From positions 49,615-113,614 of the forward strand of contig JAILRE010000063.1 of NCBI GenBank assembly GCA_024698505.1: 64,000 nt of DNA, in the 5' to 3' direction. This document shows positions 1 to 64,000 of the stretch, in pieces. The notes beneath the pieces were generated by a model. That model did not search any database. It had not been told where the DNA came from and worked only from the letters and a program-made list of their open reading frames with translations. The translations under genes and the position numbers were made by a program. The first letter of the stretch is position 1, and each line of letters opens with the position of its first letter. The DNA comes from Clostridiales bacterium (GTDB lineage Bacteria > Bacillota > Clostridia > Christensenellales > CAG-138).

Positions 1-645
1 CACGGGCTTACCCTTCGCAAGCTCCTCTATGCGGACAAGGTCACGCTTGACGGCCTTGAGGACGTGCCGACTTTCGCGATCTCCGGCACTCCCGCGGACT
101 GCGTAAGGCTCAGCGTGGGCAATCTCGGATCGAAGCCGGACGTTATAATCTCAGGCATAAACCACGCCCCGAATCTCGGCTCCGACGCGGTTTATTCCGG
201 CACGGTTTCTGCCGCGATAGAGGGATACATGATAGGCATACCGTCCATCGCTGTTTCCAAGGATAAATTCGACGCCGAATACATGGACGAGGCCGCCGCG
301 TTCTTTACCGATATGCTTCCCGATCTAATGCGCTTCTTCGACGACGGAGAGGGAATGCTCAGCGTCAACGTTCCCTCGACAAGGCGGAGCGAGTATAAGG
401 GCGTCAGAGTTGCGGGCATAGCCCTGCAGACCTATTCCCTAACCTATGCCGAAGAGCTGCAGGATGACGGCAGGATCGCATACAGGGTCAAGAGCGAGAA
501 GCTGACCGAATGCGGCGAGGACGACGATACGGATGAGAAGATGATGCGTTTGGGTTTCGTCGTAGTAACGCCTTTGACCTATGATATCACGGAGCTCAAG
601 CGCTTCGGCAAGGCAAAGGCCATGTTCGAGAGGGATTTCGCATGA
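1..645 (+). CDS. surE: 5'/3'-nucleotidase SurE, 5'-truncated by the window edge
   Basis: The frame is open from base 1 (HGLTLRKLLYADKVTLDGLEDVPTFAISGTPADCVRL...). SurE-typical GTPADCV and SGINHAPNLG motifs are present. The stop overlaps the next start (ATGA). Confidence 0.85.
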   Translation, partial: HGLTLRKLLYADKVTLDGLEDVPTFAISGTPADCVRLSVGNLGSKPDVIISGINHAPNLGSDAVYSGTVSAAIEGYMIGIPSIAVSKDKFDAEYMDEAAAFFTDMLPDLMRFFDDGEGMLSVNVPSTRRSEYKGVRVAGIALQTYSLTYAEELQDDGRIAYRVKSEKLTECGEDDDTDEKMMRLGFVVVTPLTYDITELKRFGKAKAMFERDFA

Positions 646-1886
646 AGAGGATAGCTGTCATCGGCGCGGGCCCCGCGGGGCTGATCGCCGCGGCTTTTGC
701 CAAAACTCCCGATACGGAAGTGATACTGTTCGACCGAAACGAAAAGGTCGGCAAAAAGCTGTACCTTACCGGAAAGGGCAGATGCAACATAACGAACGCC
801 GCCGAAAAGGACGAGTTCATGCGGAACATACCGCGCAATCCCCGCTTTTTATACAGCGCGTTCGGCGGTTTTTTCAACAACGATATAATCGACCTGATCG
901 AATCAAACGGCGTCCCCACCAAGGTGGAAAGGGGAGGCAGAGTATTCCCAGAAAGCGATAAATCGAGCGACGTGATAAAGGCCCTGAACAACAACGCCAA
1001 AAACAAGGGCGTCGTTATAAGGCTCGATACCAGGGTAAAGGCCGTTGAAAAGGACGAAAACGGATTCACTGTCTCATTCTTCGGAAAGCCCGGGGAACGG
1101 TTCGACGCCGTGATAGTCGCGACGGGCGGCCTCAGCTACCCGTCGACCGGCTCCACCGGGGACGGATATTCCTTCGCGGAGGCCTTCGGGCATACCGTTG
1201 CGAAGCGCGTTCCTTCGCTCGTCTCGCTCGCTACGGAGGAGACCTGGGCGGGCGAGCTTGCGGGCCTGTCTCTGAAGAACGTAACGCTGACCGCCTTTAA
1301 GGGAAAAAACAAGGTCTATTCGGAGCTCGGCGAGATGCTCTTCACGCATACCGGCGTCAGCGGCCCACTGGTGCTAAGCGCCAGCGCGAGGATCGCCGAC
1401 GAGCCCGAGGGAGCCAGGCTCTTCATAGATATGAAGCCCGCGCTCGACGAGCAGACGCTCGAAGCGAGGATACTGCGCGATCTCGAGCAGAACAAGCACA
1501 AGCAGATGAAGAATGCGATACTCGGTCTTCTGCCTTCGAGGATGGTTCCGATAGCGCTCGATTTAGCGGGAATAGATCCCGAAAAGACCACGGACACGTT
1601 TACGAAAGCCGAAAGGCGAAGGCTCACGGCGACATTGAAGGCGATACCGCTTACCGTGAAAAAAGCGTCCTCTATGGAGGAGGCGATCATAACGAGAGGC
1701 GGCGTCAGCATAAGGGAGATCGATCCCAAAACGATGGGATCGAAGCTCGTACCGGGACTGTATTTTGCGGGCGAGGTGCTGGACGTCGACGCCTATACCG
1801 GCGGATTCAATCTGCAGATAGCATATTCCACCGGCGCTGCTGCCGGCAGGGCCGCTGCTGATATCACAAACGACGAATGGAGGTAG
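642..1886 (+). CDS. HI0933/YhiN (BaiN-like) family NAD(P)/FAD-dependent oxidoreductase
   Basis: N-terminal Rossmann motif IAVIGAGPAGL. GKGRCNITN and a C-terminal GEVLDVDAYTGGFNLQ block are typical of the HI0933 family. Confidence 0.8.
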   Translation: MKRIAVIGAGPAGLIAAAFAKTPDTEVILFDRNEKVGKKLYLTGKGRCNITNAAEKDEFMRNIPRNPRFLYSAFGGFFNNDIIDLIESNGVPTKVERGGRVFPESDKSSDVIKALNNNAKNKGVVIRLDTRVKAVEKDENGFTVSFFGKPGERFDAVIVATGGLSYPSTGSTGDGYSFAEAFGHTVAKRVPSLVSLATEETWAGELAGLSLKNVTLTAFKGKNKVYSELGEMLFTHTGVSGPLVLSASARIADEPEGARLFIDMKPALDEQTLEARILRDLEQNKHKQMKNAILGLLPSRMVPIALDLAGIDPEKTTDTFTKAERRRLTATLKAIPLTVKKASSMEEAIITRGGVSIREIDPKTMGSKLVPGLYFAGEVLDVDAYTGGFNLQIAYSTGAAAGRAAADITNDEWR

Positions 1887-1890
1887 TTTT

Positions 1891-2559
1891 ATGAAAAGAG
1901 TTTATTCGATAGCGATCGACGGCCCCGCGGGAGCGGGCAAGAGCACCGTTGCAAAGGGCGTCGCCGAAAGGCTCGGCATAGTCTACGTCGATACGGGCGC
2001 GATGTACCGCGCGATCGGCCTCAAGACCTTGAGGCTCGGCATCCCCTCGGATGACGAGAAGGCGGTAGAGCCGATACTCGATTCCACCTCCGTAACGATA
2101 GAATTCAAGGACGGCGCACAGCATATCTTCCTCGACGGAGAGGACGTCACCGGCCTCATCAGGACGCAGGACGTCTCCAACGCCGCGTCGAAGGTCAGCG
2201 CGATACCCGCCGTCAGGTATAAGCTCGTCGAGCTCCAGAGGAAGCTCGCGGAGGGCACGTCCCTCGCGATGGACGGCAGGGATATAGGCAATTACGTCCT
2301 GCCTAACGCTGAGTACAAGTTTTTCGTTACCGCCTCTCCCGAGCAGCGCGCTTCAAGAAGATACAGGGAGCTAAAGGAAAAGGGCCGCCTCAACGGCATG
2401 ACTTTCAACGAGCTCTATCTTGAAATGGTCGAGCGGGACAGGCGCGATTCGGGGAGGGAGTGCATGCCCCTCAAGAAGGCGCCCGACGCGGTCCTCGTCG
2501 ATACGACGTATCTTACGATCGAGGAGTCGATACAGGCGGTGCTTCGCTATATCGTTTAA
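1891..2559 (+). CDS. cmk: Cytidylate kinase
   Basis: IAIDGPAGAGKSTVAK P-loop, DTGAMYR motif, 222 aa, GGAGG RBS upstream. Confidence 0.9.
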   Translation: MKRVYSIAIDGPAGAGKSTVAKGVAERLGIVYVDTGAMYRAIGLKTLRLGIPSDDEKAVEPILDSTSVTIEFKDGAQHIFLDGEDVTGLIRTQDVSNAASKVSAIPAVRYKLVELQRKLAEGTSLAMDGRDIGNYVLPNAEYKFFVTASPEQRASRRYRELKEKGRLNGMTFNELYLEMVERDRRDSGRECMPLKKAPDAVLVDTTYLTIEESIQAVLRYIV

Positions 2560-2577
2560 CGAAACGGAGAGAGGAAA

Positions 2578-3177
2578 ATGCTTTACCTTTTCATCTACTT
2601 GTTCAAGCCGCTGATATACCTCGTTTTCCGGCCCAAGGTTTACGGGAACAAAAAGGCTTTGCGCACCAAGGGCAAGGTCATATTCATATGCAACCATATC
2701 CATATGCTGGATCCGATCTTGATCGCTCTCGTTTCGCCGAGGATCGTCCATTTCATGGCGAAGAAGGAGCTGTTCAAATCCAAGCTCGGCAACCTGTTTT
2801 TCAAGCTGTCGTATGTATTCCCGGTGGACAGGGGCACTGCGGATCTCAAATCCCTGAAACAGGCGCTTGCTTTGCTCGATAAGGGCAAGGCGTTCGGCAT
2901 TTTCCCCGAAGGCCGCCGCATGGTTGCCGACAGGATGGACGAATTCGAGCTCGGCACTTCGTTCATCGCGATGCGCTCTGGCGCGCCGGTGGTGCCGATC
3001 TATATCGCAAACGACGCTTACAGATCGTTCCGCTTCCGCATGATCGTCGGCGAGCCCATCTACGCCGCCGATTCCGCAATGAACGTATCGAGGCGCGAGA
3101 ACGAGGTCATATTCATGCAGCGCATGAGGAACGAGATGAACTCTCTTAAGAGGGAGCTTGAGGAGAAATGCAGCTGA
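2578..3177 (+). CDS. plsC: 1-acyl-sn-glycerol-3-phosphate acyltransferase family protein
   Basis: HxxxxD acyltransferase motif (NHIHMLD) and FPEGRR motif, with a hydrophobic N-terminus. Confidence 0.75.
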   Translation: MLYLFIYLFKPLIYLVFRPKVYGNKKALRTKGKVIFICNHIHMLDPILIALVSPRIVHFMAKKELFKSKLGNLFFKLSYVFPVDRGTADLKSLKQALALLDKGKAFGIFPEGRRMVADRMDEFELGTSFIAMRSGAPVVPIYIANDAYRSFRFRMIVGEPIYAADSAMNVSRRENEVIFMQRMRNEMNSLKRELEEKCS

Positions 3178-5465
3178 GACTTGCAAAAAACATGGGCTTC
3201 TGTTTCGGCGTAAGGAGGGCGGTCAACATCGCCGAAGACGCCGCGAAGGAGCGGGGCAAGGTCTATACCCTGGGTGAACTCATCCACAACAGGGACGTTG
3301 TTGACGAGCTTTCGAACAAGGGGATAATCCCGATCGACGATCTTTCGGAGCTCCCCGAGGGCGGAACGCTTATAATCAGGTCGCACGGCGTATCCCCTTC
3401 GATAATAAACGAATGCCGCGAGCGGGGGATAGAGTACATAGACTGCACCTGCCCGTTCGTGATGAAGATACACGATATCGTTTCCGAAGAGTACCTAAAC
3501 GGAAGCGTGATCGTTATATCGGGCGATCCGAAGCACCCGGAGGTCATTGGCATCAACGGCTGCTGCGATGATAAGGCATATTTCGTTAAAAATCCGGAGG
3601 ATGTCGAGGCCCTTTCGGGATCGATCCCCCCGCAGGAGAAGATATGCCTCGTTTCGCAGACCACGTTCGATCTTGCCGCGTTCAGAAGGATAGAGGCGGT
3701 TTTCAGGGAGCTTTTCAAAAACGGACGGGTGTTCAATACCGTATGCAGCACCACCGAGATCCGCCAGAAGGAGGCGGAGGAACTGAGCTCCGTCTGCGAC
3801 GTTATGTTTGTTTTGGGGGATAAGCACAGTTCCAACACTCAAAAACTGGCCGAAATTTGCAAAAATCGGTGCAAAATAGTCAAAAGAATTGCAAATATAA
3901 ATGATTTTCCTATTGATATTTCCAAGATAAATGGTATAATACTAGGAGTTGTTGCCGGTGCATCGACACCGGATTCGCTGATTAGGGAGGTTATTACAAG
4001 AATGAGCGAACTGGATAAGGCTAGTGTAGATACCTGTACAGCCGAAAACACTGAGACCGTGGCCGAAGAGGTCACTGAAACCGCAGCGCCCGTTGCGGCC
4101 GCTGCTGAAGAGCCCGTCGTTGAAGAGGGCGAAACCACCTTTGAGGAGGCTTTCGAAAAGACGCTGGTACGCATCCGTAATGGTCAGATACTTACCGGTT
4201 CCGTCGTTCAGATCGTCGATGGAGAGGTTTGTGTTAACATTGGATACAAGTCCGACGGCTTTATTCCCCGTGACGAGTTTTCCAGCGATCCCGATGTTGA
4301 CCCTGCTTCCGTAGTTTCCGTAGGCGATACGATCGAGGTCGAGGTTCTCAAGGTCAACGACGGTGAAGGCAACGTCCTGCTCTCCCGCAAGAACGTCGAG
4401 AGCAAGAAGGTATGGGAGCAGTTCTCTACCGATGCTGAGTCCGAGGGTAAGATCGTCGAGGCTATCGGTAAGGAAGTCGTTAAGGGCGGTCTGATCGCTG
4501 ATATAAACGGCATCAGGGCATTCATCCCCGCATCCCAGGTCTCCACCAAGTACATCGAGAAGCTTGACGAGTTCGTCGGTCAGCCGATGAACGTCAAGAT
4601 CATCGAAGTCGACAAGCAGCGCAAGCGCGTTGTCGCATCCCGCAAGGCTGTCCTCATTGCCGAGGCAGAAGAGGCCAAGCGCCAGAAGTGGGCGCAGCTT
4701 GAAGTCGGCTCCAAGGTCAAGGGCGTTGTACGCCGCCTTACCGATTTCGGCGCTTTCGTAGACATCGGCGGTATCGACGGTCTCGTTCATGTGACCGACG
4801 CCGCTTGGGGTCGTGTAAAGCACGTCAACGAGGTCCTCAAGGTCGGTCAGGAGATCGAGGTCCTCATACTGAACGTTGATGCTGAGAAGCAGAGGATCTC
4901 CCTCGGCTACAAGCAGCTTCAGCCCAAGCCCTGGACCATGGCCGGTGAGAAGTATCCCGTCGGTTCCATCGTAGAGGGCAAGGTCGTCCGCATCGTGACC
5001 TTCGGCGCTTTCGTCGCCCTTGAGCCCACGATCGACGGTCTCATCCACATTTCCCAGGTCGGTCCCAGGCGCGTGACCAAGGTCGAAGACGAGCTCAAGG
5101 TCGGCGACATTGTTCGCTGCAAGGTCCTCGAGGTCAACCCCGAGCAGCGCCGCATCAGCCTCAGCCGCAAGGAAGTCATCCTTGAGGAGAACCCCGAGAT
5201 CGCTGAGGAGATCGCCAAGGAAAAGCAGGAGCGCGAGCGTGAGCGTGCCGAGCGTGCCGAGAGGCGTGCTCAGGAGGAGCAGAACCGCCAGCAGCAGGCT
5301 CAGCAGCGTGAGGAGAAGCGCCGCGAGCGCAGCGAGCAGCGTCCCGAGAGGCGCCGTCGTGAGGACGCCGATTATGAGCTTCCTCCCGTACAGAGCTCCA
5401 CGACTTCTCTCGCCAATCTGTTCGGTGACCTTTCTTCCATCGCCACCGAGGAAGAGAACAACTGA
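3168..5465 (+). CDS. ispH-rpsA: Bifunctional 4-hydroxy-3-methylbut-2-enyl diphosphate reductase (IspH) / 30S ribosomal protein S1 fusion
   Basis: N-terminal IspH (MGFCFGVRRAV, three conserved Cys regions). An acidic linker follows, then four S1 repeats (G..V.G.V....FGAFV) and an Arg/Glu-rich tail. Confidence 0.85.
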   Translation: MQLRLAKNMGFCFGVRRAVNIAEDAAKERGKVYTLGELIHNRDVVDELSNKGIIPIDDLSELPEGGTLIIRSHGVSPSIINECRERGIEYIDCTCPFVMKIHDIVSEEYLNGSVIVISGDPKHPEVIGINGCCDDKAYFVKNPEDVEALSGSIPPQEKICLVSQTTFDLAAFRRIEAVFRELFKNGRVFNTVCSTTEIRQKEAEELSSVCDVMFVLGDKHSSNTQKLAEICKNRCKIVKRIANINDFPIDISKINGIILGVVAGASTPDSLIREVITRMSELDKASVDTCTAENTETVAEEVTETAAPVAAAAEEPVVEEGETTFEEAFEKTLVRIRNGQILTGSVVQIVDGEVCVNIGYKSDGFIPRDEFSSDPDVDPASVVSVGDTIEVEVLKVNDGEGNVLLSRKNVESKKVWEQFSTDAESEGKIVEAIGKEVVKGGLIADINGIRAFIPASQVSTKYIEKLDEFVGQPMNVKIIEVDKQRKRVVASRKAVLIAEAEEAKRQKWAQLEVGSKVKGVVRRLTDFGAFVDIGGIDGLVHVTDAAWGRVKHVNEVLKVGQEIEVLILNVDAEKQRISLGYKQLQPKPWTMAGEKYPVGSIVEGKVVRIVTFGAFVALEPTIDGLIHISQVGPRRVTKVEDELKVGDIVRCKVLEVNPEQRRISLSRKEVILEENPEIAEEIAKEKQERERERAERAERRAQEEQNRQQQAQQREEKRRERSEQRPERRRREDADYELPPVQSSTTSLANLFGDLSSIATEEENN

Positions 5466-5486
5466 GCAAACTGAATCAAAAATGAT

Positions 5487-5513
5487 AAACGGGTCCTTCG
5501 GGGCCCGTTTGTT
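5487..5513 (+). terminator. Rho-independent terminator after ispH-rpsA
   Basis: AAACGGGTCC-TTCG-GGGCCCGTTT is a 10-bp stem with one G-U pair and a TTCG loop, followed by a T-rich run. Confidence 0.6.
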
Positions 5514-5518
5514 ATTAC

Positions 5519-5545
5519 AAAAAACCCCGCCTTTCAGCGGGGTTT
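5519..5545 (-). terminator. Rho-independent terminator for the minus-strand lipoprotein gene
   Basis: On the minus strand AAACCCCGC-TGAAAG-GCGGGGTTT is followed by TTTTTT, immediately after the stop at 5560. Confidence 0.6.
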
Positions 5546-5559
5546 GATCATGTTGTTCT

Positions 5560-6942
5560 TTATTTTTCGGAGGGCACGAACTTGGCCTTGATGGTCGCGG
5601 TGTCGGTCTCAACTGCGTATTCCGTCTTCCACTGCTCCTCAAGCTCCGCGCTGAGGTCCTTCAGGCGGTTGGTCTTGACGGCGGAGACCCAGCTCTTCCA
5701 AACCTCGTCGCCGACGGTGTAATCGACGTTTCCGGTCTTGTATTCCTTGTTGACGATAAGATAATGTACGCCGAACTCGGAACTGAACTTGACCACCTTG
5801 GTTCCGTCAAGAAGAGTGAAGTATGTCAGCTCGGGGATATAGGGCTGCGCGGAGGAATCGGGATCGACGTCGATTGTCCATTCGCCTTCGTGCAGGTTCA
5901 TGGCGGCGTAGACGAAACCGTCGTAGTAATCGTCGAGCAGATCCGCATGGATGAGGTATCCGTTCTTTGCGAAGGCGCCTTCCTCCATGCCGGGATCGTC
6001 GCCGTATTCCGAAACGAGCTCCATGAACGCGGCAAAATCGGCGGTGTTCGGGAGCGCCGCCTCGATCTTGGCCTCGTCCTCGGCGCAGCTTTCCTTGTCG
6101 TAGGTCTCGGAGCCGTCATCGTCGGTATCGACAGTATAAGCGAGATAGATGTGATTGACGGAGAAGCAGTCCTTGATGAAGCAGACGGGGGAAGGCCCCT
6201 GCCCGGAGCAATAACCCATGTAGATCTGATTGAAGTCGGACATGGTCATCGCGCTCTCGGCTTCGGCTTCGTCCTCAATGTATTTATTTACGTCCTCGTC
6301 GCTTACCGTTATGCCGTTCTCAAGCTCGTCAAAGTATTTGCCGATTATCCTGTAATAACGCATATTTCCTTTGGCGAGCCTTGTAAAGGATTCGTAATCG
6401 AGGCCGTCGGCTTCAAGATCCTTGCTGAGGAGCTTTATGGCTTCCTCGGTCTTGTTTTCGACTTCGTCTCCGAGCCCTTCGGAATACCTTGCGATGAGCG
6501 AGTCGAGCTGGGCGTTGTACTCCTCTTCAAGCTCGGCTTCCTCCTCCGCGTTGAGCTCCGTGCCCGCGTCGATGGCCGCGTTGACCGCGCGCATGAAGGA
6601 CGAGACCTCTTCGATAACGGAATCGCAGTACTGATCGGCGCTCATAAGGCCGTACATATAGTACTGAAGGTACTTGCCGTTATAGTAGGACTGGCCGAAA
6701 TCGAAGAGCGTGATATCGATATGCTTCGAGGTCATAACGATGGTGTTGCCGTCGAAAACAACGGCCTCCGTCGGGGCAGCCGTGTCTGCGGGCATGGGCT
6801 CTGCGGATGCTTTTTCGGTATCGTCGGGAACGTTCACGCTGCCGTTGAGCCTGCACCCGCCGAATACGGAGATAATGAGCATTATGCAGATAACGGCGGC
6901 TAATGCCGGATGGAAACATTTTATTTTCATTTGATGAAGCAT
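5560..6942 (-). CDS. Putative PrsA/SurA-like foldase lipoprotein with a divergent PpiC-type parvulin region
   Basis: Signal peptide with a lipobox-like FGGC. The C-terminal part resembles a parvulin (VNHIYLAY ... FAAFMELVSEYGDDPGM ... FGVHYLIV). The start could be 6942 or 6930. Confidence 0.45.
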   Translation of the reverse strand: MLHQMKIKCFHPALAAVICIMLIISVFGGCRLNGSVNVPDDTEKASAEPMPADTAAPTEAVVFDGNTIVMTSKHIDITLFDFGQSYYNGKYLQYYMYGLMSADQYCDSVIEEVSSFMRAVNAAIDAGTELNAEEEAELEEEYNAQLDSLIARYSEGLGDEVENKTEEAIKLLSKDLEADGLDYESFTRLAKGNMRYYRIIGKYFDELENGITVSDEDVNKYIEDEAEAESAMTMSDFNQIYMGYCSGQGPSPVCFIKDCFSVNHIYLAYTVDTDDDGSETYDKESCAEDEAKIEAALPNTADFAAFMELVSEYGDDPGMEEGAFAKNGYLIHADLLDDYYDGFVYAAMNLHEGEWTIDVDPDSSAQPYIPELTYFTLLDGTKVVKFSSEFGVHYLIVNKEYKTGNVDYTVGDEVWKSWVSAVKTNRLKDLSAELEEQWKTEYAVETDTATIKAKFVPSEK

Positions 6943-7026
6943 GCTCCTTTTGGATTTATACTCCCCATTATACCAAAGCTTTGTGTCAATTCAAGTATTT
7001 TGTTTGGCAGCCGTTTTTCATTTATG

Positions 7027-7055
7027 TTGAAAGGGCAGCTTTTTTGTAGTATAAT
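7027..7055 (+). promoter_or_regulatory. Sigma-A-type promoter upstream of miaB
   Basis: TTGAAA, a 17-nt spacer, then TATAAT, located about 30 nt upstream of the miaB ATG. Confidence 0.4.
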
Positions 7056-7084
7056 AAAATGAATATTTGTGTACGGAGGTTCGA

Positions 7085-8476
7085 ATGGAACCCAAATTTG
7101 TCGATCAGAAAACCATAGACGAATCGTATGCGGCGATAGAGCGTCTTCGCGAAAGGCTGATGGGCGCGCATCCCCGTTACTTTATCGAGACCTACGGCTG
7201 CCAGATGAACGAGCATGATTCCGAAAAGATCGCAGGTATGCTCGAGGCGATAGGCTTCGTCGGTACGGACGAGAAGTCCTCAGCCGATCTTATACTCTTC
7301 AACACCTGCTGTATCAGGGATCACGCCGAGAAGAGGACTTTCGGCAACGTAGGCTTCATCAAGGAGCTGAAGGAAGCCAATCCCGCCCTTATCACCGCCG
7401 TCTGCGGATGCATGATGCAGCAGAAGGAGGTCGCCAAAAGGCTTGCCGCGAGGTTCCCGTTCGTCGATATGATATTCGGAACGAACGAGCTCCACGTTTT
7501 CCCGCAGATGCTTGAAAAGGTCATGAACGGCGGCCGCGTTTTCGAGATAAAGGATATCGAAGGCGAGATAGCGGAGGGCCTTCCCATAAAGCGGAACGAG
7601 GGCTTCTCGACGTTCGTCAACATCATGTACGGCTGCAACAATTTCTGCTCGTACTGCATAGTGCCGTACGTCCGCGGCCGCGAACGCTCGAGAAGAGCCG
7701 AGGACATCATCGGCGAAGTCCGCTGCGTAGTCTCCCAGGGCTTCACTGAGGTCACGCTTTTAGGGCAGAACGTCAACTCGTATAACGATAACGGGACGAG
7801 GTTCCCGGAGCTTTTGAGGCGCGTCAACGAGGTCGAGGGATTAAAGAGGCTGAGGTTCATGACTTCGCATCCGAAGGATCTCTCCCATGAACTTGTGATG
7901 GCGATGGCCGAATGCAGCAAGGTCTGCGAGCATATCCATCTGCCGGTTCAATCCGGAAGCAACCGCATACTGCAGCTCATGAACAGGCGTTATACCAGGG
8001 AAAAGTATCTCGATCTCGTCCGCGATCTGCGTGAGAACGTGAAGGGCATAGAGATAACGACCGATATAATCGTCGGCTTCCCGACGGAGACGGAAGAGGA
8101 TCTTGAGGATACGCTCTCCCTTGTGAGGGAGGTCGGATTCTCCGCGGCGTATTCGTTTGCTTATTCCGTCAGGGAGGGCACGAAGGCCGCCGTTATGGAG
8201 GGGCAGATCCCAGAGAGCGTCAAAAAGGAGCGCCTTGCCAGGCTGAACTCCGTGATAATGGAGTCGGTAAACGGCGCGAACGACAAATACATCGGCCGCG
8301 AGGGCGAGATACTTATCGAGGGGCGCGATATGCGCGGCGAGCCGATGATGTTCGGCAAGCTCGGCAGCCTGAAGATGGTCTACGTCAAGGGCGACGAAAG
8401 CATGATAGGCAATTACTATAAAGTGAGGATAACGGGAACGAGGTTCAACTCCCTCGTCGGAGAATTGATCGACTGA
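7085..8476 (+). CDS. miaB: tRNA-2-methylthio-N6-dimethylallyladenosine synthase (radical SAM methylthiotransferase)
   Basis: YFIETYGCQMNEHDSE N-terminal domain, radical-SAM CSYCIVP motif, C-terminal TRAM. ATG 7085 has GGAGG 5 nt upstream; the ORF-track TTG at 7067 lacks an RBS. Confidence 0.9.
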   Translation: MEPKFVDQKTIDESYAAIERLRERLMGAHPRYFIETYGCQMNEHDSEKIAGMLEAIGFVGTDEKSSADLILFNTCCIRDHAEKRTFGNVGFIKELKEANPALITAVCGCMMQQKEVAKRLAARFPFVDMIFGTNELHVFPQMLEKVMNGGRVFEIKDIEGEIAEGLPIKRNEGFSTFVNIMYGCNNFCSYCIVPYVRGRERSRRAEDIIGEVRCVVSQGFTEVTLLGQNVNSYNDNGTRFPELLRRVNEVEGLKRLRFMTSHPKDLSHELVMAMAECSKVCEHIHLPVQSGSNRILQLMNRRYTREKYLDLVRDLRENVKGIEITTDIIVGFPTETEEDLEDTLSLVREVGFSAAYSFAYSVREGTKAAVMEGQIPESVKKERLARLNSVIMESVNGANDKYIGREGEILIEGRDMRGEPMMFGKLGSLKMVYVKGDESMIGNYYKVRITGTRFNSLVGELID

Positions 8477-8491
8477 GAAACGGGTGGTAAT

Positions 8492-11095
8492 ATGGCTTCT
8501 TTGACGCCGATGATGCAGCAATATCTTGAGCTTAAGGAAAAGTACAGCGATTGTTTGCTTTTCTTCAGGCTCGGCGACTTTTACGAGATGTTTTTCGAGG
8601 ACGCGTTGACCGCTTCGAGGGAGCTTGAGATAGTCCTTACCGGGCGCGATTGCGGTTTGACTGAGCGCGCGCCCATGTGCGGAGTGCCGTATCATTCCGT
8701 AAACAGCTATATCAACAAGCTTATCGACAAGGGCTACAAGGTCGCGATCTGCGAACAGCTCGAGGATCCCGCTCTCGCGAAGGGCCTCGTCGAAAGGGAC
8801 GTCATAAGGGTCATCACTCCCGGCACCGTTATCGAGGAGCAGATGCTTCCCGATAACGCGAACAATTACATAATGGCGATACTCGCCGCCAACGGCGTAT
8901 TCGAGCTCGCCTACTGCGACGTTTCAACGGGGGATTTCTATTCCGCGGAACTCATTGGCGACAGGGCTCAGCAGGAGCTGATGGACGAGCTTACAAGGAT
9001 CGAGCCGCGCGAGATAATCGCGAACGAGTTCCTATTTACGAGGGAATTCATCACAAGGTGGATCACATCCAAGTTCTATATAGAAAAGAAGGAGCAGAAG
9101 TATTTCGATATCGAACGCGGTCAGCGCGGCCTCATGAAGCATTTCAAGGTCAATTCGCTTTCCGGCTACGGCATAAGCGACAACTCCATGGCCGCTGCAT
9201 GCGCAGGCGCGCTGCTGAGATATCTTGAGGATACGCAGAAGAACGCGCTTACCCATATCACGAAGATAATGCTTCAAAAGCCCCGCGAGTATATGGGCAT
9301 AGACGCCTCGACAAGGCGCAATCTGGAGCTGACGACCCCTCTCAGGTACGACGGCAGCAAGAAGAATACGCTCCTCGGCGTGCTCGACAGGACGAAAACT
9401 TCCATGGGCGCGAGGATGATGAGGAATTGGGTGGATCAGCCCCTTCAGTCCATAGAGGCGATCAACGAAAGGCTCGACGCGGTTGAAGCCCTTTATTCCA
9501 AGGCGAAGGAGCGCGGGCTTTTGAAGGATGCGCTCGACGGCGTTTACGACATCGAAAGGCTCTGCAGCCGTATCGCATACGGCACCGTCAACGCGAGGGA
9601 CTGCGACGCCCTCAGAAAGACGCTTGCCAAAATACCTTCCGTACGCGAAGCCGTTGAAAGGATACAGGGCAGCGATAGGCTCGGCAAGATAGCTTCCGGG
9701 ATCGATCCTATGGAGGATATAAGGGAGCTTCTTGAAAGGGCAATAGTCGACGAGCCTCCGCTTTCCGTCAAGGACGGCGGTATAATAAAGGAGGGCTACG
9801 ATAAAGAGGTCGACGAGCTGAAGAGCCTTTCCCACGGCGGCCGCAGCGCCCTTGCAAGCATAGAGAACCGCGAACGCGAGCGCACCGGTATAAAGAATCT
9901 CAAGGTCGGCTATAACCGCGTATTCGGCTACTATATTGAGGTCACCAATTCATACAGGGAGCTTGTGCCCCTTGATTATCAGCGCAAGCAGACGCTTACG
10001 AACGCCGAAAGATTCGTTACCCCCGAGCTCAAACAGCTTGAGGAGAAGATACTCGGCGCGGAGGAGAAGTGCATTTCGCTCGAGTATTCACTCTTCTGCG
10101 AGATAAGGGAGCTTCTTCTTGAGTGCATAGACAGGCTCAAGGCGGATTCCGTCATGATAGCCGAGCTCGATTGCTTTGCCGCGCTCGCGCAGGATGCGGT
10201 CGATTACGATTACTGCCGGCCGCGTATGTCGAAGAGCGGAAAAATCAAGATCGTGGACGGACGCCATCCGATAGTCGAGCGAAGCGTAAAGGATCAGTTC
10301 ATCCCCAACTCCACCGAGCTTGACGACAAGGACGATCGTATCGTTATACTTACCGGCCCCAATATGGCGGGCAAGAGCACCTATATGAGGCAGGTTGCGC
10401 TCATCACGCTTATGGCGCATATGGGTTCGTTCGTTCCCGCAAAGCAGGCGAATATCTGCCTGGTGGACAAGATATTCACAAGGGTGGGCGCTTCCGACAG
10501 CCTGTCAACCGGCCAGTCCACGTTTATGGTAGAGATGAGCGAGATGGCGAATATCCTCAACAACGCCACCTCGAAGAGCCTCCTCGTTATCGACGAGATA
10601 GGCAGGGGGACGAGCACGTTCGACGGTCTTAGCATAGCGTGGGCAGTAGTTGAGCATATCTCCGACAGGCGCAAGTGCGGCGCGAAGACGCTCTTTGCCA
10701 CGCATTATCACGAGCTTACAGAGCTTGAGGGCAAGCTTGACGGCGTTAAGAATTACAGGATCACCGTTAAGGAGATAGGCGACGATATCATTTTCCTGAG
10801 AAGGATTATGAGGGGCGGCGCCGATAAGAGCTTCGGCATCCAGGTCGCCCGTCTTGCGGGGCTTCCTTACAGCCTTATCGAGCGTTCCAAGGAGATACTG
10901 AAGCAGCTTGAGGATTCCGATATCAACAATGCCGCCGCAAGGGTAAAGGACGTCGTCTCCGAGCAGGTCAATCTTTTGGGCTCCACGGATGAGAAGGATA
11001 TCATCAGCGAGCTTCGCAGTATAGACGTCAACGGGCTCACGCCAATGGAAGCGTTGAGCAAGCTTTATGAACTTAGCATGAGGGCAAAGATATGA
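8492..11095 (+). CDS. mutS: DNA mismatch repair protein MutS
   Basis: TPMMQQYLELK N-terminus, Walker A GPNMAGKST, 867 aa. Confidence 0.95.
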   Translation: MASLTPMMQQYLELKEKYSDCLLFFRLGDFYEMFFEDALTASRELEIVLTGRDCGLTERAPMCGVPYHSVNSYINKLIDKGYKVAICEQLEDPALAKGLVERDVIRVITPGTVIEEQMLPDNANNYIMAILAANGVFELAYCDVSTGDFYSAELIGDRAQQELMDELTRIEPREIIANEFLFTREFITRWITSKFYIEKKEQKYFDIERGQRGLMKHFKVNSLSGYGISDNSMAAACAGALLRYLEDTQKNALTHITKIMLQKPREYMGIDASTRRNLELTTPLRYDGSKKNTLLGVLDRTKTSMGARMMRNWVDQPLQSIEAINERLDAVEALYSKAKERGLLKDALDGVYDIERLCSRIAYGTVNARDCDALRKTLAKIPSVREAVERIQGSDRLGKIASGIDPMEDIRELLERAIVDEPPLSVKDGGIIKEGYDKEVDELKSLSHGGRSALASIENRERERTGIKNLKVGYNRVFGYYIEVTNSYRELVPLDYQRKQTLTNAERFVTPELKQLEEKILGAEEKCISLEYSLFCEIRELLLECIDRLKADSVMIAELDCFAALAQDAVDYDYCRPRMSKSGKIKIVDGRHPIVERSVKDQFIPNSTELDDKDDRIVILTGPNMAGKSTYMRQVALITLMAHMGSFVPAKQANICLVDKIFTRVGASDSLSTGQSTFMVEMSEMANILNNATSKSLLVIDEIGRGTSTFDGLSIAWAVVEHISDRRKCGAKTLFATHYHELTELEGKLDGVKNYRITVKEIGDDIIFLRRIMRGGADKSFGIQVARLAGLPYSLIERSKEILKQLEDSDINNAAARVKDVVSEQVNLLGSTDEKDIISELRSIDVNGLTPMEALSKLYELSMRAKI

Positions 11096-12981
11096 TCATC
11101 AGAAGGATCGAGGTGCTTGAGCCTCAGGTCGCCAACAAAATAGCCGCGGGCGAGGTCGTTGAAAGGCCCGCTTCCGTCGTAAAGGAGCTCGTCGAGAACG
11201 CCCTTGACGCAGGAGCTTCCGCAGTTACCGTTGAGATACGCGAGGGCGGCACCGAGTACATAAGGGTGACCGACAACGGATGCGGCATCCCCTGCGAAGA
11301 CGTGAAGACCGCGTTCCTTCGCCATGCGACGAGCAAGCTCCGCTCCGCCGAGGGGCTCGACGGGATAGAGACGCTCGGCTTCAGAGGCGAGGCTTTGGCA
11401 TCCATAGCGGCGGTTTCGCACGTTACCATGCGGACGGCGACGCAGGAAGAGGAGCACGGGACCATGATCTCTCTCGACGGGGGCGAGGTTCGCGAATGCC
11501 TGCCCTGCGGATGCCCGATAGGAACGAGCATTGAGATAAGGGAGCTGTTCTACAACGTCCCCGCGAGGCTTAAATTCCTTAAATCCGCAAGGGCGGAGGC
11601 AGCGGCGGTCGGCGATTACATGCTCAGGCTGATACTCGGCAATACCGGGGTATCGTTCAAATTCATCAATAACGGCAAGCCCGTCTACCACAGCGCGGGA
11701 GACGGCTCGCTTGAAAACGCGCTCGCCTGCGTTTACGGCTCCGATCTTGACGAGCATCTCAAGAAAGTCCGCTATGACGACGGCTATATCCTGATCGATG
11801 GCTTCTGCGGCGACGAATCGGTTTCGAGGAGCAACAGGGTCCAGCAGAGCATATTCGTTAACGGCAGATACATCCGTTCTCAGCAGATTAGCTATGCCGC
11901 GCAGAGGGCCTACAATACAAGGCTTATGGTGGGCAGGTTCCCGTTCCTGATGCTGAACGTTAGGATATCCCCGAGGGAGGTGGACGTCAACGTCCATCCC
12001 AATAAGCTGACGGTGCGGTTCCGAGACGAGGAGCGCATTTTCACCGCCGTTATGACCGCCGTCAGGGACGCGCTGAACGGTGTTACGGCGGAGGAGCTGC
12101 CTCTTGCCGAACTGAAGGAGCATAGAACGGTCGCGCCCGATATGTATTCCGTATTCCGCAGGGACAGGGAAGCGGAGAAGAGCATTCCCGTTCCCGACAT
12201 ACCGCGAGAGGAAATAAAGCTCCCCGCAGTTGAAAAACAAGAAGCTTTTGAGACGGCGGAAGAAATAAAGGATGAGCCGATATACGTCAAGGACAGCTCC
12301 TTCGGCACCCCCGTAGTGGAGACCGTCGATCCGAACGGCGTCCTGCATTACGATTTCACCGTCAAGCCGGAAATAAAGGAGGAGCACTTCGAAAAGATCG
12401 AATTCGATCTCAGCCCTTATACCATCGTCGGCATTGCGTTCGATACCTATATCATTGTCGAACAGGGCGACGCGCTGTATTACATAGATCAGCATGCCGC
12501 GCATGAGCGCATACTGTATGAGAAGCTGATAAAGGACGAGCTGAGGTTCGATTCGCAGATACTTCTTGTATCCAAGGTGATCAAGCTCACTCCCACGGAG
12601 CACGAATGCCTTATAGAAAACATGGAAAGGTTCCGTGAGCTCGGCTTTGAGATAGAGGAGTTCGGCTCCTACACGGTGAGCGTACACGCGATCCCCTCCG
12701 GGATCAGGAAGGAATCCGCGGAGAAGCTCGTCCGCGATATGATAGCCGTTATAAAGCGCCAGGGCGCGGTAACGGAGCTCGATCTTGTAAGGAGCTCGCT
12801 CATACAGGCCTCCTGCAAGCACGCCATAAAGGCGGGATACGCGCTCGATAAGCGGGGTATAGACGAGATACTCAGCCACTATGCCGACGGCTCCACGCCC
12901 TTGACCTGCCCCCACGGCAGGCCGATCATGTGCCGCGTGAGCAAGCGCGATTTTGAAAAGATGTTCAAGAGGATCACCTGA
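11092..12981 (+). CDS. mutL: DNA mismatch repair protein MutL
   Basis: IAAGEVVERPASVVKELVENALDAG GHKL ATPase N-terminus. The C-terminal dimerisation/endonuclease region contains DQHAAHERI. Overlaps mutS by 4 nt. Confidence 0.95.
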   Translation: MIIRRIEVLEPQVANKIAAGEVVERPASVVKELVENALDAGASAVTVEIREGGTEYIRVTDNGCGIPCEDVKTAFLRHATSKLRSAEGLDGIETLGFRGEALASIAAVSHVTMRTATQEEEHGTMISLDGGEVRECLPCGCPIGTSIEIRELFYNVPARLKFLKSARAEAAAVGDYMLRLILGNTGVSFKFINNGKPVYHSAGDGSLENALACVYGSDLDEHLKKVRYDDGYILIDGFCGDESVSRSNRVQQSIFVNGRYIRSQQISYAAQRAYNTRLMVGRFPFLMLNVRISPREVDVNVHPNKLTVRFRDEERIFTAVMTAVRDALNGVTAEELPLAELKEHRTVAPDMYSVFRRDREAEKSIPVPDIPREEIKLPAVEKQEAFETAEEIKDEPIYVKDSSFGTPVVETVDPNGVLHYDFTVKPEIKEEHFEKIEFDLSPYTIVGIAFDTYIIVEQGDALYYIDQHAAHERILYEKLIKDELRFDSQILLVSKVIKLTPTEHECLIENMERFRELGFEIEEFGSYTVSVHAIPSGIRKESAEKLVRDMIAVIKRQGAVTELDLVRSSLIQASCKHAIKAGYALDKRGIDEILSHYADGSTPLTCPHGRPIMCRVSKRDFEKMFKRIT

Positions 12982-13949
12982 TGCCAAGACCAACCGTGTT
13001 TTTCATAGTCGGCCCAACGGCGAGCGGCAAGACCGACGCCGCCGTTTTCGCCGCGAAAAAACTGAACGGGGAGGTCGTTTCTGCCGACTCCATCCAGATC
13101 TACCGCGGGCTCGATAAGGGCTCAGCGAAGCCTTCGGAGGAGGAGAAGCAGGGAATACCGCATCATCTGATCGACATAGTCGATTACACGGACGAAACAT
13201 ACAACGTAGCCTGCTTCGCCCGGGATGCGGCAGAGAAAATAAACGAGATCGCCGCAAGGGGCAAGCTGCCGATCGTCGCAGGAGGGACGGGGCTATACGT
13301 CAATTCGCTCCTTTACCCCTTGGATTTTACGGAGGTCAAGCCCGATAAGACCGTCCGTGAAATGCTGATGAGCGAGGAAAAAAACTCTCCCGGCTCGCTA
13401 TACGAAAGGCTCAGGACCGTCGATCCCGCTTCCGCGCAAAGGCTCCATCCGAACGATACCAAGCGCATCGTAAGGGCTTTGGAGGTATATCTCGTCACCG
13501 GCAAGACCATGACCGAGCAGGGCGGGGATTTTGCCAACGAACGCGAAGCCGAGATCCGGTTCGTGCCCGTCATCGCCGGCATCACGATGGAAAGGAGCCG
13601 CCTGTATGACAGGATCAACAGGCGTGTCGATATAATGCTCCGAAACGGCCTCGAGGAGGAGGCGAGGGAGTTGTACCTTTCCTCGGGAAAAAAGCTCCCG
13701 CTATCGCTCCAAGCCATAGGATACAGGCAGTTCATCGCCTATTTCGAGGGCGAAGCGACATATGACGAGACCGTTGAAATAATAAAACGCGAAACGAGAA
13801 GGTTTGCCAAAAGGCAGATCTCGTGGTTCAAGAGGGACAAAAGGATCCGGTGGTTCTCATTGGACGATTTCGGCTCCAAGGATGATATGAACGAAGCGAT
13901 AACGAAATACTTTGAAGAGGAGAAGGATAGGATTGAACGAGCAGAATAA
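12981..13949 (+). CDS. miaA: tRNA dimethylallyltransferase
   Basis: GPTASGKT P-loop and SADSIQIYRGLD motif. Overlaps the mutL stop by 1 nt. Confidence 0.9.
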   Translation: MPRPTVFFIVGPTASGKTDAAVFAAKKLNGEVVSADSIQIYRGLDKGSAKPSEEEKQGIPHHLIDIVDYTDETYNVACFARDAAEKINEIAARGKLPIVAGGTGLYVNSLLYPLDFTEVKPDKTVREMLMSEEKNSPGSLYERLRTVDPASAQRLHPNDTKRIVRALEVYLVTGKTMTEQGGDFANEREAEIRFVPVIAGITMERSRLYDRINRRVDIMLRNGLEEEARELYLSSGKKLPLSLQAIGYRQFIAYFEGEATYDETVEIIKRETRRFAKRQISWFKRDKRIRWFSLDDFGSKDDMNEAITKYFEEEKDRIERAE

Positions 13950-14160
13950 CAGCAGAAACATACAGGACGCATTCCTCAATCAGGCGAGGAAGAACGCGAT
14001 CCCCGTTGATATCCACATAACGAACGGGTATCTTATTTCGGGCGCGAAGATAGTAAGCTTTGACAATTACGCGATCATAGTCGAGGCGGGCGGAAAGCAG
14101 ATGCTTGTCTACAAGCACGCCGTATCGACGGTAACGCCGCAGTCAGCCCTGGAGCTTTGA
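13933..14160 (+). CDS. hfq: RNA chaperone Hfq
   Basis: NIQDAFLNQARKN...VDIHITNGYLISGAKIVSFDNYAIIVEAGGKQMLVYKHAVSTV are Sm1/Sm2 motifs. TTG 13933 has an AGGAGAAGGA RBS; the ORF-track TTG at 13912 has none. Confidence 0.85.
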   Translation: MNEQNNSRNIQDAFLNQARKNAIPVDIHITNGYLISGAKIVSFDNYAIIVEAGGKQMLVYKHAVSTVTPQSALEL

Positions 14161-14172
14161 TCGGGAGGCAAT

Positions 14173-15405
14173 ATGAGCGATAGATCAAGGAAACTGATAG
14201 AAGAGACTGAAGCCGAACTGAGGCCCGTTTTCAAGAGGATGGAGGAGGTCGAATACGTCTGCCAGAAGCGGGTGCTCGATGCTTTCAGGAACAACCGCGT
14301 AGCCGCGAGGCATTTCAATTTCACCACGGGCTACGGCTATGACGACGAGGGAAGGGATACACTTGACCGCATATTCGCGGAGGTCATGCAGACGGAAGCC
14401 GCGCTTGCTGTTCCCCAGTTATCCTCCGGAACGCACACCATTTTCACCGCGCTTGCGGCGATACTGCGCCCTTCGGATGTTATTCTTTCCGCGGTCGGCA
14501 GGCCTTACGACACCCTCGTCGAGGCGATAGGGATCGAGGGCAGCGCGCCCGGTTCGCTAAAGGAATTCGGCATAGGCTACAGGGAGATCGCCCTGGGCGG
14601 CGACGGCAGGATCGATCTTGCCGCGCTCGAACGCGAGCTTGCCGCAAAGCCCAAGATCGTCTATTTCCAGAGGTCGAGGGGCTATGAATGGAGGAACGCG
14701 ATACTTCCTTCAGAGATGAAGCCCGCATTCGATCTTGTGAAAAAGCTCTCCCCTGAAAGCGTCATAATGGTAGATAACTGTTACGGCGAATTCACTCAGG
14801 CCGACGAGCCCACGGCTTACGGCGCCGATATTATTGTCGGCTCGCTCATAAAAAATCCCGGCGGAGGCATTGCTCACACCGGGGGTTATATTGCGGGAAG
14901 GAAGGATCTTATCGAGCTTGCGGCCAACCGTGTCACCGTTCCCGGGATCGGGCGCGAAGCGGGCTCGTACGCGGGCGGATATCTGCCGTATTATCAGGGG
15001 CTGTTCCTTGCGCCGCATACCGTTTGCCAGGCCTTGAAGACGGCCGCGCTCTTTGCGGGAGTGTTCGAAAAGCTCGGTCTCATGTCCATGCCTTCTTCGA
15101 CCGCGGAGAGATCCGACGTCGTTCAGGCGCTGAGGTTCCCCGAAAAGGAACAGCTTATAAACTTCTGCCGCGTAATACAATCGGTCTCGCCCGTTGACAG
15201 CTTCGTTGCGCCGGAGCCCTGGGCAATGCCCGGGTACACGTCCGAGGTGATCATGGCGGCGGGCACGTTCGTGCAGGGCGCCTCGATAGAGCTCACCGCA
15301 GACGCGCCGATCCGCGAACCGTACACCGCCTACATACAGGGCGGCTTGACCTATTCCCACGGCAGGATCGCCGCGGAAACGGTGCTCGACTCCTTGATTC
15401 AGTAG
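14173..15405 (+). CDS. YnbB-like PLP-dependent enzyme (aluminium-resistance / Met gamma-lyase family)
   Basis: 410 aa with colinear similarity to the YnbB family, which commonly follows miaA-hfq in Firmicutes. Contains an SLIKNPGGG region. Confidence 0.7.
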   Translation: MSDRSRKLIEETEAELRPVFKRMEEVEYVCQKRVLDAFRNNRVAARHFNFTTGYGYDDEGRDTLDRIFAEVMQTEAALAVPQLSSGTHTIFTALAAILRPSDVILSAVGRPYDTLVEAIGIEGSAPGSLKEFGIGYREIALGGDGRIDLAALERELAAKPKIVYFQRSRGYEWRNAILPSEMKPAFDLVKKLSPESVIMVDNCYGEFTQADEPTAYGADIIVGSLIKNPGGGIAHTGGYIAGRKDLIELAANRVTVPGIGREAGSYAGGYLPYYQGLFLAPHTVCQALKTAALFAGVFEKLGLMSMPSSTAERSDVVQALRFPEKEQLINFCRVIQSVSPVDSFVAPEPWAMPGYTSEVIMAAGTFVQGASIELTADAPIREPYTAYIQGGLTYSHGRIAAETVLDSLIQ

Positions 15406-16073
15406 GAACGGATAAGGCCTATCACCTTGCCGACGAGCTCCACGTCTTCACTTCTGACGATGATGGGCTCCATGGCGGAATTCTCGGGCTGGAGCCTTAT
15501 GTGACCGTTTTCGTGATAGATGCGTTTTACGGTCGCCGAATCGCCGTTGATCCTTGCGACGACGATATCTCCGTCGCGCACTTCGAAGGAACGGGTGACA
15601 ATGATAAGATCGCCGGTGTAGATGCCGGCTTCGATCATGCTCTCGCCGTCAACGGTAAGAAGGAACGTCTCGGCGGGATCGGCGCTCCTTATCAGATCCT
15701 TCGGGAGCACGTAACCGGTCTGATAATCGTCGAATGCGAGTATCGGCTGACCTGCGGCTACCTTGCCTACAAGGGGAAGTCTTGCGGAAGAACTGGCGAG
15801 TTTCTTCTTTTCCTTCTCGGCGGCTGCATGCTTGCGGAAAGCCTTTGAGGACTCCGGAATGCTCCCCGTAAGGCGGACGGTGCGCTGAAGGTTCTTATCG
15901 AAATCGATGAAGCCGTCCCTCTGCAGGTTCGTAAGATGGAGATGCGCGGTCGATGTGGATTTCAGCCTCAGCGCGGCGCAGATCTCGCGCACGGTGGGAG
16001 CGGGCATGCCGCTCATAATACGGTCGTAAATGAAATCGTAAACCGCCATCCTGGTTTCGCCGTTCTTGCTCAT
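15399..16073 (-). CDS. lexA: LexA repressor (S24 peptidase)
   Basis: N-terminal winged HTH (TVREICAALRLKSTSTAHLHLTNLQRDGFI). Ala-Gly cleavage site (VAAGQP), GESM Ser nucleophile and VKR Lys. Confidence 0.9.
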   Translation of the reverse strand: MSKNGETRMAVYDFIYDRIMSGMPAPTVREICAALRLKSTSTAHLHLTNLQRDGFIDFDKNLQRTVRLTGSIPESSKAFRKHAAAEKEKKKLASSSARLPLVGKVAAGQPILAFDDYQTGYVLPKDLIRSADPAETFLLTVDGESMIEAGIYTGDLIIVTRSFEVRDGDIVVARINGDSATVKRIYHENGHIRLQPENSAMEPIIVRSEDVELVGKVIGLIRSY

Positions 16074-16150
16074 GTTCCCTCCTAAGGTTCAAAATGTTTA
16101 TACAGAGCTTTTATACCGCAATGATCCGTGGTATAATGATACTGCGGCTG

Positions 16151-16189
16151 TGATAAAAGCATTATAGCACACTTTTATCACAATTGCAA
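16151..16189 (-). promoter_or_regulatory. lexA promoter with an embedded perfect 9-bp inverted repeat (candidate operator)
   Basis: On the minus strand TTGCAA (16184-16189), a 17-nt spacer, then TGcTATAAT (-10 at 16161-16166). TGATAAAAG-N12-CTTTTATCA (16151-16180) brackets the -10. Confidence 0.45.
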
Positions 16190-16220
16190 ACAAATGTACC
16201 TAAATTTTTCGGAGTTTTTT

Positions 16221-16643
16221 ATGGAAGAAAAACGCATGTGTCTTCTTGACGAAACAAAGGTCTGCGACGACTGCGGCGAATGCAACAGATGCGACCTCGA
16301 TCCCAACAAGATCTGCGATAACTGCTGTAAGTGTATCGCAATGGAGGACGAGGGAAAGGAGTTCCGCAGCAGGATAGTGGGCAAGGAAGCTTCCGAAGCC
16401 AAGCCTTTCGGAGGCTATTATCACATATCCAAAATGAAGAAGAGAGATCCGCATGTGCCGTTCGATCCCTTTGACGAGAACGCGGAGCTGACCCCCGAGC
16501 TTGTCGCATTCTGGGAGAGCAAGCTTCAGGAATACGGCGAGGCTCCCGCCGACGACGGCTTCGGCGAGATATCGGTCAATACGAGGATACCCGTTTCCGG
16601 CAAGAGGAAGATTACCGCAAGGCACAGGAAACAGGATAAATAA
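16221..16643 (+). CDS. Hypothetical Cys-rich protein transcribed divergently from lexA
   Basis: ATG 16221 lies 6 nt after GGAG. N-terminal CxxCxxCxxC...CxxCCxC cluster, an acidic middle and a basic tail. No family recognised. Confidence 0.5.
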   Translation: MEEKRMCLLDETKVCDDCGECNRCDLDPNKICDNCCKCIAMEDEGKEFRSRIVGKEASEAKPFGGYYHISKMKKRDPHVPFDPFDENAELTPELVAFWESKLQEYGEAPADDGFGEISVNTRIPVSGKRKITARHRKQDK

Positions 16644-16648
16644 ACGGG

Positions 16649-16676
16649 AAGAGCGAGGGTAAAAGCCCCCGCTCTT
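16649..16676. terminator. Hairpin between convergent genes (possible bidirectional terminator)
   Basis: AAGAGCGAGGG-loop-CCCCCGCTCTT is an 11-bp stem with one mismatch. The flanking T-tract is weak. Confidence 0.4.
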
Positions 16677-16690
16677 GATTATTCCGATGA

Positions 16691-17704
16691 TTATTTACCG
16701 GATCCGTTCAGCGCTTTTTCCGCAAAGCTGTTGTCGACAAGCTCCTTAAAGTCGACACGCGCCTTCAGCTCTCCGTTGAACTCCATTATGTCGAGAAGTC
16801 TTGAGAAAGCCTCCTCGGTCATGACGGGCGTCTTCATCCAGGAGTCCGTCTCGCGGTAGCTCTTTGCTACTATGGCGAGCGTTTCGACGGATGAATCGGG
16901 GAAATAGGGGAGCATTGCTTCGGCTATCTCGTTATCGCTCGCGGTCTCGACCCATTTCTGCGCTTTCACTATCGCCCTGATGAACTTCGTCACGAGCTTG
17001 GGATCGTTCTTGATAGTCTCGGGCCTCGTCATAAACGCCGTATAGGGGACTTCGCCCGATTCAAGCCCGATGTTCGCAACAATGTAGCCAGAGCCGTTGT
17101 TCTGGAACTGCGTCGCCGTCGGCTCGAAGAGCGTTACGTAATCCCCGGTGCCGCTCTCGAACGCGCCGCCCATAAGATTGAATTGGATGTTGTTGATGAC
17201 TTCCACGTCCTCGCCGGGAGTAAGCCCGTGCTTGTTGAGAACGTACATCAGCGTCATGTAGGGCATTCCGCCGACCCTTCCTCCGATGACCGATTTGCCC
17301 CTCAGCATATCCCATGAGAAGCTATCCGTCTTTTCTCTGCCTATCAGGAACGAGCCGTCCCTTTTTGTAAGCTGACCGATTATCACGGGGTGCTCGGTCT
17401 TGCCCTCGTTGATGACGTAAACGCCTGTCTCCGGGCCCATCAGCGCGAAATCGGCTTCTCCCGCAAGCAGGGCGGTCATACTCGCGTCGCTGCCTCCGCC
17501 GGTGACTATCTCAAGCTTCAGACCTTCCTCTTCGAAATAACCCCTCGAAGCGGCAACGTACAGCGGAGCATAGAAGACGGAACGCGTGACCTCGTTGAGG
17601 ATTATCTTTCTCAGCCCGGTCTCCTTTTTCGAACAGGCGGGGAAAACGGCGCAGATGGCCGCGGTCATAAGGATGCATAAAAACAGAGCAACAACTCTTT
17701 TCAT
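16691..17704 (-). CDS. ABC transporter substrate-binding lipoprotein, NMT1/THI5-SsuA-like family
   Basis: Signal peptide with FPAC lipobox, 337 aa, periplasmic-binding fold pattern typical of the nitrate/sulfonate/taurine SBP family. No permease or ATPase gene is adjacent. Confidence 0.65.
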   Translation of the reverse strand: MKRVVALFLCILMTAAICAVFPACSKKETGLRKIILNEVTRSVFYAPLYVAASRGYFEEEGLKLEIVTGGGSDASMTALLAGEADFALMGPETGVYVINEGKTEHPVIIGQLTKRDGSFLIGREKTDSFSWDMLRGKSVIGGRVGGMPYMTLMYVLNKHGLTPGEDVEVINNIQFNLMGGAFESGTGDYVTLFEPTATQFQNNGSGYIVANIGLESGEVPYTAFMTRPETIKNDPKLVTKFIRAIVKAQKWVETASDNEIAEAMLPYFPDSSVETLAIVAKSYRETDSWMKTPVMTEEAFSRLLDIMEFNGELKARVDFKELVDNSFAEKALNGSGK

Positions 17705-17760
17705 TCTTTACCTCCGGAAAGATTTGCTGCTCTTATACTATTCTGTTGTTGGCCTTTTGT

Positions 17761-18336
17761 TTACTCTTCGGGGATATCGGCTTCGTAGGCGTTGCGCTCG
17801 CGGTATTTTTTGCCAATGAAACCTGCCTTATATGCGTAGTGGAAGAGCGAGAAGATGCTGATCGCAATGGCGGAAACGTAGAGCGTCGTCATTATCCACG
17901 AGGGGATGACGTGATTGAAAGCGAGGTTTATCAGCGAAAGCGATACCGACGCGAAGAAGAGACCGGTCGCCACCTTGCCCCACATATCGGCATAGACGGA
18001 GACCTTCTTCTTTTTGAGCACGATGAGGCCGCCTATCACCATGAGGAGCTCCTTCACGATGAGGACAATAAGAAGATACAGCGGGAACTCGCCTGCAAAG
18101 AAGAGGCATGCGAGCGCGGAAATAAGCATGAACTTATCCGCGAAGGGATCGACCAGCTTGCCGAAATTGGATACCCAGTTGAATCTTCTGGCAAGATATC
18201 CGTCAAGCACGTCGGTCAGGAACGCCGCAATATAGAGTATCAGGCAGGCGATGTAACAATGCTTGATGAACAGAACTATGAAAGCTACGACCATTGCCAC
18301 CCTGATGCAGCTTAAAATGTTGGGAATATGCCTCAT
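17761..18336 (-). CDS. pgsA: CDP-diacylglycerol--glycerol-3-phosphate 3-phosphatidyltransferase
   Basis: CDP-alcohol phosphatidyltransferase motif DVLDGYLARRFNWVSNFGKLVDPFADK. Multiple TM segments; AGGAGG RBS. Confidence 0.85.
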   Translation of the reverse strand: MRHIPNILSCIRVAMVVAFIVLFIKHCYIACLILYIAAFLTDVLDGYLARRFNWVSNFGKLVDPFADKFMLISALACLFFAGEFPLYLLIVLIVKELLMVIGGLIVLKKKKVSVYADMWGKVATGLFFASVSLSLINLAFNHVIPSWIMTTLYVSAIAISIFSLFHYAYKAGFIGKKYRERNAYEADIPEE

Positions 18337-18463
18337 CGACAGAACCTCCTGTTGCTTCTGTTATATTATAGTGCATCGTAACGTTTTTTTCCATACCGAA
18401 AAAGAAAAAAACGGCTGATATGGATACAATAATTATGTCATTTTTACTTTTTTCGAAAAAAAG

Positions 18464-18492
18464 GTGACATTCGGCGGAGTCGGTGATATAAT
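18464..18492 (+). promoter_or_regulatory. Promoter abutting the start codon of the peptidoglycan-binding protein gene (leaderless candidate)
   Basis: GTGACA, a 17-nt spacer, then TATAAT. The -10 ends 6 nt before ATG 18499 and no Shine-Dalgarno lies between them. Confidence 0.4.
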
Positions 18493-18498
18493 ATAAGC

Positions 18499-19281
18499 AT
18501 GAAAAAGATAGTCGCTCTGCTCATATCGATCATCATAGCCGCAGCCTTTTGCGCCGCGCCGACCATTGCGTCGTCCACGGCCAATTCCGCCATGCGCATT
18601 TACGACAAGACTTCCACCGGATCGATGGTCGTGCGCATCCAGATAAGGCTGAGGGAACTCGGGTATCTCAATTTCAAGCCCACCGGTTCTTACAAGTCCA
18701 TGACGGTCAACGCCGTTAAGGATTTCCAGTCCAATTACCGCGACAGCGGATACGAGATGCAGGTCGACGGCAAGATGGGCCCGCAGTCCTTGGAACTGCT
18801 CTTCAAGTACGACGCAAAGCGCGTGAGCCTGAACGGCGTTTCCATACCGGCAGGCCCCAAGCACGGCTCCGATACCCTTGTTAAAACGGGAAGCCTTCTC
18901 CCGTGGGCAAGCGTCAGATCGATGCTCGTTCCGGGAAAGAGTTATACCATTACCGACTGCTATACGGGTAAGGTATTCGAGCTCGTATTTTCCGGCGGGG
19001 ACAATCATGCCGAGATGGAGCCCGCCTCCGAGGCAAAGCTCGCCGATTTCAAGGAGATCTGCGGCAAGGAGTACAACTTCCTGAAGCGCCCCGTAGTCGT
19101 TGAGATAGACGGGCAGGAGGTCGCCGCTTCGATCCAGTGCTGGCCCCACGGCGAGGATACGATCGGGAATAACGGCATGACCGGGCACGTCTGCCTGTTC
19201 TTTGACGGCTCCACTTCCAACGTCGGCCGCCTTCCCGACGTGGAGCATACCGAGAACATCTATAAGGCCTCAGGCCAGTAA
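18499..19281 (+). CDS. Secreted protein with a peptidoglycan-binding (PG_binding_1-like) domain
   Basis: Signal peptide. VVRIQIRLRELGYL...VDGKMGPQSLELL resembles a PG-binding repeat. The C-terminal roughly 150 aa are unassigned. Confidence 0.6.
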   Translation: MKKIVALLISIIIAAAFCAAPTIASSTANSAMRIYDKTSTGSMVVRIQIRLRELGYLNFKPTGSYKSMTVNAVKDFQSNYRDSGYEMQVDGKMGPQSLELLFKYDAKRVSLNGVSIPAGPKHGSDTLVKTGSLLPWASVRSMLVPGKSYTITDCYTGKVFELVFSGGDNHAEMEPASEAKLADFKEICGKEYNFLKRPVVVEIDGQEVAASIQCWPHGEDTIGNNGMTGHVCLFFDGSTSNVGRLPDVEHTENIYKASGQ

Positions 19282-19293
19282 AAGGATAAGCTC

Positions 19294-19322
19294 AAAGCCC
19301 GACCCGCTGGGTCGGGCTTTTG
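19294..19322. terminator. Bidirectional Rho-independent terminator
   Basis: AAAGCCCGACCC-GCTG-GGGTCGGGCTTT is a perfect 12-bp stem with A/T tracts on both sides, between convergent genes. Confidence 0.65.
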
Positions 19323-19324
19323 TA

Positions 19325-20215
19325 TTAATCGTAGCAGAGCACGTATTTCATTATCACGCTGCAGGGACGGTATTCCGTCTTCGACTTGCGAAGCCCGGGA
19401 TCGCCCGAATCGTCCTCGCGGTTAATGAATCTGAGCGCTGGATCGGCGTTCTGTTTGGCAAAGAGCGAGGCAAGCATGGGATATGCGCCGCTGTATTCCG
19501 TCAACGCTTTTTCAACGTGAACGTAGAGCGTGTCGCCCTGCTTTTCGCCTATGCTGAGCCCTATGACCTTACCGTCGACGGTGAGCAGACCGCCGGTGAA
19601 CCCGAATTCGCCGCAGTAATCGATTATCTCTGTCGCGCGCTTGTATTCTTCAACGGCAAGAGGCGCGTCCTTGGAAAACCCCGGGGCGTTTTCGATAAGG
19701 AATTCCTTTGCGGCGTCTACGTTGCTCCCGTCAAGGGGAGAGTAAACGTACTGAGGATAATCCCTGACGAATCGGTTGCAATGATTGCGAGGCGTAACGA
19801 GCTTCTTCCCGTGGTAGCCGATAAAGTTTTCATAGGGATACAGATAATCGGCCCAATCGCGGTATTCGATCATCCGAACGGGAGCGCCGAGCGAAGACTC
19901 GATGAGGTCGGCTCCTTCCTTTGTAACGCAGCAGAAGCGAAGGGGGAGGCCGCGTTCCTTCCTGTCGCGCTTTATTTCACAGAGCGCTGCCGCAAGATCG
20001 CCTTTGCCTACGGGGAAAGCAAAGCACGTCCCGTTGTCAAGGTAGTTCGCCGTGCAGATCAGCATGCCGTCCTTAACTGTATAGAGCTGATCGAAATATT
20101 CGCGCCACATAAAAAGCCCGCCGATCGTGTAATCGCAGGTTTTGAATGTCTGTAAGTCAAGCAATGACCGTATCTCGGCCATTGCCTGACTGGAAAACGG
20201 TTTCAAATCAAGCAT
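19325..20215 (-). CDS. DUF2156 / MprF C-terminal (lysyl-PG synthase-like) domain protein
   Basis: The N-terminal pattern ...YTIGGLFMWREYFDQLYTVKDGMLIC... and the roughly 296-aa length match stand-alone DUF2156 proteins, as I recall the family. Confidence 0.5.
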   Translation of the reverse strand: MLDLKPFSSQAMAEIRSLLDLQTFKTCDYTIGGLFMWREYFDQLYTVKDGMLICTANYLDNGTCFAFPVGKGDLAAALCEIKRDRKERGLPLRFCCVTKEGADLIESSLGAPVRMIEYRDWADYLYPYENFIGYHGKKLVTPRNHCNRFVRDYPQYVYSPLDGSNVDAAKEFLIENAPGFSKDAPLAVEEYKRATEIIDYCGEFGFTGGLLTVDGKVIGLSIGEKQGDTLYVHVEKALTEYSGAYPMLASLFAKQNADPALRFINREDDSGDPGLRKSKTEYRPCSVIMKYVLCYD

Positions 20216-20221
20216 AAATGC

Positions 20222-20620
20222 TCAATCCTTGTTCTCGGATTCTTTCTTTTCCGCCATCCTCTTGCGGTAATCCTCGACCGCGGCCTTAACAGCCTCTTCG
20301 GCAAGGACGGAACAATGGATCTTCACGGGGGGCAGACCCTCGAGCGCCTCGACAACGGCGGCGTTGGAGAGCTGAAGCGCCTCGTCGACGGACTTGCCCT
20401 TTATCATCTCGGTCGCCATGGAGCTTGTAGCAACGGCTGCGCCGCAGCCGAAGGTCTTGAAGCCGACGTCCTCGATGATGCCTTCGTCGTTGACTCTTAT
20501 GAACATCTGCATGATATCGCCGCATTTTGCGTTGCCGACCATACCCATGCCGTTGTAGCCTTCGATCTCACCCATGTTGCGGGGATGCTGGAAATGATCC
20601 AATACTTTTTCTGTGTACAT
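20222..20620 (-). CDS. nifU: Fe-S cluster assembly scaffold NifU/IscU
   Basis: VLDHFQHPRNMG, NAKCGD, FGCGAA and IHCS conserved Cys motifs. Confidence 0.9.
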   Translation of the reverse strand: MYTEKVLDHFQHPRNMGEIEGYNGMGMVGNAKCGDIMQMFIRVNDEGIIEDVGFKTFGCGAAVATSSMATEMIKGKSVDEALQLSNAAVVEALEGLPPVKIHCSVLAEEAVKAAVEDYRKRMAEKKESENKD

Positions 20621-20633
20621 GATTTGTTCCTCC

Positions 20634-21794
20634 TTATCCGTGATACAAAGGTGACATCTTGCGAAGCCTTTCGGCTACCTTGGGGAGCACCTCTAAAACG
20701 TAATCGATATCCTCTTCCGTGGTCTCGTCACAGAGCGTCATCCTGACGGAACCGTGCGCGACCTCGTGCGTAAGGCCCATCGCAAGCAGCACGTGGCTGG
20801 GATCGAGGGAGCCGCTCGTGCAGGCCGAACCGCTGGAGGCGGCTATGCCGTTAAGATCGAGCATGAGCAGTATCGATTCGCCCTCGATGTATTTGATGGA
20901 GTAGTTGACGTTATTGGGAAGCCTCTTTGTGGGATGCCCGTTGAGCTTGACCTCGGGAATGCGCGCGGGTATCTCCCTTATGAGCTTGTCGCGCAGGAGC
21001 ATCATCTTTGCGGCCTTCTCGTCAAGGTTTTCACAGGCAAGCTCGATAGCCCTGCCCATGCCAACGATGCCGGGGACGTTCTCCGTGCCCGCCCTGCGGT
21101 TGCGCTCCTGAGCGCCGCCGTAGATGAGGGGAGGAACGATTATCCCCTTGCGGACGTACAGCGCGCCGATGCCCTTGGGGCCGTGGAACTTATGCGCGGA
21201 CATGGAGAGCATGTCTATGTTCATTTCCTTGACGTCGATACGTACGTGGCCTACCGCCTGAACGGCGTCCGTATGGAAGAAAATGCCCTTCTCGCGGCAG
21301 AGCGCGCCTATCTCGGGGATGGGCATTATAGTGCCTACCTCGTTGTTTGCGAACATGATCGTGACGAGTATCGTATCGGGCCTTATCGCTTCGCGCACCT
21401 GATCGACTGTGACCAGGCCGTATTCGTCGACGGGGAGGTAAGTAACCTCGTACCCGTGCTTTTCAAGATACTGGCAGGTATGGAGCACGGCATGATGCTC
21501 GACTGCGGTGGTGATTATGTGTTTGCCCTTCTTTGCATAACGCTCGGCTATGCCGCGAATAGCGGTATTGTCTGCCTCGGAGCCGCCGCTGGTGAATATG
21601 ATCTCGCCGGCTTCCGCGCCGATAGCATCCGCTACCTGCTGCCTTGCCTTATCGACGGCCATTCCGGACTGCTGACCGAAATAGTGAGGGCTGGAGGGGT
21701 TGCCGTAGATCTCGGTCATATAGGGCATCATAGCCTCGAGCACTTCGGGGATCAGCTTAGTGGTCGCCGCGTTGTCAAGATAGACTCGTTTCAT
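20634..21794 (-). CDS. nifS: Cysteine desulfurase NifS
   Basis: YLDNAATT N-terminus, PLP Lys in [10 protein letters not shown], active-site SSGSACTS. Confidence 0.9.
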
Positions 21795-22224
21795 TTGATT
21801 TCCTTTCCAGCTGAATCGAATAATCGTCAGCCATATCCTTTATCGTAGTCGTGTTAAGCACGTCGTCGATCCTCTTTTGCAGTTTGAGCCAAAGCGGACG
21901 GGCGGAGCAGGAGCAGACGTTCGCGCATTCCGTCCCGTCGACGCCGACGCACTCCAAAATGGCGGTGGAACCTTCGAGGGCCCTCAGCACCTCGCCTACG
22001 CTGATAAGCTCCGGTGCGCGGGAAAGCGTATAGCCGCCCGATGCGCCCCTCGCCGAATCAACGAGCCCTGCCTTTTTAAGCGATGCGATCAGCTGTTCAA
22101 GATACGCCACGCTGATGCCCTGCTTTTCGGCAAGCTGGTTTACGGAGAGACGGCCATTGCCGTACTCGAGCGCGATGTCGACCATCGCTTTAATACCGTA
22201 TCTGCCCTTTGTTGAAAGCTTCAT
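21775..22224 (-). CDS. Rrf2-family transcriptional regulator (IscR/CymR-like)
   Basis: [19 protein letters not shown] Rrf2 N-terminus and a Cys cluster (C..C....C). The ATG at 22224 was chosen over the upstream ORF-track start. Overlaps the nifS start. Confidence 0.85.
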
Positions 22225-22237
22225 TTTAATTCCTACC

Positions 22238-22300
22238 ATTCCGCTTGGTATTCGTATTTTAACACCCGTTTTCAGTATTGTCAACAATTCCAAGCGGAAT
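22238..22300 (-). promoter_or_regulatory. Rrf2 operon promoter flanked by two ATTCC-N4-GGAAT-type palindromes
   Basis: On the minus strand TTGACA, a 17-nt spacer, then TAAAAT. ATTCCAAGCGGAAT (22287-22300) lies upstream of the -35. ATTCCGCTTGGTAT (22238-22251) lies between the -10 and the RBS. Confidence 0.4.
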
Positions 22301-22321
22301 ACTCGGATATATTTTACAGTA

Positions 22322-22349
22322 TAAAAATGCCCGCTTTTTCAGCGGGCAT
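22322..22349 (-). terminator. Rho-independent terminator of lon
   Basis: On the minus strand ATGCCCGC-TGAAAAA-GCGGGCAT is followed by TTTTTA, 16 nt after the lon stop. Confidence 0.6.
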
Positions 22350-22364
22350 AAAGAGGTTTATTGA

Positions 22365-24776
22365 TCATGCTCCCGCGGCAGGAGCGCGGACGGGATCCAT
22401 CCCGGGAAGTATTACCGGAGCGTCGTTCGTAACGGGATCAGGCTTTCCGCCTTTGGCGGGAACGGGGTAGGTGAGAAGAGCGTTTTTCAGCACCTCGTCG
22501 GATGTGCGGACGAACACGATCGATAGCTTTTCGATTATGTCCGCGGGGACTTCCTCAAGATCCTTGCGGTTCGTTTCGGGGATCAGCACCTCTTTGATGC
22601 CGGCCCTGAGCGCCGCAAGCAGCTTCTCTCTGAGCCCGCCTATCGGGAGTACTCTTCCGCGCAGAGTAATTTCGCCCGTCATCGCAAGGAGGGGTTTTAC
22701 GGGGATCCCACACAGCGCGCTCGACACGGCTGTTAAGATGGAAATACCTGCGGAAGGGCCGTCCTTCGGGACCGCGCCCTCGGGAACGTGGATGTGGATA
22801 TCCGTGTTCTTGACGAAATCCGCGGCAAGACCGAGCTTATCCGCATGCGCTCTGATACAGGTGATGGCGGTCTTCGCGCTTTCCTGCATCACGTCGCCGA
22901 GCTTGCCGGTCAGCTGAAGCTGGCCCGAACCCGGCAGGGCGGCTACTTCGATCTGCATCGTCGATCCGCCGACGGCCGTCCAGGCAAGTCCGTTCACGAC
23001 GCCGACTGCGGGGGCTTTTTCTATCGTATCGTCAATGTATTTCGGCACTCCCAGATACTCGTGGAGCTTCGCTTTTGTGATCCTTATCCGCGTCTTGCCG
23101 GAGGCGATATCGCAGGCGGCCTTGCGGCAAACGGAGGCTATGCACCTTTCGAGCGACCTTACGCCCGCTTCCCTCGTGTATTCGGAAACCATGTCCTCCA
23201 CTGCGGAGGCGGGTATGGAAAGCTGAGTCTTCTTGAGCCCGTGCTTTTCAAGCTGCTTGGGAATGAGGTGACGGAGGGCTATCTGCACCTTCTCGTTCGC
23301 GAGATAGCTGGGGACTTCGATTATCTCCATCCTGTCGCGAAGGGGGTCGGGTATATCGTAAAGGCTGTTAGCGGTAGTAATGAACATGACCTTTGAAAGG
23401 TCGTAGGGCATTTCGAGGAAATGATCCCTGAAAGCGAAGTTCTGCGCGCTGTCGAGGACTTCGAGCATGGCCGCCGCGGGGTCCCCCTGGTAATCCTTGG
23501 CGAGCTTGTCGATCTCGTCAAAGAGGAGCACGGGGTTAATAGTACCAGCCGTACGCATGGCGGCGATTATTCTGCCGGGCATAGCGCCGATATAGGTGCG
23601 CCTGTGGCCGCGGATCTCCGCTTCATCCTTGATGCCGCCGAGGCTCATCCTCACGAATCTGCGCCCGAGCGCTTCCGCGATGGAGGAGGAGATGGAGGTC
23701 TTTCCGACGCCGGGAGGGCCCACGAAGCAGATAATCTGTCCGTTGACTTTGCCTGTCAGCCTTGCGACGGCAAGGTGCTCGAGCACCCTTTCCTTGACCT
23801 TTTCAAGGCCGTAATGATCCCTGTTGAGGACGGCTCTCGCATTATCGATATCGAGATTATCCTCGCTGGCCTCTGTGAAGGGAAGATCGAGCATGCACTC
23901 TATGAATGCGCGCATGGAGGGCATTTCGTGTGAACCCGCGGGGAGAGTGCTGAAACGCTCTATTTCCCGGGAAATACGCTCGCGTACCTCGTCGGGCAGC
24001 TTCTTCTTTTCAAGCTTTTCGCGGAACTCGTCGGCTTCGGTCTGCTCGTTTTCTCCGAGCTCCTTCCTGATGGCGCGTATCTGCTCGCGCAGGAAGTATT
24101 CCTTCTGATTCTTGTCGATCTGAGCGCGAACATCCGCGTCGATCTTCTGAGTAAGCTTTGCGAACTCGGCCTCGCGCTTCATGACGGTCAGAAGATGAAG
24201 GCACCTTGCGGACTGATCCTCCTGCTCGATGAACTTCTGGCGGTCTTCGAACTGCAGCATGACGACGTTTGCCACGCTGTAAACGTATCTGATATCGTCG
24301 GGGATTAGCTCTATCGAATCCACGACGTTCTTTACGGGCGTTTTGCCGTTCCCAAAGGTGAATTCCCTGAACTTGCGCGAGATCATCTGGCGAAGCGTCG
24401 AAGCCTCGTCGAAGGCGCAGGGATAGTCGCCGAGCTCGGTGAATCTTGCCTCGAGATAGGGAGCCTCCGAAACGTATTCGTCTATGCGCGCTCTCGACAC
24501 GCCTTCGACAAATATCCTCGTATTTCCCTCGGGCAGCTTGATTATCTTCGTGATACGGCATACGCATCCGGTCTCGAAGAGATTATGCCGGCTCATGTCG
24601 GAGGATCGGGGATCCTTCTGACAAACTATGATTATTCTGTTATCGGAATTGACAGCCGCGTCTATCGCCGCTATGTTGCCGGGCCTTCCTATGTCGAAGC
24701 TCAGAAGCACGAACGGCATGGCGACAATGCTCCTGAGCGGAACGACGGGCAGGCTTGCATTGAACAGTACGCTCAT
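22365..24776 (-). CDS. lon: ATP-dependent Lon protease (LonA)
   Basis: LON N-domain ([13 protein letters not shown]), AAA+ Walker [10 protein letters not shown], and a C-terminal protease with PKDGPSAG Ser and a Lys. Confidence 0.95.
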
Positions 24777-24813
24777 TTTTTCCGATCTCCTTTCCTGATT
24801 CGTCTCAATGGGG

Positions 24814-24842
24814 ATTATACAGGATTCTTGTCATGTTTTCAA
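24814..24842 (-). promoter_or_regulatory. Sigma-A-type promoter of lon
   Basis: On the minus strand TTGAAA, a 17-nt spacer, then TGTATAAT (extended -10). Confidence 0.4.
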
Positions 24843-25003
24843 TATTCGGGAGAGAAACAATTATTTGAAAAGATGGTTTGCTAAAACAAATCCCAAAAAG
24901 CTCGGTGAAAAATCACTTATATATTTTATCAATCCGATTTTTGTGTTATAATAGAATGATTTATTATGTAGATACTATGCTCAATCGAGAACGGAGGTAT
25001 TTT

Positions 25004-25477
25004 ATGGCTATCAGAAAGATACAGACAGGGGACGCTCCCTGCTTATATAAGGTCGCAAAGCCCGTTAAGGTCTTCGACGAAAAACTCGGTCAGCTGCTCG
25101 ACGATATGGCCGAGACCATGTACCATGCGGACGGCTGCGGTTTGGCCGGCCCTCAGGTCGGCATACTCCGCCGCGTTGTCGTTATCGACTGCAGCGAGGA
25201 GAGGAACGAGCTCATCGAGGCGATAAACCCCGAGATCGTTTATACCGAGGGCGAGCAGGGCGGCATGGAAGGATGCCTTTCCTTCCCGGACGAACAGGGC
25301 TACGTCGTGCGTCCCAACGTCGCGGTGATGCGCGCCTATAACAGGAAGGGCGAACAGTTCGAGATCCGCGGCGAAGGGCTTCTCGCAAGAGCCATACTGC
25401 ACGAGTGCGACCATCTTGACGGCAAGGTCTATAAGAGGCTCGTCATCCCCACTCCCGAGGACTATAAAGAGGAATGA
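25004..25477 (+). CDS. def: Peptide deformylase
   Basis: GCGLAGPQVG, EGCLSFP and HECDHL metal-binding motifs. ATG 25004 is preceded by GGAGG; the ORF-track start at 24878 adds a non-homologous extension. Confidence 0.9.
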   Translation: MAIRKIQTGDAPCLYKVAKPVKVFDEKLGQLLDDMAETMYHADGCGLAGPQVGILRRVVVIDCSEERNELIEAINPEIVYTEGEQGGMEGCLSFPDEQGYVVRPNVAVMRAYNRKGEQFEIRGEGLLARAILHECDHLDGKVYKRLVIPTPEDYKEE

Positions 25478-25487
25478 ATGTAATAAT

Positions 25488-26429
25488 ATGAGGATCGCTT
25501 TTCTGGGAACTCCCGAATTCGCGCTGCCTTCGCTTGCGATGCTGAAGGCGGAAGGCCATGAGCTGGAGGTATTCACTCAGCCCGATCGCCCCAAGGACAG
25601 GGGACACGGGCTGGCAATGCCGCCGGTAAAGGTCTTTGCGCTCGAAAACGGGATTCCTGTTTTCCAGTTCGAAAGGATAAGGGGCGAGGAAGGCGTTAGC
25701 GCGCTTCGTGATTTCGCTCCCGATCTTATGGTAACGGCCGCTTTCGGGCAGATCCTTTCCGCGGAGAACCTTGCTGTCCCCAAATACGGCTGCATAAACG
25801 TTCACGGTAGCCTGCTTCCAAAATACCGCGGCGCCGCGCCCATACAATGGGCGGTCGTGGACGGCGAGAAGACCACCGGCGTTACTACCATGATGACCGA
25901 TATAGGCCTTGATACGGGCGACATACTTCTCAAAGCCGAGACCGCGATAGGCGAGGACGAGACCGCGGGCGAGCTGTATGAAAGGCTGGCCGTTCTCGGG
26001 GCAGATCTTCTGAAGGAGACCATATGCCGCCTTGAGGAAGGCACGCTTCTGCGCACTCCTCAGGATGAGGAAATGGCTACAAGATGCGGCGTTATCAAAA
26101 AATACATGGCAGAGATAGACTTCGGCGCTTCCTGCTGCAGGGTGCACGACCTTGTTCGCGGCATGAATCCCGCGCCGACGGCGTTTACAAAGCTCAACGG
26201 ACAGGCGGTCAAGGTCTATAAAACTGTCAAGCATCCGGAACTTGCGGGCGAGTTTACCGAAGCCTCAGTTGGCGAATGCGTTATCGCAGACAGCCGAAAG
26301 GGCCTGTTCGTTAAATGCGCGGACGGCGTTATCGAGATTGCAGAGCTTCAGTTCGCGGGTTCCAAGCGCATGGAGACAAAGGCTGCGTTGAACAGCAGAA
26401 AGCTTTTAGGAGCCGTTCTTGGCGTATGA
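25488..26429 (+). CDS. fmt: Methionyl-tRNA formyltransferase
   Basis: MRIAFLGTPEFALPSL N-terminus and HGSLLPKYRGAAPIQWA motif. Confidence 0.9.
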   Translation: MRIAFLGTPEFALPSLAMLKAEGHELEVFTQPDRPKDRGHGLAMPPVKVFALENGIPVFQFERIRGEEGVSALRDFAPDLMVTAAFGQILSAENLAVPKYGCINVHGSLLPKYRGAAPIQWAVVDGEKTTGVTTMMTDIGLDTGDILLKAETAIGEDETAGELYERLAVLGADLLKETICRLEEGTLLRTPQDEEMATRCGVIKKYMAEIDFGASCCRVHDLVRGMNPAPTAFTKLNGQAVKVYKTVKHPELAGEFTEASVGECVIADSRKGLFVKCADGVIEIAELQFAGSKRMETKAALNSRKLLGAVLGV

Positions 26430-27736
26430 CGACCGAAAGGCTCGCATTGCAAATACTGCTCAAAGTGACGCAGGAGGGCGCTTTTGCCAACCTCGCCCTG
26501 AAGGAAGCCTTATCGGACGAACGGCCGAAAGACGTCGGTCGATTGACCGCTTTGGTCTATACTACGATAGAACACCTCAATTACTGCGATCATATTATCG
26601 ACAGCTACGCAAAGGGCAGGCTACACGGCTCCGTCCGCGGGATACTGAGGCTTGCCGTAGCCGAGATGTTCTTTATGGATACGCCCGATCACGCCGTCTG
26701 CAATAAGGCCGTCAAACTGACCGAAAGCATAGGAAAAGGCAAGCTGAAGGGCTTTGTGAACGGCGTACTCAGGAACATAGCGCGGGACAGGGCGTCGGGC
26801 GATTTGCCCAAGCTTCCCGAATCGTTCCCGGAGCGCATGCGCATTCTCAGCGGATACCCCGAATTCATGGTCGAGGAATACACTGAGGATTACGGCGAAG
26901 GCTTTGCCGAGGAGTTGATGCTTGCGGCTGTTCGCGGCGTCGCTCTTCGCGCCGTGCCGCCTCTGACGGCCGACGAACTCGCGTCCCATCTTGACGGGCT
27001 CGGTATCCCGTACAGAAGGAGCGAGCTTGCCGACGACTGCGTTGTCGCTCTGAATTTTAAGGGCGATATCACGAAGGACGAGCTCTTTATTAAGGGGCTC
27101 GCAGCGGTCCAGTCGGAGAGCGCTATGCTCGCCTGCAGATGCCTCGATCCGAAGCCCGGAATGAACGTGCTGGACGCCTGCGCGGCTCCCGGCGGCAAGA
27201 CGGCTTATCTTTCCGATCTGATGAAAAGGCAGGGCCGTATCACCGCTTGGGACGTTCATCCCCACCGCGTTGAGCTGATAAAGAACACGCTTGAAAGGCT
27301 CGGCGTCCGTAACGCGTTGCTCGAAACGAGGGACGCCTCGAAAAAGGATGAGTCGCTCTGTGATTCGTTCGACGCCATACTGCTCGACGTGCCCTGTTCG
27401 GGGCTCGGCGGCGGTTCGAAGCCCGACGCGCGGCTGAGGCGCACGAACGAGAGCATAGACGAGCTTGCAAATATCCAGTATTCCATACTCGAAACATGCT
27501 CTGCATACTTGAAAAAGGGCGGGGCGCTCGTCTATTCCACGTGCACGCTTTCCGACAGGGAGGACGAGCATGTAGTCGAAAGATTTTTGAATGAACATAA
27601 CGAGTTCGGGCTTGAAAGCCTTGCCGATCTGCTTCCCGATAAGCTGAAGCAGCGCGGCGAAAAGGGCATGTTAAGGCTGTTCCCGAACGTTGACGATACC
27701 GAAGGCTTCTTTATCGCGAAGCTGAGGAGGAAGTAA
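26426..27736 (+). CDS. rsmB: 16S rRNA (cytosine967-C5)-methyltransferase
   Basis: NusB-like N-terminus and SAM MTase (DACAAPGGKT, DVPCSG, STCT). ATGA overlap with fmt. Confidence 0.85.
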   Translation: MTTERLALQILLKVTQEGAFANLALKEALSDERPKDVGRLTALVYTTIEHLNYCDHIIDSYAKGRLHGSVRGILRLAVAEMFFMDTPDHAVCNKAVKLTESIGKGKLKGFVNGVLRNIARDRASGDLPKLPESFPERMRILSGYPEFMVEEYTEDYGEGFAEELMLAAVRGVALRAVPPLTADELASHLDGLGIPYRRSELADDCVVALNFKGDITKDELFIKGLAAVQSESAMLACRCLDPKPGMNVLDACAAPGGKTAYLSDLMKRQGRITAWDVHPHRVELIKNTLERLGVRNALLETRDASKKDESLCDSFDAILLDVPCSGLGGGSKPDARLRRTNESIDELANIQYSILETCSAYLKKGGALVYSTCTLSDREDEHVVERFLNEHNEFGLESLADLLPDKLKQRGEKGMLRLFPNVDDTEGFFIAKLRRK

Positions 27737-28794
27737 TGCCGGCGGATCTCGCTTCAATGGATCACAGCGAATTGCTTGAGCTCATGAATGAGCTCGGCGA
27801 ACCGAAATTCAGGGCCAAACAGGTGCTTGAATGGCTTTCGCGCGGCGTAAGGCCCGCCGGGATGAAGAATATCCCGCTTAAACTGCGTGAAAAGCTCGCA
27901 GAGATACCCTATGGGGGAGCCGAGATAATCGAGCGCAGATACTCCCAAAAGGACGAGACCGTGAAGTTCCTTTACGAGCTTGACGACGGCAATATCGTCG
28001 AGGGAGTGCTTATGAGCTATTCCTACGGAAAAACGCTCTGCATTTCAAGCCAGGTGGGCTGCAGGATGGGCTGCGCCTTCTGCGCTTCCACGCTTAACGG
28101 AAAGGTGCGCGATCTTACTGCGGGAGAGATGCTCTCCGAGGTCACTGCAGTTGAAAGGATGATCCCGCCGGATGACGAAAAGAAACGCACCGTTACCAAC
28201 ATTGTTATGATGGGTTCGGGCGAGCCTTTGGATAATTACGACAACACCGTAAGATTCCTTAAAAGAGCTGCTGCGGAGGACGGCCTTGGGATCAGCCCCA
28301 GGAACATTTCCGTCTCCACCTGCGGTCTCGTCCCGAGGATAAACGACTTCATAAAGGACGCGCCCCACGTGACTTTGTGTATCTCGCTTCACGCTCATAA
28401 CGACGAGATGCGCAGGCGCACGATGCCAATAGCCAACGCTTATTCGCTCTCGGAACTCATCCCCGCTGCAAAGCGTTACGCAGACGAAACGGGCAGGCGC
28501 GTGATATTTGAATACGCGCTGATAGAGGGCGAGAACTCCTCTGACGAGGATGCGCGCGCGCTCGCAAAGCTGCTCCGCGGCATCAACTGCCACGTCAATC
28601 TCATCCCGCTCAACAGCGTGAAGGAGAGGCATCTTTCGGGCGTCACGAGGCAAAGAGCAGCCAAATTCGCAGAGCTGCTCCAGAAGCTGCATATCTCCGC
28701 CACGGTCAGGCGCGAACTCGGGACGGACATCGACGGCGCATGCGGTCAGCTGCGCAATAAATACATTGGATCCCTTAAGGAGGAAGGCAAATGA
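27736..28794 (+). CDS. rlmN: 23S rRNA/tRNA (adenine-C2)-methyltransferase, radical SAM
   Basis: CISSQVGCRMGCAFCAST radical-SAM motif and C-terminal GACGQL. Confidence 0.9.
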   Translation: MPADLASMDHSELLELMNELGEPKFRAKQVLEWLSRGVRPAGMKNIPLKLREKLAEIPYGGAEIIERRYSQKDETVKFLYELDDGNIVEGVLMSYSYGKTLCISSQVGCRMGCAFCASTLNGKVRDLTAGEMLSEVTAVERMIPPDDEKKRTVTNIVMMGSGEPLDNYDNTVRFLKRAAAEDGLGISPRNISVSTCGLVPRINDFIKDAPHVTLCISLHAHNDEMRRRTMPIANAYSLSELIPAAKRYADETGRRVIFEYALIEGENSSDEDARALAKLLRGINCHVNLIPLNSVKERHLSGVTRQRAAKFAELLQKLHISATVRRELGTDIDGACGQLRNKYIGSLKEEGK

Positions 28795-29519
28795 TCTATG
28801 CCTATCGTTCGGACAAAGGTCTGAGGAAAAAGAATGAGGATTCCTTCTACGTCCCGCAGGACGGGGCTCGTCCCGTCGTTATAGTCGCGGACGGAATGGG
28901 AGGACATATCGCGGGCGAGGTTGCCAGCAGCACCGCCGCTTTGAAGATATCCGATTACGTCAACAGGGCGGAATGCGGAATGAGCTCGATCACCCTGCTC
29001 AGGCAGGCCGTGAACGAGGCGAACCGCGCCGTCTTCGAGCTTGCCATGAAGGACGACAGCTATTCCGGCATGGGTACGACCGTCGTTATGGCGCTGCTTT
29101 CTCCGGACCGATACACCGTCGCCAATATCGGCGACAGCCGCCTCTACCATTTTGACGGCGCAAAGCTCAAAAGGGTCACCAAGGACCATTCCTACGTGCA
29201 GGAGCTGATCTCCGCCGGGCTCATCACCGAAGCGCAGGCCAAGGATCATCCGCAGAGGAACCTCGTCACAAGGGCGGTCGGCACCTCCAGGTTCGAGAAG
29301 GCCGACGTCGGCGTGAGGAGCTGGAAGAATGGCGATATACTCATGCTCTGCACGGACGGGCTCTGCGGCTCGGTCGACGATAAGGATATGGAGCGCCTCC
29401 TCAGGGGAACCGAGGATCTGCTCGATTGCTGCGATAATCTTACGGAACTTGCCCTTATGAACGGCTCTTCCGACAATATCACCGTCGTGCTGGTGAAAAA
29501 TGCGGAGGTCGGCGCGTAA
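28791..29519 (+). CDS. stp: PP2C-family Ser/Thr phosphatase
   Basis: RKKNEDSF, ADGMGGH, LCTDGL and DNITVV motifs. Confidence 0.9.
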   Translation: MIYAYRSDKGLRKKNEDSFYVPQDGARPVVIVADGMGGHIAGEVASSTAALKISDYVNRAECGMSSITLLRQAVNEANRAVFELAMKDDSYSGMGTTVVMALLSPDRYTVANIGDSRLYHFDGAKLKRVTKDHSYVQELISAGLITEAQAKDHPQRNLVTRAVGTSRFEKADVGVRSWKNGDILMLCTDGLCGSVDDKDMERLLRGTEDLLDCCDNLTELALMNGSSDNITVVLVKNAEVGA

Positions 29520-31391
29520 ATGATAGGCAGAACGTTAAACGGAAGATACAGGATACTCAATAAGGTAGGCAGCGGCGGAATGGCCGACGTCTACTGCGCT
29601 TTGGATACTTACGAAGACCGCACGGTCGCCGTCAAGGTCTTAAAGCCCGAATTCAGCGACGATCCGCAGTATTTGAGAAGGCTCACGCGAGAGGCCCAGG
29701 CGATGGTCGCCCTCGAAAACGAGCATATCGTTACCCTTTACGATATGGGCAACGAGGGGGATATCCACTATCTCGTGCTCGAATACGTCAACGGCGAAAC
29801 GCTCAGGGATCGCATGGACAGGGTAGGCCGTCTGCCCGAGGCGGAGGCGGTAAGCATCATGTGCGACGTTCTCGACGGGCTCTCGCACGCGCATAAGATG
29901 GGCCTCATCCACAGAGACGTCAAGCCCCAGAACATAATGATTACCGAGGACGGCGTCATCAAGCTGACCGACTTCGGCATCGCCAAGTTTGCCGGAAACG
30001 CCACCAAGACCTACGACGGCAAGGAGGCCATGGGCTCGGTCTACTACATTTCTCCGGAACAGGCCAAGGGCGAGGAGGTCGACGCGCAGACGGATCTCTA
30101 CTCCGCGGGTATCCTGCTCTATGAAATGCTCCTCGGCAAGCCGCCCTTCTCGGGAGAGAACGCGGTGCAGGTCGCCCTCAAGCATATCAACGACGATATA
30201 GTGCCTCTCCATGAAGCCGATCCCGCCATTCCCGTCGCCATAAGCGACGTCGTGGCGAAGGCCTCGTCAAAGGAGCGCGAGCTTCGTTATACGAACGCGG
30301 ACGATATGAAGAACGACCTCATGCGCGCGCTCAGGAACCCGCATTCGAGATTCGCGAAGCTCCACGCAGGCAAGTCCTTGCATACGGCCTTGCAGGAGGG
30401 CGGCTCCGAACACAAATCAAAGATAAGGGAACAGCTCCCGCATATCGCGATAGTCGCCTGCGTTCTCGGAATAATCGCCGTTTTCGCGGTAATGTTCATA
30501 CTCTCAATGTCAGACGGCAGGGAGGAATACAACAGGGTGCCTAACTTCCTCGGCTATACGGAGGAGAAGGCAAGGGACTATGCCTCGAACCGCGGATTCA
30601 AGCTGCTTGTGATCGGTTACGAATCCTCCGACGAATACGACGTCGGCGAGATCTGCTATCAGTCTCCCGTGGCGCAGACCAAGGCCAAGCCCGATTCCAT
30701 CGTCAGCGTTAAGATAAGCACGGGCATGGAGACGGTGCTCGTTCCGGATCTTTACGGGATGACCGTAGACGAGGCGAAAAAGGCTCTGGAGGCATTGGGC
30801 CTCGTTCTTGACAGCAATATCGAATACCAGACGGGCTCCGAACCCGTGGGAACGGTTATCGGTCAGTCGGCAAACCCCAACGAAACGCTGATGCGCGGTG
30901 ATTCCGTTTCTATCACCGTCTGCAGGGAGTCGATATTCCAGACCACGAGGATGCCCATCGTTACGGGAAAGGACGTTTCCGAGGCCGTCAAAAAACTCGG
31001 GGATTCGAAGATAACGCATTACCGCATAAAGGTCGTGACGGAAAGCCCGGACGATAAGATCTACTCGAATTATCAGATCGTCGAGCAGAGTCCGACGGGC
31101 GGCATGAGCATAATCGCCGATACCGTCACGGTCGAGCTTACCATGTTCAGAGATTCCCTCGGCGAGTATAAAGCCGAGTTCTCGGAGAACGTGACGCTCG
31201 AAAATGAGACGAACACGGTCGTCGTTACGCTCCAGACCGATATAGGTGAGATAGTGCTCTTTGAAAGCGAGTATTCTCAGGGCACGTATTCCATACCTTT
31301 TACAGGCCGCTATTGGGAGCAGGGGAGCTACACCTGCGTTATCTACGTGAACGGCCAGGTACACACCAGCTTTAACAGGAACTTCGAATAA
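29520..31391 (+). CDS. prkC: Ser/Thr protein kinase with three PASTA repeats (PrkC/PknB-like)
   Basis: Hanks kinase motifs (GSGGMADVY, HRDVKPQN, DFGIA), one TM segment, three PASTA-like repeats and a roughly 90-aa C-terminal beta-rich domain. Confidence 0.9.
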   Translation: MIGRTLNGRYRILNKVGSGGMADVYCALDTYEDRTVAVKVLKPEFSDDPQYLRRLTREAQAMVALENEHIVTLYDMGNEGDIHYLVLEYVNGETLRDRMDRVGRLPEAEAVSIMCDVLDGLSHAHKMGLIHRDVKPQNIMITEDGVIKLTDFGIAKFAGNATKTYDGKEAMGSVYYISPEQAKGEEVDAQTDLYSAGILLYEMLLGKPPFSGENAVQVALKHINDDIVPLHEADPAIPVAISDVVAKASSKERELRYTNADDMKNDLMRALRNPHSRFAKLHAGKSLHTALQEGGSEHKSKIREQLPHIAIVACVLGIIAVFAVMFILSMSDGREEYNRVPNFLGYTEEKARDYASNRGFKLLVIGYESSDEYDVGEICYQSPVAQTKAKPDSIVSVKISTGMETVLVPDLYGMTVDEAKKALEALGLVLDSNIEYQTGSEPVGTVIGQSANPNETLMRGDSVSITVCRESIFQTTRMPIVTGKDVSEAVKKLGDSKITHYRIKVVTESPDDKIYSNYQIVEQSPTGGMSIIADTVTVELTMFRDSLGEYKAEFSENVTLENETNTVVVTLQTDIGEIVLFESEYSQGTYSIPFTGRYWEQGSYTCVIYVNGQVHTSFNRNFE

Positions 31392-31403
31392 CGGAGGAAG
31401 GCT

Positions 31404-32294
31404 TTGGAGTCTCGCAAACAGGGGAAGATCATAAAGGGAGTGGGCGGCTTCTACACCGTTCTCGGCGAGGATGGAAAGAAATGCGTCTGCAAGGCGAGGG
31501 GCCTTTTCAGAAAAAACGGGCAAACGCCTCTCCCGGGAGACAACGTTGAATTCTCCTTCAATAAGAAGGACGGCGGATACCTTATCTCGATCCTTCCAAG
31601 GGAGAACGAACTGATAAGGCCCGCCGTTGCGAATATCGATCTTTTGCTCATAGTGGTTTCCGCCCAGGAGCCCCTTCCCGATCTCGAGCTTGCGGACAAG
31701 CTGCTCCTATACTGCGCGAAGCAGAGGATAGAGCCAGTGCTCGTTATCAACAAATGCGACAACGGAACCAACGAAAGCGCGGCTTCCATAATCGGGCAGT
31801 ACGACGGGGCGGTCGATAAAATAGTCTGCGTTTCAGCAGAGACCGGCTACGGAATGGACGCCCTGAGGGAGCTTCTAATGGGACGCACCATCTGCCTTGC
31901 GGGGCAGTCTGCTGTCGGCAAATCCTCCATGCTGAATACGCTTCTCGGCCTCGAACTAAAGACTGGCGAGCTCTCAGCTAAAACGGAAAGGGGCAGGCAT
32001 ACCACGAGGCACGCGGAGCTCATCCCCATGCCGAACGGAACGCTCATCGCAGATACTCCCGGGTTCAGCATGCTGGAGACCGTCTCCGTGGAGCCCGAGG
32101 AGATCCCGCTCATGTACAGGGATTTTTCGGAGTATTCCAACGGATGCAGATTCGTCGGCTGCATGCACGTTTCCGAGCCGGACTGCGCCGTAAAGGAAGC
32201 CGTGGAAAACGGAAACGTCAACAGGGAAAGATATTCAAGATACGTTAAAATACTAAACGAAGCAATAGAGATCAGGAGGCACAAGTATGACTGA
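31404..32294 (+). CDS. rsgA: Ribosome small subunit-dependent GTPase A
   Basis: NKCD, GQSAVGKSS, DTPGF and a C-terminal Zn knuckle (CRFVGCMHVSEPDC). TTG start after GGAGGAAGG. Confidence 0.9.
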   Translation: MESRKQGKIIKGVGGFYTVLGEDGKKCVCKARGLFRKNGQTPLPGDNVEFSFNKKDGGYLISILPRENELIRPAVANIDLLLIVVSAQEPLPDLELADKLLLYCAKQRIEPVLVINKCDNGTNESAASIIGQYDGAVDKIVCVSAETGYGMDALRELLMGRTICLAGQSAVGKSSMLNTLLGLELKTGELSAKTERGRHTTRHAELIPMPNGTLIADTPGFSMLETVSVEPEEIPLMYRDFSEYSNGCRFVGCMHVSEPDCAVKEAVENGNVNRERYSRYVKILNEAIEIRRHKYD

Positions 32295-32943
32295 CAGGAT
32301 CTACGTCGCACCGTCCGTTCTTTCGGCGGATTTCACAAGGATGGGGGAGGAGGTCGCCTCTTTGAAGGAGCTCGGCGCCGACTACGTTCATCTTGACGTT
32401 ATGGACGGCAATTTCGTTCCGAACATTACCTTCGGAGCTCCGATGTGCAGGGCTTTGAGGCCCAAGACCGACCTCGTTTTCGACGCGCACCTTATGGTGG
32501 CCGAACCCGCAAAATGGGTCAAGGACTTCGCCGAAGCCGGCGCGGACATAATAACCTTCCACGCGGAGGCGGATATCCACGCCCACAGGACGGCGCAGCT
32601 CATCAGATCATACGGCAAAAAGGCCGGCATCGCGCTCAATCCCGCGACGCATCATTCGGCCGTTGAATACCTTCTCGAAAGCGTCGATATGGTGCTCGTT
32701 ATGAGCGTTAATCCCGGCTTCGGGGGACAGAAGTTCATCTATCCCGTCCTCAAAAAGATAGAAGCCATAAGGGAACTCGCATTAAAGAGGGGCCTCGATC
32801 TCGATATAGAAGTGGATGGCGGCGTCAACGAGACGACCGCGAAGCTCTGCCGCGACGCGGGCGCGAACGTGCTCGTCGCGGGGAACGCGGTGTTCAAGGC
32901 CGCTGACAGAAAACAGATGATAAGCTTGATAAGGGGTAACTGA
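32287..32943 (+). CDS. rpe: Ribulose-phosphate 3-epimerase
   Basis: [33 protein letters not shown] and VDGGV motifs. Confidence 0.9.
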
Positions 32944-35366
32944 TGGCAAAGAAAGGCAAGGGCGATCAGCTCAGTTTCGGCGATAATACGGAGATATTCA
33001 ACGTCGTCAGCATGGACGACGTGATGCATGATTCCATGCTTCCGTACGCCGAGCACGTCATTCTCGAGAGGGCGCTTCCGCGGGTAGAGGACGGTCTTAA
33101 ACCTGTCCAGCGCAGGATCATTTACACGATGCTGGAGCTTGGCAACACGCCCGATAAACCTCATAAGAAATCCGCGCGTATCGTCGGCGAATGCCTCGGT
33201 AAGTTCCATCCGCACGGCGACAGCTCCGTTTATGACGCGATGGTCAGGATGGCGCAGGATTTCAATATGCGTCTTCCCCTCGTCGACGGACACGGCAATT
33301 TCGGAAGCATAGACGGCGACTCCGCCGCCGCAATGCGTTATACCGAGGTGCGTATGGCGCCCTCCGCGATGGACATGGTGCGCGACATCGAGAAGGATAC
33401 CGTCAAATTCTGCCTCAATTTCTCGGATACGCTGAAGGAGCCCGAGATGCTTCCCGGCAGATTCCCGAACCTTCTCATTAACGGCGCTAACGGCATCGCC
33501 GTCGGCCTTACGACCTCCATCCCCACGCATAACCCCAAAGAGGCCATCGACGCCGTCATTGCGAGGATCAAGGATCCCAAGATCTCGCTTGACGAAATTA
33601 TGAAGATAATGCCATGCCCCGATTTCCCGACGGGGGGCTACATCATCAAATCGCCCGAGATCCGCACGGCTTACGAAACGGGCAGGGGAAAGCTCATTAA
33701 CAGGGCCAAGACGCAGATAGAGACTCTCAAAAACGGCAAAAAGCAGATAGTCGTCACCGAGTTCCCGTATCAGGTCAATAAGGCGCGCGCGCTTGAAGGC
33801 ATACTTAAGCTCGTACAGGAGAAGAAGACCGCCTTCGCGAACGTTACCGATATCAGGGACGAATCCGACAGGCACGGCATAAGGGCCGTTATCGAGCTCA
33901 AAAAGGACGCCGACGAGCAGAAGATACTCAGGAATCTGTTCAAGTATTCCGATCTGCAGAGGACGTTCGGCGTTATCATGGTTGCGATAGCCGAGGGCAA
34001 GCCCAAGCAGCTTTCGCTCCTCGAGCTGATCGATCATTACATCAGGTATCAGGAAGAGGTCGTCACCAAGCGCACACGCAACGAGCTTGAGGCTGCCGAG
34101 CACAGGGCACATATACTCGACGGCTTGATGATAGCGCTCCTCAATATCGACGAGGTCATAAAGCTCATTAGGGCATCCAAATCGCCCAAGATCGCGAAGC
34201 AGGGCTTGATGGATATGTTCGACCTCACGGCCATACAGGCGGACGCCATCCTCGATCTGAGGCTCCAAAGGCTGACCAATCTCGAACAGATCGCGATCGA
34301 ACGCGAGCACGACGATCTTATCAAGGAGATCGCAAGGCTCAAAGGTCTGCTCGCATCCAAGAAAAAGCTCGATAAGATGATAATCGACGAGCTGACCGAG
34401 ATCTCGAACAAATACGCCGATCCGAGGCGCACTCAGCTCATTTCCGACGACGGTACCGTTGAGGAAGAGGAGGAGACCGCTGAGGTTGACGAGCCCGCGG
34501 CCGTGCTCGTACTGCCCGATAACAAGCTCCGCAGGATCCCGCTGAAGCTGCTTACGGACGAGCTTGTCGAATCAGACGGCGCAGTCGACGTCTATAAAAC
34601 GATGACAGCAAACACGCTGAGGCTCTTTACCGATACCGGCTTCATGCTTTCGCTGCCGATATCGGATATCCCTGAGATAAAGCCCACCGCAAAGCCCACG
34701 AATCTTTCCGCGCTGATCCCCATGGAGAACGGCGAGAAGGTCATAGGCTCGTTCATAGAGGACGCCAAGGCCGGCAGGTACATATTCTATACGGCGTCCG
34801 GCATGGTCAAATCCACCGCCGCCGAGGAATACATAACCAAGACCAAGCGCGTCGCCGCGATAAACCTTAAGGACGACAAGCTGATCGGTTTCGAATACGT
34901 GCTTGACGAGACCGAGCTCGGCATACTCCTCATGACAAAGAAAGGCATGGGCATAAGGTTCGATATCGCTTCCATTCCCGTTACCGGAAGGCAGACGGGA
35001 GGCGTGCACGGCATAAAGCTCGACGAGGGCGACAGCGTTCTCTGGGGGCATTCCGTCAACGAGGAGGGCGAGATACTGACCGTGACCGACAGGGGATACA
35101 TGAAGCGCAGCTTCGTATTCGATCACGATCTGCAGGGCAGGAACGGCAGGGGAGCCGTCTCCTTCGGATTCAAGAAGAACGGTTCCAACGGCACGGAGCT
35201 CGTATCTGTCCTTCACGTGACCGAGCCGCGCGATATCACGCTTACACAGCTTCACGGGACGAAGACCGTTATCAATTCCGAGGAAGTAAAGATCGAATCG
35301 AGAAACGGCAAAGGCCAGCTCATGGTCATGGTAATACTCGACGACGTGATAGTAAAAGCCGAATAA
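32943..35366 (+). CDS. parC: Type IIA topoisomerase subunit A (ParC/GyrA-like)
   Basis: [21 protein letters not shown] and active-site [11 protein letters not shown]-terminal beta-pinwheel repeats. TGATG overlap with rpe. No B subunit in the window. Confidence 0.8.
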
Positions 35367-35384
35367 TATACTTTGTTTAGGTGC

Positions 35385-35413
35385 TTTACAAACCGGATTT
35401 GCTGTCGTATAAT
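35385..35413 (+). promoter_or_regulatory. Sigma-A-type promoter of tRNA-Ala
   Basis: TTTACA, a 17-nt spacer, then TATAAT, 27 nt upstream of the tRNA 5' end. Confidence 0.45.
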
Positions 35414-35439
35414 AGCAAAGCAGTTTGAATAAAGCGCTT

Positions 35440-35516
35440 GGGGCTTTAGCGAAGTTGGCTATCGCGCTACACTGGCAGTGTAGAGATCACCGGTTCGAAT
35501 CCGGTAAGCTCCACCA
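35440..35516 (+). tRNA. tRNA-Ala (anticodon GGC), CCA encoded
   Basis: Hand-folded cloverleaf. Acceptor GGGGCTT/AAGCTCC carries the G3:U70 alanine identity pair. D stem GCGA/TCGC. Anticodon stem CTACA/TGTAG with loop CTGGCAG. T arm ACCGG-TTCGAAT-CCGGT. Discriminator A plus CCA. Confidence 0.9.
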
Positions 35517-35522
35517 TAAGAA

Positions 35523-35550
35523 ACACATCGGCATCGCCGGTGTGTTTTTT
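35523..35550 (+). terminator. Rho-independent terminator after tRNA-Ala
   Basis: ACACATCGG-CATCG-CCGGTGTGT is a 9-bp stem with one G-U pair, followed by TTTTTT. Confidence 0.7.
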
Positions 35551-35635
35551 ATGGTCGTACATGAAGAGATTCTGAACCGCGAGAATTTGCAAAGCAAATT
35601 CTCTGACGCATCGCTCAGCTTGCTGCTATCGAAAC

Positions 35636-35676
35636 GGAGCCTTTGCGATGCGGCGGTTCAGGATCCGGTAAGCTCC
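35636..35676 (+). repeat. Degenerate copy of the tRNA-Ala T-arm/acceptor 3' end (att-like scar)
   Basis: CGGTTCAGGATCCGGTAAGCTCC (35654-35676) compares with the tRNA CGGTTCGAATCCGGTAAGCTCC (35491-35512), with 14 nt identical at the 3' end. Upstream GGAGCCTT could pair with AAGCTCC. Confidence 0.5.
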
Positions 35677-35710
35677 GAGGTGAAGGTGATCCTGACTGTA
35701 TTTTGAATCA

Positions 35711-35739
35711 TTGAAAACAGCATACCGAGATGGTATAAT
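35711..35739 (+). promoter_or_regulatory. Promoter of the TfoX_N-like gene
   Basis: TTGAAA, a 17-nt spacer, then TGgTATAAT (extended -10). Confidence 0.45.
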
Positions 35740-35774
35740 TTCCTCAGCAAATCGAGTTTTTACGAGGTGTGCAT

Positions 35775-36077
35775 ATGCCGTATGAAGACGGAGCAATTGT
35801 TTCCGAATGGATGGCAAGGCTCAAAGATCTGAATGTCAGAACGAAGAAAATGTTCGGCTGTTATTGCCTGTATTGCGACGGACAAGCTGTAGGGTGGATA
35901 CATAACAGCGTGCTTTCTTTGCGTGAGGTTGGGCTTACATACCTTCCCGAAGATATTAAACGACCCGGTCAGGAGGATAGGATCCAAGAGATAGTTATTC
36001 CTTTAGACTGCGTCAGCGCCGAATGGCTTCCAAAGGCCGTTCAGGATACGGCGAATATCCGGAAAAGAGCTGAATAG
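35775..36077 (+). CDS. TfoX N-terminal domain-like protein
   Basis: KKMFGCYCLYCDGQAVGWIHNSVLSL matches the TfoX_N core (KxMFGGyglY.dG..fa.i.dd.lylk). Only about 100 aa, with no TfoX C-domain. ATG 35775 follows ACGAGG. Confidence 0.6.
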   Translation: MPYEDGAIVSEWMARLKDLNVRTKKMFGCYCLYCDGQAVGWIHNSVLSLREVGLTYLPEDIKRPGQEDRIQEIVIPLDCVSAEWLPKAVQDTANIRKRAE

Positions 36078-36208
36078 TCCCGGTTTTCGAGCTCTGCTCC
36101 GGTACTCTTTTTTCTTTATTTGCATTGATCTGTCTGCTGTAACGGTTTTTCTTGCCAATTCCGTCTGCTTCATGCTATACTTTATATATACCACACAGGA
36201 GGCTCATT

Positions 36209-36721
36209 ATGAAACTCGTCGTAGACGCTCTTATCGAGATACCGCTCGGTTCTCACAATAAATACGAATCCGATCCCGAGACGGGAAGGATACGCCTTGA
36301 CCGCGTTCTTTACAGCGCGATGATCTATCCGACGGAGTACGGAATAATAGAAAACACGCTTGCTCCGGACGGCGATCCTCTCGACATACTCGTTATCTGC
36401 AAGGATCCGACTTTCCCGGGCTGTACCGTTCCCGCGCGAGTGCTGGGTTACCTCATGATGACGGACAGCGGCAAGGGCGATTACAAGCTCATTTCCGTCG
36501 TCGATTGCGATCCGAGATACGAGAACATACACGATCTTCACGATCTTCCCGAATTCCAGCTGAAGGAGATCAAGAATTTCTTCTCAAATTACAAGGTTCT
36601 CCAGAACGTCGACGTCGAGGTAGGCGAGTATTATCCCAAGGAGGAAGCGATAAAGATCATCGACGAATGCAGGAAAAGATACGTCGAAAGCATAAGCGAT
36701 CAGCTCTTCGAAGAGGAATGA
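36209..36721 (+). CDS. ppa: Inorganic pyrophosphatase, family I
   Basis: IEIPLGSHNKYE, YPTEYGII and DGDPLDILV motifs. ATG 36209 follows AGGAGG. Confidence 0.9.
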   Translation: MKLVVDALIEIPLGSHNKYESDPETGRIRLDRVLYSAMIYPTEYGIIENTLAPDGDPLDILVICKDPTFPGCTVPARVLGYLMMTDSGKGDYKLISVVDCDPRYENIHDLHDLPEFQLKEIKNFFSNYKVLQNVDVEVGEYYPKEEAIKIIDECRKRYVESISDQLFEEE

Positions 36722-36815
36722 TACTGCCTTTCCGCTTACAAAGAAAAATAAAAAAACACTTCCCATTTTCTTAAAACTGTGTTATAATTTTTTAGTTAAT
36801 GAGCGGAGGTGTTTT

Positions 36816-37697
36816 TTGATGGCCAACAGCATGACGGGCTTCGGCAGAGCCAATCTTCTTGCGGACGGCAGGGAGATGACCGTCGAACTCAAGAGCGTCA
36901 ATCACCGTTATCTCGATCTTTCTTTCAGGATGCCGAGGCATATCTCCTTCCTTGAGGACGATATAAGGCGTCTGCTTACCGAAAGGCTCACAAGGGGGCA
37001 CGTTGACGTGTTCGTCACCTATCGCAACACTAGGGACGACGCAAGGACGGTCGTGTTCGATTCGGCGCTTCTCGGCGCATATCTTAAAGCCGCGGAGGAA
37101 TGCACCCAAAAGTACGGCCTCAGGAACGATATGTCCGTAACCAGCGCACTTCGCATGCCTGACGTAATGGACGTCGTGGAGGCGGAAGAGGACAGGGAAG
37201 CCGTTACCGCGCTGCTGCTCGGCGCGCTCAACAAAGCCTGCGACGAGCTGATCGGTATGCGAAAGGTCGAGGGCGAGAGGCTTTGCCGCGATCTTCTTTC
37301 AAGACTCGAAACCGTCCTCGCCATCAGGGAAAAGATCGCCCTTCGCGCGCCTTCCGTAGTGGAGGATTACAGGCTTAAGCTGAACGAAAGGATCAACGCT
37401 ATACTGACCTCCGCCGAGGTCGATACCGCAAGGCTTGCGACCGAAGTCGCCCTCTTTGCGGATAAGGCCAATATCGACGAGGAACTCGTCAGGCTTCAAA
37501 GCCACGTCGCCGCAGCGAGGGATCTTTTGGAAAACGGCGCCGCTGTCGGGCGGAAGATGGATTTCATAGTTCAGGAAATGAACCGCGAGTTCAATACCAT
37601 AGGCTCCAAAGCAAACGATAAGGAGATCACGGCGCTTGTTATCGAAGGCAAGGCCGAGATCGAGAAGATAAGGGAACAAGTTCAGAATCTGGAATAA
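36816..37697 (+). CDS. yicC: YicC/YloC-family stress-induced protein (endoribonuclease family)
   Basis: SMTGFGR N-terminus, VNHRYLD, and the C-terminal DUF1732 pattern EEL.RL..H...NRE.NTIGSKA. The start is TTG 36816 or ATG 36819. Confidence 0.85.
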   Translation: MMANSMTGFGRANLLADGREMTVELKSVNHRYLDLSFRMPRHISFLEDDIRRLLTERLTRGHVDVFVTYRNTRDDARTVVFDSALLGAYLKAAEECTQKYGLRNDMSVTSALRMPDVMDVVEAEEDREAVTALLLGALNKACDELIGMRKVEGERLCRDLLSRLETVLAIREKIALRAPSVVEDYRLKLNERINAILTSAEVDTARLATEVALFADKANIDEELVRLQSHVAAARDLLENGAAVGRKMDFIVQEMNREFNTIGSKANDKEITALVIEGKAEIEKIREQVQNLE

Positions 37698-37709
37698 CCT
37701 GGGGGAATT

Positions 37710-38327
37710 ATGAAGAGAGGCATTCTTTATATCATTTCCGGTCCGTCCGGAGTCGGCAAAGGCACCATCGCAAGGGCGCTTCTTGAGGCAAGCGAAGGCA
37801 GCATGGTATTCTCCGTTTCGGCAACCACCAGGGCGCCGAGACCGGGCGAGGAGCACGGCCGCGAGTATTTCTTCATCACCCGTGAGGAATTCGACCGCAT
37901 GATCGAAGAGGGCGAGTTCCTTGAGTACATGAACGTTTTCGGCAGGAATTATTACGGCACTCCCCGCAGATACGTCGAGGAGCAGCTTGAAGCCGGGCGC
38001 GACGTTCTGCTCGATATCGACGTGAACGGCGCTATGAAGGTCAAGGAGAATTGCCCCGAAGCGGTCGCGATAATGCTGGCGCCTCCCAGTATGGCGGAGC
38101 TCCGCCGCAGGCTCGAAAACAGGGGCACCGAGACGCAGGAGGTCATCGAACGCAGGCTTGCCGAAGCCAAGTCCGAGCTTTCCAGGATGAACGAGTACGA
38201 TTACGTTATAGTAAACGACGATCTTCTGACGGCGATCGAGCAGTGCCAAAGGATAGTCGAAACCAGCAAGTACACGCCCGCGTACTGCGTTGAATTCGTA
38301 AACGACCTCATCAACGAGGATTTTTGA
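37710..38327 (+). CDS. gmk: Guanylate kinase
   Basis: ISGPSGVGKGT P-loop, TTRAPRPGE, YFF and the lid region. Confidence 0.92.
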   Translation: MKRGILYIISGPSGVGKGTIARALLEASEGSMVFSVSATTRAPRPGEEHGREYFFITREEFDRMIEEGEFLEYMNVFGRNYYGTPRRYVEEQLEAGRDVLLDIDVNGAMKVKENCPEAVAIMLAPPSMAELRRRLENRGTETQEVIERRLAEAKSELSRMNEYDYVIVNDDLLTAIEQCQRIVETSKYTPAYCVEFVNDLINEDF

Positions 38328-38352
38328 CAGTTATAACAGGAGGATTACCATT

Positions 38353-38565
38353 ATGATGAATCAACCGCCGGTAAACGAGATCGAAGTCAAGGCCGGATGC
38401 CGTTATATGCTCGTTACGAGCGTTGCCAAGCGCGCGAGGCAGATCATGCGCTCCGGTGAGGATATCGGCAACGAGAAGCCCGTTTCCCTCGCCGTAGAAG
38501 AGCTGAACGAGAATAAGCTCACCATCAAGTATCCCGACGAATACAAAAAAACCTCGGAGTTCTGA
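38353..38565 (+). CDS. rpoZ: DNA-directed RNA polymerase subunit omega
   Basis: 70 aa with the YMLVTSVAKRARQI motif, in the conserved position after gmk. Confidence 0.85.
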   Translation: MMNQPPVNEIEVKAGCRYMLVTSVAKRARQIMRSGEDIGNEKPVSLAVEELNENKLTIKYPDEYKKTSEF

Positions 38566-38587
38566 TCGGCTCCGATGATCCGGCGAG

Positions 38588-40864
38588 GTGAAAAGCTTGT
38601 TTGCAAAGCTCATTATTGATATAGCAAACTCCAACGTGGACAGGCTTTTCACCTATGCCGTTCCCGATGAACTCGATGTCCGGGCAGGGCATCGGGTTCT
38701 TGTGCCTTTTGGGAGATCAAACAAGCCCAAAGAGGGTTTCGTAATAGAGGTCTGCCCCGAATACGATACCGGATTCGAGGTCAAATCCGTGATAAAAACG
38801 ATGGAGCCGTATACGGCTCTGCTTCCCGACCAGATAGAGCTTGCAAAGTGGATCTCCAAAGCGTACCACTGCACTCTTTGCGACGCGCTGAGGCTCATGC
38901 TTCCTTCTCAATTGAGGGGATCGCGGGTAAAGGAAAAGACCGTCAGAACGGTCTGCGCGGCTCCGGGAATCGATCGCGAAAAGGTCAGGAGCACTTTCTT
39001 AAAGAAGGACGGCACGGCGAGGTCGCCAAAGCAGCTTGAGGTTTTCGATCTGCTTTTCGATTCCGGAACGAGCATGTCCGTTGAGGATCTTTCGGCATAC
39101 ATACCCAACGCCTCCGCGGCGGTATCCGCATTGCTTAAGAAGGGCTGTATCGTCGAAAAGGACTTCGTGACGTTCAGGAGCCCCTTTGCGAACGAGATAA
39201 AGCCCGACGTCCCGCCTGAGCTTACGAAGGCCCAGCTTTCCGCGCTCGAAGCCGTGAAGAACGGCCGCGAGGGGGACGTATTCCTCCTTCACGGCGTCAC
39301 GGGAAGCGGCAAGACGGAGGTATACCTCAATGCTATAAAGGCCGTGCTCGAAGCAGGCGGCGGCGCGATAGTGCTCGTTCCCGAGATATCGCTTACCCCT
39401 CAGACGACCGACCGATTCAGAAGCAGATTTGGCGAGACCGTAGCCGTCATGCACAGCCATTTGAGCATGGGCGAGCGCTATGACGAGTGGCGAAGGATCA
39501 GGCTCGGCAAGGCAAGGGTTGTCGTCGGAGCAAGATCCGCCGTATTCGCTCCCGTAGAAAACCTTAAGCTCATCATTATAGATGAAGAGCACGAGCCTTC
39601 CTACCGATCGGAAAGCACGCCGACTTATTCCACGGACGAGGTCGCCGTGAGGCGCGTAAGGCTCACAGGAGGCAAGCTGATACTCGGCAGCGCAACGCCC
39701 CAGCTGATATCGTATCTTCGCGCAAAACAGGGCGCGTATAAGCTGCTTGAGCTCCCGGAAAGGATCAACGGCATCCCCATGCCGGAGGTCGAGATCGTCG
39801 ATATGCGAAGCGAGTTCATGTCGGGCAATACGAGCATTTTCTCAAAGGATCTTGAGCGGAAGCTGAAGGACTGCATAGGCGGGGGCGAGCAGGCGATACT
39901 CTTCCTTAACAGAAGGGGATACTCATATCACGGCGAATGCAGAGCCTGCGGCTTCGTTTTCAAATGCCCGCACTGCGACGTCGCTATGACGTATCATAAG
40001 TTCGACGGCTCGCTGAGATGCCATTATTGCGGGTATTCCGTAAGGGTCCCATCCGTTTGCCCGTCGTGCGGCTCCAAATATATCAAATTCTCCGGTATCG
40101 GAACACAGCAGGTCGAGGAACAGCTTAAAAAACTGATCCCCGGCGTCAGGTGCCTCAGGATGGATACCGACACCACCGGAGGGAAGACCTCCCACAGGGA
40201 CATACTCGACAGCTTCACCCGGGGCGAGGCAGACGTATTGATCGGCACGCAGATGGTGGCGAAGGGCCTCGATATCCCGGGCGTGACGCTCGTTGGCGTC
40301 GTATTTGCGGACGCTTCGCTCTTCCATTCCGATTACAGGAGCGGAGAGCGCACCTTCCAGCTTTTGACGCAGGTCGCAGGCAGAGCAGGCCGCGCCGTAA
40401 AGGATGGAGAGGTGAAGAAGGGCAAGGTGGTCGTGCAGACCAACGCTCCGAACCATCGCGCAGTTCTGCTTTCCGCGCAGCATAATTACAAGGGATTCTT
40501 CGACCTTGAAATAAAGGACAGACTCCGCACGCTATTCCCGCCATTCGCCGTTTTTGCGAGAGCGCTGTTTGAATGCGCTAACGAGAACGCCGCCGCGGAA
40601 TACGCCGAGCGCTTCGCCAAGGAGGCCGAGACGGAGCTCAAAAAAGTCCTCTCCAAATACGACGCGGAGGGTGAGCTGCTGTTCGTATCTTACGGGGCCG
40701 CCCCTATAAGAAAGAGGGATAATCTTTATAGGTACGCGGTAATGCTGAAGCTCGCAAGAACTAAGCACACGAGCGAGGCCGTCACCGCGCTATGGAGGCT
40801 TTCGGACGGATTCGATGCGGAAGGCCTTCGCGGGGTCGAGATAAACCCCAACGAACTGCTGTGA
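38588..40864 (+). CDS. priA: Primosomal protein N' (replication restart helicase PriA)
   Basis: 3'-BD N-terminus, Walker A GVTGSGKTEVY, DEEH, and a Cys-rich Zn-binding insert (CRACG...CPHC...CHYCG...CPSCG). GTG start. Confidence 0.9.
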   Translation: MKSLFAKLIIDIANSNVDRLFTYAVPDELDVRAGHRVLVPFGRSNKPKEGFVIEVCPEYDTGFEVKSVIKTMEPYTALLPDQIELAKWISKAYHCTLCDALRLMLPSQLRGSRVKEKTVRTVCAAPGIDREKVRSTFLKKDGTARSPKQLEVFDLLFDSGTSMSVEDLSAYIPNASAAVSALLKKGCIVEKDFVTFRSPFANEIKPDVPPELTKAQLSALEAVKNGREGDVFLLHGVTGSGKTEVYLNAIKAVLEAGGGAIVLVPEISLTPQTTDRFRSRFGETVAVMHSHLSMGERYDEWRRIRLGKARVVVGARSAVFAPVENLKLIIIDEEHEPSYRSESTPTYSTDEVAVRRVRLTGGKLILGSATPQLISYLRAKQGAYKLLELPERINGIPMPEVEIVDMRSEFMSGNTSIFSKDLERKLKDCIGGGEQAILFLNRRGYSYHGECRACGFVFKCPHCDVAMTYHKFDGSLRCHYCGYSVRVPSVCPSCGSKYIKFSGIGTQQVEEQLKKLIPGVRCLRMDTDTTGGKTSHRDILDSFTRGEADVLIGTQMVAKGLDIPGVTLVGVVFADASLFHSDYRSGERTFQLLTQVAGRAGRAVKDGEVKKGKVVVQTNAPNHRAVLLSAQHNYKGFFDLEIKDRLRTLFPPFAVFARALFECANENAAAEYAERFAKEAETELKKVLSKYDAEGELLFVSYGAAPIRKRDNLYRYAVMLKLARTKHTSEAVTALWRLSDGFDAEGLRGVEINPNELL

Positions 40865-40889
40865 TGACGTGAACCAAGGATAGTCTGTT

Positions 40890-42032
40890 TCATCGCGATA
40901 TCCTGAGCCACGACCTCATAAGATCCATAAGATAATCCTTGAATACCGCTTTTTCGACGGCTTCTGCGGATAGTATCGGCACTTCGCCCAATACTTCGCC
41001 GGAGCCGTTTTTAAGTATCAGCGTTCCTATGCGCTGATCCTTTTCTATGGGCGCTTCGACTGATTCGGGAAGGACGGTCTCCGATAGGAGCTTCGTATTC
41101 GTTACGGGCATCAGAGCCGCAACGGCCGAACCCGTTATAAGTTCGACCTCCTTCGTTTTTCCGTTTATTACGGCAATGCTGCCTATGCTTTCGCCCGCGC
41201 CTCCCAAGGAGACGGATCTGTACGAAGCGAAGCCGTGGTCGAGCAGTTCCGATGCGAGTTTGAACCTTGAAGCCGAATCGGGAAGGCCGGCTGTCACCGC
41301 AAGCAGAGTCGTCGTGCCCCGTCTGGCTATGAAGGCTCCGCAGTAGTTTGAAGAACCGACAGAGCCCGTGGCGATCCCGAAACAACCGGAATAGAACCTC
41401 ACAAGCCTGTTCGGGTTTACGAGCTCCGTAGCGGCTGCGCTTTCATGCGTGATGCTGTCCGTGTAAACGGAAGAGTATTTCAGGAAAGACTCACTGTCTG
41501 CAAGTTTTGAGCAGATATTTGCCAATTCTTTTACGGAAAGGGTTTCGCCTTTTCCCATATAGCTTTCGGCAAAGGCACCGCAGTTCAAAGCTCCCAGCAT
41601 TTCGTTTACCGCTTCAAGCCCCGCGGCGGTGGATGGGTAAAGCTTCTGCATGAGCGCGCATACGGCGTCGCCCGCGTTAAGTATGACCGAGGCCTTTAGC
41701 AGCTGCCCCGCGGAAATGCTTTCGTTGGGCGAGAGGAACGCGGTAGCTCCCTTAATTGCCGCCGCCTCGCGCGATACAGTTACCGTGTCGTCCTCCTTGA
41801 TAGAGCCTTCGTCGAAAGCTCGGCAAATGAGAAGCAGCGCGGGCAGGCGTACGAGCCCCGCCGGGTCGATGCTTTCGTCCGCGTTTTTTTCTATTATCGT
41901 TTTGCCGCTCGCGACGTCGATAAGTATCGCCGCCGAAGCTTTTTTGAGGCTGTCTTCGGGATAGGGTGAAGCCGCGCACGGCAATGCCGAAAGCAGCATA
42001 ATGGCGATCATTATTGAAATAAGCTTTTTCAC
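40890..42032 (-). CDS. Peptidase S11 (PBP5/DacB-like) homolog with all three catalytic motifs substituted; predicted inactive
   Basis: Signal peptide. Colinear with DD-carboxypeptidases, but SxxK reads AGLVR, SxN reads AGD and KTG reads ATG. GTG 42032 follows GGGAGA; the ORF-track ATG at 42107 has no RBS. Confidence 0.7.
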   Translation of the reverse strand: MKKLISIMIAIMLLSALPCAASPYPEDSLKKASAAILIDVASGKTIIEKNADESIDPAGLVRLPALLLICRAFDEGSIKEDDTVTVSREAAAIKGATAFLSPNESISAGQLLKASVILNAGDAVCALMQKLYPSTAAGLEAVNEMLGALNCGAFAESYMGKGETLSVKELANICSKLADSESFLKYSSVYTDSITHESAAATELVNPNRLVRFYSGCFGIATGSVGSSNYCGAFIARRGTTTLLAVTAGLPDSASRFKLASELLDHGFASYRSVSLGGAGESIGSIAVINGKTKEVELITGSAVAALMPVTNTKLLSETVLPESVEAPIEKDQRIGTLILKNGSGEVLGEVPILSAEAVEKAVFKDYLMDLMRSWLRISR

Positions 42033-42114
42033 GTTATAATTCTCCCGACAGTTGTTTGTAGAATTGTATTCCCGAAGAATATTAAAAAATGCCCCGTGCC
42101 AAGCCATCTGTTTG

Positions 42115-42143
42115 TTGCCAATAACGCTTTTTTGTATTATAAT
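42115..42143 (+). promoter_or_regulatory. Sigma-A-type promoter of the radical SAM-RNase G operon
   Basis: TTGCCA, a 17-nt spacer, then TATAAT. Confidence 0.45.
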
Positions 42144-42187
42144 CAGATCATGGAAAGTATGGACTTATACTTATTTGGAGGGATACT

Positions 42188-44056
42188 TTGGATAAAGCTC
42201 TGCTTGGAAGCATATTGAAAACGGTCGAAAAGCCTTCCCGCTATACGGGCGGCGAGCTCAACATGAGAGTTAAGGAGCTTACCGCGCCCGACGGGAAAAA
42301 GCTTTTCCGTTTCGCGCTCTGCTTCCCCGACGTTTACGAGATCGGCATGAGCCACCTCGGCTCGCGCATCGTTTATAACGTGCTCAATGAAAGAGAGGAT
42401 ACCTACTGCGAGCGCGCGTTCGCTCCGTGGTTCGACATGGAGAACGCCATGAGGGAGAACGATATCCCGTCCTATTCTCTTGAAACGCTCACGCCGCTCG
42501 GAGAATTCGATATTATCGGTTTTTCTCTTCTTTATGAAATGTGCTATACCAATATCCTTACCCTGCTCGATCTTGCAGGCATCCCGCTTTTTAGCAGGGA
42601 CAGGGGAGAGGAATATCCGCTGATAATCGCGGGCGGGCCCTGCGTCTGCAATCCCGAGCCCGTGGCCGATATAATGGACGCGCTCGTTTTCGGCGACGGC
42701 GAGGAGGTCATGAACGAATTCATGGACGTTTACTCTGCCTGCCGCGCTGAAAAGCTCACGAAACGGGAGACTCTTTTAAGGCTCGCTCAAATAAAGGGCG
42801 TTTACATTCCCGCTTTTTACAGCCCCGAGTATGATGAAAACGGCAATTTCAAGGAGCTCGTCAAGACGGAGGCTTCAGCGCCCGACAGGATCGAGCGCAG
42901 GATAGTGAAGGATCTTGACAAGGCCGTCTATACCGGGAAGCTCATCGTTCCCTATATGAGCATAGTGCATGACCGCGTCGCTCTTGAAATATTCCGCGGC
43001 TGCACCCGCGGCTGCAGATTCTGCCAGGCGGGATTCATTTACAGGCCCGTGCGTGAGCGCGAGATGGGAACCGTTATTAAGCAGGCGGATGATTCGCTCG
43101 ACTGCACCGGTTATGATGAGATCTCGCTTTTCTCGCTTTCCAGCGGCGATTATTCGCATATCCACGAGCTCGTACCGCTCATACTCGATCGCTATGAAAA
43201 GGACAGGGTAAGCGTTTCGCTTCCTTCCTTGAGGATAGATTCGTTCCTGAAGGACGACCTCGAAAAGATACAGAAGGTCAGAAAGACCGGTCTGACTTTC
43301 GCTCCCGAAGCGGGAACGCAGAGGCTGAGGGACGTCATAAACAAGGGCGTTTCAGAGGAGGATCTTTTAAGATCCGTGCACGACGCGTTCGTCGCAGGAT
43401 GGCACGGCGTCAAGCTGTATTTCATGATAGGTCTTCCCACGGAGACGGACGAGGACGTATTGGGCATAGCCGAGCTTGCGCGCAAGGTCAGCCGCGAATT
43501 CTACTCCATGCCAAAGGAGCTGCGCGGAAAGGGCCTCAGGTGCACCGTATCCGCGTCGACCTTCGTGCCCAAACCCTTCACGCCCTTCCAGTGGGAACCC
43601 CAGATATCCACGGAAGAGGTGCTCCGCCGTCAGGCGCTCCTCAGGAATGCGCTGAAGGGCATAAGGGGCGTTGAGTTTTCGTGCCATTATTCCGAGACCA
43701 GCCGGCTTGAGGCCGCCTTCGCAAGGGGCGACCGGAGGCTTAACCCCGTCCTCGTTTCCGCCTTCAAAGCGGGAGCCAAGCTCGATTCCTGGGACGAGCA
43801 TTTCAATAAGCTCGCATGGGAGCACGCTTTTGTCGAAAACGGGCTTACAGTCGAGCAGTTCGCAAACCGCAGGATAGGCATTGACGAGCCCCTTGCCTGG
43901 AACCGCATGGACGCGCTCGTTTCGCCCGATTACCTCGTAAAAGAGCATGAGAAAGCTTACGAGGCCGTTACTACCCGCGACTGCAGGAAGGGCTGCAACG
44001 GGTGTTTCGGCGCGAGATGCCGCGAGATATGCGGCAAGAAGGACGGTGCCGTATGA
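42188..44056 (+). CDS. TIGR03960-type B12-binding-domain radical SAM protein
   Basis: 622 aa. Radical-SAM Cys triad CTRGCRFC and the N-terminal B12-binding-like region FPDVYEIGMSHLG. TTG start 5 nt after GGAGGG. Confidence 0.8.
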   Translation: MDKALLGSILKTVEKPSRYTGGELNMRVKELTAPDGKKLFRFALCFPDVYEIGMSHLGSRIVYNVLNEREDTYCERAFAPWFDMENAMRENDIPSYSLETLTPLGEFDIIGFSLLYEMCYTNILTLLDLAGIPLFSRDRGEEYPLIIAGGPCVCNPEPVADIMDALVFGDGEEVMNEFMDVYSACRAEKLTKRETLLRLAQIKGVYIPAFYSPEYDENGNFKELVKTEASAPDRIERRIVKDLDKAVYTGKLIVPYMSIVHDRVALEIFRGCTRGCRFCQAGFIYRPVREREMGTVIKQADDSLDCTGYDEISLFSLSSGDYSHIHELVPLILDRYEKDRVSVSLPSLRIDSFLKDDLEKIQKVRKTGLTFAPEAGTQRLRDVINKGVSEEDLLRSVHDAFVAGWHGVKLYFMIGLPTETDEDVLGIAELARKVSREFYSMPKELRGKGLRCTVSASTFVPKPFTPFQWEPQISTEEVLRRQALLRNALKGIRGVEFSCHYSETSRLEAAFARGDRRLNPVLVSAFKAGAKLDSWDEHFNKLAWEHAFVENGLTVEQFANRRIGIDEPLAWNRMDALVSPDYLVKEHEKAYEAVTTRDCRKGCNGCFGARCREICGKKDGAV

Positions 44057-44721
44057 GGCTTGCGGTCAAATTCAAAAAGGGCGTTCCCGTCAGATTCGTT
44101 TCCCATCTCGACGTGCAGAGGCTCTTTCACAGGGCTTTCAGAAGGGCCAAGCTTCCCCTTGCATATTCGCAGGGCTTCAATCCGCATCCGCTCGTTTCCT
44201 TTGCTGCGGCGCTTTCCGTCGGCATGACGAGCGACGGGGAGTATCTTGACGTTATTCTTACCGAGGGCATGACTCCCGAAGAATTCAGGTCAAGGCTTGA
44301 TCCTGTACTGCCCGAAGGAGTGGAGATCGTTTCCGTGATGGATCTCGGCGAATCGAAAAAGAGCCTCACATCTGCTATGAGGACTGCTTCATATACCGCG
44401 AACGTGCTTTTCGACGCGGACGTTTCGCAGGAGGCCGTATCCTCCGCAATAACCGGGCTTCTTTCCGGCGAGATCGTGGTCATGAAGAAGACCAAGGGCG
44501 GCATTAAGCCCACCGATATAAGGCCCATGGTAATAGAGCTCGATCTCGTTTCTCTTGCGGAGAGGAACGCCGTATTCAAGCTGAAGGGCGTTCTTTCCGC
44601 CGAGGGCGGTCTTAATCCCGATATGCTGCTTGCGGAGCTTTACAAAAAGCTCGGCGTCTCGGGAGCTTCCGAAGTAAACCGGGACGAGATAGAGATGGAT
44701 ATCGATTCTCTGCTCGCCTGA
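44053..44721 (+). CDS. TIGR03936 / DUF2344 radical SAM-associated protein
   Basis: MRLAVKFKKGVPVRFVSHLDVQRLFHRAFRRAKLPLAYSQGFNPHP is the family-typical N-terminus. ATGA overlap with the radical SAM gene. Confidence 0.75.
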   Translation: MRLAVKFKKGVPVRFVSHLDVQRLFHRAFRRAKLPLAYSQGFNPHPLVSFAAALSVGMTSDGEYLDVILTEGMTPEEFRSRLDPVLPEGVEIVSVMDLGESKKSLTSAMRTASYTANVLFDADVSQEAVSSAITGLLSGEIVVMKKTKGGIKPTDIRPMVIELDLVSLAERNAVFKLKGVLSAEGGLNPDMLLAELYKKLGVSGASEVNRDEIEMDIDSLLA

Positions 44722-44726
44722 AAATA

Positions 44727-46229
44727 TTGGAGTTTCAAATGAAACCACGCTTGAACGACAACGCCGAGAAGACCATTCTCGTCGACGTCAATCCGTACAG
44801 GACGAGGGTAATGCTGCTTGAAGACGGCGTTCCCGTCGAGTTCTATATCGAACGGCGCGACAAGGAGAGGCTGGTCGGCAACATTTACAAGGGGAAGGTG
44901 CAGAACGTTCTTCCCGGCATGTACGCGGCCTTTATCAACATCAACGCCGAAAAGAACGCGTTCCTTTACGCGGGTGATATCAAGCCCGATTCGCTCCTTA
45001 ACGACGAGGTCCAGATAGAGGGCAAGTTCACTCCGTCCATGATCTGCGACGTTGTAAGATCGGGACAGGATATACTCGTGCAGATCGTGAAGGAGCCCAT
45101 AGGCACGAAGGGCGCGAGGGCGACGACGCAGATCTCGCTGCCGGGAAGGAACGTAGTATTCCTTCCCACGGTGGATTTTATCGGCATCAGCAAAAGGATA
45201 TCGAAGGACGAGGAGCGCAAACGCCTGAAGGCCATCGTTTCGGAGGTGCTTCCCGAGGGCACGGGCGTTATCGTAAGGACTGCCGCAGAAGGGCTTGACG
45301 AGGAAAGCATCAGAGCGGATCTTGTTACCCTTGTTGAGGAATGGGAAAGGATCAAGGCCCGTTACAGGGCGTCGAAGGCTCCCGCTCTCATCCATAAGGA
45401 CGACGCGCTCATTATCCGCACAGTTCGCGATCTGTTCACCGGTAACGTCGGAAAGATGATAGTGAACGAGCGCGAGCATTTCGAGCTGCTTCGTTCCCTC
45501 GTGCCCGCCGATAAGCGGGATAAAGTCGAATTCTATGATGATGAAAAGGATCTCTTCGTCAGATACGGAGCCGAAAAAGCCCTTGACGAGGCGCTTTCAA
45601 GGCGCGTGTGGCTGAAAAGCGGCGCGTACATCGTTATCGACAGGACGGAGGCTTTGACAAGCATAGACGTCAATACGGGCAAATACGTCGGCAGCGTGAG
45701 CCTTGGGAGGACCATCGTCGAGACCAACAAGGAGGCGGCCTTCGAGATCGCCCGTCAGCTGAGGCTGAGGGATATCGGCGGTATCGTAATAATCGATTTC
45801 ATAGATATGGAGTCGGAGGAGGATCGCCGAGCCGTGATAGATACGCTCACCGAGGCGTTAAGATGCGACAGCACAAAGACGGTCGTACTCGGTATGACCG
45901 CGCTCGGCCTTGTTGAGGTAACGAGGAAGAAGCTCAGCGCGAGCATATCCGCAACGCTTCAAAGGGAATGCCCTTACTGCAAGGGCACGGGGCTCGTTCC
46001 TTCTTCGCAGACGACGGCGCTGAACATCAGAAGGGACGTTCTTGAGAGGATGGCGTTCGATAAGGACGTTCAGGGATACGTTATCACGGCGGTTCCCTCC
46101 GTCGCCGAGCTTCTTGAAAAGTACATTGACGAGGAGAAGAAAAACACGCCGGCGCTGGACGGGATCAGTATAACGATAAAGGGCGACGCGGCTCTCGGAG
46201 CGGGGGAGTACCACATCAAAAATATATAG
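44727..46229 (+). CDS. rng: Rne/Rng-family ribonuclease (RNase G-like)
   Basis: S1 domain (GNIYKGKVQNVLPGMYAAFINI), DNase-I-like core (IVIDRTEALTSIDVNTG, GGIVIIDFIDM) and a Zn-link CPYCKG. Confidence 0.85.
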   Translation: MEFQMKPRLNDNAEKTILVDVNPYRTRVMLLEDGVPVEFYIERRDKERLVGNIYKGKVQNVLPGMYAAFININAEKNAFLYAGDIKPDSLLNDEVQIEGKFTPSMICDVVRSGQDILVQIVKEPIGTKGARATTQISLPGRNVVFLPTVDFIGISKRISKDEERKRLKAIVSEVLPEGTGVIVRTAAEGLDEESIRADLVTLVEEWERIKARYRASKAPALIHKDDALIIRTVRDLFTGNVGKMIVNEREHFELLRSLVPADKRDKVEFYDDEKDLFVRYGAEKALDEALSRRVWLKSGAYIVIDRTEALTSIDVNTGKYVGSVSLGRTIVETNKEAAFEIARQLRLRDIGGIVIIDFIDMESEEDRRAVIDTLTEALRCDSTKTVVLGMTALGLVEVTRKKLSASISATLQRECPYCKGTGLVPSSQTTALNIRRDVLERMAFDKDVQGYVITAVPSVAELLEKYIDEEKKNTPALDGISITIKGDAALGAGEYHIKNI

Positions 46230-46260
46230 TTAAAACATGGGTTTTTTCCGATTTTTATGC

Positions 46261-46289
46261 TTGACAGTACAGGCGCAGACTGATATAAT
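46261..46289 (+). promoter_or_regulatory. Consensus sigma-A promoter of rplM-rpsI
   Basis: TTGACA, a 17-nt spacer, then TATAAT, both hexamers perfect. Confidence 0.55.
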
Positions 46290-46402
46290 AGCGCTTGTGC
46301 TTTGTTTATGGTGGAGTAGCACGGTCACTAGCCCCGACGCGGCTGCCCATTATAAAAAAAGAGTATAACAATTATGTTTAATACCTATTTGGAGGTCATT
46401 GC
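46290..46402 (+). promoter_or_regulatory. Structured 5' leader of rplM (possible L13 autoregulatory leader)
   Basis: A roughly 110-nt untranslated leader lies between a consensus promoter and rplM. It contains GC-rich pairing segments (GGTGGAGTAGCACGG...GCCCCGACGCGGCTGCC). The family assignment was not verified. Confidence 0.3.
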
Positions 46403-46834
46403 ATGAAGAGCTATATGGCAAAAGCAGAGACCATGGAACGCAAGTGGTATCTGGTGGATGCAGAGGGCATGGTGCTCGGCCGTCTCGCTTCCCAGGTTGC
46501 CGCCATTCTCCGTGGCAAGCATAAGCCCATCTATACCCCGCACGTCGACTGCGGCGATCACGTTATCATAATCAATGCCGATAAGGTCGTTCTCACCGGC
46601 AAGAAGCTCGATGAGAAGCTCTATCGTCATCACAGCAGCTATCCCGGCGGACTCAAAGAGGTCAAGTATCGCGACCTCATGGCCAAGAAGCCCGAATTCG
46701 CCGTTTACGAAGCTATCCGCTGCATGATGCCCAAGGGTCCCCTTGGCAGGCAGATGCTTACAAAGGTTCGTATCTATCGTGGTTCCGAACATAAGCAGGC
46801 CGCCCAGAAGCCCGAGGTTCTCGTGCTCAAATAA
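46403..46834 (+). CDS. rplM: 50S ribosomal protein L13
   Basis: [38 protein letters not shown]. Confidence 0.95.
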
Positions 46835-46854
46835 TCGGGAGGAGGAAAAGATTT

Positions 46855-47250
46855 ATGGCATCCGTTACTCAGTATCTTGGTACAGGCAGGCGTAAAAAGT
46901 CCGTTGCCAGAGTCCGCCTCGTTCCCGGCACCGGCGTTATCACCATCAACAAGAGGGACATCGACGATTACTTCGGATACGAGACCCTCAAGATGATCGT
47001 TCGCGATCCCCTCAAGCTCACCGATAATCTCGGCAAGTTTGACGTTATCGTTAACGTTTACGGCGGCGGTTTCACCGGCCAGGCCGGCGCGATCCGTCAC
47101 GGCATCTCCCGCGCTCTTCTGAACGTTGACCCCGAGCTTCGCGGTCAGCTCAAGAAGGCCGGTTTCCTTACCCGCGATCCTCGCATGAAGGAGCGCAAGA
47201 AGTACGGTCTCAAAGCAGCCCGTCGTGCGCCTCAGTTCAGCAAGCGTTAA
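46855..47250 (+). CDS. rpsI: 30S ribosomal protein S9
   Basis: GTGRRK.SVARV...G.I.IN and C-terminal [17 protein letters not shown]...[18 protein letters not shown]. Confidence 0.95.
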
Positions 47251-47273
47251 TTGCGGATCAGCAAACAAAGAAA

Positions 47274-47308
47274 CCTCGGTATCGTTTCGATACCGGGGTT
47301 TTTCTTTT
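47274..47308 (+). terminator. Rho-independent terminator after rpsI
   Basis: CCTCGGTATCG-TTTC-CGATACCGGGG is an 11-bp stem with one G-U pair, followed by TTTTTCTTTT. Confidence 0.7.
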
Positions 47309-47340
47309 ATGAGCATAGCCATATTTAGGTATTGGATCGG

Positions 47341-47369
47341 TTTACTTGTACTTTGCAGTATGCTATAAT
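47341..47369 (+). promoter_or_regulatory. Promoter of the FGase-like/amidohydrolase pair
   Basis: TTTACT, a 17-nt spacer, then TGcTATAAT (extended -10). Confidence 0.4.
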
Positions 47370-47399
47370 CCGGATATAAACTATCGCACGAGGTCTCGT

Positions 47400-48041
47400 A
47401 TGAGCAAATACGAAAGCTATCTTCTGTTCTTCGCCTCAAAGCTCGGGAGGCGTTCCTTCACGCTCGTCAAGGGCGAGGGAAGGGTCATGATATCCGCTCC
47501 GCACAGCGCCGAACAGACGCGCAACGGCAGAAAGAAATACGGCGAATACCTCACTGGTGTGCTCGCCAATATGCTGCACGACGAGCTCGGCTGCCCGATC
47601 ATCTGCAAGACGAAGAACTGCAAGGATGACGCCAACTACGACGAAAAGAGCAGATACAAGCAGAAGCTGAAAAAGTACGTGATAAAAAACAAGATCGGAT
47701 ATCTTATCGACCTGCACCAGATGAACCCCCAAAGACCGGAGGGTATTGCCGTAGGAACGGGGGAGGGGCGCAATATTTCAGCCGATCCCGGTATCGCGGA
47801 CAGATTCGTTAAGTGTTTCGAAGACGCGGGAATAGACGGCGTAGCGATCGACAAGCCCTTCTCGGCAATTAATCCCAACACCGTCTCCTCGTTCATAGCG
47901 AGGGAATGCGGCATACCCTGCGTTCAGCTTGAATTCAATACAAGGCTGCTTTCAAAAAGGTATTCGGAATGCCGTTACGATGAGATACTTTCGTCCATGG
48001 CGAAGCTGATAAAAGAACTGAACGGGGATGCGAACGGATAA
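47400..48041 (+). CDS. N-formylglutamate amidohydrolase (FGase)-family-like protein
   Basis: ISAPHSAEQ, DDANY, LIDLHQM and VQLEFN blocks resemble FGase-family metal/active-site blocks, judged by eye. ATG 47400. Confidence 0.45.
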   Translation: MSKYESYLLFFASKLGRRSFTLVKGEGRVMISAPHSAEQTRNGRKKYGEYLTGVLANMLHDELGCPIICKTKNCKDDANYDEKSRYKQKLKKYVIKNKIGYLIDLHQMNPQRPEGIAVGTGEGRNISADPGIADRFVKCFEDAGIDGVAIDKPFSAINPNTVSSFIARECGIPCVQLEFNTRLLSKRYSECRYDEILSSMAKLIKELNGDANG

Positions 48042-49654
48042 TGAAACGGATCTATTATAACGGAAAAGTCTATACGGGCGAACTGCCTTTTACGGAGGCT
48101 TTCTCGGTCTCGGACGGAAGGTTCCTTCAAGTCGGCAGCAACGAGGAAATACTGTCGGCTAAAGAGGAATGCGACGAGCTGATCGACCTTGAAGGCGCTT
48201 TCGTATGCGCGGGATTCAACGATTCGCATATGCATCTTCTGGGATTCGGCCAGGCGCTCTCATTTGCGCCGTTAGCTGAGCATACGGATTCCCTTGCTGC
48301 CGTGATCGAATGCCTCAGGACGCATCTCAATACGCATGAATTCGGCGCAGGCCGCTGGCTTTGCGGAAGGGGCTGGAATCAGGACTTTTTCACCGATACG
48401 GACAGGATGCCCAACAGGCATGATCTTGACTGCGTATCAAAGGATATCCCCATCATTATCACGAGGACGTGCGGGCATTGCTGCGTCGTAAATTCCAAGG
48501 CGCTTGAGCTTGCTGGAATCAATGCCGATACTCCTTCGCCCGAGGGAGGGGCCATAGGGATGGAGAACGGCGAGCCCGACGGAAGGCTTTTCGATAACGC
48601 GATAGACCTCCTTAACGCATGCCGCCCCTTGCCCGATAAGGCGGAGATAAAGGATATGATCCGGCTTGCCTGTAAAAAGCTCAACAGCTTCGGCATTACG
48701 AGCTCGCAGACGGACGACTACTGCGTTTTCCGCGGAGTGCCTTATGAGATCGTCAATGAAGCTTACCGCGAGCTCGAGTCCTCCGGCGAGCTGACGGTGA
48801 GGGTTTACGAGCAGTGCAATTTCACTGAAACGAGCGAGCTCGTCCGCTTTCTTGATGACGGGCTCGTTACCGGAAAAGGGAGCGATCTGTTCAGGATCGG
48901 GCCGTTGAAGCTTCTCGGCGACGGCGCTTTGGGAAGCAGGACGGCGTACCTTTCAAAGCCCTATCTCGGGACGGATAACGAGCGCGGTTTTCCTCTCTTC
49001 TCAAGAGAGAAAATGAACGAGCTCGTTTCAATTGCGAACCGTAACGGGATGCAGGTAGCCGTTCATGCGATAGGCGACGCATGTCTTGATATGGTGCTCG
49101 ACGCGATAGAGAACGCTCTTGAAGAATGCCCGAGGAAGGATCACAGGCACGGCGTCGTCCATTGCCAGATATCGAGGAAGGATCAGCTCGAGAGGATCGC
49201 AAAGCTGGATCTGCACGTTTACGCACAGAGCATTTTCCTCGATTATGATAATCATATCGTAGAAAAGCTCGTCGATCCCGAGACTGCCCGAACCAGCTAT
49301 TGCTGGCGTACGCTGATGAAAAAAGGAGTATCGGTCTCCAACGGCTCGGATTGCCCCGTCGAACTGCCCGACGTGATGAAAGGCATACAATGCGCGGTTA
49401 CGCGAAGGTCTTTGGACGGCGCGGGCCCGTTGAATATCGGCGAAGCGTTCACCGTAAAAGAGGCCATAGACAGCTTTACAAAAGAGGGAGCCGTTTCGAG
49501 CTTTGAAGAGAATGAGAAGGGTTTTATAAGGGCCGGATACCTTGCCGATTTTGTGATAATGGAGAGCGATCCGTTCGAATCGGAGGCGGAAGAGCTTCAC
49601 GAAATAAAGCCAAAGGAAACCTATTTGAGCGGACGATGCGTATATAAAGCATAA
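48041..49654 (+). CDS. YtcJ-like amidohydrolase-3 family metal-dependent hydrolase
   Basis: GFNDSHMHL (HxH), VAVHAIGD, HCQ and a later SNGSDCPV (Asp) metal ligand pattern; 537 aa. TAATG overlap with the upstream gene. Confidence 0.75.
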   Translation: MKRIYYNGKVYTGELPFTEAFSVSDGRFLQVGSNEEILSAKEECDELIDLEGAFVCAGFNDSHMHLLGFGQALSFAPLAEHTDSLAAVIECLRTHLNTHEFGAGRWLCGRGWNQDFFTDTDRMPNRHDLDCVSKDIPIIITRTCGHCCVVNSKALELAGINADTPSPEGGAIGMENGEPDGRLFDNAIDLLNACRPLPDKAEIKDMIRLACKKLNSFGITSSQTDDYCVFRGVPYEIVNEAYRELESSGELTVRVYEQCNFTETSELVRFLDDGLVTGKGSDLFRIGPLKLLGDGALGSRTAYLSKPYLGTDNERGFPLFSREKMNELVSIANRNGMQVAVHAIGDACLDMVLDAIENALEECPRKDHRHGVVHCQISRKDQLERIAKLDLHVYAQSIFLDYDNHIVEKLVDPETARTSYCWRTLMKKGVSVSNGSDCPVELPDVMKGIQCAVTRRSLDGAGPLNIGEAFTVKEAIDSFTKEGAVSSFEENEKGFIRAGYLADFVIMESDPFESEAEELHEIKPKETYLSGRCVYKA

Positions 49655-49655
49655 T

Positions 49656-49688
49656 AAAAAGCCCTGCCGATAATCCGGCGGGGCTTTT
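49656..49688. terminator. Bidirectional Rho-independent terminator
   Basis: AAAAA-GCCCTGCCG-ATAATC-CGGCGGGGC-TTTT lies between convergent genes. Confidence 0.65.
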
Positions 49689-49700
49689 AAAGTCGATCGG

Positions 49701-51374
49701 TTATTCCAGGGCGAGGATGAATTTGCAGATCAAGGTAATATCCGCGGTATTGGGAACGCCGTCGTCGTTGAAATCGGCGTTGATCCTGCCCTGCATTGAT
49801 ATCTCAGCTTGATTGAGAATGAACGCGTAGAAAAGGGATACGTCGTCAAAATCGACGTCGCCGTCGCAGTCTACGTCGCCGCGCAGCTTGTTGGTCAGAT
49901 CGACGTATTGAGCGGTCAACACCGTATCATGCCTGATAGAAGTGTATTCAGCATCCCAACCGACGAACAAGAATCCTTCCCTATAGGGATCGTCGGGCGG
50001 AGTCGCATCGCCGAGGAACTCGACGGTTTGCTCACTTAAAACCGTTCCGTCCCAATCAAGGAATCTGACGAGGAAGATCTTGATCTCATACTGCGCGGTG
50101 ACAGTCATATCCTCCAGGACGCAGGAGAATTCCTTGTCCCAGCCTATGAATGCATAGCCCTCACGGAAGGGAACGTAGGGGGCCTCTGCGGATTTGGTGT
50201 GTTCTACCGTAACCTCTTCGATCACGGAGCCGTCGAAATTGACAAACGAAACGACGTGCGTAAAAGGAACGTAATCATTGCTTCTGACTTCGAAAGTGGG
50301 GAGATCGTCTCTGTCGGGATCCGTCCCGAATGCATAGTTGCCGTCCGCGAACGTTCCGATCCTCATATTCAGATCGGAACCGAGAGAGCAGCAGCCGTCG
50401 CCGTCCTTGCAGTAAAGGGGCTCATTGAAGGTGGACTTGTGAGTGCCGACGTACACGCGCTTTGCGTTATTGGTTATCACAAGGCTACGGCACCAAATTG
50501 GGGCGTAATACACGGTGCTTGCGAGGGGGATCGCGATGACGTCCAGCGTGCCTCCGTCAACGATGAGGGGCATATTCCAGCAGTAGATCGACTTGGAACA
50601 GCCGCGGACGACGATATGGCTGTCGCCGACTATCCTTATGCGGCCGAAGGTGATGTAGATGCACATGCCGAGCTGGCCGAGGTAGCCGCCGACGGTGTTG
50701 TCGACGTAGACGTCGCAATTATCGAAAAGGATCTCGGCGGTATCGTCGTCGGTCAGGCCGCCAATCGGAGTATAGCCGTAGGTATAGATGCCGGCCTTGC
50801 CGTTGTAGGCCCTGATCTTGACGTTATGATATTCGGAATTGAGGCCGCCTGATATGCAGTAATCGAGGTAGGTCGTGTTCTGCTCGCGCTCCTTGCCGTA
50901 GCAGTTCAGCGTGATGTTGCTGACGTAGAGGAATTCCCTGATATCGTTCGAACCGCCCGTCTTGAGGAAAAGGCATTTGCCGTAGTATTGATCGGCATAG
51001 AGATTGAGCGTGCCCGTGCCGTCGATTGTAAGATCGCCGTCAAGCTCGGCGGTCAGTACGTCGCCCATTTCGCCGAGAAGCTCGTTATCGATATAGCAGT
51101 CGCCGTATACGAGAAGCTTGGTGTTGGCGGGGAGATAGACAGGAGCGCTGTGCGCGTTTTCTTTACCGTAATTGTTCAGGATCACGAGGGGGTTCCCGTC
51201 GTTTCCCCTTGGATCGAAAGACCAGCCCTCGCTCTCCGACGAGGCGGACTGAGTAGCCGAGGTAAGATCCAACACGGCCGTTCTCTGTACGGTAGTACTC
51301 GTATCGTCTGCGTGAGCAGGCAGCACGACGGCAAGCATCGCAGCTGCAAGAAATACTGCCAGGATCTTCTTCAT
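49701..51374 (-). CDS. Secreted protein: unassigned N-terminal domain, two Listeria-Bacteroides (Flg_new) repeats and a type I dockerin
   Basis: Signal peptide (..PAHA/DD). Two GW-containing repeats (REGYAFIGWD, REGFLFVGWD). The dockerin has two Ca-binding segments (GDVDCDGDVDFDD, NADFNDDGVPNTAD). Confidence 0.7.
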   Translation of the reverse strand: MKKILAVFLAAAMLAVVLPAHADDTSTTVQRTAVLDLTSATQSASSESEGWSFDPRGNDGNPLVILNNYGKENAHSAPVYLPANTKLLVYGDCYIDNELLGEMGDVLTAELDGDLTIDGTGTLNLYADQYYGKCLFLKTGGSNDIREFLYVSNITLNCYGKEREQNTTYLDYCISGGLNSEYHNVKIRAYNGKAGIYTYGYTPIGGLTDDDTAEILFDNCDVYVDNTVGGYLGQLGMCIYITFGRIRIVGDSHIVVRGCSKSIYCWNMPLIVDGGTLDVIAIPLASTVYYAPIWCRSLVITNNAKRVYVGTHKSTFNEPLYCKDGDGCCSLGSDLNMRIGTFADGNYAFGTDPDRDDLPTFEVRSNDYVPFTHVVSFVNFDGSVIEEVTVEHTKSAEAPYVPFREGYAFIGWDKEFSCVLEDMTVTAQYEIKIFLVRFLDWDGTVLSEQTVEFLGDATPPDDPYREGFLFVGWDAEYTSIRHDTVLTAQYVDLTNKLRGDVDCDGDVDFDDVSLFYAFILNQAEISMQGRINADFNDDGVPNTADITLICKFILALE

Positions 51375-51450
51375 GATATCACCTCCGAACAGCTTCTATT
51401 ATAGCTTTTTTGACGTTCAAGTCAAGCCCAATCAAATGCGTTTATTCGTT

Positions 51451-51480
51451 AAAACAGCGCCCATCCGTAAGGAAGGGCGC
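51451..51480 (-). terminator. Candidate terminator between the two dockerin genes
   Basis: On the minus strand GCGCCC-loop-GGGCGC is followed by TGTTTT. The stem is short. Confidence 0.35.
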
Positions 51481-51494
51481 GTGATCGATAAAGC

Positions 51495-52988
51495 TCATAC
51501 AAGCGAGGGTATCAGCCTCATAACGTAGCGCACTATTATCAGCGCGTCGCTCGAATCGAGCTTGTCGTCGAGCGTTACGTTGCCGGCGCAGATCTGTCTT
51601 TCCGTGAGGTCCTGCAGATGCATCGTATACCTTACGATAAGGAGCGCGTCGGCACTCGCTACCGTACCGTTAAGATCCGTATCGCCGAGCAGAGTGTATT
51701 GAGCATGGACTTCCATATCCTCGGTCACGCAGTCAAGCTCCGCGTCCCAGCCGTAGAATACGAAAGTTCCGTCGGCGTTGTTTTGCACTCTTTCGACCTC
51801 CGGCGGCGTGACGGGCTGACCGTCCGGAACGGAAACCCGAGAGATCAGCGAGCCGTCGAATCCGTAGAAGGCAACCGTATGTACGGCAGTACTGCTTCCC
51901 ACGATCTTCAATGCGGGAAGATCGCCGTTATCGGGATCGCCGGCGGTATAGTAATTACCGCCCTCGAATCCTCCGACAAGGTATTGCAGTTCGGAGCCGG
52001 CGGTCGAGCAATCCTCATCCTTGCAGTGCAGCACGGTCGTCAACGGGTAGCTGACAGTGCTGAAATAGACGCTTTCGATATCGTTGGTTATTTTCAGCCT
52101 TCCGCAGAAGACGATGGCTTCTCCGTAATAGGTGCTGACAGGCATTGAAAGGATATTGACCCTGCCGCCCTCAATTGTAAAGGAAAGATATGAATAGATG
52201 CTCCTTGAACCCGCGTTTATAGTAACGTCGCTGTTTCCGGAGATCCTGATCTTGCCGAATGTCGTCCATATGCCTCTTGCGAAAGACCAAAGATCGTTCG
52301 CGCTGTAGTTCTGGATATTGACGACGGAATCCTCTATGAGGATCTCGTCTGCGGTCTCTTCGGATACGCCGCCTATCGGGGTATAACCCTCGGCCTTGAT
52401 GCCGCAGCTGCCGAAATAGGTGTTCACGACCGCGTTTATGATCTTGATCTTCTGATGCCCGTAGATGCAGGGGCGAAGGGTCGCGGCGTTGTTGTTCGTC
52501 CGCTCGAGCCCGTAGCAGTTCACGGTGATATCCTTTATTACGAGCTCGTCGATATGAACGTTCTCGCCGTAAGAGGACTGGTTTATGCAGCGGCCGTTGT
52601 ACTGATTGGCGTAGAGATTCAGAGTGCCGTTTCCCTCAATGATGAGATACCCGTCCGGACCGCCCTGAAGGACGTCGTGCTCGCCGTTCATGTAAACGTT
52701 GTCGATATAGCAGTCGCCGTTTATGACGACGCGGGTGTTTGTCGGAACTATGATGGGAGCGCTGTGCGCAGAAGCGCTGCCGTATCTTGTAAGCGTGAGC
52801 TGCGGATTGCCGTTATAGGCGGTTGGGTCGAAATACCATCCGTCCTTTGTGGAATAGCTTACTTCGGTCACTTCGCTGAGATCGAGCAGAGTTGTCCTCG
52901 CTCCCCTTGTTTCATTAATACCGGCGAACGATGGAACGGACGCAAACAGCAATACCGCGGCGATAAAGACGGCAATGATTCTTTTCAT
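51495..52988 (-). CDS. Secreted paralog: the same unassigned N-terminal domain, one Flg_new repeat and a type I dockerin
   Basis: Signal peptide (..PSFA/G). Colinear motif blocks shared with 49701-51374 (AHSAP, NGDCYIDN, GTLNLYA.QY.G.C, GYTPIGG, TFG.IRI.G). Dockerin segments GDTDLNGTVASAD and GNVTLDDKLDSSD. Confidence 0.7.
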   Translation of the reverse strand: MKRIIAVFIAAVLLFASVPSFAGINETRGARTTLLDLSEVTEVSYSTKDGWYFDPTAYNGNPQLTLTRYGSASAHSAPIIVPTNTRVVINGDCYIDNVYMNGEHDVLQGGPDGYLIIEGNGTLNLYANQYNGRCINQSSYGENVHIDELVIKDITVNCYGLERTNNNAATLRPCIYGHQKIKIINAVVNTYFGSCGIKAEGYTPIGGVSEETADEILIEDSVVNIQNYSANDLWSFARGIWTTFGKIRISGNSDVTINAGSRSIYSYLSFTIEGGRVNILSMPVSTYYGEAIVFCGRLKITNDIESVYFSTVSYPLTTVLHCKDEDCSTAGSELQYLVGGFEGGNYYTAGDPDNGDLPALKIVGSSTAVHTVAFYGFDGSLISRVSVPDGQPVTPPEVERVQNNADGTFVFYGWDAELDCVTEDMEVHAQYTLLGDTDLNGTVASADALLIVRYTMHLQDLTERQICAGNVTLDDKLDSSDALIIVRYVMRLIPSLV

Positions 52989-53067
52989 CCTGACAGCTCA
53001 GCCTCCTTTCTTTATTTTCATTATACCCTCAAATCGAAAACTGTCAATAATTTGGAAGGCAAAACGA

Positions 53068-53092
53068 ATAAAAAAAGCGCCCGAAGGCGCTT
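53068..53092 (-). terminator. Rho-independent terminator of the serpin gene
   Basis: On the minus strand AAGCGCC-TTCG-GGCGCTT is followed by TTTTTTTAT. Confidence 0.6.
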
Positions 53093-53107
53093 GAAAATCG
53101 TGAAGTA

Positions 53108-54382
53108 TTACGCGGCGTCGCCGACTGTGGAAACAAAGAGCACCGCGCCGGTCTCGACCTGATAGATTACCATGGCGTACGGCCTGTCGCAGAGCATGAA
53201 TACGTCGCCGTTGAGAAGCGAGATGCCCTTGGAGCCGACTATCGCGGTGGCGGCGGCGGCCTTGGTGCCCTTTTCGTTGACGATCAGCTTCGCGCCCTGC
53301 ATAATCGTGGTGATGCTGAAATCGTCCCCATTGAGCATTTCGGAGAAATCGCCTTTCAGGCCCTCGGATATCCCGAGGTCGCTTGCCATAGCGAGAACGT
53401 CGATCTTGCTGGTGATCTCGACGCGGGGCATCTGGAGGGAGACGCTCGTGCTGCTGCACTCGTTCTGCCTGCCGATAAGCTTAACTGCGGCGTCAGCGGG
53501 AGCAACGCCCTCTTTGGGGAGGATGACCGCCATGCAGTATTCGCCGCCCTCGTAGGGGATGATCACCATTTCGCCCTCGTCGAACTTGCCGTAATCGAAT
53601 TTATCGGTGACGCTTATCATATTGACGTCCTTGGTACCGCTGACGCCATGGAAGGGAGTAGTCGCGCTCTGGGGCTTGAAGGGGATCGCCCAATTGAGAT
53701 CGAGCGTGAGCGCGTTGAGTATGACGATAACGGTCTCGCGGTCAAGATGATCCAGAAGCTCGCTGATGAGGCCGTCCGTGTTCTGATAGACCCAGTTGTT
53801 GATCTCTTTCAGAGCCTTGTTCGGATTCGAGAAATCCAGCGCGCCGACGGATGCGCGGTAGTAATCGGCAGCGATATTGGCGAATTTCTCACTGACCCTG
53901 TATCCGCAGTTTGCAACGAAAGCCGAATTGATATTGACGCCCTTTGCGGAAAGGAAGGTGTCGATAAGCCTTGCGGTGCTTGCGTTCACGTCGGCCCTCG
54001 TAAGGCCCGGGCAGATGGAATCGAGCAGCTTCGCGGCGGTCGCTTCGTCCGCGCCGTTGGCGAGGATCTGGAGCGCGATCTGCAAGGAAAGGGGGGAGTA
54101 GACGCATGTCTTGTTATTAGCCATGGCCTTCGCCATAGTAACGGCAAACATGTTGTTTACTTCCGAATAGCGCGCGTTGTACTCCGAAGAGGAGAGGAGT
54201 CCCTCGTTCAGGGTGTGAAGCGATATAGCGCAGGTCTTGCCCCTTTCGTTGAGATAGGAAACGGTATCGCCTTCCGCGGGAGCGGCTGTGGGATCGGTGT
54301 TGTTGTTGACGGGCGTCGTGCATCCGAAGCAGACGGCCGCAAAGAGAACGGCCAATGAAACGGAAATAATACGCTTTAACAT
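53108..54382 (-). CDS. Serpin-family serine protease inhibitor, secreted or possibly lipid-anchored
   Basis: The serpin core is colinear (SPLSLQIALQILANGA...). Inhibitory-type hinge and reactive-centre loop NEKGTKAAAATAIVGSKGIS, then the CDRPY strand. Signal peptide with Cys (VCFGC). Confidence 0.85.
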   Translation of the reverse strand: MLKRIISVSLAVLFAAVCFGCTTPVNNNTDPTAAPAEGDTVSYLNERGKTCAISLHTLNEGLLSSSEYNARYSEVNNMFAVTMAKAMANNKTCVYSPLSLQIALQILANGADEATAAKLLDSICPGLTRADVNASTARLIDTFLSAKGVNINSAFVANCGYRVSEKFANIAADYYRASVGALDFSNPNKALKEINNWVYQNTDGLISELLDHLDRETVIVILNALTLDLNWAIPFKPQSATTPFHGVSGTKDVNMISVTDKFDYGKFDEGEMVIIPYEGGEYCMAVILPKEGVAPADAAVKLIGRQNECSSTSVSLQMPRVEITSKIDVLAMASDLGISEGLKGDFSEMLNGDDFSITTIMQGAKLIVNEKGTKAAAATAIVGSKGISLLNGDVFMLCDRPYAMVIYQVETGAVLFVSTVGDAA

Positions 54383-54454
54383 GTACGTATCCTCCTTTGT
54401 TGATCAAAATGGCATTACCATTTTACATATATAACGAACGAATTGCAATAAGGG

Positions 54455-54483
54455 TTCCCAAAATTCAAAAAATAAGTTATAAT
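54455..54483 (+). promoter_or_regulatory. Promoter abutting the uvrC start (leaderless candidate)
   Basis: TTCCCA, a 17-nt spacer, then TATAAT. The -10 ends at 54483, ATGs lie at 54484 and 54490, and there is no Shine-Dalgarno. Confidence 0.35.
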
Positions 54484-54489
54484 ATGCGT

Positions 54490-57129
54490 ATGAACGACGT
54501 GATAAGGGATAAACTCAAGCTTTTGCCGGACAGCCCGGGGGTGTACCGCATGTATAACTCTTTGGGAGAGATCATTTACGTCGGCAAAGCGGTCAACCTG
54601 AAGAACAGAGTTAGGCAGTATTTCCAGAATACCGCGAAGGCTCCGAAGGTCGCGGCGATGGTTTCCAACATCGCCGATTTCGAGTTTACCATAACCGAGT
54701 CCGAAGCGGAAGCGCTGAATCTCGAATGCAATATGATAAAGCAAAACCGTCCGAGATACAACGTGCTTCTTAAGGACGACAAAGCTTTTCCCTACGTAAG
54801 GATAGATTATTCAAAGGATTTCCCGCGGCCTGAGATCGTAAGGCGCATAAAGAAGGACGGAGCGAAGTATTACGGCCCGTTCCTTTCCGCCCTGACGTTA
54901 AGGGACGCCATGACCGCAGTCCGCGATTTCTTCCCGGTAAGGCATTGCAAAAAGGATATCCAAAAGGCGATCGCAAGGCGCGAGAGGCCCTGCCTCATGT
55001 ACCACCTCGGCAAGTGCTGCGCTCCGTGCTCCGGCAAGGTCACGAGGGAGGAGTACCATGGTTATCTCGATGAGATAGCTCTCCTTCTTCAGGGCCACTG
55101 CAAGCCCGTTACCGAGCGGCTTACCGTCGCTATGAACGAAGCCGCCGAAAGGATGGAGTTTGAACGCGCCGCGATGTACCGCGACAGGATCCGCGCTATG
55201 GAGAGCCTTGCCGCCAAGCAGCGCGCCGCCACCACTACCGTCAACAGCTTCGACGTTTTCGCCGTTGCAAGGGACGACATGAACACCGTCGTATACGCTA
55301 CCATGATGCGCGACGGAAAGGTTGTAATGACGGACGGTTATTTCGTTACGGCGCTGGACGAAACCGACGAGGAGATCATGGCCTCGTTCCTCATGCAGTT
55401 CTACATGGACAGCGGCTTTGTGCCTAATGAGATCGTCTGCCGCACCCTGCCGAACGACGCGGAGAGCATAGCTTCGTGCATAAGGGAAAACTGCGGCCAT
55501 GCCGTGAAGATAATCAAGCCCCAGAGGGGCGAGAAGAAGCAGCTTGCCGAAATGGCTTTCACCAACGGGAATGAAGCCCTTAAACGAAAGAAGGAGCTCA
55601 CCCTGAGGGAGTGGGAGCGCGGCGAAGGCGCGCTCGTGGAGCTTTCGAGGATAGTCGGAATGGACGAAGTCCCGCACAGGATGGAATGCTACGATAACTC
55701 GCACTTCCAGGGCAGGGACACCGTAGGCTCCATGGTAGTGTTCATAGACGGCAAGCCCAATAAGGATCTTTACCGCAGATTCAGAACGAAGACGCAGACC
55801 GAAGGCGACGATTACGAGGCCATGCGCGAGCACCTTACAAGGCGCTTTCAAAGAGCAGCCGACGGAGACGAGAAGTTCGGCGATCTTCCCGATCTTCTTA
55901 TAGTTGACGGTGGAAGGGGCCAGCTCAACGTCGCTCTGGAGGTGCTTGAAGCATTCGGGCTTTCGTACATACCCGCAATAGGTCTTGCTGAACGCAACGA
56001 GGAGCTGATACTGCCCGATCGCGAGGACTCGATACTCCTTCCGAAGACGAGCAGCACGCTGCATCTTTTGCAGAGGATAAGGGACGAGGCGCACCGTTTC
56101 GCAATCTCCTATCACAGGTGCATGCGCTCCAAATCGACCCTGTACTCCGTACTGCAGGATATAGAGGGCGTCGGCGAAAAGCGAAGGCGCGCGCTCTTCG
56201 ATAAGTTCCTTACCATGGATGCGATCAAAAAGGCGTCCGTCGAAGAGCTTGCATCGGCGGACGGAATGAACATGCCTGCCGCAAAAAAGGTTTACGAGTA
56301 TTTTCACGGCGGAAAGGAAAACGGATTGAAGTATAAACTGCTTGCACTCGATATCGACGACACCATCCTCCCGAGGAACGGCGTCATTTCCGAAAGGACC
56401 AAGCGCGCCGTCAAGATGGCGGAGGACGCGGGCGTCTACGTGACGCTCGCCACGGGCAGAGGGTTCTACGGTTCGTCGATGGTTTGGAAGGAGCTGAAGC
56501 TCGACCGTCTTATTATCAACTACGGAGGCGCCGTAATAAACGACGCCAAGACGGGCAAGCCCTTCATGGTGACGGAGCTTGAGAGCTCTACTGTCACGGA
56601 GATACTCGAGCTTGCGACGGCTTTGGATCTTCACGTGCATCTCTATCAGGGCGACGAGATCGTTTACGAGCACGAGCACGAATACGGAAGGCGGTATTCC
56701 GAGCATTTGGGTCTCCCCGCGAGGATAGAGCCGAACATCCGCAACATGGTCTGGAAGAACGTACCGAAGGTGCTGATAATAACCGAGCCCGAGAGGGTTC
56801 CCGACCTGCTTCCGTACTTTGCCGAAAAGCTCAGGGGCAAGGCGGCCGTGTCGGGTTCTTCGCCGGGATTCATCGAGTTCAACAAGATCGGCGCAAACAA
56901 GGGCACGGCGCTCAAGATCCTCGCCGATCATTTGGGGATAAAACAGTCGGAGACCGCTGCCGTCGGCGACAATACGCTCGACGTCGATATGATCGAATGG
57001 GCGGGGCTCGGCTGCTGCGTGGAGGACGGAAATCCCCTCGTCAAGGAGAAAGCCGATCTTATAATACCGAAATGCGCCGAGGACGGCGTCGCGTATCTTA
57101 TAGAAAACTATCTGCTGAAGGAGCAATGA
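54490..57129 (+). CDS. uvrC: Excinuclease ABC subunit C fused in frame to a Cof-type HAD-IIB hydrolase
   Basis: GIY-YIG (PGVYRMYN..IYVGKAVNLKNRVRQY), the UvrBC domain, the RNase H-like endonuclease and (HhH)2 run to about codon 612. The HAD part follows (LLALDIDDTIL, TLATGR, GDNTLDVDM). ATG 54484 is an alternative start. Confidence 0.85.
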   Translation: MNDVIRDKLKLLPDSPGVYRMYNSLGEIIYVGKAVNLKNRVRQYFQNTAKAPKVAAMVSNIADFEFTITESEAEALNLECNMIKQNRPRYNVLLKDDKAFPYVRIDYSKDFPRPEIVRRIKKDGAKYYGPFLSALTLRDAMTAVRDFFPVRHCKKDIQKAIARRERPCLMYHLGKCCAPCSGKVTREEYHGYLDEIALLLQGHCKPVTERLTVAMNEAAERMEFERAAMYRDRIRAMESLAAKQRAATTTVNSFDVFAVARDDMNTVVYATMMRDGKVVMTDGYFVTALDETDEEIMASFLMQFYMDSGFVPNEIVCRTLPNDAESIASCIRENCGHAVKIIKPQRGEKKQLAEMAFTNGNEALKRKKELTLREWERGEGALVELSRIVGMDEVPHRMECYDNSHFQGRDTVGSMVVFIDGKPNKDLYRRFRTKTQTEGDDYEAMREHLTRRFQRAADGDEKFGDLPDLLIVDGGRGQLNVALEVLEAFGLSYIPAIGLAERNEELILPDREDSILLPKTSSTLHLLQRIRDEAHRFAISYHRCMRSKSTLYSVLQDIEGVGEKRRRALFDKFLTMDAIKKASVEELASADGMNMPAAKKVYEYFHGGKENGLKYKLLALDIDDTILPRNGVISERTKRAVKMAEDAGVYVTLATGRGFYGSSMVWKELKLDRLIINYGGAVINDAKTGKPFMVTELESSTVTEILELATALDLHVHLYQGDEIVYEHEHEYGRRYSEHLGLPARIEPNIRNMVWKNVPKVLIITEPERVPDLLPYFAEKLRGKAAVSGSSPGFIEFNKIGANKGTALKILADHLGIKQSETAAVGDNTLDVDMIEWAGLGCCVEDGNPLVKEKADLIIPKCAEDGVAYLIENYLLKEQ

Positions 57130-58037
57130 AAATGATCAAGCTTGGCTTTGATATCGGAGGAACGACCGTAAAGGCCGGCGCGGTGGACGAAGAGTACCGC
57201 ATTATAAGAAAGCTTGCGAGGCCAACGCCGAAATGCGACGGGGCTGCGCTCTGCCTGCTTATCGCAGATATGGCGCGTGAGCTTGCGAACGGCGATGAGA
57301 TATCCGCTTTGGGCATCACCGTGCCGGGCTCCGTCGATAAGGAAGGACGGATCGTCGCCGCAGTCAATCTCGGCCTCTTCGATTTCCCGATAAGGGAAAA
57401 GATGGAGAAGCTTACGAGCGTTAATGAGGTAATAGTCCGCAACGATGCGGACGCCGCCGGAGAGGCGGAGCTTGCGCTCGGCGCTTTGAAGGGCGTGAAT
57501 ACCGGGCTTATACTGACGATCGGCACCGGCGTCGGAGGATGCCTCGTGCTTGGAGGCAGGCTGTTCCACGGAGGTCTTGACCGCGGCACCGAATTGGGCC
57601 ACGCTATGCTTGACAGGGGCGGAATGCTCTGCGGCTGCGGACACAGAGGATGCATCGAAACGCTTTGCTCCGCCACCGCGATCAGAAGGCTTGCTGAAGC
57701 CGCCTGCCGTGAGGAGGACGGCATGATACGCGAGCTTGCGGAGAAAGGCCGCGAGGTCGACGCGAAGCTGCTTATCGATTGCGCGATCGCGGGCGACGGC
57801 GAAGCGCTAAGACTCTTCGACGAATACACCGACGCGCTTGCCGACGCGATCGCATCGTTCGTCAATATCCTCGATCCCGAGGTCATCGTATTGGGCGGCG
57901 GAGTATCCGGAGCAGGCGATTTCATACTCGATCCGTTAAGGAAAAAGGTCCCCGAAAAATGCTTCTTCGGCTCCTGCGGCAAGATCCTCGCCGCGGAAGC
58001 GGGCAACGACGCGGGCGTCATCGGCTCGCTTATCTGA
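57126..58037 (+). CDS. ROK-family sugar kinase (glucokinase-like)
   Basis: LGFDIGGTTVKAG ATP motif and the ROK Zn motif GHAMLDRGGMLCGCGHRGCIE. ATGA overlap with uvrC-HAD. Confidence 0.8.
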   Translation: MKMIKLGFDIGGTTVKAGAVDEEYRIIRKLARPTPKCDGAALCLLIADMARELANGDEISALGITVPGSVDKEGRIVAAVNLGLFDFPIREKMEKLTSVNEVIVRNDADAAGEAELALGALKGVNTGLILTIGTGVGGCLVLGGRLFHGGLDRGTELGHAMLDRGGMLCGCGHRGCIETLCSATAIRRLAEAACREEDGMIRELAEKGREVDAKLLIDCAIAGDGEALRLFDEYTDALADAIASFVNILDPEVIVLGGGVSGAGDFILDPLRKKVPEKCFFGSCGKILAAEAGNDAGVIGSLI

Positions 58038-58062
58038 AACAATAATACGGAGGAATGATATT

Positions 58063-58740
58063 ATGTCTATCATGTGCGCGGTCTATGTCCCCGAAGGCAT
58101 AGTTATTGCGGCGGACAGCCGAATGACGGGGAATCTCATGTTCAAGACGAGCGACGGAAAGACTCAGCAGCAGGGGATGTTCTCCATATCCGACAACGCT
58201 CAGAAGGTATTCCTTCTAAGCAAGGTCAAGGTCGGCATTTCTTCCTGCGGCATGGCCCTCATCGAGAACAAGACCATATCCGATTATCTCAGGATATTCG
58301 AGATCAGGGAGGTCAAAAAGTCCGATTCCGTCACCGACGTTGCGAAGAAACTGCAGGCATACGCATACAAGTATTTCCCGAACGTTCACTTCTTCGTCTG
58401 CGGTTACGAGGAGGAAGAGCCCTTCGTTTATGACGTCAGCAAGGAGCTGAAGCGCATAAACATGGATAACGGCAACATCAGGTACGCCTCATCCTGGAAC
58501 GGAGAGCAGCAGGCCATAACTAAGCTTCTCAATTCTCAGCCGCCGACTCCGATCAACCACAATATCATGCCGCTCAAGGACGCTATCGATTTCGCGGAAT
58601 TCCTTATCGACGTCACGATCAAGCTTCAGCGCTTCGAGATGAAGCCGAAGACCTGCGGCGGCGATATCGACGTGCTCGTCCTTACCAAAGACGATGCGTT
58701 CTGGCATCAGCATAAGATACTCAAACCCGCTCGCAAGTAA
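58063..58740 (+). CDS. Proteasome beta-subunit-like Ntn-hydrolase fold protein with Ser at the nucleophile position
   Basis: MSIMCAVYVPEGIVIAADSRMT aligns by eye with the mature beta-subunit N-terminus (T-T-x-x-G-x-x-x-x-D-G-V-V-L-A-A-D-x-R). AQKVFLL matches the Lys33 strand and CGGDIDVLVLTKDD matches SGG.I.V..I.kdG. GGAGG RBS. Confidence 0.5.
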   Translation: MSIMCAVYVPEGIVIAADSRMTGNLMFKTSDGKTQQQGMFSISDNAQKVFLLSKVKVGISSCGMALIENKTISDYLRIFEIREVKKSDSVTDVAKKLQAYAYKYFPNVHFFVCGYEEEEPFVYDVSKELKRINMDNGNIRYASSWNGEQQAITKLLNSQPPTPINHNIMPLKDAIDFAEFLIDVTIKLQRFEMKPKTCGGDIDVLVLTKDDAFWHQHKILKPARK

Positions 58741-58741
58741 T

Positions 58742-59227
58742 ATGGCTAAGAAACAAAAAACAACCGGCGGAGCCTCCGCCTATGATACAGCGCTGAGATA
58801 CCTTACTCCAAAGGCGAGGACCGTCCGCGAGGTCGAATTGAAGCTCGACGAGGGATGCTTTTCGGAGGGCGAGATCATGCAGACCGTCGAAAGGCTGCAG
58901 GACGCCGGTTTATTGAACGATGCGAAATACGCGGAGGAATACGTTGCTTCAAGGCTCAGGACAAAGCCCGTCAGCAAGTTCAGGCTTCGCGAACAGCTAA
59001 AGGGCCATTTCGTTCCCGAAGATGTGATCGAGGCGGCGCTTGCGGAAGTCCCGGATGAAACGGAATTCGACAACGCCGTTGCTGTTGCAAGGAAGTTCCT
59101 GCGTCAGTTCGAGGGCCTTGATGACGAGGAAGAGAAAAGGAAGAGAATCTATTCAAGGCTTTATTCCCGCGGATATTCCCATGAAACGATAGAAGCCGCG
59201 ATAGAAGAAGCGAAAGCCGAACTGTAA
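58742..59227 (+). CDS. recX: Recombination regulator RecX
   Basis: Three-helix repeat pattern (ALRYLTPKARTVREVELKL, DAKYAEEYVASR, SRLYSRGYSHETIEAAI); 161 aa. Confidence 0.8.
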   Translation: MAKKQKTTGGASAYDTALRYLTPKARTVREVELKLDEGCFSEGEIMQTVERLQDAGLLNDAKYAEEYVASRLRTKPVSKFRLREQLKGHFVPEDVIEAALAEVPDETEFDNAVAVARKFLRQFEGLDDEEEKRKRIYSRLYSRGYSHETIEAAIEEAKAEL

Positions 59228-59247
59228 ACGATCCGCAAAGAGGCATT

Positions 59248-60831
59248 ATGGACAACGACAGATTTCAGGTATTTCCCTATACCGTTTATACTTATGAATC
59301 CGTTGATTCGACCAACGCGGTCGCAAGGCGCGCGATAGCCATGATCGGCGACTCGGCGGATCTGACCGTACACGTTGCGGGCGAACAGACGGCCGGCAAG
59401 GGCAGGAACGGAAGGACTTGGCTGAACACTGACAGGGCAGTTATGATGAGCATCGTCCACGAAACGAAGCTCAATATGGACAAGATGCCCATACTCAATC
59501 TTGCCGCGGCAATGGCTGTCAGGAACGCGCTCGTCAAGCTGACCGACAATAAGATCGATCTTACGATCAAATGGCCGAACGACGTGCTGACCTCGGAAAA
59601 GCTCGAAAAGATATGCGGGATACTATCCGAGGCGGTAAGGCTTGACGGCAAGAAATATGCGATAATCGGCATCGGCGTTAATCTTGACGCCGCAAGGATG
59701 CCCGGCAATCTGCTTCAGCCGGCTACAAGCGTATATCTCGAATGCGGTAAGCATGTTTATGTCCTCGAGGCTGTAAAGGCGATACTAAAGGAATTCGATT
59801 TTCAGTACAAGCTGCTCATGAGCGATCCCGACACCTTCCTTCGTTCCTTCGCCGCGGGCTGCGTCACGCTCGGAAGGCACGTCGCAGTTATAAACGGAGA
59901 CGAGATCAGATACGGTATCGGCGAAAAGCTCGCTCCGAACGGTCAGCTGATAGTCAACTACGAGGATGGGCAGAAGGAGCTCGTCTACGCGGCGGACGTA
60001 TCGGTAAGGAACCAGACGACTATCGACGAAAACCTTATAAAGAAGCTGATGCCCAAAAGGCCGAGGAAGTCCAACAAGGGAGATTTCGGCAGAGCGGCTA
60101 TAATAGCAGGGACCCGTGACATGCCGGGAGCGGGCCTCATGTGCGTCAGAGCATGCCTTCGCGCAGGGGCGGGTCTGACTAAGGCATTGATCCCCGAACA
60201 GCTCAGAGAGGCTTTCAGCCGCATTCCGGAGGCTATGCTCGTTACCGATGACGAAAAGGCCGACGAGCTTATCTCATGGGCTTCCGCAATAGGCATAGGC
60301 TGCGGTCTCGGGGTAAACGAAAGGACGCGGGCTCTCGTTGAGAAAGCGCTTCGCTCCGGCAAGAACTGCGTTATCGACGCCGACGCGCTGAACACTATGG
60401 CAAAGCACAGGGAGCTTCTCGACCTGCTGCACGCGGGGGTAGTTATCACGCCCCATCCCGCGGAAATGGCAAGGCTCATGGAGTGCGATACCGAAAAGGT
60501 CGTCAAGGAGTTTTCCGCCACGGCTATCGAATTTGCGGCAAGGTACGGCTGCTGCGTTCTGCTGAAATCGGCTTCGAGCATCATCGTTTCTCCGAACGGC
60601 ACGGTCAGGTATAACGACAGCGGCAACAGTGGGCTTGCCAAGGGAGGGAGCGGAGACGTGCTTGCGGGCATTGTTACCGCGATGCTCGCCCAAGGGGCGA
60701 AACCCTTCGACGCGGCGTCCATCGGCTCGTTCCTTCTGGGATCGTCAGCGGAAAAGGCGCTCTCGTTCCTGCATGACAGGTTCATACTTGCGGGAGACAT
60801 AACCGACATCATTTCATCCGAGATCAAATAA
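59248..60831 (+). CDS. Biotin--protein ligase (group I BirA, no HTH) fused to an ADP/ATP-dependent NAD(P)H-hydrate dehydratase (YjeF_C/NnrD)
   Basis: The N-terminal half has DSTN, GKGRNGRTW and IKWPNDVL. The C-terminal half has KGDFGRAAIIAGTRDMPGAG, ITPHPAEMARL and AKGGSGDVLAG. One uninterrupted frame. Confidence 0.8.
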   Translation: MDNDRFQVFPYTVYTYESVDSTNAVARRAIAMIGDSADLTVHVAGEQTAGKGRNGRTWLNTDRAVMMSIVHETKLNMDKMPILNLAAAMAVRNALVKLTDNKIDLTIKWPNDVLTSEKLEKICGILSEAVRLDGKKYAIIGIGVNLDAARMPGNLLQPATSVYLECGKHVYVLEAVKAILKEFDFQYKLLMSDPDTFLRSFAAGCVTLGRHVAVINGDEIRYGIGEKLAPNGQLIVNYEDGQKELVYAADVSVRNQTTIDENLIKKLMPKRPRKSNKGDFGRAAIIAGTRDMPGAGLMCVRACLRAGAGLTKALIPEQLREAFSRIPEAMLVTDDEKADELISWASAIGIGCGLGVNERTRALVEKALRSGKNCVIDADALNTMAKHRELLDLLHAGVVITPHPAEMARLMECDTEKVVKEFSATAIEFAARYGCCVLLKSASSIIVSPNGTVRYNDSGNSGLAKGGSGDVLAGIVTAMLAQGAKPFDAASIGSFLLGSSAEKALSFLHDRFILAGDITDIISSEIK

Positions 60832-60843
60832 GCGAGGTACAAT

Positions 60844-62016
60844 ATGATCATTCTTAAGAACGCAAAGCTCATCACTATGGATGAGAAACAGGAACGGGAA
60901 TTCACAGGCGACGTCGTCATCGACGGTACGAAGATCGTTGAGGTTGGCAGGGGACTCAGCCGCGACGGAGCGGAAGAGATCGACCTTACAGGTTATACGG
61001 TCACGCCCGGAATAATAGACGCGCATTGTCATATCGGCATGTTCGAGGACGGAATGGGTGTAGAAGGCGACGACGGCAACGAGATGTCCGATCCTTCCAC
61101 GCCGGAAATGAGAGCTATCGACGCGATTAATCCATTTGACAGATGCTTCGTCGAAGCCATGGAAGGCGGCGTAACGACCTGCGTTACAGGCCCCGGCAGC
61201 GCGAACGTCGTCGGCGGCGCGTTTGCCGCTATCAAGACGCACGGCAGGGACGTTGAAGATATGCTGCTCAGGTATCCCGTCGGGATGAAAGCGGCCTTCG
61301 GCGAGAATCCGAAGCGCGTCTATCAGAGCCGCAAATCCATATTCACCCGCATGCAGACCGCGGCGATACTCCGCAAAACGCTCACAAAGGCCATTGAATA
61401 CGAGAAGAAGCTTAAGAACGCGGGGGACGACGCCTCCAAGCTCCCCGAGAGGGATCTTGCCATGGAGGCTATGCTTCCCGTTATCCGCCGCGAGCTTCCC
61501 TTGAAGATCCACGCGCACAGGGCGGACGACATACTGACCGCTCTTCGGATCGCCAAGGAATTCAATCTGAGGATCACTCTCGATCACTGCACAGAGGGCT
61601 ATCTTATAACCGATCTTCTTAAAGAGGGCATCAAAGAGACCGGGGCGGGCGTCATAATAGGGCCCCTTCTTTCCGACAGGAGCAAGATAGAGCTTCGGAA
61701 TCTGACCTTCAAGGCGGCGAAGACGCTTTATGACAACGGCATCGAATTTGCCATGATGACCGATCATCCCGTTATTCCCGAGCAGTATCTGCCCATATGC
61801 GCCGGCCTTGCCGCGAGGGAGGGCCTGCCCGAGCATGAAGCGCTCAGATCCATTACGATCAACGCGGCCAGGATCACGGGGCTTGACGACAGGATCGGCA
61901 GCATCGAGAAGGGCAAGGACGCGGATATAGCCGTATTCAACGGGGATCCGCTCCAGACGCTTACCCGCTGCGTCATGACGATCATAAACGGCAAAATCTG
62001 CCATAACGAGCTTTGA
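60844..62016 (+). CDS. Amidohydrolase-family metal-dependent hydrolase
   Basis: GIIDAHCHIG (HxH), a later H and H, and a C-terminal GKDADIAVF pattern; 390 aa. Confidence 0.7.
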   Translation: MIILKNAKLITMDEKQEREFTGDVVIDGTKIVEVGRGLSRDGAEEIDLTGYTVTPGIIDAHCHIGMFEDGMGVEGDDGNEMSDPSTPEMRAIDAINPFDRCFVEAMEGGVTTCVTGPGSANVVGGAFAAIKTHGRDVEDMLLRYPVGMKAAFGENPKRVYQSRKSIFTRMQTAAILRKTLTKAIEYEKKLKNAGDDASKLPERDLAMEAMLPVIRRELPLKIHAHRADDILTALRIAKEFNLRITLDHCTEGYLITDLLKEGIKETGAGVIIGPLLSDRSKIELRNLTFKAAKTLYDNGIEFAMMTDHPVIPEQYLPICAGLAAREGLPEHEALRSITINAARITGLDDRIGSIEKGKDADIAVFNGDPLQTLTRCVMTIINGKICHNEL

Positions 62017-62589
62017 ATGGACGTATCTTCCGAAAAATCCGAATTGCGAAAGCTTATCAGGGCGAAAAGGCGCATGCTCACCGAAGAGGAGCGCGCGGCT
62101 TCCGCGAGGCTTATCGCTTTGAATCTGCTTGAGCTTGAACCCGTTCGCAGCGCGGCGTGCGTACTCGCATACATGCCCATGAAGTACGAGCTTGACATTC
62201 TCCCCGCCGTGGACGAGCTGAAAGCGCGAGGCATAAAAGCGGCTTTTCCCCTCTGCGTGGAAGAAGGCGGGCTTCGGCTGTTCGTTCCCGCCGAGGAAAA
62301 CGGCTTTAAGCCCGGGGCGTACGGGATACTCGAACCCGATGAGTCGACCGCCGAAGAGGTGTATCCGGAGGATATAGACGTGATACTGCTTCCTGCAGTT
62401 GGATTTGACAGGCACGGAAACAGGCTGGGGCAGGGCGGCGGCTACTATGACAGGCTTTTGAAAAGAAGCTCCTGCTATAAGATCGCTGTCGGCTTCGATT
62501 GTCAGCTTGTCGACAGGGTCCCGACGGAAGAGACCGACATGCAGGTCGACGCCGTGGTCACTCCGAACGAGGCGATAGTCCTTCGATGA
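62017..62589 (+). CDS. 5-formyltetrahydrofolate cyclo-ligase
   Basis: LLPAVGFDRHGNRLGQGGGYYDR is the family signature; 190 aa. The start abuts the preceding stop. Confidence 0.85.
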   Translation: MDVSSEKSELRKLIRAKRRMLTEEERAASARLIALNLLELEPVRSAACVLAYMPMKYELDILPAVDELKARGIKAAFPLCVEEGGLRLFVPAEENGFKPGAYGILEPDESTAEEVYPEDIDVILLPAVGFDRHGNRLGQGGGYYDRLLKRSSCYKIAVGFDCQLVDRVPTEETDMQVDAVVTPNEAIVLR

Positions 62590-62673
62590 AAATCGGGAAG
62601 TTTTTCGTCTTTATCGAAATCAGCTATTGAACGGAAACGAATTGAGTGATAAAATATAAAGAGAGCTTGGAGT

Positions 62674-63243
62674 GTGACTATGCGCATAATCGCCGGTGAG
62701 GCAAAAGGCAGAGAGATACAGGCCCCCAAAGGGTCGAACACCAGGCCGACGCTTGCCAAAGTCAAAGAGGCGATGTTCGGCATGATCCAGTTCGATCTGC
62801 TCGGCGCGTCGGTGCTCGATCTGTTTGCCGGCAGCGGCGCACTCGGGATCGAGGCCGTTTCAAGGGGCGCTAAGCACGCCGTATTCTGCGATGCGGACAG
62901 GCAGGCGGTCGCGGTCATAAGGGCGAACCTTAAGAAGTTAGGCTTTGAAAACAGGGCTTCCGTTTTTCAGGGCGATTCTCTTTCCGTTCTCGAGCGGCTT
63001 GCTTCCGAGGGCGCGAAATTCGATATCGTGCTGCTTGATCCGCCCTATGAGACCGATCTTGAAACAAGCGCGCTTAAGCTTCTTGACGAGCTTTCGCTTC
63101 TTTCTCCTTCGGCTATCCTCCTTTGCGAGCACTCCAAGGAGAACCCTCCCGTATTCACAGAGGGTTACGAAGTTAAAAAAACCAAGAAATACGGTGATTC
63201 CTACGTCACCTATGCCATCCATACCGGAGCGGAGGACATATGA
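62674..63243 (+). CDS. rsmD: 16S rRNA (guanine966-N2)-methyltransferase
   Basis: RIIAGEAKGR...TRPT..KVKEA.F, DLFAGSGALG and DPPY motifs. The start is GTG 62674 or ATG 62680. Confidence 0.85.
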   Translation: MTMRIIAGEAKGREIQAPKGSNTRPTLAKVKEAMFGMIQFDLLGASVLDLFAGSGALGIEAVSRGAKHAVFCDADRQAVAVIRANLKKLGFENRASVFQGDSLSVLERLASEGAKFDIVLLDPPYETDLETSALKLLDELSLLSPSAILLCEHSKENPPVFTEGYEVKKTKKYGDSYVTYAIHTGAEDI

Positions 63244-63710
63244 GCATCGCTGTTTTTCCCGGCAGTTTCGATCCTATAACCAACGGGCACGTCGACATAG
63301 TGAAACGGGCCGCCAACGTCTTTGATAAGGTTTACGTTTCAATACTCGACAATCCCGGTAAGGGCGGCGAGTTCACCGTGGAGGAGCGTCTTGAGTTAAT
63401 AAGGGACGCTGTAAAGGATATCCCCAATGCGGTCGCGGACGCAAGCTCCGGCCTTCTCGTCGATTATTGCAGAAGCATAGGAGCGGACGTTATCGTCCGC
63501 GGTATCAGAACGGGCTCCGACGTCGAGTATGAGGCCATGCTTGAGGCCGTCAATTCGAGGATCGCTCCCGAAATATCGACCGTCTACCTGATCTCAAAGC
63601 CCGAGTTCACCTACATCAGCTCGAGCCTCGTCAGGCAGCTCATCAAAATCGGAATTAGCATTGAAGGGCTCGTACCGAATGCTGATCATATAATACTAAG
63701 GAGAGAGTGA
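63240..63710 (+). CDS. coaD: Pantetheine-phosphate adenylyltransferase
   Basis: IAVFPGSFDPITNGHVDIV (T/HxGH) and ISSSLVR. ATGA overlap with rsmD. Confidence 0.92.
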   Translation: MSIAVFPGSFDPITNGHVDIVKRAANVFDKVYVSILDNPGKGGEFTVEERLELIRDAVKDIPNAVADASSGLLVDYCRSIGADVIVRGIRTGSDVEYEAMLEAVNSRIAPEISTVYLISKPEFTYISSSLVRQLIKIGISIEGLVPNADHIILRRE

Positions 63711-63712
63711 AT

Positions 63713-64000
63713 ATGGCAAAGAATGCGGATCCCACAGTAGTCTTGAGTCTTGAGAAGATAAGTGAGCTTGAGGAGATCATCGATTCGAGCCCGGCCCCCC
63801 GTTTCGGCGGCAATACGGACAGGCGCATTATCGACATCGATGAGATCTACAATCTTCTCGGCGACCTGAAAGTAACCATCCCCGAGGACGTTCGCAAGGC
63901 GGACAGCATCATTTCGGACGCGAAGAACATCACCGCCAAGGCGGAGAGCTACGCAGCCGAGATCGTTGACAACGCGCAGGCGAGGGCAGACGCCATCATA
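63713..64000 (+). CDS. Hypothetical coiled-coil protein, 3'-truncated by the window edge
   Basis: Hand translation from ATG 63713 gives MAKNADPTVVLSLEKISELEEIIDSSPAPRFGG...AKAESYAAEIVDNAQARADAI. The frame is open to the window end. No family assigned. Confidence 0.4.
   Translation, partial: MAKNADPTVVLSLEKISELEEIIDSSPAPRFGGNTDRRIIDIDEIYNLLGDLKVTIPEDVRKADSIISDAKNITAKAESYAAEIVDNAQARADAII

Follow-up and report, generated by a model that had tools for sequence, protein, structure and literature searches.

Proteasome homologs were catalogued by Fuchs, Alva & Lupas (2021, Bioinformatics 37:4694, PMC8665760), who described 22 additional clusters, five of which (FC1–FC5) are specific to Firmicutes and have no propeptide. 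The reference proteins for FC1–FC5 are WP_075525441.1, WP_000217171.1, WP_098409529.1, WP_076223917.1 and WP_106036939.1. No AAA+ partner was found for these clusters; no phage occurrence is listed for them and no informative gene context is reported (PMC8665760). In the same work, HslV is placed in group I and the Firmicute clusters in group II, and the residues Ser129, Asp166 and Ser169 are not treated as defining for the wider proteasome-like family (Fuchs et al., PMC8665760). We found no published characterization of the Firmicute clusters in the literature after 2021. Proteasome homologs outside HslV, Anbu, BPH and connectase have been listed bioinformatically, and structure, activity, partner and biological role are known for none of the Firmicute clusters.

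The gene analyzed here is located at 58063–58740 (+ strand) of a 64,000-nucleotide stretch of DNA from a Clostridiales bacterium (contig JAILRE010000063.1), which we refer to as the window. An earlier note, written from the sequence, had suggested that its product may represent an undescribed bacterial lineage of proteasome homologs. This now seems doubtful, because propeptide-less Firmicute clusters had already been catalogued by Fuchs et al. in 2021 (PMC8665760). The family very probably belongs among FC1–FC5, as judged from the features described for these clusters; the accessions that we recovered for family members (WP_075690417.1, WP_098158328.1, WP_054550311.1, WP_411253779.1 and WP_438906378.1) differ from the reference accessions. 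Members of the family from the B. cereus group have been deposited since 2009.

Fold and catalytic core of the 225-residue protein

The open reading frame encodes 225 amino acids plus a stop codon, and it is a real gene. A Shine–Dalgarno sequence, GGAGG (58049–58053, + strand), lies 9 nt before the ATG, codon usage is native, and dN/dS against close orthologs is 0.03–0.09, showing strong purifying selection. There are no in-frame start codons between the preceding stop and the ATG, which rules out any N-terminal extension and hence a propeptide; the serine directly follows Met1. We detected no paralog within the window by tblastn, no NCBIfam match even at E ≤ 10 and no PADLOC match, while PHROGs gave a single marginal match at the C-terminus to phrog_5990, of function unknown. 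Its annotation as a proteasome-like Ser-Ntn hydrolase relies on the structural model, the fold match and the profile match to 20S β subunits, together with the dN/dS values.

The structure of the protein was predicted using AlphaFold2 (pLDDT 83.7, pTM 0.81). In a Foldseek search of the PDB, the 50 best matches listed were all 20S β subunits, with a best E value of 7.8e-9 and TM scores of 0.53–0.69. The family profile likewise recovered 20S β subunits from the PDB at E 2e-6, and the full-length β subunit of T. acidophilum at E 8e-4. Alignment of the profile of 114 family sequences to the T. acidophilum β subunit by hhalign, using a reference sequence checked against 3C91_H/1PMA_B, gave a probability of 95.9%, an E value of 6e-9 and 175 aligned columns. 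The window protein itself misses the Pfam gathering threshold for PF00227 (19.1 vs 22.4 bits); 25 of the 114 family members match PF00227 with E values of 0.01 or lower, down to 5.4e-7, and it is the only Pfam family that recurs among them. Helices 72–83 and 90–103 of the model correspond to H1/H2, and the H3/H4 pair is also present. In the predicted structure, the protein has the four-layer αββα Ntn fold with β-subunit topology that marks the proteasome-like family (Pfam PF00227, MEROPS T1).

The alignments identify the catalytic residues. The serine codon TCT at 58066–58068 (+ strand) encodes Ser2, the predicted N-terminal nucleophile after loss of Met1, which profile alignments to β subunits place on Thr1 with an offset of one. 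Profile position 1 coincides with residue 1 of the protein in the exhaustive profile search. The N-terminus is MS or MT in 108 of 120 close homologs, and in an unfiltered set of representatives of the wider family it is MS in 99/149 and MT in 28/149 (127/149 together). Asp18-Ser19-Arg20 (58114–58122, + strand) corresponds to Asp/Glu17-x-Arg19, each kept in 113/114, with Arg20 on Arg19 in the hhalign alignment to the T. acidophilum β subunit. Lys48 (58204–58206, + strand) corresponds to the catalytic Lys33 in both hhalign and HMMER alignments and is also kept in 113/114. The catalytic core of Ser/Thr2, Asp18 and Lys48 is conserved across 114 diverse relatives. The region of the Gly47 oxyanion-hole loop is represented by Cys62-Gly63 (58246–58251, + strand), where the exact equivalence is ambiguous: HMMER places Cys62 on Gly47 and Gly63 on Gly48, and hhalign has a 3-residue gap there. 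Gly63 is kept in 110/114.

Other positions around the active site are substituted. In the hhalign alignment, Trp145-Asn146-Gly147 (58495–58503, + strand) replaces Gly128-Ser129-Gly130, and Pro195…Cys198-Gly199-Gly200 (58645–58662, + strand) replaces Asp166…Ser169-Gly170-Gly171, so that Ser129, Asp166 and Ser169 become Asn146, Pro195 and Cys198. The glycines are well conserved (Gly147 in 114/114, Gly199 in 113/114), and other residues vary: position 146 is D, G, S, N or A, position 195 is variable, and position 198 is Val in 74 and Cys in 38 of 114. In 20S β subunits, Ser129, Asp166 and Ser169 position the amine of the nucleophile. Since these second-shell residues are not conserved here, the chemistry may differ or the activity may be low.

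Other stretches also align. FFVCGY…PFVYDV in the 225-residue protein falls on LLVGG…PHVFSID of the T. acidophilum β subunit, and CGGDIDVLVLTKDD falls on SGGMIDVAVITRKD. Much of this had been anticipated in the earlier note, and its account of the gene and its product stands up well: the 225-residue frame at exactly these coordinates, the strong ribosome-binding site, the absence of a propeptide, the proteasome-β Ntn fold, the equivalence of Ser2 to Thr1 with an offset of one, the Asp17 and Lys33 equivalents, the substituted active-site positions, the matching central strand pair and C-terminal strand, and an insertion of some 14 residues before Lys48 are all recovered by the present analyses.

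This insertion, of ~14 residues relative to the T. acidophilum β subunit according to hhalign, belongs to a β-hairpin comprising residues 21–42 (58123–58188, + strand), with predicted strands at 21–28 and 34–42 and moderate model confidence (pLDDT ~64). In position it corresponds to the S3/S4 insertion site and adjoins the active site. The hairpin is hypervariable in both sequence and length: it is the most variable segment of the protein, with an entropy of 2.42 bits as compared to ~0.65 in the catalytic strands, and it ranges from 9 to 45 residues among relatives.

Genomic setting and mobile relatives

The gene stands in a tight string of genes on the same strand. Upstream are a gene for a fusion of UvrC with a Cof-type HAD phosphatase (54397–57129, + strand; start codon uncertain) and a gene for a ROK-family kinase or regulator (57126–58037, + strand; Pfam ROK, E 1.6e-54), whose start overlaps the uvrC-HAD stop and which ends 25 nt upstream of the 225-residue frame. 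Both are conserved upstream neighbors. Downstream, recX (58742–59227, + strand; RecX_HTH1–3) begins 1 nt past the stop codon, and is followed by genes identified with Pfam as BirA-Nnr, amidohydrolase, MTHFS, RsmD and CoaD. The uvrC-HAD, ROK and recX assignments of the earlier note agree with Pfam, as does its statement that ATPase, α-subunit and Anbu-type neighbors are absent: the flanking genes from 51.5 to 63.7 kb contain no AAA+/HslU domain, and Pfam annotation of the neighbors shows no α-subunit, ATP-grasp or transglutaminase gene. The + strand shows no terminator from 54.4 to 62.5 kb, and the gene probably shares a transcript with uvrC-HAD, ROK and recX.

The place of the gene after uvrC-HAD-ROK is kept in most of ~40 related loci from gut and rumen Clostridia. 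The adjacency to recX is restricted to the closest relatives; elsewhere, a Polysacc_synt flippase-like gene comes next. Among these loci the identity of the 225-residue protein tracks that of UvrC approximately 1:1 (rho 0.72), and it exceeds ROK, RecX and the serpin in conservation. Within this gut and rumen lineage, the gene belongs to the core genes and is inherited vertically. As far as we can tell, the synteny of this clade and its divergence in step with UvrC go beyond the 2021 catalogue.

Outside this clade the setting is different. A word-indexed search found 278 homologs at E ≤ 1e-3, and an exhaustive profile search found 1922 representatives of 50%-identity clusters at E ≤ 1e-3, with 743 at E ≤ 1e-10. 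The close and mid-range homologs all come from Clostridia or Bacilli. Relatives at 42–58% identity occupy prophage slots and mobile-element islands. In prophages, the copies lie between the tail genes and holin/endolysin, follow the lysis cassette or precede terminase. Other copies are located in ICEs or other mobile-element islands beside candidate defence genes, namely PDC-S01, PDC-S19/DUF3644, SoFic/PDC-S04, Thoeris and nSTAND, and some of these mobile-element relatives adjoin ArdA/ArdC anti-restriction genes. The neighbors of the mobile copies vary from locus to locus. With the window protein and two copies from prophages as queries, tblastn returned nothing from 50,697 records of sequenced phages; a search of plasmids returned one distant Bacillus copy only. 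A crude NJ tree, for which very distant homologs served as the root, places the chromosomal clade within a mobile grade. The core gene probably arose from a family whose other members move as cargo of phages and conjugative elements.

Two candidate partners were considered and rejected. Ahead of phage-borne copies lie 55-residue frames; these show no demonstrable homology to one another and are absent from the window, which does not suit a general partner. Ahead of the ICE copies lies an AAA_14/DUF4143 ATPase, which was rejected as a family-wide unfoldase because it was not found beside other copies and matches PDC-S01, a single-gene candidate system.

Proposed function and alternative explanations

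On balance, we lean towards the view that the protein acts as an ATPase-independent, substrate-selective Ser-Ntn peptidase. Methionine aminopeptidase would remove Met1, serine being a favored residue after methionine. The hydroxyl of the exposed Ser2 would then serve as nucleophile, with the free amine helping to shuttle protons; Lys48 would activate the hydroxyl, and Asp18 would position and tune the lysine. A backbone NH in the Cys62-Gly63 loop may stabilize the oxyanion, and attack on a peptide or amide bond would give an acyl-enzyme intermediate, resolved by water. The hypervariable hairpin lies beside the active site at S3/S4, and we infer that it gates or selects substrates, which would make the protein a selective peptidase rather than a machine for bulk degradation. 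We note that isolated 20S β subunits are inactive unless assembled (PMC8665760), which counts against the proposed stand-alone activity. A wider reading, which we offer tentatively and well short of an even chance, is that the family consists mainly of mobile-element cargo. It would be a protease of the Ser-Ntn type acting by itself, borne in accessory slots of phages and in ICE islands with candidate defence genes, and its hairpin would target specific proteins of the opposing party (in defence, counter-defence or exclusion); a single lineage of gut and rumen Clostridia would have domesticated it as a core gene constrained like UvrC.

Several alternatives deserve consideration. The nearest solved relatives are ring-forming 20S β subunits, the model contains both H1/H2 and H3/H4, which make the ring contacts in known homologs, most characterized family members assemble (PMC8665760), and conservation at the level of a core gene suits a housekeeping role. 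The protein might therefore be a classical self-compartmentalizing ring protease, a double hexamer or heptamer of the kind seen in BPH or uncapped 20S/HslV, which breaks down unfolded proteins or peptides in bulk, either by itself or together with a housekeeping chaperone. We regard this as rather unlikely, since a hypervariable hairpin beside the active site, like the placement of the relatives among accessory genes, better suits a selective enzyme, and since insertions in such homologs may be incompatible with rings (Fuchs et al., PMC8665760). The insertion is at the same S3/S4 site as the specificity element of connectase (PMC8665760), which, with the absence of an ATPase partner and a marginal match (E 0.03) between the N-terminal part of the profile and connectase 6zvz, is consistent by analogy with a sequence-specific transpeptidase, protein ligase or processing enzyme acting on one or a few targets. 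The likeness to connectase spans 31 residues only; moreover, the model has the H1/H2 that connectase lacks, the insertion is a β-hairpin and not a two-helix lid, and no conserved candidate substrate gene adjoins the frame in the window, and such a role has in our view quite a low probability. The loss of the Ser129, Asp166 and Ser169 equivalents could indicate a catalytically dead scaffold, comparable to proteasome α or inactive β subunits. This is the least probable of the explanations, and hardly credible: the equivalents of the nucleophile, Asp17, Arg19 and Lys33 are near-invariant across very divergent members and the N-terminus is always extension-free, whereas inactive homologs typically lose exactly these residues and the free N-terminus.

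The remaining alternatives concern the gene context. Given the relatives in prophage accessory slots, at 42–58% identity, and those in ICEs and mobile islands beside candidate defence and ArdA/ArdC genes, the protein could be an effector of a conflict system (phage defence, counter-defence or superinfection exclusion) that plays this role in the present chromosome also. This is improbable, because the window copy and most of the ~40 related loci lie in a fixed housekeeping string, with native codon usage, UvrC-like conservation and no mobile-element genes nearby; in addition, there is no PADLOC match, and the neighbors of the mobile copies differ between loci. The earlier note had hinted at a link to DNA-damage physiology, and a role together with UvrC and RecX would be in keeping with the same-strand, terminator-free string and with the uvrC-HAD-ROK-gene order seen in most of the ~40 loci. 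The hint is not supported, and we consider such a role very unlikely. The recX adjacency is lost beyond the closest relatives, no LexA/Cheo box occurs in or near the uvrC-HAD-ROK-recX string (the matches to the LexA box were at chance level and none lay near it), the string also carries the unrelated housekeeping genes birA-nnr, MTHFS, rsmD and coaD, and the copies carried by phages, ICEs and one plasmid lack repair neighbors.

The locus offers a tractable entry to the Firmicute clusters: a small single gene with an invariant triad and a variable hairpin that probably sets specificity, whose nucleophile is exposed by mere removal of methionine, so that no assembly-dependent autoprocessing is needed. 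It also provides two handles of a kind that the 2021 catalogue reported to be missing, namely a clade in which the gene is a syntenic core gene of abundant gut and rumen Clostridia, and sister lineages in which it is prophage or ICE cargo beside candidate defence genes. Should the mobile copies take part in phage–host conflict, the proteasome fold would have such a role in bacteria, and if the reading as mobile cargo is true, it would be a proteasome-family enzyme in such conflict with a documented domestication. A selective peptidase or ligase could interest biotechnology, as connectase did.

Comparison with known proteasome homologs

The closest similarity is to 20S β subunits (T. acidophilum PsmB, 1PMA/3C91, and eukaryotic β1/β5), which share the fold and strand order, give the best sequence and structure matches, and have in common with the window protein the nucleophile, Asp/Glu17, Arg19 and Lys33 equivalents and the C-terminal GG-x-I-D-V strand. 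Sequence identity is ~15–20%. In contrast to 20S β subunits, the window protein has Ser rather than Thr as nucleophile and lacks a propeptide and autoprocessing; Ser129, Asp166 and Ser169 are replaced; a 14-residue hairpin precedes the Lys33 equivalent and a 6-residue insertion precedes the Ser169 equivalent; and no α-subunit gene is seen next to it.

HslV and CodW are likewise bacterial Ntn hydrolases of the proteasome family. The nucleophile of CodW is reportedly an N-terminal serine, as Kang et al. are said to have found in 2001, and the earlier note had drawn a comparison on this ground. The comparison serves as an analogy only, because the family profile gave no real alignment to E. coli HslV (sequence verified; hhalign 0.7%, 25 columns). 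Unlike HslV and CodW, the protein has no hslU/codX neighbor, and it is 225 residues long with insertions as compared to a compact ~175 for HslV. None of HslV, Anbu and BPH is present among the best 60 of 105 PDB sequence matches of the family profile. Anbu and BPH resemble the protein in being bacterial proteasome homologs without a known unfoldase; the ATP-grasp and transglutaminase neighbors of Anbu are absent, and their place is taken here by uvrC-HAD, ROK, recX and birA-nnr. Connectase (MJ0548, 6ZVZ) resembles it in being a stand-alone protein without a partner ATPase and in having an insertion at S3/S4, close to the active site. However, connectase is an archaeal ligase from methanogens which lacks H1/H2 and has a two-helix lid, whereas the window protein comes from Clostridia, keeps H1/H2 and has a β-hairpin.

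Like the family described here, FC1–FC5 are centered on Firmicutes, propeptide-less, built on a Thr1/Ser1-Asp17-Lys33 core with insertions, without an AAA+ partner and experimentally uncharacterized, and the family includes B. cereus-group and other Bacillus proteins of the kind that the reference accessions suggest. It differs from what has been described for FC1–FC5 in that relatives are found here in prophages and ICEs, and in that in one clade the gene is a syntenic core gene.

A constrained gene with a proteasome β fold

The ORF at 58063–58740 (+) encodes a proteasome-like hydrolase of 225 residues. GGAGG lies 9 nt 5′ of its ATG, and inspection of the sequence found no in-frame start codon between the preceding stop and this ATG; the product therefore has to start Met-Ser. 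It is 100% identical to MCR5809708.1, which is annotated as hypothetical in a Clostridiales MAG. A word-indexed search identified 278 homologs at E ≤ 1e-3; when 1.84 billion cluster representatives were searched exhaustively with a profile, 1922 passed E ≤ 1e-3 and 743 passed E ≤ 1e-10. Codon usage and GC3 are like those of the adjoining genes, there is no second copy within the window, and dN/dS against close orthologs is 0.03–0.09, considering only comparisons with unsaturated dS. The ORF is a genuine gene under constraint.

The lone sequence scores 19.1 bits (E 1.1e-3) against the Pfam Proteasome model, where the cut-off is 22.4 bits, and matches β5 chains in the PDB at E 2e-3. AlphaFold2, given a 27-sequence alignment, produced a confident model (pLDDT 83.7, pTM 0.81), for which the best 50 PDB matches listed by Foldseek are all 20S β subunits (best E 7.8e-9, TM 0.53–0.69). 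A profile of 114 family members (A2) matches 20S β subunits in the PDB at E 2e-6 and the full-length Thermoplasma β subunit at E 8e-4, and no HslV, Anbu or BPH chain occurs in the best 60 of its 105 PDB matches. With hhalign, A2 aligns to T. acidophilum β over 175 columns with a probability of 95.9% (E 6e-9), compared to 0.7% for E. coli HslV, both reference sequences having been checked against the PDB. PF00227 is the sole recurring family in a Pfam scan of the 114 members (25 at E ≤ 0.01, best 5.4e-7). The proteasome-β reading that the earlier note made from the sequence was thus accurate: profile and structure searches recover the 20S β fold.

Active site, N-terminus and hairpin

The alignments concur on the offset of one residue from the N-terminus of the mature β subunit that was noticed earlier. 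Ser2 corresponds to Thr1 and is Ser or Thr in the family, while Asp18 (Asp/Glu17), Ser19 (position 18), Arg20 (Arg19) and Lys48 (Lys33) are each conserved in 113 of the 114 A2 sequences. Gly199-Gly200, equivalent to Gly170-Gly171, are found in 113 and 109 sequences respectively. Trp145-Asn146-Gly147 aligns with Gly128-Ser129-Gly130, where Gly147 is present in 114/114 and position 146 is variable; Pro195, also variable, aligns with Asp166; and Cys198 aligns with Ser169, this position being Val in 74 and Cys in 38 of the 114. Hence Ser129, Asp166 and Ser169, which belong to the second shell of active 20S β subunits, are not retained in the family, and two substitutions that had been read from the sequence, Ser129 to Asn146 and Ser169 to Cys198, are borne out. 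The region of Gly47 corresponds to Cys62-Gly63 (Gly63 in 110/114), with an ambiguous equivalence: HMMER puts Cys62 at Gly47, and hhalign has a 3-residue gap there.

The N-termini of 149 unfiltered representatives begin with MS in 99 cases and MT in 28 (together 127/149), and profile position 1 falls on protein residue 1 in nearly all of them. Of 120 close-clade sequences, 108 start with MS, and several of the other starts (MC, MA) look like mis-called starts. These observations indicate a family without a propeptide, in line with what the earlier note said of this ORF, in which the Ser or Thr nucleophile is predicted to be exposed by removal of Met. Both Ser and Thr are favorable to methionine aminopeptidase as the residue following Met.

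The insertion of about 14 residues ahead of Lys48 is indeed seen in comparison to Thermoplasma β, and forms a β-hairpin (residues 21–42, pLDDT ~64) according to the model and hhalign. No other segment comes near it in variability: its length ranges from 9 to 45 residues across the family, and its column entropy in A2 is 2.42 bits compared to ~0.65 in the catalytic strands. It occupies the S3/S4 insertion site, which in connectase holds the specificity-determining element (PMC8665760).

Chromosomal and mobile contexts

According to Pfam, the ORF is preceded on the same strand by UvrC fused to a Cof-type HAD phosphatase (Hydrolase_3) in one 910-residue ORF (54397–57129, +) and by a ROK-family protein (57126–58037, +), and followed by RecX (58742–59227, +), a BirA-Nnr fusion, an amidohydrolase, MTHFS, RsmD and CoaD. 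Upstream on the opposite strand is a serpin (53108–54382, −; Pfam Serpin, E 2e-64). No terminator-like sites occur on the + strand between 54.4 and 62.5 kb, so that co-transcription of the string is plausible. AAA+, alpha-subunit, ATP-grasp and transglutaminase domains are absent from the flanking genes by Pfam.

We note several features of these neighbors. The listed TTG start of uvrC-HAD (54397) is doubtful, because the UvrC-like N-terminus starts near 54484. Gene strings suggest that the fusion is also present in the closest relatives; UvrC and HAD are two genes in more distant ones (618 and 278 residues in locus L004). In the 527-residue ORF at 59248–60831 (+), biotin-protein ligase domains (BPL_LplA_LipB and BPL_C) are joined to an NAD(P)H-hydrate dehydratase domain (Carb_kinase), apparently an unusual fusion of BirA and Nnr. 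The serpin, divergent to uvrC, has a hydrophobic N-terminus that is signal-peptide-like by eye; its position is kept in about 25 related genomes, and its sequence changes much faster (28–54% identity). The 497-residue protein at 51495–52988 (−) has a signal-peptide-like N-terminus, C-terminal repeats that are dockerin-like by eye (DTDLNG...DALLIVRY / DSSDALIIVRY), and no Pfam match at E ≤ 1e-4.

Uncultured Clostridia from gut and rumen provided about 40 loci, several of them titled Christensenellaceae, Christensenella or Christensenellales, and in most of these the gene (52–89% identity) follows uvrC, HAD phosphatase and ROK, usually with a divergent serpin upstream and a Polysacc_synt flippase-like gene downstream; recX and birA-nnr are downstream only in the closest relatives. 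Its identity tracks that of UvrC almost 1:1 (89/84, 77/75 and 61/61%; Spearman 0.72), and ROK, RecX and the serpin are all less conserved. In this chromosomal clade the gene belongs to the vertically inherited core.

Copies on mobile elements have 41–58% identity. In the B. cereus group and Lysinibacillus, four prophage types unrelated to one another (loci L067, L069, L070/71 and L072) have the gene between tail or tail-fibre genes and the holin-endolysin; in a gut prophage (L076) it is directly after the holin-endolysin, at the prophage end; and in three phages (L065, L074, L078) it is directly upstream of the terminase genes. In human-gut conjugative elements (L001–L003, 4684–6666) a PDC-S01-type AAA_14/DUF4143 ATPase and the homolog form an adjacent same-strand pair with a 36-nt gap, in differing flanks: Thoeris ThsB/SIR2-STALD in L002, and an nSTAND-Metallophos gene in L001 and L003, with ArdA, PcfJ and PcfK also in the vicinity. 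Copies in L006, L047 and L048 variously adjoin a DUF3644/PDC-S19-like gene, a Fic gene matching SoFic/PDC-S04, or MobA and a serine recombinase, and a very distant copy on a Bacillus plasmid lies among a cytosine methyltransferase, ArdC and an LPD1 protein. A gut siphovirus protein in BFVD is structurally close as modelled (TM 0.74, E 1.6e-12); no homologs were found in isolated, sequenced phages. The neighbors vary by locus and there is therefore no fixed partner, a pattern that fits an autonomous accessory gene.

Some of these and related loci have further features. Genes directly downstream of the homolog in L047 (8706–9605) and L050 (5988–7418) have HEPN-like Rx4H motifs (LRNNETH, RNNYAH); the former matches DUF3644 and the PADLOC candidate PDC-S19, the latter no family. 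ORFs of 54–57 residues lie directly upstream of several phage-borne homologs (L045 7778–7945, L076 4779–4946, L078 1128–1301, L067 5787–5951) and are absent from the window. BLAST similarity exists between those of L045 and L076 only, the others having in common just a loose IDY..K[YF][LM] pattern; such a small ORF may encode a partner, an inhibitor or a substrate. The L078 phage also encodes a Tad2-like protein (6139–6633, PF11195), Tad2 being an anti-Thoeris protein. An IMG/VR prophage copy (L066, 6001–6099), broken off after 32 codons, is probably a pseudogene. In the tree, chromosomal copies from Neobacillus and Bacillus that lie between DUF6241 and DinB-family genes (L054–L056, ~8001–8660) fall inside the prophage lineages of the B. 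cereus group; they may be remnants of prophages.

In a crude neighbor-joining tree rooted on distant homologs, the chromosomal clade (the syntenic loci and a few relocated copies) emerges as a derived group from within a grade formed by lineages of phages and mobile elements, and no more than 8 of 100 bootstraps place phage or ICE sequences inside it. This nesting suggests that the chromosomal gene is a domesticated mobile gene, the direction of transfer being that implied by this crude tree.

Proposed function and relation to known proteasome homologs

We propose that the product would be a cytosolic Ser-Ntn hydrolase switched on simply by Met removal, with Ser2, Lys48 and Asp18 as putative catalytic triad; a dedicated ATPase would not be needed, and the variable hairpin may govern substrate access or choice. 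The hypervariable active-site element, the accessory lifestyle of the relatives and the loss of second-shell residues lead us to favor, at somewhat better than even likelihood, a substrate-selective peptidase. A bulk self-compartmentalising ring protease, in line with the fact that most characterised homologs do assemble, is rather improbable on the same grounds. Less probable still are a ligase akin to connectase, an effector dedicated to conflict and a pseudo-enzyme; the A2 profile matches connectase marginally (E 0.03), over the N-terminal 31 residues only. A role in DNA damage alongside the repair neighbors, hinted at in the earlier note, is not supported: the adjacency to recX is unconserved, no LexA box is present, and the string combines unrelated housekeeping genes.

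A systematic search for proteasome homologs by Fuchs, Alva and Lupas (2021) found 22 new clusters, including five Firmicute-specific clusters, FC1–FC5, placed in ‘group II’ (PMC8665760). All homologs there retain Thr1/Ser1, Asp17, Lys33 and Gly47, and propeptides occur in most β and HslV subunits and in no other proteasome homolog (PMC8665760). The present family includes Bacillus and B. cereus-group proteins, with the oldest deposits from 2009 (EEM21324.1); WP_075690417.1, WP_098158328.1, WP_054550311.1 and WP_438906378.1 were also recovered, the last now an ‘Ntn hydrolase family protein’ in PGAP. Judged from the taxa and deposits of its members, the family is very likely represented by at least one of the FC clusters, since an exhaustive nr survey could hardly overlook it. 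The literature searched contained no characterisation later than this catalogue. The ORF is therefore most likely a further member of a catalogued, uncharacterised kind rather than the undescribed lineage first suggested. In more distant relatives from Acidobacteriota and Alphaproteobacteria, H3/H4 bears a long insertion that recalls the PMI clusters (PMC8665760). The catalogue found neither an AAA+ partner nor informative gene context, and its Table 1 gives no phage occurrence for FC1–FC5 (PMC8665760). Two contexts appear to go beyond it, each a testable lead to function: in one clade the gene belongs to the syntenic core and is conserved to the level of UvrC, and sister lineages travel as cargo of prophages and ICEs, occupying accessory slots in the company of candidate defence genes.
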